The notes beneath the pieces were generated by a model. That model had not been told where the DNA came from, searched no databases, and worked only from the letters and a program-made list of their open reading frames with translations. A DNA stretch of 63,627 nt, counting the filler, from Cercozoa sp. M6MM (lineage: Eukaryota; Protista; Endomyxa: Ascetosporea), in the NCBI GenBank assembly GCA_040357565.1. It is 16 parts of 16 records of this genome, joined end to end, with 100 filler letters (N's around TTAATTAATTAA, not from the genome) between each part and the next. Parts side by side here need not be neighbours in the genome. Positions count along the whole stretch, not along the records: positions 52,029 to 57,256 come from JBDODJ010000942.1; 15 more parts are not named here. One strand, 5' to 3'. A program made the translations under genes and the position numbers. Of the stretch, positions 1-63,627 are shown one piece after another; the first letter of the stretch is position 1, and every line of letters starts with the position of its first letter.

Positions 1-46
<46 letters not shown>

Positions 47-48
<2 letters not shown>

Positions 49-389
49 ATCGACAGCATTGCTACTGAGGGTGTGCTGTCGGTGTCGACCGATTGGCGAC
101 GACGGAACCGTTGGCTCATTTTCAGTACCGCTGCTAGTACTGCTTGTGTCTGAAGAGCACAACATCGGCAAATCTACGATAATTCGGAACTTGAATTGCT
201 CACTACCGAGATCGAACGGGTTTGTCGGATTTTTGGCAGAGTTGGTCTGCTTTCGCGGCTATCGAACAAACAACTCACATGCGGGCATAGCCCACGCACT
301 CTAAAACGTACAGGATGCACAGGTGTATCGACGTCGAACGGATTTGTCGGCGTGCTAGCGACATCGAACGGATTTCTGGACACCTGCAT
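47..389 (-). CDS. N-terminal exons of an NPF-repeat protein (possible EH-domain ligand), truncated at the window start
   Basis: Spliced: MQVSRNPFDVASTPTNPFDVDTPVHP|PRKQTNSAKNPTNPFDL|DTSSTSSG...; three NPFD motifs; GT-AG introns. Confidence 0.45.
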
Positions 390-667
390 GTCGTGCGCTG
401 CAGAAAGTGCATCACACAACAATCGTCCTTCACAAGCCCAGGACTACCGTGCAGTAAGGTTGCCCGAGTCAGTGTACAGTTTAGTTTTGATGCTGTTGTA
501 GTTAGCAGCAGGTCTCAGTGAGACACTTATTGTCCTGTCCACGGTACCGTTTTTCCCAGCCACGAAGCGGTCCCGGTTTCGGTTCGGTTGATTAATGAAC
601 GGCTGTTGGCACGACTACGCTACACAAACAATCTCAGTGCCAAGGAGGCGTCCGTTATAAATCAGTC

Positions 668-1312
668 CTAACGACGTTGCATGCTGCGCGGGCTGTTGTG
701 AATGATCGACATGAAGTCGTCGATGATCGGCCGAATGTTTCGGTCGGATTCGAGAGCTTGCGCCAGCTTGTGGATGCCTGCAGTTACACGCACACATACA
801 GTGCGTGTCCCAGAGAAAGGCACGCGAAACAGAGGCACTGAGTTGAACCTGCAGGCGCGAAGGTGTGCGGCACATGATTGGCTCGGAAGGCCTCGGCCGC
901 TGCAGGGNNNNNNNNNNNNNNNNNNNNNNNNNNNNNNNNNNNNNNNNNNNNNNNNNNNNNNNNNNNNNNNNNNNNNNNNNNNNNNNNNNNNNNNNNNNNN
1001 NNNNNNNTAAACACATACACAGACAAGCGTGCGTTGTACCACGCGGGTTATCGGCAAGTCTTCTATAGCAACGCACGATGCGCATCAGTAAGCGCGACGA
1101 CTGCGCAGCAGCTTGCTGCGATTGAAAAACAATTGGCATCAATGAGAGGAAGCAAGCGCAAAGAGCGAAGAATAGGAGGCAACTCACAGGGAAGGCATCG
1201 ACCATCTTGAGCAGCACATTCGCCACAAAGTAGAAACGGTCGGCACTCGCGCACATATAGTTCAGGCCTGGTGGATACAGGGATATGGGTATCATTGCAG
1301 ATGTAAATATGC

Positions 1313-1353
<41 letters not shown>

Positions 1354-2323
1354 ACCTGCATCATCGGCGAGGATCTTCTGAATGATGAACGTTGCGACGG
1401 TTTGCGACCACTCCGTGCCCTTTAATTCGCACAAGTATTCCAGTAATTCACACGAAAACACACAGGGGTACCGTCTCCATGATATGCAGGCACAACGGGA
1501 TGATCTCCGTGGTCAGAAGGAAACTGATAATGTTTGGGTCGTCAACTTTCACTGTAGAAAGAAATACAAGAAGGGTCCGAATCAAACAAACACTGCAATC
1601 AACACATGGCAACAAGTTACCGAGCGCTCCGACGACACCAAGCGACGTGAGCCTCAGGTACTCAAAACTAGAAAACGACCCCATCTCGTGTGGGAGGAGA
1701 AACCACATTGAAAACACCATTGAAAACACTACCTTCTCTCGTTGTGCTGCGTATTGAGGAACGGGTACAGAAACAGTGGGAAATTCGCGTGCATGAACGG
1801 CATTCGTGTCTCTCTGCGAAAACCAAAACGTGTCTGCAATAACTCCAACACAGAACACAGTCTTCCAAAGAGGCAACAGTATTACGGGTGCGTGGCGACC
1901 AGCTGCATGAGCGCAAGTGCGTTGCAGCACCGCGTGCTCACTTCGCTCGTGAGCTGCGACGGATCCGACATGTACGGGTACACCGAGACCACCTGCAATA
2001 CCTCAGGTGGACATATTCCAACACGAGGTAATACACGATCTACCTCATGCAACAGGACTGTCATGATGCCCGCCGAGTGCCACAGAACTGCGGGTAATCG
2101 CACACGATGTCCTTGGTTTCCTCAATCGCAAAGCAAGTTTACCAAGTGCAAGACCGGGGATTCCCTCTCGCGACTTGGTCAGGTCGTTTAGCGCCTGGGC
2201 ACGCGTCGCCGGGTTGTAGCTGCCCACAAAAAAGATACGAAAATAGCGCCAGCAACATGATCGAAGGTACAGTTGCCGAACAAGCTCAAGGGCTTGCGGG
2301 GGCGTTTGAATGTGGCGTGGCAT
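668..2323 (-). CDS. CNOT9: CCR4-NOT subunit 9 (Rcd1/CAF40), multi-exon, spanning a scaffold gap
   Basis: Exons encode [63 protein letters not shown] and [20 protein letters not shown], all Rcd1 signature segments. The 3' end is approximate. Confidence 0.92.
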
Positions 2324-3107
2324 CGCGCCAACGGTGTTGCGCCACTGTTGATCCACCTTGGCGCCTTCTTTTTTTGCTCACAAAATTACTTTCAATCACA
2401 CACTGACTGAGCGGTCAGAGTGCGGTTTTTTAGTGCGTGCACAGTTCCAAACACACCTACAAGCGACTAGAATCAAACAGGGCGTCTTTTGTATTGACTC
2501 AGCTGCTCGGCTCGAGCCCATGTGTAAGACTATTATTCCGGGTTCTCTTAGTGACGCCGGGACCTAGGAAATTGGATTTAGTTTACTTTGTCGGTTATGT
2601 CAGGTCCAGCGATACCCCAGGTCCCAGCCTCGAAGTTTAGGGTTTCTTGAACTCCATTCCCGTGAAAAGTCTCCTTTGAGTGTCACGTTCAGACGGCCTA
2701 TATGGCCTACAGGCGCGCTACTTCTCCCAACGAAAACCTTGACCGTGGTAGTTTCCTTTGTTGTTTTTGCACGCAGAGGCGAAAGGTGAAAAGGTGACAT
2801 GCATGTATCAGAGTGCCGAAGGAGGTACCGTCCACGCGAGGAGTCTTCGTTTGGCGTCGATTTGAGTGGCGTTCTTTCTGCAGAAAATGGTGCTGCTGTT
2901 GCCTTTTGTTTGTATCTTCAAAAAGTGTGTTGTTAACCTCTTTGTTGTTGTAGGAACGCTTGTTCGACGTCGCCGCGTTCGTATCGATCCGATCGTGCCG
3001 CGTTTCACGTCGGATGTGTTTCGACTGCTGAACGCAACGTACTTTCGTTTTGGGAGTTCGTTGAGGCGATTTAGTCACAGAGTAAGGCATGTGTACTCGT
3101 TTTTAGT

Positions 3108-3889
<782 letters not shown>

Positions 3890-3903
3890 TCGTGGGGCAC
3901 CTC

Positions 3904-4003
3904 NNNNNNNNNNNNNNNNNNNNNNNNNNNNNNNNNNNNNNNNNNNNTTAATTAATTAANNNNNNNNNNNNNNNNNNNNNNNNNNNNNNNNNNNNNNNNN
4001 NNN
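3904..4003. other. Artificial contig-joining spacer (N-run/TTAATTAATTAA/N-run); also starting near 8954, 11489, 14727, 21104, 25609, 27318, 34610, 37763, 45052, 48180, 51929, 57257, 60559 and 61896
   Basis: The same 12-mer, with stops in all six frames and flanked by N runs, occurs 15 times; genes are truncated at these points. Confidence 0.97.
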
Positions 4004-4043
<40 letters not shown>

Positions 4044-4045
<2 letters not shown>

Positions 4046-5683
4046 TAAACGTTTGTTGCTACTTGGATAAAAAGTCGCCCAGCTGCCTGCAACAAAAGGA
4101 AAAAACTGATAAGAATCCATCGAGGAGTCAGTTGGAGTACGCAACCTGTGCTCACGGAGGTAGTGCCGTGCCATGGCAACTGTGCTTTCTTCGGAGTGCA
4201 AGCACTCTGAGAACGGACACGCAAAGTTGCTCGTTGTCTCGGTGCGACACCTTCGCTTTGGCCTCCTCTGTAGGTTTTACAAGTGCGTGTGACTGCCTAC
4301 AGTGGAAAAGGGAAGCAATCCAGGTACCTTTGCAATGAGTTCCGACGATGGCGACGACGACGGTTTCGGTCGTTTTTGTGGCACTGTTTCGACACATACC
4401 TTGAGTTAGAAAAGGGATACAATGATTGTTGAACCTCTGGTACACTCAATGCCGCGGACCGTAATTTGCGTGTACTGCTCAAGCAGAAGTAATTCATTAT
4501 TTAATTCTACTCTAAACAAAGTTATACCGCGCAAGGCGGTCGCAACAATTCGCGCGCGATTTCGTTGACGCGCGCTGCTTTCGCGTTCACATCGTCGGAA
4601 GATTCGATGCACTGGCCCAGTCGTTTCCTGTTAAAACAAAACACACATACAGTGAAAGTACAACACACAAACCGTTCCAAGCAGTACCTTAAATCGTGAT
4701 TAGTTTCGGGAGACAGCAAGTCGGTCGGAATGCTCTTGCTCGCACCGGGATTTTGCGAACGGCGACAAGGATGGACGCTCGATGTGCATCGCATGAGTAC
4801 CTTCTTGCATACAGTGCACTGCAAGTGCCGCAGTTTCTGCACCACGCAAAGTTGAAGGTTGGAATTTACGAAACACACCAGAGCACAGAGACGGGAGAGA
4901 TTGAGGGAGCGATACCAAGTGACGAATCAGAATGTGTTTCGTAGTGTCCTTCGGCTGCGACTTGCAGAATGGACACGGCACTTTCAGCTGTTTTCGAGTG
5001 CTTTCGCTCGATGATGTTTGAGTCGAATCGAGCGACTTGGGCGTCTCTACAGTCGGTCCGACTCTTGTTTCGACTCTAGTTTCGACAGGCGTTTCGACTG
5101 GTGTTTCAACTGGTATTTTGATTGGTGGGAGTCCAGCTTGTTGTTCAGGCCGTTGTCGAGACCGTTGTTCTTCGTGGTCCGACCGCTGTTCTTGTTTCGC
5201 ATTGTTCGCACTGTTTTGCAACGCGTCGAACAGAGAAAAATCGCGTTCTTCTCGCTCGTCGTCGCGCGTGAAGAACTCGTTGTCGTCAAAGCAAACCTCA
5301 GCCTTGGTGGTCATGGTTGTTCTCGAGGCTTTTGGTTCGGTCGCTTTCGAGGCCGTTGCTTCCGTCGCATTGCCGTTTCTGTTTTCATTGGCGCTACTCC
5401 TGCCAAGTTTCGCTTCTGTTTGGCCTTCTGTACCGTCTCGCGGCTTAAGCTCACTCTCGGTCTCTGTGCGAGGAGTCGTGCTCCGAACAATCTCACCGTC
5501 TGAATCGTCGCTGTAAAGATTGATGATAAAGTCTGACGAGTCTTCTTCCGACTCAGCTTTATCGGGATTGACTTGCTCTTCGTCAATGCCGAACAGGGAG
5601 TCAAGAGCACCCTGCGCGGACTGCTGAACCAATCAACCATTCATTCACATAATATTTGACTCATGACCATTATGTACCGTCAT
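4044..5683 (-). CDS. Hypothetical protein with an acidic/low-complexity N-terminus, PVET repeats and a C2H2/UBZ-like zinc finger; 3'-truncated
   Basis: Long exon within ORF 4700-5632 containing PVETPVETPVETRVET and CPFCKSQPKDTTKHILIRHL. Confidence 0.55.
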
Positions 5684-5868
5684 CGTAGTCCAAATAAAGC
5701 ACTCACAGCTGCATTGGCACACGCATGGGCAGCCTTAGCACTCTATGTCTGCTACTTTGCTGCTATACAGTAAATTGTTTAGTTTTCAGTTGTTTCGGCA
5801 CTCCTGAAACGTGAGTACCTGTGCTGTTTAGACATTTGAAACACTATAAGTCACTATAAAATATAAAG

Positions 5869-7087
5869 TTACTTTGACGGGGGACTAAAAAGTGCGTCAT
5901 AACTTTGGTTGATGTCGATCATGGTGACTTGCCCAAGTTGCCATGTGCCAGTCTCTTGGTGCCGGAGTGTGACAAGGGCAAAGTTACCACATTTCAGTGC
6001 ACCGGGGTTCAGGACGCGCGTGTTGTTGCTCTTGACAAAGCCAGCAGCATTATGCACATGCCCGTGAACTAGCAAGAAGGGCGGGCTCTCCGATTCGACA
6101 AGTACTGCTGGCACAGGGCATCATGTCAGTGAGTCAGGGGGTGTGAAACAGAGTGAGTACGAGCGTCAAGAAAGTCGAGTCCGCACGAAATGACGCCTCT
6201 GTTGTCGTGCTTTCGCAGATCGCGCGTGTCAATGCAGGTCGAAGAAGTCGCCGGTCCCACTGCACAGCCCGTACCTGTCCATCGCCTGTGTTCTGTGAGA
6301 CAAGTACCATGTGTCAGCAGGATGGTGTTGCAGTTCACATGCTGCTCCACATTCGAGGCAGCAAACGCAGCAGCAGCCTGTTAAACAGAAATATCAAACG
6401 TCTGCATTTGACTAATCTCATTGTGCAGGTACCTCTGCTTGTGACTGGAACGGGTAACCCGTCCAACGAACCGAGCTGTCTTGGAGTGCCTCGGGCGAAC
6501 CTCCGAAACCCACGACGTTCAACTGCACAGGAACCTGTTATCACTCACTCCAAGCGACAACAAAAGAGACTACATTTGGCGCGATTTCAACGCTGGTTCC
6601 ATGGACATTGACAACGTTGGACGGTGTGTCGAAAGTGCCGTCGAACATTGTGTGCGGATCGTGCTGCGTTGAACATTCATCACACCTTGATAGGATGTAA
6701 GGGCGTATGACAAGAGTAATTACATTGCCAGGCACAAGAAGAACTGTTCCGAACTGTGACAGAGTAGCGCACATTTGATGCACCTGTTGCTCTGCCTCGC
6801 TTACGCGCTCGTCTGACTGCTGGTCCTCATCCTGGCCACGTTACGTTGACGATAACATCGACCCACCCTTGTTACCAAAGTACTCAAAATACCTTCAGAT
6901 TGAGAAAATCGCCCGGACACAACACGTAGTCAACAGAGGTGCTGTCTCGTTTTGCTAGTTCTTGCTTTAACGCGTCGATCTGCAGGAACGAGAATCAACG
7001 GTGCCAAGTGACCAATGCACACACCGGTACCAGCTGATTATCCAGAAGCGAATGGTGTATGTCGCTCACGGCGAGTAAACGCAGCAT
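5869..7087 (-). CDS. Calcineurin-like metallophosphoesterase (Icc-like)
   Basis: Motifs in the expected order across exons: LLAVSDIH, LCPGDF, LVPGN|HD, ILLTH, VHGHVH, VLNPGAL. Confidence 0.88.
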
Positions 7088-7244
7088 TCGATAATGGATA
7101 GTAGTAGCACGTGCACTCACTCTGTTGTATCGAAGGAGAGCCGGGTTTTGTTTTTCAGCACACGATGAAAAGCCCGGGGCCATTCAGTCACTGCAGAGCG
7201 CTATCAACTGCTTAATTGTCGTTTGTTTTTATCATAAGCTGTAG

Positions 7245-7969
7245 ATGACAGTATTAGGCACTATTAGCACCGTTTTGTCGGCAAGTGCCGTAATTTTTCT
7301 TGTTCCTGGTCAAACGCGACGATGCGTTCTTGGTCTGTCCTCTTTTCTTGTTCCAAATTTTTGTTTAGTTTCACGGTGCGCTGTCGTTTTCGTAGTTCTT
7401 CGCGCACGCTGGCGGCATGTGCGCTGCTGTTTTCGCTCTGCTTCTTCCGGGTGTGCGTCTGCAGCGCGAGACCAAGCGCTTCAAGAAACACCAGCTGCGT
7501 ATCGTGGCGTCTGCCGTCTTATTTTTAGCTGGCCTGGGAGCCATCTACGTCAACAAGGAACGGCAGGGCAAGAAGCACCTCACTTCGTGGCATGCCCGGG
7601 TCGGTTTGGCAGCTGCAGGCATGATGCTGTTCCAGGGCTCTGCGGCGAGCTTCCTGATGCGCTTCAACCCGCGCGAGTTTAAGAAGGTAAATTTTTAGTT
7701 TTAGCGTTTTTCTTTCTACTATCGACTTGTCTGCTTGCTGAGGGAGTCTGATTTTTGTGCTCCCGTAGCAAAGCATAGTGCACCGAATGTCGGGTCGCGT
7801 CACAACCTCGCTTGCCGTGCTAGCGTCTGCCTTAGGCGCCCACTCGACACTCTCCTTTCTTGGCAAGCAGACGGCGGCCATCCCCGTTTCGGTGACGATT
7901 CTGGGGCTCGGCGCCGCTGGTTTGTTCGCTCCTGTGCGCACACTGCAACGGAGTCGCAAGAAAGAGTGA
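7245..7969 (+). CDS. Cytochrome b561 domain protein (CYB561D-like); possible 1-nt frameshift in exon 1
   Basis: AHAGGM, KKHQLR, YVNKERQGKKHLTSWHARVG and HRMSG supply four putative heme-ligand His residues between hydrophobic helices. Confidence 0.8.
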
Positions 7970-8236
7970 TAAACTTACTGGATGGCAGACGACAGCCGAG
8001 TGCTAGACTACCGTTTGTTTTATTAAGCTATTCTCTGTCCTTCGCTTAAGTCCTGTAAGTGCACGAAGTGAGTGTGCCGTGCTTCACGTCAGTGCGCGTG
8101 ACTTTTCTGTAACTATTTTTCCGATTAGGTCACTAGGAAAATCGGAAACTGCTATTGTCCTAGCACATCGACTGTAAATTTACGGTCAAGCAGCGGTGAC
8201 TGGTCACCGGAGCTCGTCTCCGGAAATCAGTGACCA

Positions 8237-8809
8237 TGATGGATGTGTAAACAAAAGAAGCTCTAAAAACCTCGCCTCAAACGTTTACTGGACCTTCATA
8301 GGCAGAAACAGTTTCCGGTGGCTTTCTTCGTGTTCTCTCTTCATTCTGAGTCTTCCGATTTCAAATTCAGTTGAAAGCTGGACGTGAGTGACATCAAAAG
8401 ATGGTAAATTTACCATGCTGTAACTGAAGTTTTGTGTGCAGACAGATCTTGTACTTTGCTGTATGCATGCGTGATATCGTGAACAGAAGCTGCTCCACCG
8501 TGTGTTTGCCAACTGTCTGATCGAGACTGAGAAGATTATGCCGGACGAGAGCGATGTTCTTCTTTTACCCGAAGCGCGCCAGGTATAAACTACATCGCTG
8601 CTATCCAAATGTTCTTTGTACTGTTGCATTTGGACGTCATGAAACGGTATCTGGAACCAGTGTAGCAAACATCCCCAGCTCAGAATTGGAGAATGCAAGC
8701 AAACCCCGCCAGAAGCAACAAGCGGAAGCATGAACTCGTCGACGACTGGACGAACGCTAAATATAACCAGTGCCTGCGACAGAAACGCCGTTTTTCGCCT
8801 TTCCTTTAG
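8237..8809 (+). CDS. Hypothetical small multi-exon protein
   Basis: Plausible GT-AG-bounded exons KLLHRVFANCLIETEKIMPDESDVLLLPEARQ and NWRMQANPARSNKRKHELVDDW...FL*; no family recognised. Confidence 0.35.
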
Positions 8810-9089
8810 CTCTGGTGGCCGAAATCCACATCATGATACGACTCCAAAACACCACTGGCCACCCAACTTTGCTGAGCACAATTAGAGATTAGGGTGAGTT
8901 CAATGCGTGCTAAATATAGTTTGGGTGTCAGAATTGTTCGTAATAGTGTCACTNNNNNNNNNNNNNNNNNNNNNNNNNNNNNNNNNNNNNNNNNNNNTTA
9001 ATTAATTAANNNNNNNNNNNNNNNNNNNNNNNNNNNNNNNNNNNNNNNNNNNNCCCCCCCCCCCCCTGTTACCCTCACCGTTGCCCAGC

Positions 9090-10392
9090 TTGCCAGTGCT
9101 CGCGTCAAGAAAAGCAGCATGCTGCTGCCCAATCAGGTATGCAGTTATACCCCCCCCCCCCTCTCCCAGACTTTTATTACCTCTCCCCATGGACACAGAT
9201 CCACTGGCGTCGCATCATCATCGACGAGTGTCACGAACTACTGAGTGACACGCACTTGCACGCGTGGATGCGCGGACACGGCACTCCGCACAACTGGCGC
9301 GGTACTCTGGGTTCATGTCTATCCATCTATCTCTCGATCTATCTATCTATCTGTCTATCTAACTGTCTATTTATCCATATTTATTTGTTTATTTATTTGT
9401 TTATTTATTTATATCGAACAGGTCTCTCAGCTGCCAGTGATGCCGAGTTCGTCATGTGGGTATGCACTTGTTCATATATATGTATAAATGTATAGATATC
9501 TAAAATAGATGTGTTAATCTACAGGCTATCCGTGCTCTGCGTGCTGACTTCAAGTACCTCCTCAGAAGCTATGGGGGGGTACTTCGTGTATATGTGTATG
9601 TCTCAGGTGGGCCGCCACTGGTACGCCTGGTGCCTGCATGCCTCACACCTTGGTATATCACTTCCCTGTGTGCGTGTGTGTGTGTGTGAATGTGTGTGTG
9701 TGTGTGTGTGCACTGTGTTGATTGGAACAAAAGGTGGTGTGTAGATGCCACTGGTGGAGTTCCTCAACTCGAGTTTCGTCGATGCGCCGCTGTTTAACTG
9801 TATTGCGCACGTCTGTTATATATTTATATATATATATATATGTAGCTTTTTGGTTGATCGGCGCCTACCCGACTTTTTGTAGACATCGCGCGGTATTACC
9901 CCCCCCCCCCCCCACACACACACACACACACACATATAAACATACCCCTACCCTATTCCCACATGGACACAGAGCGAGACATTACAAACGAGCCACTCCC
10001 AGTGTGGCTCCGGCAGGACTTGCGACTGGCCTTACTCATGTCCTACAGTAGACCTATCCTTAGCCTATCTGCCCTACTACCCCCTTCTATGTTGAGGTAT
10101 GTACCGCGACAGACATTGCTCGCAACGGTCTGCGTCGCAACACTCAGTGGTACTTGTCCCCTTTGCCCTTACTTGCCCCCCACCCCGTGTACATAATGTT
10201 GGACAGGTCGGCCGAGTCCGAGTGCTATGTGCCTGACTTTGAGGAGGTCGAAGGTATGTCTAGTGTTTGAGAGTGGATTTAGGGTATGCTGGTGTAAACA
10301 TGTATCTGATAGACCGTTACGATCTGACGCGAGTCGAGACTGTCTTGGTCAACAGCTGCACCTCCACGCCGGCTGCCCTGGCCATGTACGCA

Positions 10393-10442
<50 letters not shown>

Positions 10443-11054
10443 GTGTACTTCGTGTACCCCTCCCCCTGTATCCCAGGATCCAGCACCCGCTGGTAGAGCG
10501 CTCCTCGCTGCACCTGCCGGAGGGTCAGACGCTGTCGTCGCACTTCCCGGATCTGCCGCTGGACAAGGAGGACACGCGTGCCATGTCGGCCTTTGCCGAG
10601 GCAGGTGCTTTCGGGGCACATCGCTTGCTGCGACAGCGCATTGCCTTCCTGCGAGACTTTATCGCACGCGACAAGATTGTATTATATGTATAGTCTTTAT
10701 AGTAGATGTATCAAATGATGTGAAGGCTATATCCATGTGTGCAGTCGTCGGTACCGGTGCAACGAGCGATCACGCAGCTGCGTCGTCTGCTGGCCAAGGG
10801 TACTGCACAGGCATGTGGGTAGACATATGGATACATGGTGATGTATGGGTGGGTGATATGTACGTCGGTGATACGAGTCGCTGTGTGTGTGTGTGTGTGT
10901 GTGTGTTGTGTGTGTGTGTGTGTGTGTGTGTTGTGTGTGTGTGTGTGTGTGTTGTGCAGACGAGAACGAGTCGCTGGAGTCGCTGCTGAAGTGTTCCTTC
11001 GACGCGAGCGAACTGCTGCCCAGCGACCTCGCCTTTGGCAGTACACACACACAC

Positions 11055-11143
<89 letters not shown>

Positions 11144-11292
11144 TGTCTATGTGTTTGCGTATGTGACTCCCTGTGTGTGTGTGTGCAGGCAGCAAACTGA
11201 CACGCATCACGGACTACGTGCATCGCGTGCTGACGGCCAGTGCCAAGCACCGCGTCATTGTCTTCTCGACGACGCGTCGCTTCATGCGCCTG
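9090..11292 (+). CDS. Snf2-family ATPase fragment (Rad5/SHPRH-like)
   Basis: IHWRRIIIDECHE (Walker B context) and WAATGTP (motif III); later exon SKLTRITDYVHRVLTASAKHRVIVFST resembles the start of the helicase C domain. Confidence 0.75.
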
Positions 11293-11297
11293 TACCT

Positions 11298-11400
<103 letters not shown>

Positions 11401-11441
11401 GTCTCTCTCTTGTTCTGGATTAATTGTACCCATGTGCGTGC

Positions 11442-11488
<47 letters not shown>

Positions 11489-11588
11489 NNNNNNNNNNNN
11501 NNNNNNNNNNNNNNNNNNNNNNNNNNNNNNNNTTAATTAATTAANNNNNNNNNNNNNNNNNNNNNNNNNNNNNNNNNNNNNNNNNNNN

Positions 11589-12606
11589 CGGCGAATGTCG
11601 ACATAGGCTGGGTCAGGCACACAAGCACACACACGAGTAGACATAGCATGTGTGTATGCGTGGGTGTGTGTGTGTGTATGTGTATGCGTCAGAACATAAT
11701 AGTACTCGCCGAGTGCAACATGTGTGTGCTGAAGCCAGTTTTGCTTTGCCTTGTCTGCACAGGGGGAAGGGAAAGTAAGCTAGACGCAGGCATCGTATGC
11801 ACAGATTGGAGTCGACCCTACCGGGCAGCAACTTGTCCAACAGGTTCAGCAGACTAGACACACACACATACTCACACCATCCTGTCAGCACACAAGAGTC
11901 AGTCGAAAGCATGCACCGAGCCAGTTCGAACTCGTTGTGAATTGTGTGAATCAGCGGCAGCACTTGTTCTATGCACAGGAGCAAGTACTTCAACAATACC
12001 TTCCTATATCTATACTATATATCTGTAGGTATACACACATATAGAGTTGAGCACATATAATACATCCATATATTGAGTTGAATACATATATATATATATC
12101 TCTATATATATATATATCTATATATACTGAGATAGATGTGTCAAGAGTCACCTGAGGCAAAGTGGCCGCGCAGCCACATGACAACGTCGTCGACAACATT
12201 GCTGAACATACAGGTGTGCAATCGATAACCTCCCTAACATCCTTCCCAAGTGTGTATGTGTGTATGTGTACCGATACTGCTTGGCGTCTGCCTGATAATA
12301 GTTGACTCCACTTTCAGTGAACTCTGCCTGTCGAGGAAAGATTGTGTTTCGACATCCAGAGAGCAGCGGGAACACGTGGCACCTCGTTGTACAGGAAGGC
12401 AGGCATGCCATCGATCAGGTCATCAAAGCCCTGACCACTCAGGTGCGTCTTCAACTGCACACACACGCACACGAGTATGTATGCATGTATGCACATGCAC
12501 GCCCACCTGGTGGCATAGACAACATGAGGTTTACCGAGACGGCGCTAAACTCCAATGGCAACTCTTGATTGTTTTTGCCAAGCTGTTACACAACACATAC
12601 ACACAC

Positions 12607-12679
<73 letters not shown>

Positions 12680-13234
12680 TATACAAACACGCATACACAA
12701 ATACAATCATCGCAAGCGTCCACAGTACTTGAGTTTTGATCGACGTGAGCAGTCGGAGGCACTTGAGCACTCGGTCACTACACACACACACACACACACA
12801 CACATACACACACACATACGCACACACACACATATACATATACATATACATATATATCTTGAACATATGGCAAAGGGATACATGAGTCCAGTCGATGTCG
12901 TGTCGTGCTTAGTTGCCTGCTGGGCTACACGTATGTCCACACAGGCACAGGTACCAGGCAAGAGGAAGTCCGACATGGCAGACCGGACAAGCAAGCAAAA
13001 GGTACGCGTCATTAGTAGGCCTAAGCGACGCGCGTGCTGTAGCAGTCCCTTGTAGTTCACTGACACGTCAAAGAAGGACTGGTCCGACGGTGTTACTTCC
13101 ATCTGCAACAGCAAGGTTAGCCCTTCTCCCTGTGTGCAGGTAGAGTGGGTACCGCCTGATCCAGCACCTCGACTCCTAGCGTGGCCTGCACAACTCGCGA
13201 TAATCTGTGCGTGTGTGTGTCTGTGCGTGTGTGT

Positions 13235-13281
<47 letters not shown>

Positions 13282-14373
13282 CGATGTACACGATCGACGG
13301 CGCAGCGTGCCAGTCGCCACGAATCAGACGTCTCCATCAGCAGACGCTACTTTCCGTACACATACACACAGATATATATCATATAATATGTATTGCGTTA
13401 TATATACATACACATACAGACACGCACACACGCAAACACACGAAGATACAGCCAGGGCTCGCTGACAAGCAAGAGACGGGTCGCTGGCATCGAGTGTGCA
13501 TGCCTCCAGTTCCTGCAGCACACGTATATGCGTTGTACTACAGAGGACACACACACATACCCGCTCGTAATGGTAGTCCAGTCGCTCCGAAATCGAGGTG
13601 GGTACTGCGTTAGAGATGTTGCACATCGTGAGTACACAAAGGCGGGGGGAGGAGCGAGTCAACTCACGAGATTCCAGAGTATCAAACGAAAAGCCGTTGC
13701 CCGCATACTCTGCCATCAGGTGCAGCACCTCCTGTACACACACATACATACATACATATATATACACAGACCATGGCTATCACAGGAACAAGGGAGCAGA
13801 GGGTCGCACCAGGGGCAGCTTGGTGTACGTGCTGAGTTTCTGCGTGAAGGAACATAGAAACCATTGAGGACCCCACAAGAGTCCCCTCGACGAGCAGACA
13901 GGAGGTACCACAGTGAGCGCGTCAGCAGCACTGCGCCGACGCAGCTGGAAGACCTCTTTCGGCAGCATGCGTTCCTGTTGGCGTTAAATCAGCGAACTAA
14001 GCACGGGACAAGGAAACTGCCCATACCAGCATCTGCTGCTCTGTCGGCAGAACAGTCATCTGCACACATGCACACATACAAACATCTGTACACACATGTA
14101 CCCACACACACACATACACACAGATATAAACATATGTAGACACGCCATTCGTGCAGCGTTTTGGGATACAAGGTACCTGGTCGAAGACGTGCCCAGCCCG
14201 GGCGCGCAGTGCATTCCGCATCTTTTTCGACAAGGTCTACGAAGAAGGGAAGGTGACTCAACCGCAAAGAACACTCGGAGTTGCAAGTGCAAGACACCAG
14301 AGACGTCGATGCGTCCAGCGTCAGGTACAGCGAGAGGAGGCTACACCCCACACACACACACATACGCACACAT

Positions 14374-14422
<49 letters not shown>

Positions 14423-14660
14423 CACACATACACACATGCACACATCGACGTACCGAGGTGCCTGCCAGTTGATGCGCAAGAGAACCCATTCATCATTGTC
14501 TCGCTCGGTGTCTGTATGTCGTCATACAGTTTATAGTATGTAAAATAATAGGTTATGTTTATATTTCATATGAAAAACACACAGGTGGAGTCGGCGGCCA
14601 GTTTGGCAATGATTCTGGAGAGGAATTGCGGCGTGGCCTCGTGCAGCTGTCAACAAGAAC
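11589..14660 (+). CDS. Hypothetical multi-exon protein, internal fragment
   Basis: Short coding-like exons (e.g. GKIVFRHPESSGNTWHLVVQEGRHAIDQVIKALTTQ; YHSERVSSTAPTQLEDLFRQHAFLLALNQ) between microsatellite-filled introns. Confidence 0.45.
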
Positions 14661-14676
14661 AGGCAAAACACAAACA

Positions 14677-14726
<50 letters not shown>

Positions 14727-14951
14727 NNNNNNNNNNNNNNNNNNNNNNNNNNNNNNNNNNNNNNNNNNNNTTAATTAATTAANNNNNNNNNNNNNNNNNN
14801 NNNNNNNNNNNNNNNNNNNNNNNNNNGGGGGGGGAGGGTAGTAAGGGAGTAACAAGTAATAAGGTAGTAACAAGGAATGAGGCGGTAACAAGGAATAAAG
14901 GGATAAGAGGAGGTAAAGAGGAGGGTAAAGAAGAGGAGGTAAAGTACCATA

Positions 14952-15888
14952 CCGCCGTCCAGCTCAGCCATGGCGGCCTCCATCTCGGGTACTCTTGGCC
15001 AGAACACGCACAGCACGATCTCGTATCCGAGCGACTTTAGCGCACTGTACACGCAAAGTTTGCCCTTTCTTACTTTAATCCTCCCTCTTTACCCCCTCTT
15101 CCCTCCCCAGAGAAACCGTTACCTAAGGAAGGAGATCGTGCCGGGTCGACGTTCGTACTTGAAGCCTTCGTCCCTATATACGCAAGTGCGCTCCCCCTTA
15201 AACTAAATGCAGCCTTAAACAACTGTACCTGGTCCAAACACGTTGAACAAGGAAGTTCTCCGGGTCAATCGCGAGTGTTCGCACCGGCCGCACCTGCACA
15301 AGCACAAACGCCAAACGGGTAAAAAAAAAAAACTGATCAGTTTCAACAGAACAACAAATCAGCAGAATGCCCAAACGGACCGAAGGCGACGGTGGCGGCA
15401 CCACAAGTGACCAGTTCGAGGTCTACAATGCGTTAGAACATGCTGAGATACCTTTTACAACACAACTGAAAAAGACCTAACTTGACAAAACCAGAATTTC
15501 ATCAGTTGACACATTCCGGAGTGACCCAGCGGTCAAACACGCATGAAAAAATGAGAGAAAGTCACCGAGCGATAGAAGCTACTCATGGATTTTTTGGCGC
15601 TTTCCAGACAGGAACGAACAAACTGCCAAGACAGAGACAAAAGTGACCGACCAATCAGTTGGGCGAACTCAGCACAAGACGGTACCACGCCGGCCTCAGT
15701 GTCGCGCACTGTTGGCGCGTAAGCAACTGTTCCCACCACGGCGGACACAGTACCCAATGTCGCCCATACTCGGCGAGACTGCAACAAAAGCACAATACGA
15801 CTACAAAAACCAGAACACTAGCGCCGACAATTACCGTCTTGCGGACTTCACGCTTCTTGGCGACACTCATGCTGCGTAACCGATGCAT
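14952..15888 (-). CDS. TIM50: Mitochondrial import translocase subunit TIM50 (FCP1-like domain), 3'-truncated
   Basis: Basic presequence-like start MHRLRSMSVAKKR, one TM segment (VWATLGTVSAVVGTVAY), then RTLAIDPENFLVQRVWTRDEGFKYERRPGTISFLSALKSLGYEIVL, matching the TIM50 pattern TLV.....L.H.EW...GWR..KRPG...FL..L...YEIV. Confidence 0.75.
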
Positions 15889-16108
15889 CTTTCGTCTTGG
15901 TTACACTCTAAGGAATAGTTGGAACCAACACGACAGTGCTTGATACAAGTTATGGTTGCGGTGCTGTGGCTGTTTTTAATTTTGCTGTTGTATACGATAC
16001 TAAACCTGTACAAATGGACGCAAAAATAAGGAAATCAACTTTCCGAGTCGGCTGAACAAGCAGCGTGTCTAGAATCGTTCTCTCGCTGAGAAACTTTGCC
16101 TGTCAAAC

Positions 16109-16490
16109 ATGCTGGTACAGTCTGTGCTCGCGATGCGGACTTGCGAGAGATTTTTGCTGTTTTTGGTGATGTTTTTTGTTTGTTTGTTTGCCTTGGTGTT
16201 TTCGCGCTTGATGCGTGCTCTGTGTTGCAGTCTGCGCTCACGCTCCGCACGTCGCCGCTGGCGTTCAGCTGCATGCGCTACTCGCCCTACATTGTCACTG
16301 GCGCTGCCGTTGGTACCAGCACGTCCAAAAGACCCCCCCCCCCGTATGTTTGGCTTGTCGTAACCTAACAGGCTCCACGGCCTTCTACGTCGTGTTTGAG
16401 GCCATCTTCAACGACGAGATGAAGGAGTTCGTCTGGTCGTGCGGTCAGCGCGGTCGCGCCAACTTCCTGCGCTGGCGCGAGGAGGCCTAA
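16109..16490 (+). CDS. Small (~65 aa) single-pass membrane protein, 3 exons
   Basis: ML|SALTLRTSPLAFSCMRYSPYIVTGAAVG|STAFYVVFEAIFNDEMKEFVWSCGQRGRANFLRWREEA*; in-phase GT-AG introns and GC3-rich codons. Confidence 0.7.
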
Positions 16491-16667
16491 GTCGCTCTGT
16501 GACACTCCGCTCGAAGAACCATTATGTTCGGTGTCCGTGGCGTCTTGTGCCAAATTTCTGTTTACGTACTTCCGTACTTTCTTACAGTGCTTAATAGCCG
16601 CCGCGCCGCGTTGCACAAAAAATGGTGTGCCGATACAAGCATTGTAGTTCAGCAATGTTCGGTTCAT

Positions 16668-16790
16668 GACCGTACAATGCTACTGTTGCTGCTGATTGGA
16701 GACCGTACAATGCTGGTTGCGCGTACAATGCTGGGCTGCTGATTGGAGACCGTACAATGCTGGTTGCGCGTACAATGCTGGGCTGCTGAT
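16668..16790. repeat. Tandem repeat: 47-bp unit twice, containing five CGTACAATGCT motifs overall
   Basis: CGTACAATGCT at 16671, 16704, 16722, 16751 and 16769. Confidence 0.9.
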
Positions 16791-16909
16791 CGGTGAACGA
16801 TTGCTTTTCGTTAAAGGTGCTACAGATCTTGTTTAAGGGCACGATAGCGAGAAGGCGCGCAGCAGCTCTCGGCCTTGCCTAAACGAGCTTGTGAGTCGCA
16901 GCAGCCAAT

Positions 16910-18106
<1,197 letters not shown>

Positions 18107-18355
18107 CCCAAGCCCAACCTTAGCACACACAGTCCAAGTTGGCTTATGGTGAGTTAACTTGCACTCTCAGCTCGCCCTCTAAGTGACTTCATTTGGTTAG
18201 TACATGTGTTTTGAACACATCTAAGCGGACCAGATTCGGGTAGGTTTGCTGAAACTATTGGGGTGAAGTTCTTTCATCTTGCCTAATTTTTACACGGTGT
18301 GCTTGGGATGATAAGTCTAAAATAGTTAATGAAAGCAAACTGCGCAAAGTCGGCA

Positions 18356-19358
18356 CTAGCTTTCGGTAGCCTCATGGCTGGAGCGTCCGCGCGGAAGGTG
18401 CTTGCGCAGAATGGCGACGAACTCGGCGCGCGCAATGCCGCCCTTGTCTGTGCAGACACTGCGCTCAAAACAACAACAACATGCAGGCAGGTAGACCTAC
18501 CTTCTAAGTCGGCACGGTCCACCATGTCGCGAATCTCGTCCTGTCGACACGAGTCAGTTGAGATCATTAGAGAGCAACAGACTACAACAACAGCAGCAGC
18601 AGCAAGGAAGTTTTACGTCGGGAATCTCTTCGCCCAACTCGACGCAGACACGTTTGAGATCGTCGAAGCGCACCATGCCGTCGCCTATCCTCGCCACACG
18701 GAAGAGTCCAATCAACAGCAACAGTAGCAAGAGTACATTGAGGTGTTCCATGTGGTACCATCGACGTCAAACAACTCAAACACGCGCTCCAGGTTCTCTG
18801 GCGGCGCTTCAGGCGACACTCGGACCTGTCCGCAGTTCCTCTCACTCATCGTGACATGGAGGGAAAGAGACTGTACCGACATGGCGTCGACAAAGGCGTC
18901 AAAGTCGAGTGTTTCCGGTGCGCTGGCGAGTTTCGACACCATCAGTCCGGCGAACTGCCGAGTCAATCCACAGGGCAGTTGCAGTACAAAACACAAGCAC
19001 CCCACAGGTGGCCATACGGGACTGCGTCGGTCGTAGCCGAGTGACGACAAGGCAGCGTGCACGTCCTGTCTCGCTATCGTACCGCTGCCAACACGAGAAA
19101 GAATGAGCTTTCCGCAAAAACAACTGTGCTGAACAACACGGTACGTTTCCCGCACATCGAACAATTCAAAGGCTTGTCGCAAATCGTCGAGTTCTTCGCG
19201 CGACACACCTGGGTGCTTTTCCAGGTCTCTACATCCACCCAACCCAGTCAAGTCACTAAATTGCACCTCTTGAAATTTAGGTACAAGTAACGCTACCTGG
19301 CACTGCTACGAGAGGTGGAACCAAACACTGAGACGCTCTTGGCGCGTCGAGCACTCAT
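18356..19358 (-). CDS. Centrin/caltractin-like EF-hand protein
   Basis: EELDDLRQAFELFDVRETGTI, LDFDAFVDAMS, NLERVFELFDVDGDGMVRFDDLKRVCVELGEEIPDDEIRDMVDRAD. Confidence 0.88.
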
Positions 19359-19619
19359 ATCACAACTCACACGCAGAGAAAATCCAGAAAAAGGTTTTCG
19401 CACGCCACAAACAATCCAGTAGCTCCAATCGACACTAATTGCAATGCAAAGAGCAACTGAAACGCTTGCAGCACGCTAGACGGGACGGATCGCGAGTTGT
19501 ATTTGTGTGGTGTAGCCAGTCGTTTTTTTGTTCCAGAATAGAGGCTCTGCCACGCGTGGCAGTGTGTACACAGTGCTGTGTGGTGTTCGGTAGTGGTGAT
19601 AGAGTGCGGAAGCAAGTGA

Positions 19620-21052
19620 ATGTCGAGCGAGGAGTCGGCGAACGCGCGCGAGGTGCTGCGTCGCACCGTGGTGGTGCACGTGGGCGCACGTGCGATGCGA
19701 TTCGCGTGGGCGATCGGCGTGCCGCAGGTGGTGTCGTCGTGCGTGACGTTTCGCCGCGTGACAGGTGAGGACGGCGGCGTCCGCGCGGACGCAGTGGTCG
19801 GTGAGCCGGCTGGTGGCGACGCGACGTCGCGCACGGTGTGGCCGCTGTGTCGCGGCGGCTTCAATTTGGTACCAATTGATCCCTCTGTCAGAAGTGATCG
19901 ATCACTGGGTGACTGACTGACTGGGTGACTGACGGTGACTGGACTGACTGACTGGGTGGTCAGGGCGATCACTCGCAGCAGCAGGTGTGCGAGGCCATGT
20001 GTCACCTGCTGCGGCATGCCGTTGACACGTGTCTCACTGGGAGCGACCACTGCGCCGACGTGACGCTGGCGCTCTGCATGCCCGACACGTGGACACGGCG
20101 CGAGAGTGCGTCGTGTTTTACCCTCTCTTTCCCCCGCCATCTTTACCCCCTTCTTTACCCCCCATCTTTACCCCCCTCTACCCCTACTCTCTCCAGTTCT
20201 GGATGTATGCGATATCGCACTGCGACGTGTCGACAAAGTGGTGCCTTGTGTGAGCCTTTTACTCTTTACCCCCCCCCCAAGTACCTGTGTCACAGACAAG
20301 GCTGTTGCTACTGCCGGTGTCAACGTGTGCCGTCGTTGCGCACGGTCGCACCAGTGCCTGCGTTGCGCACATTGGCCACTCCGTCACTACAGTAGTTTTC
20401 CCCCCCCCCCCCGTATATATGAGTGTCCGCGCGGACGTGTGTGTGTGAACAGGTGACCTGCGTGCACGACCTGCTGCCGCTGCCGTCGACGCGTGTGGCG
20501 TTGAAACACTGCACGCACACGTGGCTACATGCACTGCAGTCGCATCTCGGACTACCGGTACAAATGGACCTGGGCTCTGTGTACTGGTCCAAATGGACGG
20601 GGACTTTGAACAGGACCGAGTGGAGCCGGAGCTAGCGACGGCGCTGCAGCGGTCGCTCGTGCTGCCGCCGCCGCCGCTGCTGCAGGCCGCGGCTGCTCAG
20701 GCGTAGTTTACCCCCCTCTTTACCCCCTCTTTAACCCCCCTTTACCCCTCTTTTCCACCCTTTTTTATCACCCCTTTTTACCCCCCTCTTTACCCCCCTC
20801 TTTACCCCCCTCTTTACCCCCCTTTAACCCCCCTTTAACCCCCTTTACCCCCTCTTTACCACCCCTTTTAACCCCCTTCTTTGACCCCCTTTAACCCCCC
20901 TTTAACCCCCTCTTAAGCTTCCTCTTTACTTCTCTTCCATTACCCCATTGTCTCGAGTAGACTGAAAGTGCGGCGGTACAAGCAGATCTACGGCTACCTG
21001 CCACGTGACGACGACTTCGGTGCAGCTGGCTGTTTCAATCCCCTGACCCCCG
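19620..21052 (+). CDS. Nuclear actin-related protein, ARP8-like (divergent), 3'-truncated
   Basis: TVVVHVGARAMRFAWA and VWPLCRGGFNL resemble ARP8 IVIHPGS..LRIG and HWPIRRG.LN. Confidence 0.55.
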
Positions 21053-21065
21053 GTACGGGCCGGGC

Positions 21066-21103
<38 letters not shown>

Positions 21104-21333
21104 NNNNNNNNNNNNNNNNNNNNNNNNNNNNNNNNNNNNNNNNNNNNTTAATTAATTAANNNNNNNNNNNNNNNNNNNNNNNNNNNNNNNNNNNNNNNNN
21201 NNNCCCCCCCCCCCCCAGGCGAGGAGGACACCGATGTGATCGAGGACGACGTGAGCGAGAGCAGCGAACTGCACCTGCACAGCGACGACGCCGCTTCGTC
21301 GCGCAGCAGCCGCACTGACGAGGTACGACTGCC

Positions 21334-21389
21334 CTGTGCTATGGGCTCTGTCCTATAGGCTCTGTCCTATGGGCTCTGTCCTATGAGCT
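21334..21389. repeat. Four imperfect 14-bp tandem repeats (CTGTCCTATGGGCT)
   Basis: Directly visible in the sequence. Confidence 0.85.
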
Positions 21390-21799
21390 CTTTGGGCTCA
21401 TCTTATTCTGTGTGTATGGGCTCAGAGGATACCGTCGATGCTGCTGATGCTGTACATGCTGCCGGCGTCGCTGCTGATGCTGACGCTCGGCTTCTTTCCG
21501 CTCGAGTACGCCAAGGTAGTTGTTGTTTCTTTTTATTGTTTTTTCTTGTAGCTTGATGTTGGTATATCTGTCTGGAATGAGAGGTCTTTCTTGCAGCTGA
21601 AAGAAAGCACTTTCTTGAGCGAGAAACTGGCCGAAACACTCGTAAGTTTGGTCTCTACTGGAGGGGGGGTAAGGTATAAGGGTGCGTACAGGCTTACCTG
21701 TGTCTGGGAGCACTGCTTGCCTTCTGGCTCAACATGTCGGTACTGGATTGATTTAAGCAAGTGGTAAAAACGCAGCCTAAATTAAATGTACCTGTGCAG

Positions 21800-22395
21800 G
21801 AGATGATGGTGGTGGCTGCCACCAACGGACTGACGCTGTGTGTCACAGGAGTGGCACGTCTGGTCGTCATTGTGCTCATCTCGGGCCAGGTGTTCGGACA
21901 CGAGATACACGCGCTTAACGGAATTGGCATGTCCATCTCGCTTAGCGGTACGCTAGTACTTGCATCTACCCTGCACCTTTACCCCCCCCCCGTTAGGCGC
22001 ACTGGCCTACCAGTTGCTGCGACATCGCGAGAAACTGCAACGCCAGGTTTATTTTTTTGCTTGTTTTTGTTAAAGGGGTGTTGCATCGCTCACAACTGAC
22101 CTGACTGTGCAGAGGGCTGTCGCGTCGTCCAACAATGAGGTCAGTGCCGAACTGGATGATCTGCTGACCGATGTTGAGCACCAGAAACTCGGGTATCAAG
22201 TTGTATCGATACATCCTCGTCTTGTGGATTTTCACCCACTGTTTTGTTTGTGCAGTGCCTTCACGACGGCAGAGGACGATGAAAACATCGACGCCAACAT
22301 TGCCGACTTCAGCATCGGTGGCGACGACAACCTGGACCCCGAACTAATTCCGATCGGCGAGGACGAGCAACTTGAGGACGAGCAACTACCTTGAT
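21800..22395 (+). CDS. C-terminal exons of an SLC35/triose-phosphate-transporter family protein
   Basis: EMMVVAATNGLTLCVTGVARLVVIVLISGQVFGHEIHALNGIGMSISLSG|ALAYQLLR matches the last TM helices of SLC35C2-type transporters, followed by an acidic tail. Confidence 0.75.
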
Positions 22396-23007
22396 ACTGA
22401 TTCTTATCGTTAGCGCATTCTAGCTCAACTCGATTAGCGTAGCTAGAACCCTGGGTGACTTGACCGACCGACTGATCTAGAGTGTCTTGCACATTCACAG
22501 CCCAGGGCAATCGAATGCGCAGAGGAGTACGCAGGACAGTCCACAGGGTTGCATCCTCATGCGCACGTACAAGAAACCAACTCCGACGTTCCTTCCTCGG
22601 GTTGACCTCCATACTAGTCGAAGAAAATACGGAAGAGACGCCAATGGGAGAACTTTAATCGAGCCACCGACTAAATACCTGGTCGCTCACGAATTGTGCG
22701 GCATGCAGAACGATGGTCACGGTTAGCCAATAGTGGGGTCTTCGCTTCCAACTCGGACTTCGGTATACAACAAGATCTTTAGTAAAAACTTAGTAAATTA
22801 CTTGTATTGGTACATTAGTCACTCAATTGTATGTATTAATACAGTAACTTGATGATTATACAGGAAAAGCATCACACGTAAGTTAGGGGGCATGGCGGGG
22901 CTTTTCGAGGCAAAACCGACCCCCCCCCCGCCAAATCTACCCCTTTAACCCCTTTTAGCCCCCAGTTAGTGCTTGGCTACAGTACTACGCTAAAACTAGT
23001 ACGCGTA

Positions 23008-23570
23008 TGTTACAGCATGAACTACTGTATCCGCGCGGAAGCAACCCTACAACTTAAAAAAATCCTCAAGAGAGGTGTGAAGATTTGACGTGTATTTGCT
23101 GGTATCCTGACCTACTGAGAGCTTCAGTCCAGACTGTGGAACACCTGTGTTTGAGTAGGAAAGCCTTGAGCAAGCTTTTTGCAGCTGAACTCAAAGAAGG
23201 GCTCTCTCTCGACCAGGTAATCTGATCTCTCCAGGACCAGTTGTCTTCGCTTCTACCTGTCCTCTGCCTTTCCAGGGGCCCTTCTTTTCTTTACTTCCAA
23301 CTCAAGTACTTCTGAATCCTCACTACTCAGTTCTCACGACGCCTTTCCGTCTCAAGGACTCTTTATACTGACTGTCCTTTCTACAGTTCCCATCTGACGG
23401 GTGACTGTCCCGTCCACCACCAGTGCTTTGCCGCCCAACTGAACCGTTGGGGTAACTCACTCTTTCAAACTGACACTTGGCCACTCTCCCTCCAAGAACA
23501 GACTTTATTACGTTCCTTAGTTTTTTTGTATCACTGGCAAAGTACCCTATCTGAGAGGGCTGCGGTAACA
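23008..23570. mobile_element. 563-bp TGT...ACA element with 4-bp TSD (CGTA); solo-LTR-like or Ginger-like non-autonomous element, copy 1
   Basis: Ends TGTTACAGCA / TGCGGTAACA (9/10 inverted match); CGTA at 23004-23007 and 23571-23574; homologous to 56208-56662. Confidence 0.88.
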
Positions 23571-23653
23571 CGTACGTACGATGAGTTACGACCATAAGCT
23601 ACAGAAACCGACGCCAGTCGTGTTAAGCACTAGTCGGTGGCAGCACCCTTAGA

Positions 23654-25562
23654 CTAAGCCGAGTCGGTGGCAGCAGCGGCAACGAGGACGGTTTCCTCTG
23701 CAGTGTTGGTGTCAGCAGTGGTGACCGCAGTAGTGTCAGCAGTAGTGTCAGCAGGGTCTGACTGTTCCTCCGAAGTAGCACTGGTGCTGGCCTTCTTGGT
23801 GTCGGCACTGGTGGCGTCTTTGGCAACATCGTCAGCTTCAGCACCGGCAGAGGCTTCAGCAGAGACGGAGACACTTTCCGGCACTGTCGACTCTTCTTTG
23901 TCGCAGTCGTCCTTCTAAGCGGGAGGTATGGGGTCGAAGGTTGGGGGTAAAGACACGGAAAAGTACCGACTGCTGCTGCTCGAGTTGTTTCACGCGTTCG
24001 CGCAGCTTACGAAGTTCGCAGTCGCCGAAAGCTGATTCACCTTGAGGCTACGGGGGGGAGGGGGGGGGGTAAAGAGGGAAGGTGGGTGACAATAAAGGCT
24101 ACAATCGGCAGTGGCGGCTCCTTTGTCTTGCCTTGTTTTGGCGTCATTGTCTACCCCATATAGGAGGGATAGGGGGGGGGGGGGTAAGATAGGGTAGCGA
24201 TAGGGCAACACACCAGTCGCACGGCGCGATTGTCGAGTCGCATCAGTTCCTCGCGACCCTGCGACGAGTGCGCCTTCATCTGCGTTAACCCAGGGGGTGA
24301 ATAAGAAAGAAAGAGAGGTATGGAGGGTCAAAGTGTACGATGAATCGAGGAGCATCGCCAACGCGAACGTGGACACCAATCACGTCCATTTCGACCCAGC
24401 TACAACGGGGGGGGGGGTAAGAGTAATAAGGGAGGGTCAGGGTAACGGGTTCAGGGTAAGGGGGGTCAGGGTAAGGGGTCAGGGTAAGGGAGTAAAGGAA
24501 GCTACCGAGTGAGGAAGGAATCGTAGACCCAGATACTTCGTCCGACCAGCTGTGTTGGTACAAATGGACAACCGAGGTACAAATCAACAACCGAGGTACA
24601 AATGGACCGGATAAACGTACGGTGGTGGGCTCAGCGTTGGCCTTGCGAATCGCTTCGGTCTCGTCTTCTTGACCCTTCTCCTGTCAACCAATGTTAATAC
24701 CCTCTTTACCCCTTTACCCCTAGCTCCCATGTTTACCCCATATCCTACCCTAATTTACCCTAGTACCCCCATTTATCCTTGTATCCCCAATTTATCCTTG
24801 TACCCCCCATTTATCCTTGTACCCCCACTCGTTTAGCCCTGTGGTACCGCAAGCTGCAGGCGTTTGGTCTCGGCGTCGGGCACGAGGGTGTGTCGGTCCA
24901 CGCGGACGACAGGCGGCATGACCACCTTGAGTGGCAGCTTGATCTCGCCGCTCTTGAGCTGCTCCAGCAGCATGACGCGGATCTCCTTGACGTTGCGTAC
25001 GGCCTTGCCCGACCCCGGCGGCATGTACCTCTTGTACGTCGAGTTGTGTGTCATTGTCTCCTACACCGGGGGGGGGGGGTAGGGGTAAGAGGTAGGGGTA
25101 ATGGGTAGGGTAATGGGTAGGGGTAATGGTTAGGGTAATGGGTAGAGGTACCTCGACCCGCCAGTGCTCGGGCAGGTAGAGTCGGCGACCAGAGTATCGC
25201 ACGAACTCGCAGATCTCCTCCTCCGAGTTCAGCAGACGCGTCTGCGGCACCTTCACTTCTGCGCAGAGCTTACCTCCCGTTTACCCCCCCCCCCCATTAC
25301 CCCTACCATTACCCCTACCATTACCCCTACCCCTACCCCTACCCCTACCCCTACCCCTACCCCTACCCCTACCCCTACCCCTACCCCTATCCCTACCCCT
25401 ACCCCTACACTCTACCCCTTCCTTACCCCTCCCTCCCAGAGAACACGCGTACCAGACTTGGCAGAGCGTTTGCCGCGCGAGCGTTTCTTGGAGGCGCCGG
25501 TGGACCGACCGCTGCGACGACGCGATCGACTGGTCGGAACTGCCGCCTCTTCTTGCTGCAGC
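23654..25562 (-). CDS. Chromatin-reader-like protein: MBD-like domain, Tudor-like domain and an Ala/Thr/acidic tail; 5'-truncated
   Basis: LPEHWRVE|[31 protein letters not shown] (MBD-like); [15 protein letters not shown]|[23 protein letters not shown]..|[14 protein letters not shown] (Tudor-like). Confidence 0.55.
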
Positions 25563-25789
25563 TGGGGGAGGGGTAAAGGGGGGGTAAGGGGGGGGGGGGG
25601 GGGGGGGGNNNNNNNNNNNNNNNNNNNNNNNNNNNNNNNNNNNNNNNNNNNNTTAATTAATTAANNNNNNNNNNNNNNNNNNNNNNNNNNNNNNNNNNNN
25701 NNNNNNNNGGGGGGCAAAGAGGGGGCAAAGAGGGGGGTAAAGAGGGGGGTAAAGAGGGGGGCAAAGAGGGGGTAAAGAGGGGGGTAAAA

Positions 25790-27317
25790 CCACAGCCAGC
25801 CCGACATGTCGACCCAGCGAGCGCCGCAGAGTCGCGGCACGTCGAGTGCCACGTCGACGGCCGTGCACAGCAGACGGTTGGCCCGACCGTCAGTGTCGCC
25901 CTGAGTGTCACCCTCAGTGTCGGTGGTATCATCCTCAGTCACGACACGTGCCACACCGTCGGCCAGTACAGTCACCACGTGTCCGTCGCCGTGACACACG
26001 TCCAGTGCCGCCAGCGGCAGCACCGCGCGTCGACGCTCCTCGTTCGCCTGGGGTGGGGGGTAAGGGGTAAGGGGTAAGGGGTAAGGGGTGAGGGGTAAGG
26101 GGTAAGGGTAAGGGGTCAGGGGATGGGGGGGGGTAGGGGAGGGGGGCTAAACTACATTGACACAGGCCACTCGGCCAAAGTGCGTGGCCGCCGCCGCCAC
26201 GCGACGCAGGAAACTGCGCAGTGCCTCGGGCAGTCGCTGCTGCGGCGACTGCATCAGCAAGGCCACGGCGTCGTCGTGCGACGGCTATCGGGGGGGGGGG
26301 GGCCCGCCCCGCCCCGGCAGGGGCCCCCTGGGGGGAGACACGGGGGAGTATACCAGCAGCGCCTCGGCCAGGTGACTCGGCAGCAGGTGCAACTGGCGGC
26401 ACCACGCGTCCAGCGACATCACCGACTCTGCGCACACACTTAACCATGTCCAGACAGACGTCCAGACAGACAGTCCAGACAGACGTCCAGACGGACAGTC
26501 CGGATGGACAGTGTACCGGTCATGGAGTGCCGCAGCTGCGTCACGAGCGGTCGCAGCGAGACCTGCGCGAAGCGGTTCACCACGCGTCGCAGGTCGCGTC
26601 GCTCGGCACCGTCGCTCCCACTGATCGCCTGAGTGATCGCCTGGGTGATCGCACCGTCAGTGGTCACCTGAGTGATCGTCTGAGTGATGGCAGCATCACC
26701 GTCAGTGTCACTGTGATCATCATCAGTCTCAGTGGTGGCACCACCGTCCGTGACCACACCGAGTGACTCCGACTCCGACGACTCCGACAACAACAGCGCC
26801 GCCGCCGCCTCGTCCGACTCCGCCGCGCCCGCCTCGAACGCCGCCTGCACCGCACCTGCCCAGGGGGGGGGGGGGGGGAAAGGGGGGGGGAAGGGGGGGG
26901 GGCAAAGGGTAGAGATGGGTACGTTCAGCCAGTTCGTCGCTGAACAAGGCCTCGTCCATTTCGGCGAGACTGCAACTGGAAGGTAGGGGGGGGGGGTAAA
27001 AGGGGGGGCATAACTTTACCAACGTGCAGCACACAGCGCAGTGGAGACGTCGTTTTCCACCGCAGCAGCACGCAGAGTGTCCTGTCCGTACAGCCCAAGT
27101 GGTAGGGTAGGAGTAGGGGTAGGGGTAAAGAGGATAGGGTAGAGGGTATACCACGAGTATGGTGGCACAGTCGACACGCAGAGGATGCGGCAACAACAGC
27201 AACAACGCTCGTACCGCCCTTGCAAAGGCGTGTGCTAGGTAGCAAGGGGTTAAGAGGGTATGAATGGGATGGGGGGGGGAGGGTAAACTACCCTCTGCAG
27301 TGGCGGCACGGCGCAGC
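25790..27317 (-). CDS. Hypothetical multi-exon protein fragment
   Basis: GC-rich exons (e.g. within ORF 26440-26850) separated by G/C-run introns. Confidence 0.45.
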
Positions 27318-27417
27318 NNNNNNNNNNNNNNNNNNNNNNNNNNNNNNNNNNNNNNNNNNNNTTAATTAATTAANNNNNNNNNNNNNNNNNNNNNNNNNNN
27401 NNNNNNNNNNNNNNNNN

Positions 27418-29430
27418 GGTGGTGGCCGAGCGACTGGGCGTGTCGCGAGCGTCGCTGTTCTTGCCCAATACAGAGGGTGCTGACGTATCGGCGCAGCGAT
27501 CAGGTAGGCACCCAGTGTCGCAGCTGTAATCAAGCCGAGTGTAGCCAGTCCTGCTGGCAGGCTAATTGTTTCTGTTTTTCGTACAGACGGCGGCGTCGCC
27601 GTTCGTGTCGCCGTGGCCGAGACGCAGGTCGTGCAGGAGACGAAGCAGTGGCTCACTTCGCATGGCGTCGACTTGGGCGCCTTCCAGGTAGTCAGTCCTC
27701 TTGCCCCTACCCTTTACCCCTACCCCTTTGCCCTACCCTTTGCCCTACCTCTAACCCCCAGGGCAAGCGAAGAGCAACGCCGCGGAGCGACACGGTGTTG
27801 TTGGTGAAGAATCTGCCGTACGACGACTCGGTCACTGAGCAGGCACTGAGGGTACACCCGTGCCTGTCTATTTGGACACATCGTGTCCACGTACACATGG
27901 ATTCGGCTTGTGTACATGTGGACTGGTGTAGGACCTGTTCGGGCCGGGCAACAAGTCCGTCCAGCTGGGCCGCGTGCTGCTGCCGCCGACTAAGGTGCTC
28001 GCCATCGTCGAGTTCTTTGAGCCGAGCGAGGTGTGTCAGCTTTGCCCCCCCCCCCCCCTTATCCCCCTGGCCCCCCTACCCCCCCCCCCCAGGCCAAGGC
28101 AGCCTTCCGAAGACTTGCGTATCGCAACTTCCACAACGTGCCGCTGTACCTCGAGTGGGCACCCCAGCGCGCTCTGTCCGAGGTATGTGTCATGTGGTCC
28201 ATTAAGTGTATGTCATGGTCCATTTGTACTATTTGGGGTGGCTACAACAGTCACAGAAGCCCGAGCGACCGCAGACGCAGGCCGAGTCGAAACAGGAAGA
28301 AAACGAAGCGGCAGCGGCCGATGAGGACGAACAAACTGGCGCGACGACACTCTTCGTCAAAAATCTCAACTTTGACACCACGAGCGAGACTCTCGAGGTA
28401 TGCCCCTACCTTCTTTGCCCCTACTTTCCCCTTCACCCCCCTACCATCCCCTGTACCCTATTTCCCTTGCCCCCTTTACCCCTACCCCCTCCAGCACGCA
28501 TTCAGCAAGCATGGCAAGCTGCGTTCGGCGCGTGTCGTGACGCACACCAAGAAACGCGCGCGGTACCTTTTGTGATCATACCCCCCCCCCCCGGGGGGGG
28601 ACGGTGACTGACTGGAGTGATCGCAGTGGTCAGGAGGAAGTTCTGTCACGTGGCTTTGGCTTTGTCGAGTTCGAGTCGGCGCGCGATGCGCAGCGCGCAC
28701 TTGACACCATGCAGGTGGCCTTTTACTCCCCTCATATTCCACCCCTACCCCATCTTACCCTCCTCCTTACCCTCTCTTACTCTCTGGCACAGGGCACAGT
28801 ACTAGATGGTCACACACTCGACATTGCGCTGAGTGAGACGGCTGGAGGCAAGACACGTGGCAAGGGCAAGTCAGCTAAGGGCATGGGCACCAAGATCACC
28901 GTCAAGAACCGTATACCTTCCACTTGCTCCCTATCCCCAGTTTTACCCCCTATTACCCCCCCCCCCCTGACAGTGGCGTTCCAGGCCAAGCCGAGCGAAG
29001 TGCGCGCGCTGTTCGCGACGTACGGACAGCTCAAGTCGCTGCGCATGCCGAAAAAATTCAACGGCGGCCACCGCGGCTTTGCGTTTGTCGAGTTCGTGAC
29101 GCAGCAGGAGGCACTGGCGGCCTTCGAGGCGCTGTCGGCCTCCACGCGACTCTACGGACGGTACACCTGTCCCACTCTGTCGCTTTCCGCCTTGTATCTC
29201 CTTTCTGTGTCCACCTGTACAGACGACTCGTTCTCGAATGGGCCAACGCGCCGCTGTCAGAGGTACTTTCTGACTGCTGTTTGCGTGTGTGTGTTTTGCT
29301 TGTTTTTTTTTTGCATCCAACTGTGTGTACCCAGACCGAACTGCGCGAACAAGCTACGGAGGTGGCCGAGGGACAAGAACGCGCACCCAAGCGGCAAAAG
29401 ACCAAGCGCATCGAGTCATTCGACGAGTAG
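27418..29430 (+). CDS. RBM19: Multiple-RRM rRNA-processing protein RBM19/Mrd1, C-terminal half
   Basis: AVRVAVAETQVVQETKQWLTSHGV, RSDTVLLVKNLP, AFRRLAYRNFHNVPLYLEWAP, TLFVKNLNFDT, SRGFGFVEF, LRMPKKFNGGHRGFAFVEF, STRLYGRRLVLEWA. Confidence 0.93.
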
Positions 29431-29597
29431 CTTGCGTTACCGGCCCTTTTTCTTAGTTTTGTGCGATTTCTTCAAAACAACTTGACGCGACTCAGCATCA
29501 CCGCGTGTTTTGATCATCTCAAAATTCCTTGTTTCCGGCCATTTGCGGCACTGATCGGCGTCACGTTGTGAACGCGAGTGGCGCTTTTCATTGTAGG

Positions 29598-30264
29598 ATG
29601 AGTCTGCTCCGATTGAGCCGCCTGGCCCGTGTTTCTCAGGTGGTGTGTTTCGCCCCTTGTGCGCTCCGTACATTTATTCGTGTATGTGGTTCTTTCATTT
29701 CAGCGCCGCTTGGCCGTCACTGAGACGGGTTTGCAATCACCGTTTGAGAACGACGCCGATTTTGAGCACAAGTGCGATGAAGTGCTGCAGCAGTTGTTCA
29801 CCTACCTTGATGACGATGTGAGGGACAATGGCAAGTTTGACTGCGACTTTGGTGTACGTCAGTTCTCTAATCGACTTGCTTGTTTGTGCGTAAGTTGCAT
29901 GTATTGTGCAAACTGCGCAGGGCGGTGTGCTCGAGGTGCAGTGTGACACCGCAGGCTGGGTTATTAACAAGCAAACGCCCAATCACCAGATCTGGCTCGC
30001 ATCGCCGCTTTCGGGTGATTTTGGTTTCATGGAGTGTCGAATGCGTCTTTTACCACCTTTTGTAGGCCCGCAACGTTTCGAATACTTCAACGGTAGATGG
30101 CGTAACCACCGCGACCACGAGAAACTGCTGCAGGAACTTCTCGAAGGTTGCTTGCTTGTTTGTGGTTGTCGGTTTTCTACCTAGATTTCTCTGAGCATGG
30201 TTTGCTTGCAGAGGAAATGTCGCAGCACCTCGGCTTTGATGTGGAGTTCGAGGAACCGTTTTAG
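29598..30264 (+). CDS. FXN: Frataxin (mitochondrial Fe-S assembly)
   Basis: Presequence-like MSLLRLSRLARVSQ; GGVLEV, WVINKQTPNHQIWLASPLS|GPQRFEY. Confidence 0.95.
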
Positions 30265-30535
30265 TCGCCCAACCCTCTAATCGATCGCGAGTTTACTTTT
30301 GCGGCTCACTTGTTGATTTATAACTAGCGTAACCTGAACGTAAATTTACGTACGGTAACGTCGTACCTCATAAAATTGCGTTCAAGTTGGTTCGGTATTG
30401 TAAACGAAACGCTACCGGACGCTTTAAACAACCGAAGAACCAACTTCGCAGCCGGCATACAATCGGTTCATTTCTGGCTCTACTAAACACGTACCCAAAC
30501 AAACCTCTCGCCGTTTCGTTCCCGTCCATGCTTTT

Positions 30536-33500
30536 CTACTTGTTTACCTTCAGCAACTTGAGCACTTCTAGCGGCTGGCACCTTTGCTTGCTGGCCGTGT
30601 CGACAAGCTGCCGGAAACTGCGCAGCACGGCCCGTTGGCGCTGGGCGCGCAGTTCCAGTTCGCACAGAGACGCCGTGTCTCCGCTCATGGTGTTGTACAA
30701 ATCGGCCAGCTGTTGGGAGGCATCGTGCAAGTGCAAGCGCTCGTCGTGCAACTCACTTTGAACCTGTTGAAAACAATAAATCGAAGGTTGCACGCTCCGT
30801 TATCAGCGCGCTTTACCCTGTCTAGGTTCTCTCGTGCAGTTTTGAGTTCTTCCTCGAGTATGTTGCAGCGATGCTGACGCAGCTCACGTGCTTGCTTTCG
30901 CATGCTACGAACACGGTCGGTCGAACGCTTTAACTCGCGCTCGGTGGCAGTCAGCTTTGTGCGCAGATCAGCTTGCTTCGCACTGAGGCGCTTGCGTTCG
31001 AGTTCGACACCGCTTCCGGCAGCGGCAACACGTGTCCCGATGCTGCCCTCTCCCGAGACCTGTTGACCGACTTTTGCGTCGAAAGCTGCTGCTTTAATGG
31101 CGTTTCGGAATTTGGTGTTTCGGTTCACGAGAACGCCAAGCGTGTTGTCCATAGCTCGAAGCTCGCTTTCCTTTCGCTTGATTTCGGCATTGAGCGCGTC
31201 GCCTTCTTGTCGCAACTCTTCGCGCTGCTGCGCCGCTTTCACGATAAAGTAGGCCTGTGATCGGACTTCGCCTTCTTCCTCGTCGCTTGGACGTAGTCGA
31301 GCTGCGAGAGTTTCGTACCGAGTCTGGAGAACATTGAGTGCCTTTTCCTGCTCACGCACTTGCATGAGTGCCTCATGGCGCAGTTGCTCCTGTGCACGCA
31401 GTTCCTGCGTTTCAGATTCGTTGCGACCAAGTGCTTCTTTGTGCTTTTCTTGCATCTCGACTTCCATCGAGCGCTTCTGTGCATCGAGTGTGAGTGCCTT
31501 CTCGGCAACTGCGGCGAGTTTTTCGCTCAGTCTGCGCACGTCGAGGCGTCGCTCTTCAACGCGAACACGCAGTGCTCGCGTTCGCTTGCTCGTTTCGTCA
31601 CTGCGCACAGAGGAGAAGGCAACGTTGGTATGTCGTCAATAGATACAGCAAAGGTTGAGTTTACATTTCAGCACGCGTCGACTCAATCTCGAGCCTCAAC
31701 TCGATGATTTGCTCATTCAGCTGGGCTCGACTGTGCTCGCTGTCGATTCTCGCCGCTGTCACTTTGTTCAGGTATTCCGCAGTGCGAGTGACATCCTTTT
31801 TGACGACATCCCTCTGTTTGGTGACGATTTCGAGCTCTTCGGTGAGTTCTTCGATCTTTACTTCCATAATCTCGCGATCTTCCTGGCTCTGTTGTCCCAG
31901 CTTGCGAGCGATAGCAGCTTCGAGTTCCTGTGCCTTCAGTTCGATGCCATAGAGGATGCGCTTTTGGTTAACATTGCGTGTGTCAAGTTCTTCTGCCCGC
32001 TGCTTGAGCGCTCGATGTAGCGAAACTGCATCGCGACTTTCGGACAAGAGTTGTTCCTCTTGTTTCTTGAGCTGGAAAGACCTTTGCTTTTGCTGAATCG
32101 ATAGCTCCTTGAGAGTGGCAGCGACGGCATTCAACTCCACCAGTCGCTCAGCTTGCTCGCAGCGGATGCGCTCGGCTTCGGCTCGCTGCGCTTCGAGGTC
32201 TCCACTCGCGTTGCGAAGTTCTTCGCAGTGCTGCTCAGCTTCGACGACGCGCAACTCGTCTTTCTTTGCTGCCTCCCCGATGGCGATGGCATCTTCTTCT
32301 TTCTGCTGGACCATGAGCGTCTCTTTTTTTACCTGAGCTTGGAGAGCCTCCAACTCTGTGACCTCTAGAGTGTATTCGTTGGTGGCACGACGCAGCTTCT
32401 CCTCTGTAGGCGCAACCTTCTTCTGTCTCCTCTGCAACTGACGACCAAAGTGTGCTCCGAGCTGCTCGACTTCGCGTTGCTTCTTTTGAACCTTGTCCAG
32501 CTCTGCCTTGAGCTCGGCGTTGAGCGACATGGCTCGTCCGACGTCTTCTCGAGCTCGTTCGATGTGCTGGACGGCCTCGTAAACCTGACGATCGCGAGAA
32601 AGCAATTCTTCTTCGTACTCGTTCCATCTTTCGTGCGCCTCGGTTCGAGTCTTGATCACCGACTGGAGCCGCTCAGAGGAATTCTCGAGTTCAAGCTGCG
32701 CTGCTTGTGTTTCTACGACGACATGTTCAAGTCGGTTTCTCTCCTTTTCGGCTTCTTCTGTGGCGCGCTCGAGATCCAGCTGCAAGCCGCGGATACGCGA
32801 CCTGTCTTTCTTGGCGAAAGCGGCAATGGCCTCAATATCCTCTTCCTTTTCCTTCCAGACGGCAGTCCACTCTTCGAGTTCCTCGGCACTGCATTTTGTT
32901 TCGTTTTGCAGGCCCTTGATCCGTTCTTCGGCAATCAAGGCTTCTTTCGTAACACTGACGAGTCGGGCTTGAACTTTCTCCGTGTCACAGCCCAGCAACT
33001 CGACAACTCGCAGCCAGTTTTTGTACGCGGTCTCAGAGAGTCTGCGCCGGCGTTGCACTGTCTCGAGCTCCTGTTGCTTGAGTTGACTCAACTCACGTGT
33101 GTGCGACAGCTCGACGAAAACGTTGTTCAGGTGCGCTCCCATGACTCGCACACGTTCAGCGACCTGCGCGTGTGAACGCTTCGCATCGCTGAGTTGTCGT
33201 CTTCGCTCAGCGATCTGCATCGCAAGTTTGCGACTCGACTCTTTCGCGAATTCCGGAAGCTCAGTTGCGTACGATGCGTCCTTTTCTGCAGTGCCTGGCC
33301 GAGAAAGCACGATTCCAAGGTCAGCCATCTCTGCTGCCAGCGCCTCGTCCTCGTCCATATCGACGACTGCCAATTCCTTGCCGTTGGACGACGATGTCGC
33401 GGTCTTGCTGGATGATGAGGCCATAACTTCACCGATCAGTGTGCCTTGCTTTGGTGCTCCCTCCGCAGGCGAGTGCGCACCCTCGCCTGTTGCTGGTATT

Positions 33501-33654
33501 GCAGAAACTTGGTGTGCATCCAACTTCAAGTTGCTTGTCTCTTGCTGCTGCGAAGATGCACCGGACGCTGAAGCCGCCAGCCCTGCAAAAAAAAAAACAC
33601 TATACTTCAATTTTGGCCCGGAAGGGTTTCTCAAAGCTGCGTACGGTCGCTCAT
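30536..33654 (-). CDS. CCDC39: Axonemal ruler coiled-coil protein CCDC39/FAP59
   Basis: LPEFAKESSRKL...RVRVMGAHLNNVFVEL and SQAYFIVKAAQQREELRQEGDALNAEIKRKESELRAMDNTL match conserved CCDC39 blocks; ORFs 31661-33697 and 30685-31608 are joined by a GT-AG intron. Confidence 0.9.
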
Positions 33655-33965
33655 GCAGTCTACTAAGCACGGACGAAGAAGCGCGGCACGGGCACAAACG
33701 ATGGGTTAAATGATAAATCGCTAATTTGGCAGATTTCGTGAGAAACGCTGGCTTGGGTTGAACTGTCTAGAATACGCGGCTGGGCTGCATGAATTTCTGA
33801 GCATCGCCGGCGCTACCAGCATGCCAGCGCCAACAGCGATATTAGTCCCAATCTCCATCAACGTTCTTAGAAGACTGAACTAACTAACTAGTCCCAATCT
33901 CCAGCGCAGGCTGGTACGGTATCGTATCGTCCCCACAATCCGATTCCTGTCAGGCCGCATCTCGT

Positions 33966-34578
33966 CTACCGCATGGCGAAGCGCGGAGGCATCACACCGG
34001 GCCGCTGTGTCGTGGACTGCCAAGACACACACGACGAGAGACTCGTGATTTCACACAAGCACGCGGGGGGGGGGGGGGATTTGGTACCAATGCGGACTGC
34101 TGCTGCTGGCTCGAAGCGGACTGGAAGGCACCGGGTCTCTGCATGGAGGTGGGCGGCATTCGCATGCCTCCCTGCATGCCCCCTTGCATGCCGCTTTGCA
34201 CACCCATGCCGGACTGCATGCCTCCCTGCATGCCCATGCCAGGTTGCATGCCACGTGCCGGCATACCACTCTGCTGGAAGCCTTGCTGCATGCCACTAGG
34301 CTGCGGCTGGAAGCCTCCTTGCCGCTGGAAGCCTCCCTGTTGTTGAAAGCCTTGGCCCTGTTGCTGGACGCCTTGGGCCTGCTGGAAGCCTTGGGCCTGC
34401 TGGAAGCCTCCCTGCTGAAAGCCTTGAGTCTGCTGTGTGCCCTGACTCGACATAGTCTGACCAGGCATAGTCTGACCAGGCACAGTCTGACCAGGCATGC
34501 CCTGTCCCTGTGCACGCATCGGCGAAGACAGCGACGACGCCGAGCGCTGGCGCATCTCCGCCGCTGTCGGCAACTTCA
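33966..34578 (-). CDS. 3' end of a gene with a Q/G/M-rich low-complexity C-terminus
   Basis: Repeats PGQTM, QGFQQ and GMQGG; last exon STTQRPGVMPPRFAMR*. Confidence 0.65.
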
Positions 34579-34709
34579 GGCCCGACCGACTGTGGGGGGG
34601 GGGGGGGGGNNNNNNNNNNNNNNNNNNNNNNNNNNNNNNNNNNNNNNNNNNNNTTAATTAATTAANNNNNNNNNNNNNNNNNNNNNNNNNNNNNNNNNNN
34701 NNNNNNNNN

Positions 34710-34761
<52 letters not shown>

Positions 34762-34836
34762 AAACACCACACACACCACACATACCACACATACACACAC
34801 ACGCACACGTGACCACACCATACACACACGCACACA

Positions 34837-36667
34837 GGCTTCCAAAGAAAGAGTTCGCAGGGAGATACGGATGACGCGGCACGCGCACAGTGCGAACGTC
34901 TAACATCGTCTCAATCTTCTCGGTGCGCGCCTCCTCCTGGTATAAAACAGGTATTCTCCCCGGGGCAAAAGTGGCATCACACAACACATGCAGATACCTG
35001 TGCCTGTTTTTGTTCGGCCATGCGTGCATCCCACTGCACACAGGGTACACATGCATGCATATACGAGCAGAAAAATCCAGCTTGGATCTAATGCCAAGGT
35101 ACAGCATCGAAGGCAGCGGCGTCAAACATTGGTGGCTACACAAAAACAGTCACACGGCATCAGTTGATACAAACAAGATTAAAGTACAGCAGGCATAGAC
35201 ATCGACGAACTCTCCTCCGAGCCAGTGTGCTCCGAAATTTCCTGTGACTCTTCGAGCTGCTGCTGCTGCTGCTGCTGCTGCCGCGTGCTACGTCGCAGTC
35301 GAGTCGAGCGACGGACGCCATCGACAGAGGCACCGTCGCCCTGGTCGTGCTCACCAACGATGTCGGCAGCGGTGCTAGGTTCTGTAGCAGCACCCGCAGC
35401 CCTGCCTGCCGCAGCGCGGGGTTCTTCGGCATCGGCCAAGCGACGGGTGCGACGAGGTCTCGCCTGCAGAAACATCCATCAGTACCTAGACAGAGATCCA
35501 AGCAGACAAAACGGCAGGCAGTACCAGCTTGCGTTTTTTAGGCTGCTGCTTCTTCTTTTTCTTCTTGGAGGAGGCATATTCATCCTCGTCAGAGTAAACC
35601 GAGTAGTTGCCTTCGTCCTCGCTGGTGAGCACGTCGCCGTACTCGTCATCCTGCTGCGCCTCCTCCGGCTGCGCGGCGGCCTGCTGTTGCTGTTGTTGCT
35701 GCAGTTGCAGTTGCTGTCTCTGTTGTTGCAGGTAGTGCTGGTGCTGCAGTTGCTGCTGGTACAGCAGTTGTCGCTGCTGTTGGAGGAGTAACTGTTGGTG
35801 GTACGGCTGTTGTGGATGCTGCTGTTGTTGCTGCTGCTGTTGGTGCTGTTGTTGCTGTTGGAGCTGCTGAAGCTGCTGTTGCTGGAGCTGTTGCTGCTGC
35901 TGAAGCTGTTGCTGCTGCTGTTGGCGCTGCTGCGCTTGCTGTTGCTGTTGTTTTTGCAGTTGCTGCAAGGACAAAATATGCAGTAAACGAGAGGATCACT
36001 GGGCAGGAAAACATCGATGCGCCTTGTACCAAGATGGCCTGTCGCTGCATTGCGAGCATTTGCATCATTTTATCAAAGTTCGCCTGTTAAGAAAAAAAGA
36101 CATACGTTAAAGACAGTAGAATTGATTTCGTCAAGTCGTACCTTTGCTTGAGTTGGATCAAATGTCACGATTCGCTCTTCGAGTTGCATGTTGGCTGTGC
36201 ACACCACACATATTGTATACTCCATGTTCATCCATATTGACCAAACGGACAGCACAGGATACCTTGCAGAGCGTGCTGACGCAGCGGCAAGAAGGCCTGA
36301 CTCGCCATGACGAAGCGATGATGACACCACTGCCGCATGTGTGCGTACTGTTGCTCCGGCAGGTACGTCTGCACCACATAATATACATCAATCTACAGTT
36401 GACACGCAAGCTATCAAAAGTGCGCCGTGGACAAAGGTACAATGAGCTGCAGAACTTTCGTGCAGAGTGTCATGGAATCGACACATGCTTGTGGCGTCGT
36501 GAGCTGCATCTGCTGGATCATGGCTACAACAGCAGACTCAGACGACACTCAGTACAAGTAAGCAGTAGCACGACTAAGGTGTTGGGCGTACCGATGCATT
36601 GCTGAAGCTGTTGTTGCAACTGTGCTTGTTGCAGTTGGGCCTGCTGCTGCGGTTGCTGTTGCTGCAT
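34837..36667 (-). CDS. Poly-Q protein N-terminus, possibly a CHD-type remodeler; 3'-truncated
   Basis: Long poly-Q, acidic and basic patches (KKKKKKQQPKKRK), RRSTRLRR, then EKIETMLDVR resembling a chromodomain start. The CHD assignment is weak. Confidence 0.5.
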
Positions 36668-37038
36668 CTCAGAAACGTTCGCACGCTGCGTCCGCGCGGA
36701 TCAAGAGTAGCGATTGTTTGGTGACAATTATTCTTGACCTCTCCGCGCGGGCAGGTCACACACTCACGAGGTGTTTGTTTGACCCAACAGAGACAGAACC
36801 GACCGTGCAAAATTGCGGTATGACAGTGATTTGTGGCAGATGGAGCGACGAAAGCTTCTCCCGCGTTCACTATCGGTCCTCGGGGCCGGCCTTGGCACAG
36901 TATCGCCCTTTTAACCAGAAAAGTTTAAAAGATGTGTGTCGGTTTGTACGGTACAGATGAGCCAAAAATTAAAAATAATGCATGGTCGCGAAGACCTCCT
37001 TCTTTAGGGTGCAGCACACGTTGTGACGGCACCAAACA

Positions 37039-37726
37039 ATGTCAGACTGGAGCACAATTGAATCTGGTACCATTCCGGCATTCGTTTGAGAAGCAGAGAA
37101 AGTTTGCTTACCCAGTTGGTTTTGCTCATCGGTAGACCCAGGTGTCTTCACCGCGTTGCTGCATCAGATTGGTGTGCGAAACGGTACCTTTTTCACCTTC
37201 TTTACATCCATGCACTTTTTACACTTGCCCTTCGTTTAAACAGTAGATGTCCGCGAGTTGGTTGACCTCTCACCGGAGGGATTGCACGCTCTGCCCCGCG
37301 TTTTGGTACGCCTGTTAAATTTCCCTCCTATCTGGGAGATGTTGTCTGAAACTATTGGTTCGCTTCTTATTCGCGGTAGGGCTTGGTTTTTCTGTTTAAG
37401 TGGCAAAAGGACGCATCGCATAAGTTCGATGAGGGTAATACACGCAAACACATGCTGTGTGCGCGTGTATTTGTCGCTTGCGTGAACTATCACAGGCACT
37501 CGAAGTGACGGCGGTCGATTGCTGCCGTACGTGCCGGAGCTTTACTTTGCGCAGCAACGTATCACCAATGCGTACCTTTGCTCTCGCACAGTGCCCTGTC
37601 TTTCATTCTGTGTGTGTGTCTGTGTGTCTGTGTGTGTCTGTGTGTCGCTAGGTGCGCCACGCAAGCTCTAGTAAACGTGATGCTGAATGCTGATCTTGAC
37701 ACCCATGAAGATGGTCCGCACGATCG

Positions 37727-37728
<2 letters not shown>
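37039..37728 (+). CDS. UCHL5: Ubiquitin C-terminal hydrolase UCH37/UCHL5, N-terminal part
   Basis: MSDWSTIES|DPGVFTALL, GLVFLFKW, LYFAQQRITNA|CATQAL (catalytic Cys). Confidence 0.93.
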
Positions 37729-37762
<34 letters not shown>

Positions 37763-37862
37763 NNNNNNNNNNNNNNNNNNNNNNNNNNNNNNNNNNNNNN
37801 NNNNNNTTAATTAATTAANNNNNNNNNNNNNNNNNNNNNNNNNNNNNNNNNNNNNNNNNNNN

Positions 37863-37929
<67 letters not shown>

Positions 37930-37942
37930 GGAATAAAAGTGT

Positions 37943-39017
37943 ACCGGAAATGAAGCTGCCATCCTCGCTCTTGTAGCTTTGGAGTTTCTTGTTCGAGCAG
38001 GTAGCGCAGGGCCAAAGGAACCATGCCTAATATGTTTAAACGTATACAAATGGATATGCGAAGAAGGAGAGTACCGTTCTCCTTCTGAAGCATGGTGTAG
38101 GTTTTGCCACTGCCAGTCTGGCCGTAAGCAAAGCAGGTTACGTTGTAACCATGCAGCATACCCCTCAGCAGCGGCTGAAACTGTGCAAAACACCTGCAGA
38201 ACAACACACATGCACACAAATACACACAAACGTGCGTAATGATACTCTTCTTGCGATGCCGTACGGTCCAAGACCGAGTCGAAATTGAAGGACTTGGTGT
38301 CCTTCCTGGTTGCTCCTGTGCCGATGATACAAAGATTACAGAACAGATGACGCACAGAAAAGAACTCTTGTGCTCGCGCACCATCAACCGTCGCACTGTG
38401 TGAGTGCACGAGCAATCGACCACGTCGGTCTTCCAGGTCCTCGGTCTGGGTGCCGTCGTAGCCTTGCACTTCGTAGTTCTCGTTGGGAGCGCCGCCGCCG
38501 CGCAGTCGCACGAACACGCGGACTGCCCCGGTCACTGCGAAAGCACGCACACACATACACCCACAGAACCAGCACACCTGTCCCAGCCAGGACAAGCAAG
38601 GTAGCTGTACAGTCCTGCAACTTGGAGAACAGCTGGAGACGAATCTCTTCGTCCTTCAGACGTGCTGCCTTTAGTTCAGTCACCTGCAAGCAGTTAAGGT
38701 AGCAGCCCTAAGGAATTAATGCATGTACGTACGGTAGAAACAGCAGGTACCTGACCGGTGAGTGCGTCAACTTGTCGTCGCAACTGTGCCACGAGAGCAT
38801 CTTGGTGTGCTGTGACAGTGACGACACGGGCCACGTGCTCGTCGGCACTGCGGCTGCCGCCGTCACTGCTGCTGGAAGACAGCGCCTGCTTCAGCGTTGC
38901 TGTTTTAAGCCGACACATGCGCGTACACGTGTCCAGACATAACAAATAAAGGCCAAAGCTACCATTGTAGCGACCGTCACTGCGGCGAGACAGCTGATCG
39001 CGAAAGCTCCCGCACTG

Positions 39018-39089
<72 letters not shown>

Positions 39090-39455
39090 ACGCACGAGCA
39101 GCGGAGGATGTAGGATGCACACGTTTACAGAAAGAGCAACAGCGCGGCGCGAACGACGTAGCTGACTGACCTCTGCCTCGTTCTCCTCTTCCTCACTCCC
39201 ACTGTCGATGCCTTCCTGCAGTCACCAACAACATTGAAAGACGGTAGCGAGATTTTCAAGACATACACCAGGCGCATGTCTGGTAGGTTCAGCGGCAGGT
39301 CGCGTCACGAGCTGCTTACGGCGTCGTTTTCGAGGAGGCTCTTTCACCAACTCCTCTACTTCCTTGGCCGGCGGTTTCTCTGCAGGTAACAAAAAAACTC
39401 GCGCGAAAAATAAGTGAACAATCCAGCACGTAAGCGACCCACTTTTACGCGGCAT
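37943..39455 (-). CDS. Kinesin-14-type (C-terminal motor) kinesin, 3'-truncated
   Basis: Coiled coil and neck RLQLFSKLQDCT|GAVRVFVRLR precede the motor; FNFDSV; GYNVTCFAYGQTGSGKTYTM. Confidence 0.88.
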
Positions 39456-39826
39456 TTCGGCACTAAACCACAAACTGCAGTTACAGAGTGTGTGCAGCAC
39501 TCTGTTTTCTCTCAGGCCTTGGTGGTACCAGCTCTGACAATAGTCAAGCGCTGAGCGAGTCGTTGACGTTCAGCGCTCCGCCATTTTTAAACCACATCTT
39601 CCGGTAACCGCACTAACGGCGCTGCCAACCTGCCAGGGCGTGCGTCACAGCGGGCTGTACGGGAGTTTTTCGTGCTTTGACGTCGCGCGTGCACCGTGAG
39701 GCACTTGAATTTTCCAGCGCGGTATCAATCTCTGAGCAATATGTGCTCGTTTGCATCTCAGGACTCTAAAGCAACGGCTGATTTGCAGGAACGATATAAT
39801 CTTGAAGACGGGATCGACAGAGAAAA

Positions 39827-40025
39827 ATGGCGAGCTCGCTCCAGCCACACGAGGAGGAGCAGATGCAGCTCTTCATCGATTTCTGTGAGAAGCACCCGGA
39901 CGGCGTGTCGGACGAGGCCGTGTCCTCGCAGCTGCCGCAGATCGGTGAGAACACGCGCGCCAAGATTGTGAACGAACTGCTGCAGACTAATCGACTAGTG
40001 CTGCAGCAAAGTCGCGACAGGTGCC

Positions 40026-40104
<79 letters not shown>

Positions 40105-41036
40105 CGAGCTGCTTTATGCTCATGTGCGCCTACAGAAGGCAAGTCTACTACCGCCTGTACTCTGAGGACAAAGCGAGAAAACTTGTCGATTTAAACGCAG
40201 AGGTAAACTGGGGATTATTCTGCGGTGTATGTGTGAGAGTGTGCTGACTGACAATCGCGCCTGTGTTATGTGTCTGATGTTGTTTCTTGCTTGCAGGCTG
40301 TCATGATCTACCAGATGATTGAGCGTGGCGGCAACATGGGCTTGTGGATGCGCGACATCCGCAAGCGCAGCAACTTGCCGCGCAAGACGGCGCAGAAGCA
40401 CATCAAGAAACTCGAGTCGCGCAACCTCATCAAGCTCGTCAAGGGCGCCGCAGTCAGGGGGAAGGTGCCAGTTTCTTGACGCTTCTCGTCGCCTAGACTG
40501 CTTACTCTCAGGTTTTGTAGGACGTGTATATGCTATCTGAACTCGAACCGGCGCGCGAACTCACCGGAGGAACCTTCTTTGTTGGCGCCGAATTCGACGC
40601 TCAGTTCGTGCGAGAACTCACGGCGGCGGCCTACACCTGCGTTGTCAAGCAAGGTACCTATCAGTCGATGTTGTCTCTGTGTAATAACATCTGTTTGCAA
40701 ACGCGAGTCTGTTTTGGCAGGACCCGTGACGTGCGCGCAGGTGCACACGTGGCTCACGTCGATCAAGATCAGCAAAGTCGAGTTGCTTCCGGAAGATGTC
40801 GAGCAACTGCTCTACGTGCTCGAAATGGACGGCTTGGTACATCCCCGTTCTCTTTTAAGTTTGTGTATATGTCTGGACTGCACGTGCGCACAGGTGGAGA
40901 GGTTACCGCCTCCACAGTTCCGAGCACGCGAGTTGCTGGATTTGCCTAAGCCGAATGTCGAGGATGCCAGCATTCCGCGCTACCGCCAGGCTCGCAGCAA
41001 ACCCAGTACCGTGCTCGCCGTGCCATGTGTGCAGTG
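39827..41036 (+). CDS. POLR3F: RNA polymerase III subunit RPC34/RPC6; last Cys-rich exon missing
   Basis: IYQMIERGGNMGLWMRDIR, KKLESRNLIKLVK, VYMLSELEPARELTGGTFF, ISKVELLPEDVEQLL, PCVQ. Confidence 0.92.
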
Positions 41037-41048
41037 GTATGTCTAATA

Positions 41049-41109
<61 letters not shown>

Positions 41110-41129
41110 GATGGAGGAAAATACACACA

Positions 41130-42772
41130 GCAGAAAGATGCACCAAGCCATCGCATTGGAAGCGCGCAACTTCATTGCCATTCAAATCAACTTCAACTGC
41201 CTCGTTCACCTGTATCAGATTAAGGATACAAAAGGAGAAGGGGGTAAGTGGCCAAACCAACCGTAACAACGACAAGGTTGTCGCCAACCTGCAGTACGTC
41301 GCGAACGCCGCCGTCCATGTGCAGCAACACTTGCTGCAGCGAAGGTCCGCTGCTTGTCACCGACGCCAATGACACGATGCCTGCCTCAGCACCGGGGGGG
41401 GGGGGGGGAAAAGAAGGCAAAGGGAGATGACGGGACACCGCAACGACTACCCGAATCGTCCCAAACGATGACATTCTTGGCGATGCCGAGCATCGTGTCC
41501 TGACCACTGGCACCTCTGCCCACCGTCCAACCCAACATAAGCAACATGCACTAGAGAACAATAAGGTAGAAAGTAGCAATGTACGGGACAGCAGCGTGCG
41601 TTTCAAAGAACCTCGCGTGTCTGGCCGTACCGAGGAACTCGTCCGCGCGGACCCAGTCACCGAACCGCGCGGAGGCGTCGACGCCGACCTGTAGGCATTC
41701 GCGCACGCCGTTGCGGCAGGCCAGTCGCTGCGTGTGCGACGCGGAACTCGGCACGGCCGTCACGTCGCCCTCCGCACTCACGGCCACGAAGCCTGCTTGC
41801 AGTATCATATTAACCCCCCCCCCCCACCCGTTTTACCCCCTAGAGACAGGTGTACCGTCGTTGCCGCGCAGGAAGACAGTATCGCCAAACGACATGGCCG
41901 AGGAGGCATCAGCACCGTCGACAGCGACGCGTGTGTCTTCGTCGATAGTGACGACGCCGTCGGCGAGGTAAGCCAGTCCACCACTCGTCAGAGACAGTGT
42001 CGTGGTAGAGCACGGCACCTCCTTGGTCGCGAACTTGCTGGCCGCCACCTGACTCGCTAGGGTGCCTAGGGCGCACCTCCAGTAGGTAACGATGGCAACA
42101 AAAACAGGGGAAGAAGAAAAGGTTTATTCGTGTGATACCGAGTCCAAGGAAGGCATCGAAAGAGTGCATGCGGCAAGTGTTGTCGTCCTTGTGCTGCAGC
42201 AATGCCACGGCCACGCGCACCTGTTTCGCCTCCTCGACCTTCTTGACCGACACGGCCGCGAACTTGGCCTGTGAGACAGGTGTACGTGAAAGGCAAGGGG
42301 AGTAAAGGGGCCAAAGGGGTGAAGAATACGACGGCTGAAGGCGGCAGAATCTCTTCAGCGTCGAGTTTCCATTGTGCCTCCACTTTGCCTGCAGTTTCAT
42401 AGAAACACATAGGCGCGGGGGGGGGGGGGAAGCTGCACTACCGTCCTTCTTGCTCAGTTGTCGAATGCTGCCATCCTTGCTTAGTACCAGCACGCTCGCA
42501 TCGTTGAGCGGCACAACCGAGGCCAGCGTTTCCTGCACCGGGAGTGGAAAACGCCACTCTGCGTCGCCAGTCCGCGCGGACACGCGCGTCACCACCGATT
42601 GCTCGGACGCAAGAATCAGACCAGACCCTACATTGTCGGTGGAGACCATAGAAGACACACGACCGATGAAGTCCTTGTTCCACAGCGGCCCCGACGACGA
42701 CGATGCCTCAATCATCACCGCGCAGGCCAGCCAGGCGACCTGCCCGGCCAGCAGGCGTCGCAATAGCTTCAT
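41130..42772 (-). CDS. EMC1: ER membrane complex subunit 1 (PQQ-like beta-propeller), N-terminal part only
   Basis: Signal-peptide-like start, then WNKDFIG, LILASEQSVVTRVSARTGDAEWR. Confidence 0.75.
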
Positions 42773-42979
42773 TTTTCGCTGTATTACTCCAACAGTACAA
42801 TGGCCGGATCACGCACACGCCGTGGAGCACGTCGTGCGTTGGTTTGCTTGTTGTTTTGCTTCCACAACAGATTAAAGCTGCGCCAAGCAGTACGATGTTT
42901 TTTTAAGGTAATAACAACTGCGACTTGCTAGCTAAAAGCGCACAACGCTTAACCCGAGTGTGCCTGTCAATAATCCAAA

Positions 42980-43900
42980 ATGTCACAGGTTTATTTCCTT
43001 TACACGTGAGTGATCTGCCTGGCTGCAGTTATTTTTACTGCAATCCCCAGCGGACCATCGTTATCGCTGTTGACGGCAGCGAGAACGCCAACGATGCCGT
43101 CACGTGGTACAATTGCGTTGCAGTCTGTTCTGATGTCAGACGGATGAATGATTCGGTGTTTTTCTAGGTACATCGAGCAGCACTTGAAGGAAGGCGACAA
43201 GTAGCAAGATTTCTCATTTTTGTGGTATTACCATGCATCTGACAAAGTACTTCAACTCTCCTACAGAGTCGTTTTGGTGACTGCCATCGTTCCTGACAAT
43301 GCTCTTCCCTTCTTGGCGCCGGTCGGTGAGGCCGCCGCCGCTGCCGCTCTCGCTGACGCTGCGCGCGCCATGTACGCGTGTTCATTCCACCTCCTGTCTT
43401 TAGAGTTATACCAGACACAATCTGCAGGCAAAAGGAAGCTGAACAGGAGGGCCAGCGCATCCTTGCGCAGCTTTCAAGAAAGTTCGCCGATCTCCGTAAG
43501 CTACCTACTATTTGCATGCGTGTGGTAGCTCTCACATACGGAGAGGAGAGATGGGATTGTGCCTTTAGCGGTGGACTGCATTGGCCGCGTGGTTTCGGGC
43601 GATGCGCGTCATGCCATCATCGAGCAGGTCGAGCAGTCGCAGGCCTCCCTTTTGGTAGTCCACCCTGTCTCCGTTGTGTGTCATTGCGTTTACGTATGTT
43701 TCGTTTAGGTCATCGGAAGTCGAGGCCGCGGCGCTGTTGCACGCACTCTTCTCGGCTCCGTGTCCGACTTCTGTCTGCACCACGTCACGGTACACATGAC
43801 AAACGGGCGGTGTATTTGCGTTACCCTTGCTTGACGCTGGTTTCTGGTTGTGCAGGTTCCTGTCGCCGTCATTCGCGGCGACATCTCCAAGAAGAACTAA
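42980..43900 (+). CDS. Universal stress protein (UspA-like)
   Basis: RTIVIAVDGSENANDAVTW, GDARHAI, VIGSRGRGAVARTLLGSVSDFCLHH, VPVAVIR. Confidence 0.95.
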
Positions 43901-44085
43901 CTTTCGTCCTTAGCTTTGCCGCGCATGCCGTGCTTGTGCATGCAGCGCAGTGTGGGCAGTCTAGCAGTGCTTAGATTTGGATCCAATCCGTTACGTTAAT
44001 CGAATTCGCTGTCGCATGGCGGGTAAAATTGCCAGTAAACTTAGTTTTGCCGTAAACTAAACTTAATTCCATGGCAACTCGAGCC

Positions 44086-45051
44086 GAATGTGAATTTTTA
44101 GTGGGTCATTTTTGGTAAGCAGAACTGGCGATGCGGGATGAACCGAACGCGTGAGCCAAGGCGCCTAAATGTTCGCTCATTCTAGATCCCATAAAAGGTG
44201 TTGATTCATGAAGACAGCAGGACGGTAGTCATAGAAGTTGAAATCCGCTAAGAAGTGCGTCACAACTAACCTGCCGAATGAACTAGCCCTGAAAATGGAT
44301 GGCGCTCAAGCGCCTGCCGAAGCTCAGCCGTTGTTGCAAGTGATTACGCGCCAACGAGTAGGAGGACGGTGGCGTGAGCCCAAGTGGAACGGTCGTTAGT
44401 GCAGATCTTGGTGTTAGTAGCAAATATTCAAGTGAGAATCTTGAAGTCTGAAGTGGAGAAGGGTTCCGCGCGAAGCGCATTGCGACGCGGGTGAGCCGAT
44501 CCTAAGAGAAGGGGTAACTCCGTAAGGATGGGCGCGATTGCCTTTGTAGGTCGCGCCGCTCTTCGAAAGGGAAGCCGGTTAAAATTCCGGCGCCAGACAG
44601 TGGATATTAGCGCGGCAACGCAAATGACCGTTGAGACGTCGGCTGTAGGCCCGAGCAGAGTTATCTGTTCTGTTTAACCCACACATACCACGGAATCGGT
44701 TTGCCCGGAGAGGTGGCGCAGTGTTGGGGAAGAGGTGCGCAATCTTTGCGCTGCTTCGGTGTCCTGCGGAAGGCCCTTGAAAATCAACGGGAAGGAATTA
44801 TTCTCACGTCTGGTCGTACCCATAACCGCATCAGGTCTCCTAGGTTCGAAACCTATAGACAATTGGGATAATGTAGGTAAGGGAAGTCGGCAAAATAGGT
44901 CCGTAACTTCGGGAAAAGGACTGGCTCTGAGGATTTGGCAGGGTGGCCCTTGCTGCGAAACCTGGCTGCAGCCGAGGGACTACTGCGGACCTGCCTTCGG
45001 GCGGGACTGCGGCGGACCTTTGGTAGCGGCCTGGCGCCGTGCTCGGGAGTG
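44086..45051 (+). rRNA. Internal fragment of eukaryotic LSU (28S) rDNA, divergent and 5'-truncated
   Basis: Conserved blocks TTTTGGTAAGCAGAACTGGCGATGCGGGATGAACC, GCCCTGAAAATGGATGGCGCT, AGATCTTGGTG.TAGTAGCAAATATTCAA and GTAAGGGAAGTCGGCAAAATAG.TCCGTAACTTCGGGAAAAGGA. Confidence 0.92.
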
Positions 45052-45174
45052 NNNNNNNNNNNNNNNNNNNNNNNNNNNNNNNNNNNNNNNNNNNNTTAAT
45101 TAATTAANNNNNNNNNNNNNNNNNNNNNNNNNNNNNNNNNNNNNNNNNNNNTTTTTTTTTTGCATTGCTTGCAG

Positions 45175-47003
45175 CGAGAAAAGCGTACAACGAACTGATT
45201 GACTTTGCTAGCGAGAATCTAACTGCCCTGGCCAAGGAGCAAAACAAAACGCTGGCCCAGGTTATTGAGCCTGATCCTCGCATGTAGTATCCGCCTTACA
45301 GGCCTTCTGTACCTTTTACACTTATGTATTTTCCCAGGTGTGTGGTCACACGCGAGATGGCCCGTGATGAGGTGCAACTTTTGTTTTTGTTCAATTCAAT
45401 CTATCGCGTTGTCTGAGTTCGACTTGATTCGCAGGCACTTAATGCGACCTTTCGACACAACGAGGCCTACATGGCGGAGCTGCAGACTCAAGTTGTACCA
45501 GTTGACACTCGTTGACTTTCTTATCGATACTCTTTTTCTACTGAACAGGACATTACGATCGATAAGGAGCGCGACTCAACCGTCAAACGTGCGACCACCA
45601 ATGTGCCACGCAGCACTTTCTATCGTTACTGATTCACAATTTCCCTCCATTAAAAATACGCTGAACAGGTCGTGTTTTCGTCGATTTGCGGTGCAGCCAT
45701 CATCGTGACTGCGTCACTCGTGTTTTTATGTAACTTTTTACGGGCTTTTCTGTTCAAATGTTGCTTCTGAACTGTGTGATGTTGATTATTGTTTCTGATT
45801 GTAGCTGCGAGATCACACTCGCACAACATGCAACTCATGTTTACGACGAAGGTGCTTTGATTGTTGAACCCGCGTCCTATCTTTGATTGTTTTAACTTTA
45901 GACCTGGTCGCTCGAACGAATCACTGCCGACGACGAATGCAACATTCTGTACTTGCTTTGCCAGTATCGACAGCATGAAGGCTTCAAACGGGATAGTTTT
46001 TTCATGTGTTTAGATTCGAAAAGCACGCGGCAAAGAAGTTCTGCAACGAAATGATCGTATCTGTTGCTCTGCAGTTTTGGGAGTGGGAAAGGAGAGGGTC
46101 GAGTTTCGGAGTGCACAAAAATAAATACAGAGCTTCCACACCGCGTTCGAGCGGACACTGTGGCGTGTGCGTGGTCTTTCGTTCGTCACGGTGGGCACTT
46201 TCTTTGAAAGTTTGGTTCTTGACCTTTTCTTCTTCCGCAGGCAGCGCGTCTGTATTTTGAGTTCATTCGCGTGGGCGCGCCAGAGGAAATCAACATCTCG
46301 GCTCGTGACAGTCGGCGTGTGCAGGTACTTGATGCCACGGTTTGTTTGTTTGTACTGATTTATTGGGTTTTAGAGCACCTTCTGGCGTCAATCACTTGAC
46401 GTGCTCGAGGACGAAAGTGACGAAGCGAATGACCTGAGACAGCGCTTCGATAATGCGAGGTGGGTTTGTTTTTTGGGAGGCTTCTTTACTTCTATTCCGT
46501 CTGGAGGTATCGTTTTCTTGAATGGCAGAGACGACAAGCAATGGTCGATCGCACAGGAGATTTGCGGCACGGCAAAGTCGCGCATTTTCGACGAGGTACT
46601 AGCTTTAGCTGGACTGAACTGTATCAAGCTTGGCTCATGTGCACGCATCGAGAGCTTGTTAACTAACAGGAAGGCAACGTTACTCTCCAATCGGATGCCG
46701 AATGCACGGAGCGGTTGTTGCAGTCCTTCGTTGCTGCCTATCGCGAGAATCGAAAGCTGATTATGGAGGTGCTACACTTCATCGGATCACTATGATTCAT
46801 GAGAGCACGATTAAATTTGCTGTAGAACCTGCACTGCGGCTTTGTTGCCTCCGCCGAGTTTACGCAGTTCGAGCAGGTAACTACAATCTGCTATCTTGTT
46901 GTTTCAAGTTATAGCAATCTGCATAATGCTCCAAACTGGCCATGTGCAGGAACGTCGCGAGCGCCTGCAGCGCGAGTTTGCCGTGCTGCAGCGGCAGAAG
47001 TGA
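45175..47003 (+). CDS. Hypothetical multi-exon protein, C-terminal part
   Basis: Series of short GT-AG-bounded exons ending ERRERLQREFAVLQRQK*. Confidence 0.5.
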
Positions 47004-47444
47004 TCTAATCGGACATCTGACATGCATTGGTATCATAGAGTCGTAACGTAAGTGAACTACACTGAAAGAACCAACTTCTTTCTGCTCGGCAAAGGAGTTG
47101 CGCCGATACTAGTCCTACCCTCAGTCAGCAAGCAGTATAAGTTTACATGATCCGATCAGCTCTTGTGACCCTGACTCATGCAGCGGAACTACGTACACGA
47201 CAGTACCCATCGCATCAGACTCAACCACTTCCGTTCGTTTATGGGTCGGTAGTACTACCGGAAAATCCGTTCCGCATAACATACGATTGGCTCCTATTAA
47301 GTTAAATTATACCAAAATCGTACAATCCATGTTTCTTTGCGCGCAGCAGTGATACCACATGCAATGCAAATGCATCTCGATGCGCTGTTTGAATCCTATT
47401 TATGGTAGTTTATGGTGGTTACTCTTAGTTTCTTGGGAACACAT

Positions 47445-47760
47445 CCATGCATAAATTTACATACATAAATTTACATACACGTGTATACATATACATACAT
47501 ACATACATACATACATACATACGTACGTACGTGCGTACATACATACGTACATACATACGTGCGTACATACATACGTACATACATGCACACATACACACAT
47601 ACATACACAAAACATAACTCAACAGTCGTACATACATATATACACAAACTGGCACAAGTACAGGCATCAGTCGATGTTAGAGGTACGTAGATACATATCA
47701 TACACATCTCCTTGCATACTGTACACACATACAAACAAACATAAATTTACATGCACAGGT
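47445..47760. repeat. Degenerate (TACA)n/(TACG)n microsatellite
   Basis: Directly visible in the sequence. Confidence 0.85.
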
Positions 47761-48130
47761 ACATTCTTTGTTATACTGGTACAGTATTGAAACATGGAAG
47801 CGCTCCAAAGCGCATTTGCCTTCTGCAGCGTGGGCTGCCTTGCATTGATAGCAGGGGCAGTACCAGTCGAGTTATCGTATGCTTCTACTAGTTAAGTATC
47901 GTACGGCAACTGTCTCGTCTCGCGTCGTCGGAACGAGATCTAACTGGGCCTACCGTACTAAAAAGAACGGAAAGCAAGCGAATTCAAACGGACGGCTAGC
48001 GGAAGTTCGAGGTTAGCCCTCGGCCCGTTGCACGTCGCCTTACGGTTGCGCTCAGCGGTTGGTTCAGTAGCGCATCGGCATTGGCGGCGGCGCGCGAAGT
48101 GTGCGCAGCACGTGCTGCATGTGCACACAT

Positions 48131-48178
<48 letters not shown>

Positions 48179-48279
48179 CNNNNNNNNNNNNNNNNNNNNN
48201 NNNNNNNNNNNNNNNNNNNNNNNTTAATTAATTAANNNNNNNNNNNNNNNNNNNNNNNNNNNNNNNNNNNNNNNNNNNN

Positions 48280-48320
<41 letters not shown>

Positions 48321-48334
48321 CCACTTGTTTGCAC

Positions 48335-51300
48335 AGACAAAAGGTACGCGCACAGGTCGCACGCAACCTGCAGCGTCACTTTGCTCGGTACTTTCCGCGT
48401 GGGTAGTTTGCCCTCACAAAATATGACCTTGTGCAGTCGTTCCCGGGACGCCGAGGCGAATGCTCGTCGCTTTTGGCACACCGTGTCGCGCGATGTCATG
48501 GGCGGTTTCTGGCACAAGATTGAACGCCTGCTGCAGGTACTTTCTGGGCATGTGTGCGCATATCCCTCGCCGTTACCTTGCCACAGGCGTTTGCACGCAT
48601 GTGTTATGCCTGTCTCATTGCGCAGACCAAGCTGCAGCGCATCGGCGACGAGAAGCGACGCGAAGAACTCGACGAGCGTCTGCAGCTCAAGGTACTTCAC
48701 CTTCCGTTCCAACTCGCAGACCCTCACAGTCAATAAACTGCAATATACTGTACTCCTACAGGTGTCGGAAACGGAGAAGATGTCGGCGCGACTATCAGTG
48801 TCGCTCAAGTCTGAAGCCACTGGTGAAGGCAAGACCGACTACGCCGTGCCGCAACCGTCCTTGCTGAGGTTCGCTGACCTGCGTTACTATCAGCGACAGG
48901 GTCTGGACTGGCTCGTGTCCTTACACCGCGCCGGTACCAACGGCATCCTGGCCGACGAGATGGGCCTCGGCAAGACTGTGCAGACCATCGCGCTGCTGGC
49001 GCATCTGGCTGAGAATGCCGTCAGCTGGTGTGTTCGCTTCGAGCCCTACCACTTCGAATCTTATGTACGTATGTGTGCCACTTCAGGGGCGCACATCTGA
49101 TTGTGGTGCCAACCTCTGTGTTGGTTAACTGGGAGGTCGAATTCAAGCGCTGGTGTCCGTCGCTCAAGGTGCTCGCGTACCACGGCACACCGACGCAGGT
49201 ACCTCAACTCCGTGTGTTTACCTTACCCCCTCCTCTTTACCCCCTCGCAGAGGGCCGAGAAGCGTCGCGGGTGGACGCGCGACGACGCATTCAACGTGTG
49301 CATCGTGTCCTACAAGCTGGCCGTGAAGGACTCCAAGCACTTCCGACGCAAGCGCTGGGACTACATGGTGCTGGACGAGGCGCACAACATCAAGAACTTC
49401 AAGTCGCAGCGCTGGCAGACACTGCTGAACTTCCACACGCAGCACCGACTGCTGCTGACGGGCACGCCGTTGCAGAACCACCTGATGGAACTTTGGTAGC
49501 TGTGACTGTCGTATCACACTGTCTGTTGGCAGCCGTCTCTGTGCGTGCAGGTCACTCATGCACTTCCTGATGCCGGAGCAGTTCGATTCGCAGCTGGTAT
49601 TTTCTCTTTTGCATTTGACTCGCCTTCGCCATTGCGGTCTTATGTTTGGTGCACAGGAGTTCCGCGAGTGGTTCAGTGATCCGATCAACTGCGGCCTGCA
49701 GAACAAGGTTTCTTTCTGCTGTCTTTGTCTGTGGACTTCCCCTTCACACCCCGTTTAGGCATCGCTGAGCAAGGCGTTGGTGAGTCGACTTCATACAGTT
49801 TTGCGTCCTTTCATCCTGCGCCGTCTCAAAAAGGTACAGTTTCCAGGGTCGTTATCTGAGAGTATCTTTGATCATCGTTGTCGTGCAAGCAGGACGTGGC
49901 CAAGTCGCTGCCGCCAAAGACAGAAAAAATCGTGCCGTGCCGACTATCGCTGCGACAGCGTCGGCTGTACCAGGTAGCGTTCTTGCTTTCTTTGATACTT
50001 CCCTTGGTCTACTGTGTCACCCCCTAGGACTTCATGGCCGCCGGCGACACGCAAAAGCAGCTGACACAAGGTACTGTGTCTCTTGGCTTTGCCTTTTCTC
50101 TCTACTCCCTTGATTGAGCAGGAGGCTTTCTCGGCATGTTGAACGTGCTGATGCAGTTGCGCAAGGTGTGCAACCACCCTAACGTCTTCGCTGGCCGGCC
50201 GATTGTGTCGCCCTTTGACATGGTGTGTGCGGTTTCTGTCTTTGACTGATCCTGTCTGTGACCCTCCCTGATGTATCACCCCCCTGACGTATGATCAGTT
50301 GCCGCACGAGTGCATCCAGCGCCGCCTGCCGGGCATGCTGTTGCTGGACAATGCGACAGACGAAGGTGACTGCGTTTACAATGTAAACCACGATTCGTAT
50401 GTCGTTGTACTCTGTTGGAAGGAACAGGTCTCAACATTGACGCCATGTGCCTGCAACGCACCAGTGCGACACCCACGTGGACACTCTCGCTGGCCAGGCG
50501 GTGTGTCGCTCAATCATCCAGCTTATACCTCTCCATTTATCCCCCCCCCCCCCCCCCGTGCAGCACGAGGCAGCTCTGGCAACCTCGGTCAGAGCGAAGC
50601 GCTGACGGCGACGTGGCACGTGACTTTGACCTGTCATTGGTGAGTCTTTTAGCGCAATGTTGGCCACGTGGACTGAGTGGACATGTGCATTGTGATATGT
50701 GATTATCTCAGGGCAAGGGCGATCCGCTGAAACTGATGGCGTCAGCCTCGCCTTTTCGCAAGCTGCTGCTGCGCGTGCGGCACCGTCTCGTGGTACCGTC
50801 TTTTTTAGGCTTGTATAGGTACGCGTGCGTTTTGCACGAAGAAAAGCTTGTGTTTTTGTGTGCAGGAAGCGCGTCGCGAGGAAGTTCGTCTCATGAATCA
50901 GCACCATCGACGGTAGTGCCCCCCCCCCCCCCGCGCGTGCTATGCTGACTTACCTTTGCAACGTGTAGTCGCCTGGAGGCACTGGTGCCACTGATCGGAG
51001 CTGACACCATCCGTGTCTGTAGTGGTACAACCGTCCCTGTGTGTATGTGTACGTGCATATGTACTATACTCTGACGGTGGTGCTGTGCAGTGGTGCGACC
51101 GCTGCGACACCGTCAGGCAGCGCCCATGCGACGCCGACCGACGGCTTGGTGGGTGCTGCCCGACGGTCGCTGTCAGTTGGTACCTGCCCCCCGTTACCCC
51201 TGTTATTCGCCATGTACAGTACTCCGCAATAGGTGCTACCGCTGCCCCGCACGCATGACTTTTTGCCCGACACGAGGCCACCAGTGCAGGTAGACCTTTT

Positions 51301-51833
51301 TGGTTCTGTCCTCTGGCTTGGCACGTGTCAGTTGGTACCCTTTCCCTCGATGCAGAATCCGCCGCAGCCGACGAAGCGCAAGAGTTTCAACAAGGCCGAG
51401 CTGACCCCTGAGCAGCTGCGGGTACACTTCCTATTCTATTTCCCTCTCCAATGATGTCCGCTTTCGGTGCAGAATGTCGAGAACGTCGAGATGGCGGATC
51501 AACGGTACTGGAAGAAGCGACGCGAGGTAGCTGCTTTACCCCTCCCCTCCTTCCTCTCCACTGTATCTACCTTTTTCATTTAGGTCTTTCCTCGTCTGCG
51601 CGGAGTCTGGCAAGCACTGCGCTCGCTCGTCTTGTCACCGCAGGTACTTTTCTCTGTTTGCGCCCACGCGTGGGTGCAAAGTGTCGGTGACCGGGACGGT
51701 TACTGGCTGGGGGTGACTGACCTACTGTGACGATTCGACACGTGCGCAGGAGCGACTGGAGGACACGTTGCCGATCGACCGCATTCAGCACATTGCGTGT
51801 ATTGCGCCCAAGGCACGTGCCCATCCGGCGCAG
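48335..51833 (+). CDS. SWR1: SWR1/SRCAP/PIE1 chromatin-remodelling ATPase, partial
   Basis: HSA-like FWHKIERLL; [100 protein letters not shown]. Confidence 0.93.
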
Positions 51834-51878
51834 GTGGTCTACTCCTCGTTGTCACCGCACGTGCGCAATCGGTAACCA

Positions 51879-51928
<50 letters not shown>

Positions 51929-52046
51929 NNNNNNNNNNNNNNNNNNNNNNNNNNNNNNNNNNNNNNNNNNNNTTAATTAATTAANNNNNNNNNNNNNNNN
52001 NNNNNNNNNNNNNNNNNNNNNNNNNNNNCCCCCCCCCCCCCCCAGG

Positions 52047-53189
52047 ATGCGTTGCTGCTGCAACGTTGGAACGAGTTGACGCAGAAAATCATGTAGTTTA
52101 CCCCTGTCGCCCATCTTACCCCCCATCTTACCCCCCTCTCCCCTGCGAAGGAGTCACCTGCGAGAGGAACCGCAGGAGGCAGCGAAAACGTGGGCCGTCG
52201 TTGCTGAGTTCCATGCTTGTCGTGGTAGGCTTGTTTACCCCCCTCCCCCATCCCTTGACTTTGTGCCTCTCTCCCTCCCTCGGCAGGTGCGAAGGAGGAA
52301 GCCGTGGAGTTCGAACAGCGCTGTTTCCGCGCGTTGACTGCGGTGCCTCGTTGGTTCGACGGTAGGCTTTACCCCCCTCTACCCCCTAGCCCGACACCCC
52401 TACCTCCTCTACCCCCTACCTCTACCCCCTACCCCCTCTACCCCTACCCCTACCCCTACCCCCATATCCCTACCCCAGATGTGGATGCGGCCGAGCACTT
52501 GTTCTCTGCGACGCGCCGTTTGATGTGCTTTACCTGTTTACCCCCACACATTGCCCCCCCTTACCCCCCCCCCCCCCCTCCCAGTGGCCGTTTCGAGGCG
52601 TGCAGCGATCCGAGCAAGTACCGCGTGGCGGCGCGATCGCTCAAGAACGCGCTGCGGCAGTGCGAACCGCGACTCGGCCGCGATCATGCCGAACTGGCCG
52701 AGGTGTGTTCTTACCCCCCCTACCCTACCCCTGCCCTACCGACCTACCCCTACCTAACCCTACCTACCCTACCTAACCCTACCTACCCCTACTCCTACCC
52801 TACCCCTACCTACTCCTAACCCTACCTAACCCTACCCCTACCCCTACCTAACCCTACCTAACCCTACCTAACCCTACCCCTACCTACCTATCCCTACCTA
52901 ACCCTACCCCTACCCAACCGTACCCCTACCTCCTCCTACCTATCCCTACCCCTACCTACCTATCCCGACCCTACCTATCCCGACCCTACCTATCCCGACC
53001 CTACCTAACCCTACCTATCCCTACCTATCCCTACCTATCCCTACCTGTCCCTACCTAACCCTACCCCTGCCCCCTGGCCCTACCCTACCCATGGCGCAGG
53101 TGCGACAGGCGATCGACGACTTCTGCGCCAAGCACAAGCGCGCGCGCCGTCGGCGCGACGACGACGACGCCTACGCCGACTGGCGCTGA
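52047..53189 (+). CDS. C-terminal exons of a helical-repeat protein (TTC27/Emw1-like, tentative)
   Basis: TWAVVAEFH..EAVEFEQRCFRALTAVPRWFD|DVDA..YRVAARSLKNAL..YADWR*; the resemblance is weak. Confidence 0.4.
52712..53090. repeat. Intronic telomere-like degenerate repeat (CCCTA/CCTA/CCTAAC)n
   Basis: About 380 bp of CCCTAC/CCTAAC variants inside a GT...CAG intron. Confidence 0.85.
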
Positions 53190-53329
53190 CTGTGCACGCA
53201 GCTCTAAGTCGCACCAGCATGTAGTACTATCGAGTTTAGTATTCGTTCGTGTGGGGGGGTCTTTAAAGATTCTACTGTCACAAGACTCAAGTGTCAGAAC
53301 TTTGAGTTCTGGCGCTGGTTGAAGCCAAA

Positions 53330-53620
53330 CAAACTGGTCCTAGTCTTAGATTGCAGTATCTCGATGGCATCAGTAGTCTTAGATGTATCTCGATGTCTTA
53401 GCAAACTGATCCTAGACGTGTATCTCGATGTCTAAGCAAACTGATCCTAGGGACGCATCACCGCTGTGTGGAGCGCATGGCATTCAGTAAACTTAGCGCA
53501 ACTTTGTTACAAAGCTGCGCCACCCGGCACCTGAGACGCGCGCACACTCGACGTCGTCGCCAAACTCCTGCGAGACCTCCTACCCTCGTAGATCAGCGTA
53601 TCTCGATGTTGGGCGAATTG
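53330..53620. repeat. Clustered GTATCTCGATG (4 copies) and CAAACTG(A/G)TCCTAG (3 copies) repeats
   Basis: GTATCTCGATG at 53356, 53385, 53420 and 53598. Confidence 0.8.
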
Positions 53621-54119
53621 ATCCGAGTGACGCACGACTGCTGAGCACATGCCAGTGCATCCAGTAGTGCGACTTTGATGCGATCGATCAAGCCACCAGC
53701 TCGATCAGTCAGTTCCGTGGGTTGTCGTGCACTCGTTGATACAATTAGTGGGGCAGTGGCTACACATGAAACTGGAACAGTTCCCCTTGCAGCAACAACA
53801 TTTGTTTGTCTTTTTCCTACCGACTCTGGCCTACAGTACGTTCTCTGGCCTGCTTTAGCCGTTCGTGTGAGTGTTGCTGTGTTTACGTCACCGGGCTTGC
53901 TTTGTTTTTGTTTTTTTGACGTTGTCTGTTGTGCACCGTGGTTTGCTTGATCGACAGTGACCAGACATCATCTGTTATCAGTGTTACTGTGCATATGTGC
54001 CACAGAAGCTCCAGAGCTCGTGTTGTATTTTTGACGCCCTTGCTGAGGTATGTGAAAAGATCAAACAAAAAGAGCCCCACCTGTGTTTTTGTTTTTATCT
54101 GCTGTTGTCAGAGCAAAAA

Positions 54120-55709
54120 ATGGGCCAAAAGAACTCCAAAACCAAACGCTCGGCTGCGTCGCTGATGTCGCTGCAGGGGCAGACTGTACCGGCTTCCTCT
54201 GTTTCCGCTTCTTGTGCTGTGACAGAATGTGCGTGCAAACCAATCAGGTCTCGGACGAGTCGGGTCGCACGCGATGCAGTGTGACAGACACCATTGAGAT
54301 GTTCTGGTGGGACTTTGGTAACTTGACTCTTGTGGAACCAGAGGTACTGCGTCTGGTGTATTACCGGTGTGCGCACAGTGGAGCCCCAGCGCCAGAAGGT
54401 TGGCGAGGTGATCTACCTGCGCTTCTTTGTGGAGCACCCCGAGTACCGCCGCGTGTTCAACAAGCTGCCGCTGAAGCGGCATGCTGCCGTGCTGATGCAC
54501 ATGCTGTCCTCGCTGATTCAGGTAGGCTCGTTTTGTATCAACACACTAAATGTGCACATGTTCACTGGCGTGCCTGTGATGTGGCAGGGCATGAGTGATC
54601 TCAAGACACTCGATCACAAGGTGCGCGAGCTGGGCCAGTACATTTACATTTCTCCGACTTGAACAGTGACTAATGTGTCAAACACGTGCATGTGTAGGCG
54701 CCACATCAGCTACAACGTGCCTCGTGGCGCTTTTTCGCATATGTAGCGTTTCTGCCGTTTGATCTCAAGTTTGTGTTGCAACGGTTTTGTGTTTTTGCAA
54801 AGGACGGAAGCCGTGGTTGCAGGCATGCAGGACGTGTTTGGCGCTGACTTTACGCACTCTGTGCGTTACGCGTTCATCGAGATGCTCAACATGTGCACGG
54901 CGATCATGATCGAGGAGATCGGTGATCAGCCGGAGCGCACCAACTTGACATTTCACAATCCCGTGAGTACCCTGACCTGCCTCGCTTCCTCTCCAGGATT
55001 CGTGAAAACGTGTGGTATCTGACAGAGTACCCGCTGCTGCAGCCGCGCAAGTTTACGCAGTTCCTGGCCGATGCGGATTGCATGAGCTACTTCGAGCTGC
55101 ACCTGGCTCGGTGCTTTTGCTTGTTTTTTCGTTTTTCCCCATCGGAAACAAACGTGTTTGTGTGTACAGTGAGGGCAAGCGCAACTTCATTCTCTTCCTG
55201 GACCAGGTCACAAAGTGGCAGAAGACTCGCTCTCTCATGTATGCTGGCTTGAGGCGTTTGACCATTAGTTTGGTCAGAAAACAAAAAACCAAAAAATGTG
55301 ACGTGCGTGTCATGCCATGCACAGGAAGAAGTCGGACCGCCAAGCACTCGCCGGTGAGATGTTTAACACGTACTTTGCCGACCAAGCTGCCGATCGCATC
55401 AGTGTGGTACTTTTTGCTTGCTGTGTAGCCAGGTTTCGGTCAAAATGGGGGATAAGTTTGGTGTAGCTGGAGGAGTCCTTGCTGGCGACACTGCGTGTGT
55501 CGGTCACGCAAGACGAGATCGCTGATGAGGTGTTTGATGACGTGGCCCATGCCGTGCGCATGCATGTGCGCGACAACCTTCTCGAAGGCTTCCGCCAGAG
55601 TCGCTACTGTCAGGTAGGGGAGACTGCCCCCCCCCCCCCTTCGCGATCTAAAGTTTGCTTTTGTGTCTAGGCACTGATTTCGTCCAAGTTCGAACGGTCA
55701 AGCAAATAG
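54120..55709 (+). CDS. N-myristoylation motif + 3/3 globin + RGS-like domain fusion protein, complete, 11 exons
   Basis: All introns are GT-AG and phase-compatible. MGQKNS; globin FWW..IYLRFFVEHPEYRRVF..KRHAAVL..LGQRHISYNV..F; RGS-like FTQFLAD..YFELHLAREGKRNFILFL..MFNTYF..VFDDVAHAVRMHVRDNLLEGFRQSRYCQ. Confidence 0.88.
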
Positions 55710-56001
55710 ACTGGGGCTCGGAGCCTTTTCTCAAGAACCCTCGACCACAGTGACATGTGTACTATAGCCGACACTCCTTACTGTTCCCAACCGACCCGAC
55801 TCGACACAACCGATACACAGCCTCTCGTCCGTCTGCTGTGTGCTCTGCCCGTCCGAACGCGCTTTTGCGGCCGCTCGTCGTGCTTTTTATTGTTTCATTG
55901 GTAGCACCCGAGCACGCTGTTCCACACCAAAGTAATCCAGCGCTCCTGCTTCGTTTTTGAACAAAAATCCCTTCAGTTACATGCTCTGAGACCCACGTGA
56001 T

Positions 56002-56826
56002 TGTTACGGTAAGGAAACCAGTAACTAAGGTATCGAAGACGACTAAATAAAGGACCAGTCAAGTGCGAAGGGACAAGAGATCCGTAGAAGGAAGCGGGAG
56101 TAGAGATACCTGCAGCAAAGTGCGGGAGCTGTAGAAAGCTTGACCCAAGCTAGGAGTCAGGTTTGCACAACATGACCCAAGCTAGGAATCAGGTCTGCAC
56201 ACCTGACTGTTACAGCATGAACTACTGTATCCGCGCGGAAGCAACCCTAAATTACAACTTAAAAAAATCCTCAAGAGAGGTGTGGACGATTAGTCCAGAC
56301 TGTGTTTGAGTAGGGAAGCCTTGAGCAAGCCTTTTGCAGCTGAACCCAAAGAAGGGCTCTCTCTCGACCAGGTAATCTGATCTCTCCAGTTGGCTTCGCT
56401 TCTACCTGTCCTCTGCCTTTCCAGGGCGCTTCTTTTCTTTACTTCCAACTCAATTGCCATCTGACGGGTGCCTTTCCCGTCCACCACCAGTGCTTTGCCG
56501 CCCAACTGAACCGTTGGGGTAACTCACTCTTTCAAACTGACACTTGGCCACTCTTCCTCCAAGAACAGACTTTATTACGTTCCTTAGTTTTTTTTTTGTT
56601 TCACTGGCAAAGCACTCTTAATTTACCAAGGCCCGATCCTATCTGAGAGGGCTGCGGTAACATGACTATGCAAGGTAGAAGCCTCAGGATGTAATGCAGG
56701 AGATCCCTAGCAAAACAAGTCCTTCGCTATTAAACCATACTGGTTCAGATTTGATCGTCCGCGCTGGCGAGTAACTTAGTCAGTCAGATGACAATTTGAC
56801 TGGTTGGGAAACGCTATGCCGTAACA
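56002..56826. mobile_element. Outer TGTTACGG...CCGTAACA-bounded element containing the nested insertion
   Basis: Perfect 8-bp inverted termini; internal ~32-bp direct repeat at about 56142-56202; no matching TSD. Confidence 0.5.
56208..56662. mobile_element. 455-bp TGT...ACA element with 4-bp TSD (TGAC), copy 2 (internally deleted)
   Basis: Same termini as 23008-23570; TGAC at 56204-56207 and 56663-56666. Confidence 0.88.
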
Positions 56827-56980
56827 TACCAGCTCTCAACCTTAGCAATGCACTCCAATTCTTCTTAGAGATGAGCTGATAGGTGCTTGGTTTCCTAGAA
56901 GACTCAACTAGCTGATAGGTGCTTCCACGCGGAGCAAGCAGTCACGGCAGTAGGTTGTCTGATGTCGACGCCGCGTGTTT

Positions 56981-57246
56981 TAGTGCGCCGACACGAGCGC
57001 GGCCTCGAGGTCCGCCTTGAAGTTCGGTGTCGCAGCTGCCACGCTGCCCTGTGCACAGGGCAGAGGGTTAAGGGTTAAAGGATTAAGGGGGTAAGGATTA
57101 AGGGGAATTAAGGGTAAGGATTAAGGGGGATTAAGGGGTAAGGATTAAGGGGGCAATACATTGGCCTCGGCAGGCAGCATGTCCTTGTGCTCCTCCGGGA
57201 AAACAATGTCCTGCACCGACCACACCGACACGGGCTGGCGGTCCTG
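56981..57246 (-). CDS. Last exons of an unidentified gene
   Basis: DRQPVSVWSVQDIVFPEEHKDMLPAEAN|GSVAAATPNFKADLEAALVSAH*. Confidence 0.5.
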
Positions 57247-57409
57247 TACAACGAGGNNNNNNNNNNNNNNNNNNNNNNNNNNNNNNNNNNNNNNNNNNNN
57301 TTAATTAATTAANNNNNNNNNNNNNNNNNNNNNNNNNNNNNNNNNNNNNNNNNNNNGGGGGGGGGGGGGGTAAAGAGGGGTAAAGGGGTGGGGGTAAAGG
57401 GGGGTAAAA

Positions 57410-60400
57410 CCTTGACCAACTCGGCCGCCGTGGCACTGTCGCCGTCCAGTCGCGCCTGGTCGGCCATCTGCAAGCCACTCACACGTCCGCGCGGACACCA
57501 GAAAATACATAAAAAGAGAAAAATACCTGACGCTTGTGCAGCGAGAGTGCGCGCAAAGCGATGCCGCTCGTCGAATTCTGTTTTCGGCCACGTCCGCGCG
57601 GATGTTAAAAAAAAACAACAACAACCCATACAGAAAACAACAACACACCTGTCGCACAGCACCGGCGCCTGCTTCGGCCACCATCTGTTGTCGCACCTGC
57701 TCCAGGGGGAAGGGGGGAAGGGAGTGAGAAGGGGGTAAAGGGGGAAGGGAGTGAGAAGGGGATTAAGGGGTGGGGGTAAGAAGGGGGTAAAACTACCTGC
57801 TGCTGCGACTCGGCAATAGCGGCGTCGAAATCGCTCTGCTGCGACAGTCGCACCATGGCCATCTCGGCACTCGGCAGCACCTCACTACGGGGGTTACAGG
57901 GGGGTGAACAGGGGGTAAATGGGGGGGGGGGGGGGGGGTAAACAGGGGGGTAAAAAAGGGGGGAGGGTAAAACATGACTACATGACTCTCGGCGCGCTGA
58001 CGCATTTCGGCCGCGAGCTGCGGCAGCGCGAGTTCCACCAGTCGCGTCTGACGCAGCGTCCGCTCGGCTGAGCACAGCAACACCGGCGTGCCAAAAACAA
58101 CAAGAAAAAACAACAAGAAAAACAACAACAGCAAGAAAACCAACAAAAAAACAAGAAATACAAAAAAAAACAAGAAAAAACAAGAAAAAACAATAAAAAC
58201 AACAACAACACAAAAAACGACAAGAAAAACAACAACAAAAAAAACAACAAAAAGAAAACACAAGAAACGCACCGGCGTCCGCGAGGATGTGCTCGAGCGG
58301 CAGAATGCGGCGCAGCATGCGCTCCTCGATCTTGGCCTGCGCGCGGTGCGCCTCGCTCGGAATGTGCTCGCGCCACTACGTCGCGGGGGGTAAAAAGGGG
58401 GGTAAGAAGGGGGTATAACTGCTACCTTGCCGCCGTCACAGTTGCGCAGAGCTTCGTCGGCCGCGTCGCGCAATTCCGCGTGTTTCTGCGATTTCTCGTT
58501 TTTTTTGCACTGCAGGAAAATACAGAAAAAAAGGCTGTACAAGCAGGTCGATATCCGGGTCGAACACCTCGCCTTGTTGACGCACGAAGTCAAACACCGT
58601 CTGTCCGCGCGGATGCAGCAAAATACAAAAAAACAACAACAAATAACCAGGATACCGGATCAGCGCGACCGTTCATCCAGGTGCGACCCTCGTACAGATA
58701 GGTCAGCAAGCGATTCTCCTTCTGCGGGGAGGGGGTAAGGGGGGTAAAGGTATGCTGGGGGGGGGGGGGGGTAAAGATGGTAAAGATACATCGGCCTCGG
58801 TCATGACGTTCGACGACTCGGCAATGTGCGAGTCAAGGTCGTACTCGCCCTGGGGTAGGAGGGTAAAGAGGGGGGTAAAAAGGGGGGCAAAACTTCGGCA
58901 ACCTTGAGTGCACGACGCAACTCGACTTTTTCGCGATGTCGCTGCAGGAAGCTCTCGTGCGACTCCTCGTCCCTCTGTGTATTTTGTTGTTTTTATAACA
59001 GACAGTACAAAACAAGAAAAACAACAAGAAAAACAATAGGTACGAGGTATTTCTCCTCGGCATCCAGCACGTGCAGTCGAACGACGCGATTGAGATTCTT
59101 GGTGAACTCGTCGCGCATCTGTATTTTCCCGGGTCAGACAAATACAGAAAATCATCATTTTCCCCCCCGTATTTCTCAGCAACACAAATAGCGAATAACA
59201 AATAGCGAATAAAGCATTAAAAAAAGCATTAAAAACTCGGATATTCAAAGTGGTTTTGGTATTTTCCGAGTCGGAAAAAAAGAGGGAGGGTACCTCCTTG
59301 GCCTGCTGATCGAAGGCCTGGCGGAGGAGTGCGAGACTGCTGCCGTCGCCGAGGCGGAGTTGTCTAGCCGCGCGGCGTTGGCGCAGTTCGAGTGTCTGCG
59401 GTGCGTGCTGCACCAGCATGGCCAGCTCGCGGTGCAGCGCCGCCACTTCCTCCTCCGTCGGCACGCGCTTCACCTGGGGAGGGGGGGGGGTAAACAGGGG
59501 GTAAATAGGGGGGTAAACATGGGGGCAAAAGCTACCGCCTTGACGAATTGCTCGACGAATTTGCGCATCACGGCAGTGACCTGTCAACACAGGGTATAAT
59601 TCAAGGTACATTAATTCAGGGTACATTAAAAATAAGGGTGCGTTGGGGTTTTTGTCAAGGGTGTGTTGGGGCTTGTTAAGGGTGTGGGCATCTTGTTAAG
59701 GGTGCAGCTACCGGAGGGTCTCGACGCTGTCGCAGCATGCGACGCAGCACGGTGAGTTGCTCCTGCACCAGCGGCAGCTCCTCCGGCAACGAGCCTGCCT
59801 CTGCGGGGAAAGGGTAAAGGGGTAAAGGGGGGTAAAAGGGAGGCTAAGACTCACCGAACTGCTCCGCCGTCTCCAGTAGCAGTTTCTCAGCCTGCACAAA
59901 CACACTTGTCCATACCAACTCCATACCAACAAGACTGTCCATGCAGTACTACCTTGACACGTGTGTCACGGTCCAGTTCGTACACACGCATGCCGAGATC
60001 GATGGCCAGTTGCTCCTGCAAGGGGGGGGGGGGTAAGGGGGTAAGGGGGGGGGGGTGGGGGGTAAGACGGCGCACCTTGGCCGACTGCACCAGCATGGCG
60101 ATCTTGCTGTCCAGGCCCTTCTCCCACGTCATCGCCTACCAGAGGGGAGGAGGGTAAATAGAGGGGTAAACAGGGGGGGTATAAACGCCAAAAGCTACCG
60201 CGCGCTCCTCGAGTTCTGTTTCGAGGTGCGTCAGACGACTGCGCGCCGTCACCACGTCCTCCTGCACCCAGGGGGGTAGGGGGGTAAGAAGGGGGTAAAG
60301 GTATAAAAACGCACCACAAACTGCTGTCCGAACAGAGCGCGACACGTGTCATTCAGCAGCATGGCCGCGTTCTGTTCATGTCCAAATGTACTTAATTAAG

Positions 60401-60531
60401 GGTGTGTGTGTTTTTGCTAAGGCTACGGGATCAGCCTCGGCAGCCTTGACCGACATGAAGACCTCCTTCCAGGCGGCGTACATCTGCGACTGCCGACTGC
60501 GCAGCTGCAGCATCTCCTCGCGCAGCTCGCC
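57410..60531 (-). CDS. Hypothetical coiled-coil multi-exon protein fragment
   Basis: Many GC-rich helical exons separated by G/C-run or A/T-run introns. Confidence 0.55.
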
Positions 60532-60658
60532 CTACAGGGAGGGGGTAAAGGGGGGGGGNNNNNNNNNNNNNNNNNNNNNNNNNNNNNNNNNNNNNNNNNN
60601 NNTTAATTAATTAANNNNNNNNNNNNNNNNNNNNNNNNNNNNNNNNNNNNNNNNNNNN

Positions 60659-60707
<49 letters not shown>

Positions 60708-60772
60708 TTTCGCTCTCGCTCTCTTTCTCGCTCTCTCCGTATGTATAGATGCCTGTTAATAATTATACACAG

Positions 60773-61848
60773 GCACTGTTCGCACCGACGCTGCAGTTTG
60801 CGGCCAAGGACTCGCTGTTTGGTAGATGCCTTTCTTGGCCTTGCTTTTTCTGGGAGGAAGCGTTGGTATCTGCACTGTGATGTATGCAGGTGGCATGATG
60901 AAACGACAGATCGGCATGGGCTCACTCGATCTGGAACCTTTCGTGCGGTGCCTTGTGTTTTTTGTGCTAGCTATAACCATAACATCATACACCGGCTCGT
61001 GTGTTGCAGAATGCTGCACGATCCCGAAGCACGCGAGGCCTTCCGTCAGGTCTCAACATATACATCTACTTACTGTATGTTACACTTTCTTGTGCAGGGT
61101 GTTAAGGTGCCTGTAATCGATGCCGTCGCTGAACAGGTAAATTCAATTTACCGAGGTTTAATGATGTCTACGAACACACGAACACAACACATATTTGCAG
61201 CAAGAACGCGACGAAAGACGCACCAAAAAACTGCGTCAGCAGCGCGAACTCGAGGTATCAAACAGCAGTAGCTCAAATGATACAATGTAAGTAGAGCGCG
61301 TTTTTGTATGTTTATATGTATTTGACTTTCGCAGGCACAGCGACGACGCGATGAAGAACGCGCACGCGAAGACTTACTGTTTGAGGTGTGTGACTTTTGG
61401 CGTTCTGCAAACGCAAAGAGACACGGTGTTTGTGCAGATACTGGACGGCTTGGAGGTGCCGCATGAACCAGTAGAAACCGGGCTGGCCAAGGAACTTTCG
61501 GTGCGCACAGATCACGAGTTGCTGACGCCCGTTGAAGCCACACAAGTCGAAATGCAGTACACCTTTTGTTTGAACATATTTTGTCCGGTTTATGCGTGTT
61601 TTCAGCGACATGACACAACACGATTTACGTGATCACGAAAATGCCGACGAAAGCAAAGCTGCCGCGGCTGAAGCGCGCGAAGACGTCGAGAACGAATTCT
61701 CGCAAAAGATCTTCGTTTTCGATGCTGCCGCAGCTTCGGAACACGCTGGTGCTGCCATTGTATTGTCTTTTGCTCGTGAAGCAAACTGTTAAGAGTAGGC
61801 TTCGGCGACAACAAGGAGGACCTCGCTTCGGACAAGCCGTTCTACATG
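60773..61848 (+). CDS. Hypothetical multi-exon protein fragment
   Basis: Exons such as QERDERRTKKLRQQRELE|AQRRRDEERAREDLLFE|ILDGLEVPHEP. Confidence 0.5.
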
Positions 61849-61995
61849 GTATGTTTTTTGTGTCTGTGTAGGTATTAATGCAACGGAGTGTGGTGNNNNN
61901 NNNNNNNNNNNNNNNNNNNNNNNNNNNNNNNNNNNNNNNTTAATTAATTAANNNNNNNNNNNNNNNNNNNNNNNNNNNNNNNNNNNNNNNNNNNN

Positions 61996-63627
61996 GCAGC
62001 ATCATCTAGGCGACGCTGCACCAGCCCCTGTCGTGCGACTTGACGTGAAGGTCGATGAAGACACGGGCTTTCATCGCCATCACTCGAGTCAGTGCAAGAA
62101 GTTTCATCACCAAACTCGTTGGTCTCGTCCTCATGTGACACGTCACTCAACAGAGCTGCTTCATCTTCAGGGCCTTCGACGGCTAGCGCCAAGCTTCGCT
62201 CGACTTGTTCTTGAAGATTGCTCGTCGGTTCGGCCTACCAGTGCACGATAGATGAAACACGCAGTATCATTGAAATACAGCGAATTACAGTGTCACTGTT
62301 GTTTCTGGAGCGTTCAAGCTTTGCTTGTTGAATGCGCTCCTCGTAGTACAGCATCCACTCTTTGTCACTGTCGGTGTAATTCTCATTGATGTCTTCACCT
62401 CCATACTCCACATCGCGTCCAGCAAGCGAGACCAGCGCTGCTTTGCTTCCATTTTGATGCAGTTCATGAACCTACCAGAAGCGGAAACACGCTTTTTGAA
62501 CAGGCTCTACATTTCATGATGGTACAGTAAACTTACCACTGGAGTGCCTTGATTGCCAAGCAAACATCAGAAGGCGTGCGGGCGGACTGTAGTGCGTTCA
62601 TCCGTCTTGAGTATCGCTTGCCGACGCTGTGCATACCCTCAGCGCTGTTGATGTGCACCAGTTGGCCATCCGCGGCAGTTCGCGAAAATGTGCTGCCATA
62701 AATCGAACCCCCAGATAAATTTACAACCGCAAGATGTTGTTGACCTAGTAGAATATGCTGTACCTGATTGAGGAGTGGTTGCACTGGTAATGCTGCATGC
62801 CAACAAGAGACGTCGACTCGGAGTAGGCTCGCCATTTGTCGGTCTAACAAACAAACTACAACTTACAATACAAATCGGTGTTTAATCGATACCTGTATGA
62901 TGGTTTTGGGTTCAATGTGCTGGCGCACATGCCGTCCAATCGTGTCACTGTCGCGCTTTGGCACAAGCGTCCAGCGAACTTCTTCGACCTCGCGTTTTTT
63001 TCGTCCCGTTGTCGCGCGTCGTCTGTGCAACAACATGACATCGCGTATATGCAAACGCGGAAAAGACTGGGGCATGCGTACCTCCGACACTTCCGTGAAA
63101 GTGAGTACCCACATCGTTCCAGCCAGGCGACCACGGTGACCGATGAAACTTTGGCTGCCCCACACCCATCTCATCAACCTAAATGTAAAGTAATACCTGG
63201 TTACGCATGTAAGTACTGAATGAAAGCCAAAGTGTGGTATCCTATACCTCGGTGAGACCACGCATTTTCTTTTGCTTCTCGCGTGCCACTTCTGCCATGT
63301 ACACCACTTGAAACACGTGCTTCTTGACGCTGCGAATGAAGTCTTTGCCTAGCCCAGTTTCGTCTTGAATTTCACTCACACGGCGCTTTCGGCAGACGCA
63401 CTGGACAACTCGGAGTACTTCGTGGAGTTGCTTGCGGTGGGGAGCGAAGAAGTTCGGAATGCCACAATCACGCAGCTGCTTTTCTCTATCGCAAACATGC
63501 GTACTATTCGACGACAATGTCAAGGCAAATGCATTAAATACCGTTTGCACTTGTCACAAACAAAAGCAACACGAAAGACAGCACTTTGGGGCAGCAACAC
63601 TGTCGACATCGACTCAGCAAATTGTTG
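61996..63627 (-). mobile_element. Intron-containing Merlin / IS1595 (ISXO2-like) DDE transposase, frameshifted (probable pseudogene)
   Basis: Spliced: Zn-ribbon-like FVCDKCKR|THVCDREKQLRD; HTH-like VSEIQDETGLGKDFI; GLTE|VDEMGVGQPKFHR; MWVLTFTE; VPKRDSDTIGRHVRQHIEPKTIIQ|TDKWRAY; HYQCNHS; GQLVHINSAEGMHS. Confidence 0.85.

Follow-up and report, generated by a model that had tools for sequence, protein, structure and literature searches.

The marine amoeba Lemnamoeba sinaloensis strain M6MM (Rhizaria; listed as Cercozoa sp. M6MM) carries a gene whose product of 319 amino acids joins a predicted lipid anchor at the N-terminus, a predicted heme-binding globin and, as judged by profile and predicted structure, a domain of the RGS family. 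The gene is nuclear, forms one intact unit rich in introns, and lies on the + strand at positions 54120-55709 of the window, by which we mean the whole stretch of DNA analysed here, 63,627 nucleotides in length with filler included. Heme-based gas sensors with interchangeable outputs are a familiar theme among prokaryotes; the globins of eukaryotes are tied to signalling in ways that are for the most part indirect and disputed, neuroglobin and G-alpha-i being an example. The reading that we favor, by analogy and with a probability of about 0.45, is that the protein would be a eukaryotic counterpart of the globin-coupled sensors, in which the state of the heme would modulate an RGS domain held at the membrane. 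The analysis shows the structure of the gene, its identity with a public record, the assignment of both domains, the residues of the heme pocket and the motif for acylation; acylation as such, heme loading, binding of G-alpha or GAP activity towards it, and coupling between the domains are inferred.

Gene structure and the domain junction

Rebuilding the gene from raw sequence gives a model with compatible phases throughout, in which the spliced coding sequence of 960 nt specifies 319 amino acids and a stop codon. Each of the 10 introns begins with GT, ends with AG and measures 57-86 nt, in agreement with the published genome statistics of the organism (13 introns per gene with a mean length of 82 nt, 99.5% of them GT/AG), and the GC3 of the exons is 0.77 as against an intron GC content of 0.40-0.58. 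The spliced product is letter-for-letter the GenBank entry MES1915571.1 (P0003), a "hypothetical protein" of this species on a contig of 5228 bp, the same length as the present piece, and the gene had therefore already been predicted publicly, though without a name. The sequence-only reading that drew attention to the locus had proposed 11 phase-compatible GT-AG exons and an open reading frame of roughly 300 amino acids, which the rebuilt model bears out; public records do carry an annotation of the gene. Searches were run exon by exon, the joined exons being used for the frame check and for comparison to P0003, which then served as the reference sequence for the later work on domains, structure and homologues. 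Rfam, tRNA and Pfam scans of the gene's flanks returned no match. The features of the gene are as follows.

Whole coding span: 54120..55709, + strand; 11 exons, 10 GT-AG introns, 319 codons plus stop TAG at 55707-55709; locus tag MHM6MM_007496
Exon 1, residues 1-22: 54120..54185, + strand; MGQKNS then KTKR, an N-myristoylation-type motif and basic patch
Exon 2, residues 23-46.1: 54248..54317, + strand; last residues of the N-terminal extension, then the beginning of globin helix A (Trp42, Trp43)
Exon 3, residues 46-93: 54379..54521, + strand; globin helices B, C and E
Landmarks in exon 3, + strand: Tyr58 (B10) at 54414-54416, Pro66 (C2), Phe72 (CD1) and His80 (E7) at 54480-54482; from translation and the alignment to 3s1i
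Exon 4, residues 94-110.2: 54588..54637, + strand; EF region, then helix F as far as Gly-Gln
Exon 5, residues 110-125.2: 54698..54742, + strand; proximal His112 (F8, 54702-54704) and FG corner
Exon 6, residues 125-180.1: 54803..54966, + strand; globin helices G and H, then the first stretch of the inter-domain linker
Exon 7, residues 180-208.2: 55026..55110, + strand; remaining linker and first RGS helices; Pfam RGS start at residue 189, position 55052
Exon 8, residues 208-231.2: 55170..55238, + strand; RGS segment EGKRNFILFL, candidate equivalent of the RGS4 S-E-E-N loop (manual alignment only)
Exon 9, residues 231-258: 55325..55406, + strand; RGS helix 233-248 and loop 249-260, with Ser257 (55401-55403) as candidate equivalent of RGS4 Asn128; limits from a low-confidence AF2 model
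Exon 10, residues 259-307: 55467..55613, + strand; C-terminal RGS helices; Pfam RGS end at residue 306, position 55610
Exon 11, residues 308-319 and stop: 55671..55709, + strand; short C-terminal tail

The linker between the two domains measures about 20 amino acids (about residues 166-185) rather than the ~12 first proposed, and its start is coded by the same exon as the end of the globin (exon 6), with an intron of 59 nt (intron 6) following. Two annotated isoforms, P0004 (second globin half plus RGS) and P0002 (globin plus first RGS exons), both span the domain junction, and the annotation pipeline of the public genome used transcriptome reads. Splicing is predicted from the rebuilt model, its agreement with the deposited annotation and these isoforms. 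The shared exon and these isoforms agree with the initial claim that globin and RGS belong to one gene, and an arrangement of two separate neighbouring genes was rejected on the strength of the one frame over 11 exons, the short intron at the domain boundary and the isoforms across the junction.

It is, in our estimate, exceedingly improbable that the predictor merged two genes, or that the locus is a decaying and unexpressed duplicate, with no globin-RGS protein being made. The gene does sit on a contig of just 5.2 kb in a draft assembly that is fragmented, and the annotated isoforms are intron-retaining forms. Against such an artefact stand the unbroken frame with its uniform short introns, the position of the boundary within exons 6 and 7, where the intervening 59 nt leave no space for a stop, a terminator, a promoter or a new start codon, the fact that both alternative isoforms cross the junction, and the GC3 of 0.77, which indicates that coding constraint has been kept. 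The same 319-residue architecture, moreover, recurs in a second copy (P0001), 93% identical, which lies on an 82-kb contig of the same genome.

The N-terminus and the globin domain

The start of the protein, MGQKNSKTKR, matches the PROSITE-type pattern for N-myristoylation, G-{EDRKHPFYW}-x2-[STAGCN]-{P}, and positions 3-12 contain four basic and no acidic residues. This pattern match and charge count agree with what had been noticed at the outset, namely an MGxxxS myristoylation consensus followed by a basic KTKR, and Gly2 is most likely N-myristoylated. Residues 1-34 are predicted to be disordered (AF2 pLDDT <50), and residues 1-39, the MGQKNSK motif included, are unchanged between both genomic copies. 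The predicted myristate, together with the basic patch, would keep the protein at the inner face of the membrane. Many G-alpha subunits carry the same type of membrane anchor.

The Pfam Globin model (PF00042) matches residues 57-154 of P0003 with a score of 44.7 bits (cut-off 22, E 2.2e-11) over positions 3-111 of the 117 in the profile, and among solved globins those closest in sequence are Hell's Gate globin I (HGbI, 3s1i; E 7.7e-12), HGbRL (3wfw; 2e-7) and neuroglobin (7e-7). The HMMER alignment to 3s1i pairs Trp43 with Trp14, Tyr58 with Tyr29 (B10), Phe72 with Phe43 (CD1) and His80 with Gln50 (E7), the B10/E7 naming of the HGbI residues being that of PMC4476040; it also pairs His112 with the proximal histidine (F8) in the LGRRH of 3s1i and identifies Pro66 as C2. 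The domain is recognised from the assembled protein: exon 3 alone gives a weak Pfam Globin match (E 0.2), and exon 3, intron 3 and exon 4 read through in frame give no Pfam match. The AF2 model was built from a 2-row alignment and has a mean pLDDT of 48.9; only its globin half is usable. There, at moderate confidence (pLDDT 50-80) and with helices at 121-140 and 143-164, it superposes on 3s1i with a TM of 0.89 and an rmsd of 1.5 A, and on the CD-loop-less neuroglobin 7ohd with a TM of 0.86, normalised to the target.

By profile, alignment and model, residues about 41-165 are thus assigned to a 3/3 globin of the helix-D-less type that is predicted to bind heme. The sequence-only reading had described a full 3/3 globin; its B10, C2, CD1, E7 and F8 landmarks all align, the profile match is above cut-off and the predicted fold matches those of solved globins. 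That description holds, with the correction that the CD-D region is short and helix D is absent. The combination of Tyr B10, His E7 and His F8 suggests that the heme is likely to be of high affinity or bis-histidyl (hexacoordinate).

The RGS domain and its G-alpha contacts

The second half of P0003 matches the Pfam RGS model (PF00615) over residues 189-306, ending at FRQSRYC, with 47.2 bits (E 3.4e-12, cut-off 23.9) and across profile positions 2-114 of 117; in P0001 the same model scores 35.9 bits. An Atlas model of residues 183-312 aligns with RGS clusters of the GRK, R7, RGS12/14-like, SNX13 and Axin types with TM values of 0.81-0.89 over 122-130 residues, both sides of the comparison being predicted models. 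The profile match above the gathering cut-off and these structural matches argue that residues about 186-307 are an RGS-family domain, as had been supposed when an RGS fold was first read from the DNA. Smaller pieces and the other model are less informative: single RGS exons have no Pfam match, exon-wise sequence searches of the PDB gave chance matches only, and the RGS half of the AF2 model is poor (pLDDT <50). A WW domain in exon 8 was considered and rejected as a chance similarity over 19 residues.

The G-alpha contact residues can be compared with those of RGS4 only in a manual register, in which at least one RGS4 contact (Arg167) would be Gly, the acidic S-E-E-N loop would be basic, and Ser257 would take the place of Asn128, as in the register proposed initially. 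In that register, and with helix limits from the low-confidence AF2 model, Ser257 falls near the 9th or 10th position of the loop that joins helices 233-248 and 261-267; in RGS4, Asn128 occupies position 10 of loop 6 (PMC7572916). The residue is Ser in P0003 and Thr in P0001 (S257T). Asn and Ser appear to be a natural alternation at the Asn128 site in active RGS proteins, to judge from the title of Posner et al. 1999 and an RGS19 S156A construct as given in PMC7572916, and the divergence of the contacts is therefore less damning than the sequence-only reading had implied.

The two copies of the gene differ at 16 of 134 residues in the RGS half and at 3 of 165 in the other (p 5e-4), with the tail coded by exon 11 as the most divergent part (4 of 12 residues). 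This quicker divergence of the RGS half could reflect relaxed constraint. It is one of the observations that lend some weight to a rather unlikely alternative, in which the RGS domain has no GTPase-accelerating function and is a module for binding G-alpha or for docking of another kind, like the RGS-homology domains of GRK, Axin, AKAP10 and the sorting nexins. The globin would then carry out local chemistry at the membrane (NO dioxygenation, the handling of O2 or reactive oxygen species, or electron transfer), and the fusion would serve placement rather than allosteric sensing. Consistent with this, the RGS half comes closest in sequence to SNX13 among proteins of solved structure, at an E value of only 0.036, its structural neighbours include the GRK, Axin and SNX13 types no less than canonical GAPs, the manual register is basic at the acidic contact loop of RGS4 and has Gly at the Arg167 position, and some RGS domains are known to have lost GAP activity and become scaffolds (de Mendoza et al., PMC3971589). 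On the other hand, the Pfam model is matched nearly end to end and well over its cut-off, and the candidate equivalent of Asn128 is Ser or Thr, Ser being natural there in active RGS proteins of the RZ family (PMC7572916). A working GAP would, furthermore, be expected to share the membrane with myristoylated G-alpha.

A globin-RGS protein among known systems

The combination of anchor, globin and RGS domain is so far found only in the two near-identical copies of this one species. A word-index search of 5.8 billion proteins, with the full-length protein and with each domain, returned only the protein's own cluster; since the search relies on a word index, distant globin-RGS proteins could be missed. 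An exhaustive search of 1.84 billion representative proteins with exon 10 (49 amino acids, with little power beyond close kin) recovered P0001 from that exon alone and found no globin-RGS protein outside this genome. A metagenome scan yielded no relative and an Atlas feature search with the whole protein no usable match. In the literature searched, neither a globin-RGS protein nor an RGS domain with heme or gas as its input is described; the word "globin" does not occur in the main text of a survey of RGS proteins (PMC3971589), and the supplementary files covered from two genome papers do not mention RGS, G-alpha or globin. These literature and database results are in line with the earlier remark that no characterised protein of this kind was known.

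The order of the domains is that of the globin-coupled sensors (HemAT, globin-diguanylate cyclases, globin-histidine kinases), in which a heme globin at the N-terminus provides the input and a signalling domain at the C-terminus the output. Those proteins differ in that their globins belong to the sensor (protoglobin-related) lineage and their outputs are prokaryotic (MCP, GGDEF, kinase, STAS). A strict globin-coupled sensor of the sensor lineage was rejected: PF00042 alone was matched, in P0001 with no other family for its globin up to E 10, and the nearest structures are HGbI, HGbRL and neuroglobin. A likeness in layout is offered by HGbRL of Methylacidiphilum infernorum, which ranks third among the solved sequence matches to the globin half and also has an N-terminal globin lacking helix D and with Tyr B10, a linker and a C-terminal domain. 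The family of that C-terminal domain includes MglB, the GTPase-activating protein for MglA, and HGbRL, a proposed sensor with no proven output (PMC4476040), is thus a precedent for a globin joined to a domain of GTPase-regulator type. It differs in being bacterial, in having a Roadblock/LC7 domain in place of RGS, for which a small Ras-like GTPase, not a heterotrimeric G-alpha, would be the target, in having Gln at E7 where His is found here, and in having no lipid anchor.

Human neuroglobin provides the other precedent, a hexacoordinate globin (His E7/His F8) whose redox state controls heterotrimeric G-alpha at lipid rafts, the ferric form acting as a GDI on G-alpha-i (PMC4842972). It differs in that it has no RGS domain and works in trans, its action being that of a dissociation inhibitor on the GDP form, whereas here the link to G proteins lies in the domain architecture. 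One could imagine a clamp in which the two domains work on G-alpha independently, the RGS domain taking the GTP form and the globin, as a dissociation inhibitor like human ferric neuroglobin, the GDP form, with oxidation as the switch. Although neuroglobin is one of the solved globins most closely related to the globin half and the GDI activity of its ferric form on G-alpha-i/o is documented, we regard such a clamp as very unlikely: the activity is specific to mammalian neuroglobin, depends on surface glutamates and is lacking in zebrafish neuroglobin (PMC4842972), and the closest relative overall is a bacterial globin without a link to G proteins.

Anchored globins have their own parallels in the myristoylated, membrane-bound globin X (PMC3176823) and the redox-sensing GLB-26 of C. 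elegans (PMC3520999), which bear an N-terminal MGxxxS/T acylation signal and for which roles in redox or signalling, not O2 storage, have been proposed; they are single-domain globins with no signalling domain attached. Protists and plants, too, have membrane-tethered and multidomain RGS proteins, such as the 7TM-RGS protein AtRGS1 and those with DEP, cNMP-binding, kinase or LRR domains, which likewise bring RGS to the membrane and couple it to a lineage-specific input domain. Shuffling of RGS domains is pervasive, and in rhizarians lineage-specific radiations of G-alpha and RGS proteins have occurred (PMC3971589).

Returning to the favored reading of a globin-coupled sensor analogue, once the heme binds O2 or NO, or is oxidised, the globin's helix H and its CD/E region would shift, and this shift, by way of the linker of roughly 20 amino acids or by dimerisation, would alter the engagement of GTP-bound G-alpha by the RGS domain at the membrane. 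How long heterotrimeric G-protein signals last, such as those in the motility or taxis of this fish-gill amoeba, would in this way be set by gas or redox state. By analogy with the systems above, gating of G-alpha inactivation by heme is plausible; a complex prediction between the globin domain (with heme) and the RGS domain scored 0.01 and carries no weight either way. We are more doubtful that this is the first natural protein to wire a heme gas or redox sensor directly to RGS, with the state of the heme setting GAP activity or affinity for G-alpha.

With globin, RGS domain and putative anchor on one polypeptide, the architecture makes a testable prediction, that the state of the heme controls the deactivation of G proteins, and in practical terms the protein is small (319 amino acids) and the organism culturable. 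Should the sensor prediction fail, the gene still illustrates how freely RGS domains are shuffled in rhizarians. If it is true, heterotrimeric G-protein signalling would have a gas input independent of receptors, RGS regulation would gain a new class of input and the globin sensors a new class of output, possibly in the form of a compact gas-responsive GAP module, and independent weight would be added to the debated connection between globins and G-alpha that was first proposed for neuroglobin.

A single spliced gene for a globin and an RGS domain

The piece of the window at 52029–57256 is eukaryotic and intron-rich, and three-frame reading combined with a splice model places the globin-RGS gene within it.

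54120–55709, + strand: globin-RGS gene, 11 exons; start ATG at 54120, stop TAG at 55707–55709

The splice model gives a coding sequence of 960 nt with all exon phases compatible, translating to 319 aa, and all 10 introns (57–86 nt) are bounded by GT..AG, with donors that are mostly GTA or GTG. GC3 is 0.77 in the exons against a total GC of 0.40–0.58 in the introns, and this contrast, together with the compatible phases, argues that the frame is no chance concatenation. The spliced product is identical at every residue to the deposited protein MES1915571.1, so that the 11-exon model is the deposited annotation; the sequence-only reading, which had proposed 11 phase-compatible GT-AG exons forming one frame of about 300 aa, was real and exact in this respect. 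The gene is thus already present in GenBank, labelled only 'hypothetical protein', with neither a name nor any discussion.

B12.2 and G7.0 are the classical conserved intron positions of globin genes. The globin introns here follow codons 46 (phase 1), 93 (phase 0), 110 (phase 2) and 125 (phase 2), and by our own estimate of the helix numbering none of the four lies at either classical position, the nearest being intron 5 (54742/54803), about one codon past G7 on that estimated count.

Several observations argue for one gene rather than two. Exon 6 encodes globin helices G and H and runs on into the linker, exon 7 encodes the rest of the linker and the start of the RGS domain, and the junction, where a 59-nt intron separates the two, holds no stop and no further start. 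A second copy in the same genome has the same 319-aa layout, and alternative isoforms from both loci span the globin/RGS junction. The isoform MES1915570.1 (257 aa) retains intron 3 (54522–54587; 66 nt, in frame and stop-free) and is read from Met85, so that it holds the second half of the globin and the RGS domain but neither the distal His80 nor helices A to C of the globin; the isoform of the second copy holds the globin and the first two RGS exons. In funannotate, additional isoforms derive from transcript alignments, and the M6MM annotation was made by funannotate train/predict/update with transcriptome reads, which indirectly indicates that globin and RGS domain are expressed as one mRNA.

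The gene structure fits the published statistics of the M6MM genome (13 introns per gene, mean intron 82 bp, 99.5% GT/AG). Strain M6MM, recently given the name Lemnamoeba sinaloensis, is a marine amphizoic amoeba from triggerfish gills that belongs to the Apofilosa within Rhizaria (PMC11069148, PMC13746701). The draft contigs of this genome are reported to be broken by many simple-sequence repeats, and the C-rich microsatellites of the present piece, together with the poly-C run on which it opens, fit that report. The repeats fill the introns of neighbour-gene fragments at 52029–53189 (+) and 56983–57256 (-) and are missing from the globin-RGS introns except for a C12 run in intron 10 (55627–55640). 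The gaps flanking the gene, 53190–54119 (~930 bp) and 55710–56982 (~1270 bp), are both several-fold above the 162 bp reported as the genome's median intergenic distance; Pfam, Rfam and tRNA searches of the two gaps gave no match, and they may represent long UTRs, unannotated genes or non-coding genes.

Repeats around the globin-RGS gene
52374–52476 and 52717–53065, + strand neighbour gene: CCCCTA and ACCTAACCCT units
53384–53450, upstream gap: 35-bp unit, two copies
56141–56201, downstream gap: 32-bp unit, two copies
57064–57153, - strand neighbour gene: complementary GGATTAAGGG units

Domain assignment and fold

Single exons are too short to assign to families: in an exon-wise Pfam search exon 3 reached Globin at E 0.2 only, and each of the four RGS exons gave no match. 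The spliced protein, in contrast, matches Globin (PF00042; residues 57–154, profile 3–111 of 117, 44.7 bits, E 2.2e-11) and RGS (PF00615; residues 189–306, profile 2–114 of 117, 47.2 bits, E 3.4e-12), both beyond the Pfam curated cut-offs, and the second copy shows the same two families and no further one up to E 10. The solved structures nearest to the globin half are Hell's Gate globin I (HGbI, 3s1i; E 7.7e-12), the globin of HGbRL, a globin-Roadblock/LC7 protein of Methylacidiphilum infernorum (3wfw; E 2e-7), and neuroglobin (E 7e-7). Alignment to HGbI places Tyr58 on Tyr29 (B10), Pro66 at C2, Phe72 at CD1, His80 on Gln50 (E7) and His112 on the proximal His, bearing out the full 3/3 globin, with these key residues, described from sequence. 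Just eight residues separate CD1 from E7, which implies that helix D is absent, a hallmark of the HGbI/HGbRL group (PMC4476040).

An AF2 model built on a two-row alignment is poor overall (pLDDT 48.9) and unusable for the RGS half; its globin part (pLDDT 50–80) superimposes on 3s1i (TM 0.89) and on a neuroglobin lacking the CD loop (TM 0.86). The ESM Atlas holds its own model of exactly this protein (pLDDT 0.76), whose residues 183–312 reach TM 0.81–0.89 over 122–130 residues against RGS domains of the GRK, R7, RGS12/14-like, SNX13 and Axin-type clusters. Profile and fold evidence therefore concur for both domains, and the reading of a globin followed by an RGS fold is right.

A second copy and the search for relatives

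An exhaustive phmmer search with exon 10 (49 aa, a short query) against 1.84 billion representative proteins returned one match, the second copy (319 aa, 94% identical over the exon), whose 90% cluster consists of four GenBank records, all from Cercozoa sp. M6MM.

Records in the cluster
MES1909454, MES1909455: locus MHM6MM_002187, 82-kb contig
MES1915571, MES1915570: locus MHM6MM_007496, 5228-bp contig, equal in length to the piece 52029–57256

The two full-length proteins, which are either alleles or paralogues, are 93% identical and differ at 21 residues, with 3/165 differences in the N-terminus and globin against 16/134 in the RGS domain and tail (Fisher p 5e-4). This faster change of the RGS half may reflect either weaker constraint or copies diverging in partner choice.

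Full-length and per-domain word-index searches of 5.8 billion proteins, which distant relatives could escape, found the same cluster only, a metagenome scan found no relative, and an Atlas feature search with the whole protein gave no usable match. The literature search found no paper joining a globin domain with an RGS domain, the co-mentions concerning neuroglobin, AKAP10 or unrelated topics. RGS domain shuffling is pervasive and rhizarians have an RGS radiation, and the main text of the eukaryote-wide survey of RGS architectures reporting this does not mention globin (PMC3971589). These results accord with the initial statement that no characterised globin-RGS protein was known; given the reach of the searches, 'unique' here means not found, rather than absent.

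Membrane anchoring and engagement of G-alpha

The N-terminus, MGQKNSK, conforms to the pattern for N-myristoylation, with Gly2, Ser6, no charge at position 3 and a residue other than Pro at position 7; of positions 3–12 four are basic and none is acidic, so that the consensus and basic stretch noted earlier hold up as predicted acylation. Myristate followed by a basic cluster is the arrangement of Src-type anchors. Residues 1–34 are predicted to be disordered in the AF2 model, and residues 1–39 are invariant between the two copies.

The contact residues of the RGS domain were compared with RGS4 by a manual register, which is weak. On that register the C-terminal helix presumably aligns without gaps and keeps F-D...F..S..Y, RGS4 Asp163 and Arg167 are taken to be replaced by Asn295 and Gly299, and we assume that the S-E-E-N loop of RGS4 corresponds to G-K-R-N, the position of the Asn being tentative. 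A candidate for the equivalent of RGS4 Asn128 is Ser257, at about the 9th–10th position of the loop between helices 233–248 and 261–267; in RGS4 itself Asn128 occupies the 10th position of loop 6 (PMC7572916). Asn and Ser alternate naturally at this site, as indicated by the title of Posner et al. 1999 and by an RGS19 S156A construct, both cited in PMC7572916. In the second copy the residue is Thr (S257T). On this register the domain could be either a working GAP of unusual selectivity or a binding-only module; we consider the scaffold reading less likely than not.

Globin-coupled sensors have the same order, heme domain first and signalling domain second, but their globins belong to the sensor lineage, whereas this one comes from the ordinary PF00042 lineage. 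Among described proteins HGbRL is the closest parallel, with a very similar globin but fused to Roadblock/LC7, a family that includes a GAP of a small GTPase, and in its crystals the CE loop and helix E shift widely in response to ligand (PMC4476040). In animals, neuroglobin in its ferric state is a dissociation inhibitor that binds G-alpha-i-GDP (PMC4842972), and membrane-located myristoylated globins include globin X (PMC3176823) and the redox-sensing GLB-26 (PMC3520999). With this layout and these precedents, the most economical model would be a heme sensor tethered to the membrane, in which heme ligand or redox state might tune how the attached RGS domain engages G-alpha-GTP. Tyr B10 and His E7 suggest either tight ligand binding or bis-histidyl coordination, and HGbI, the closest solved relative, switches between hexa- and pentacoordination upon lipid binding (PMC11203436), a lead of interest for a lipid-anchored protein. 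Gas-gated regulation of G proteins is a plausible but hypothetical function with good precedents; the architecture itself is a so far undescribed variation both on globin-coupled sensing and on multidomain RGS proteins.
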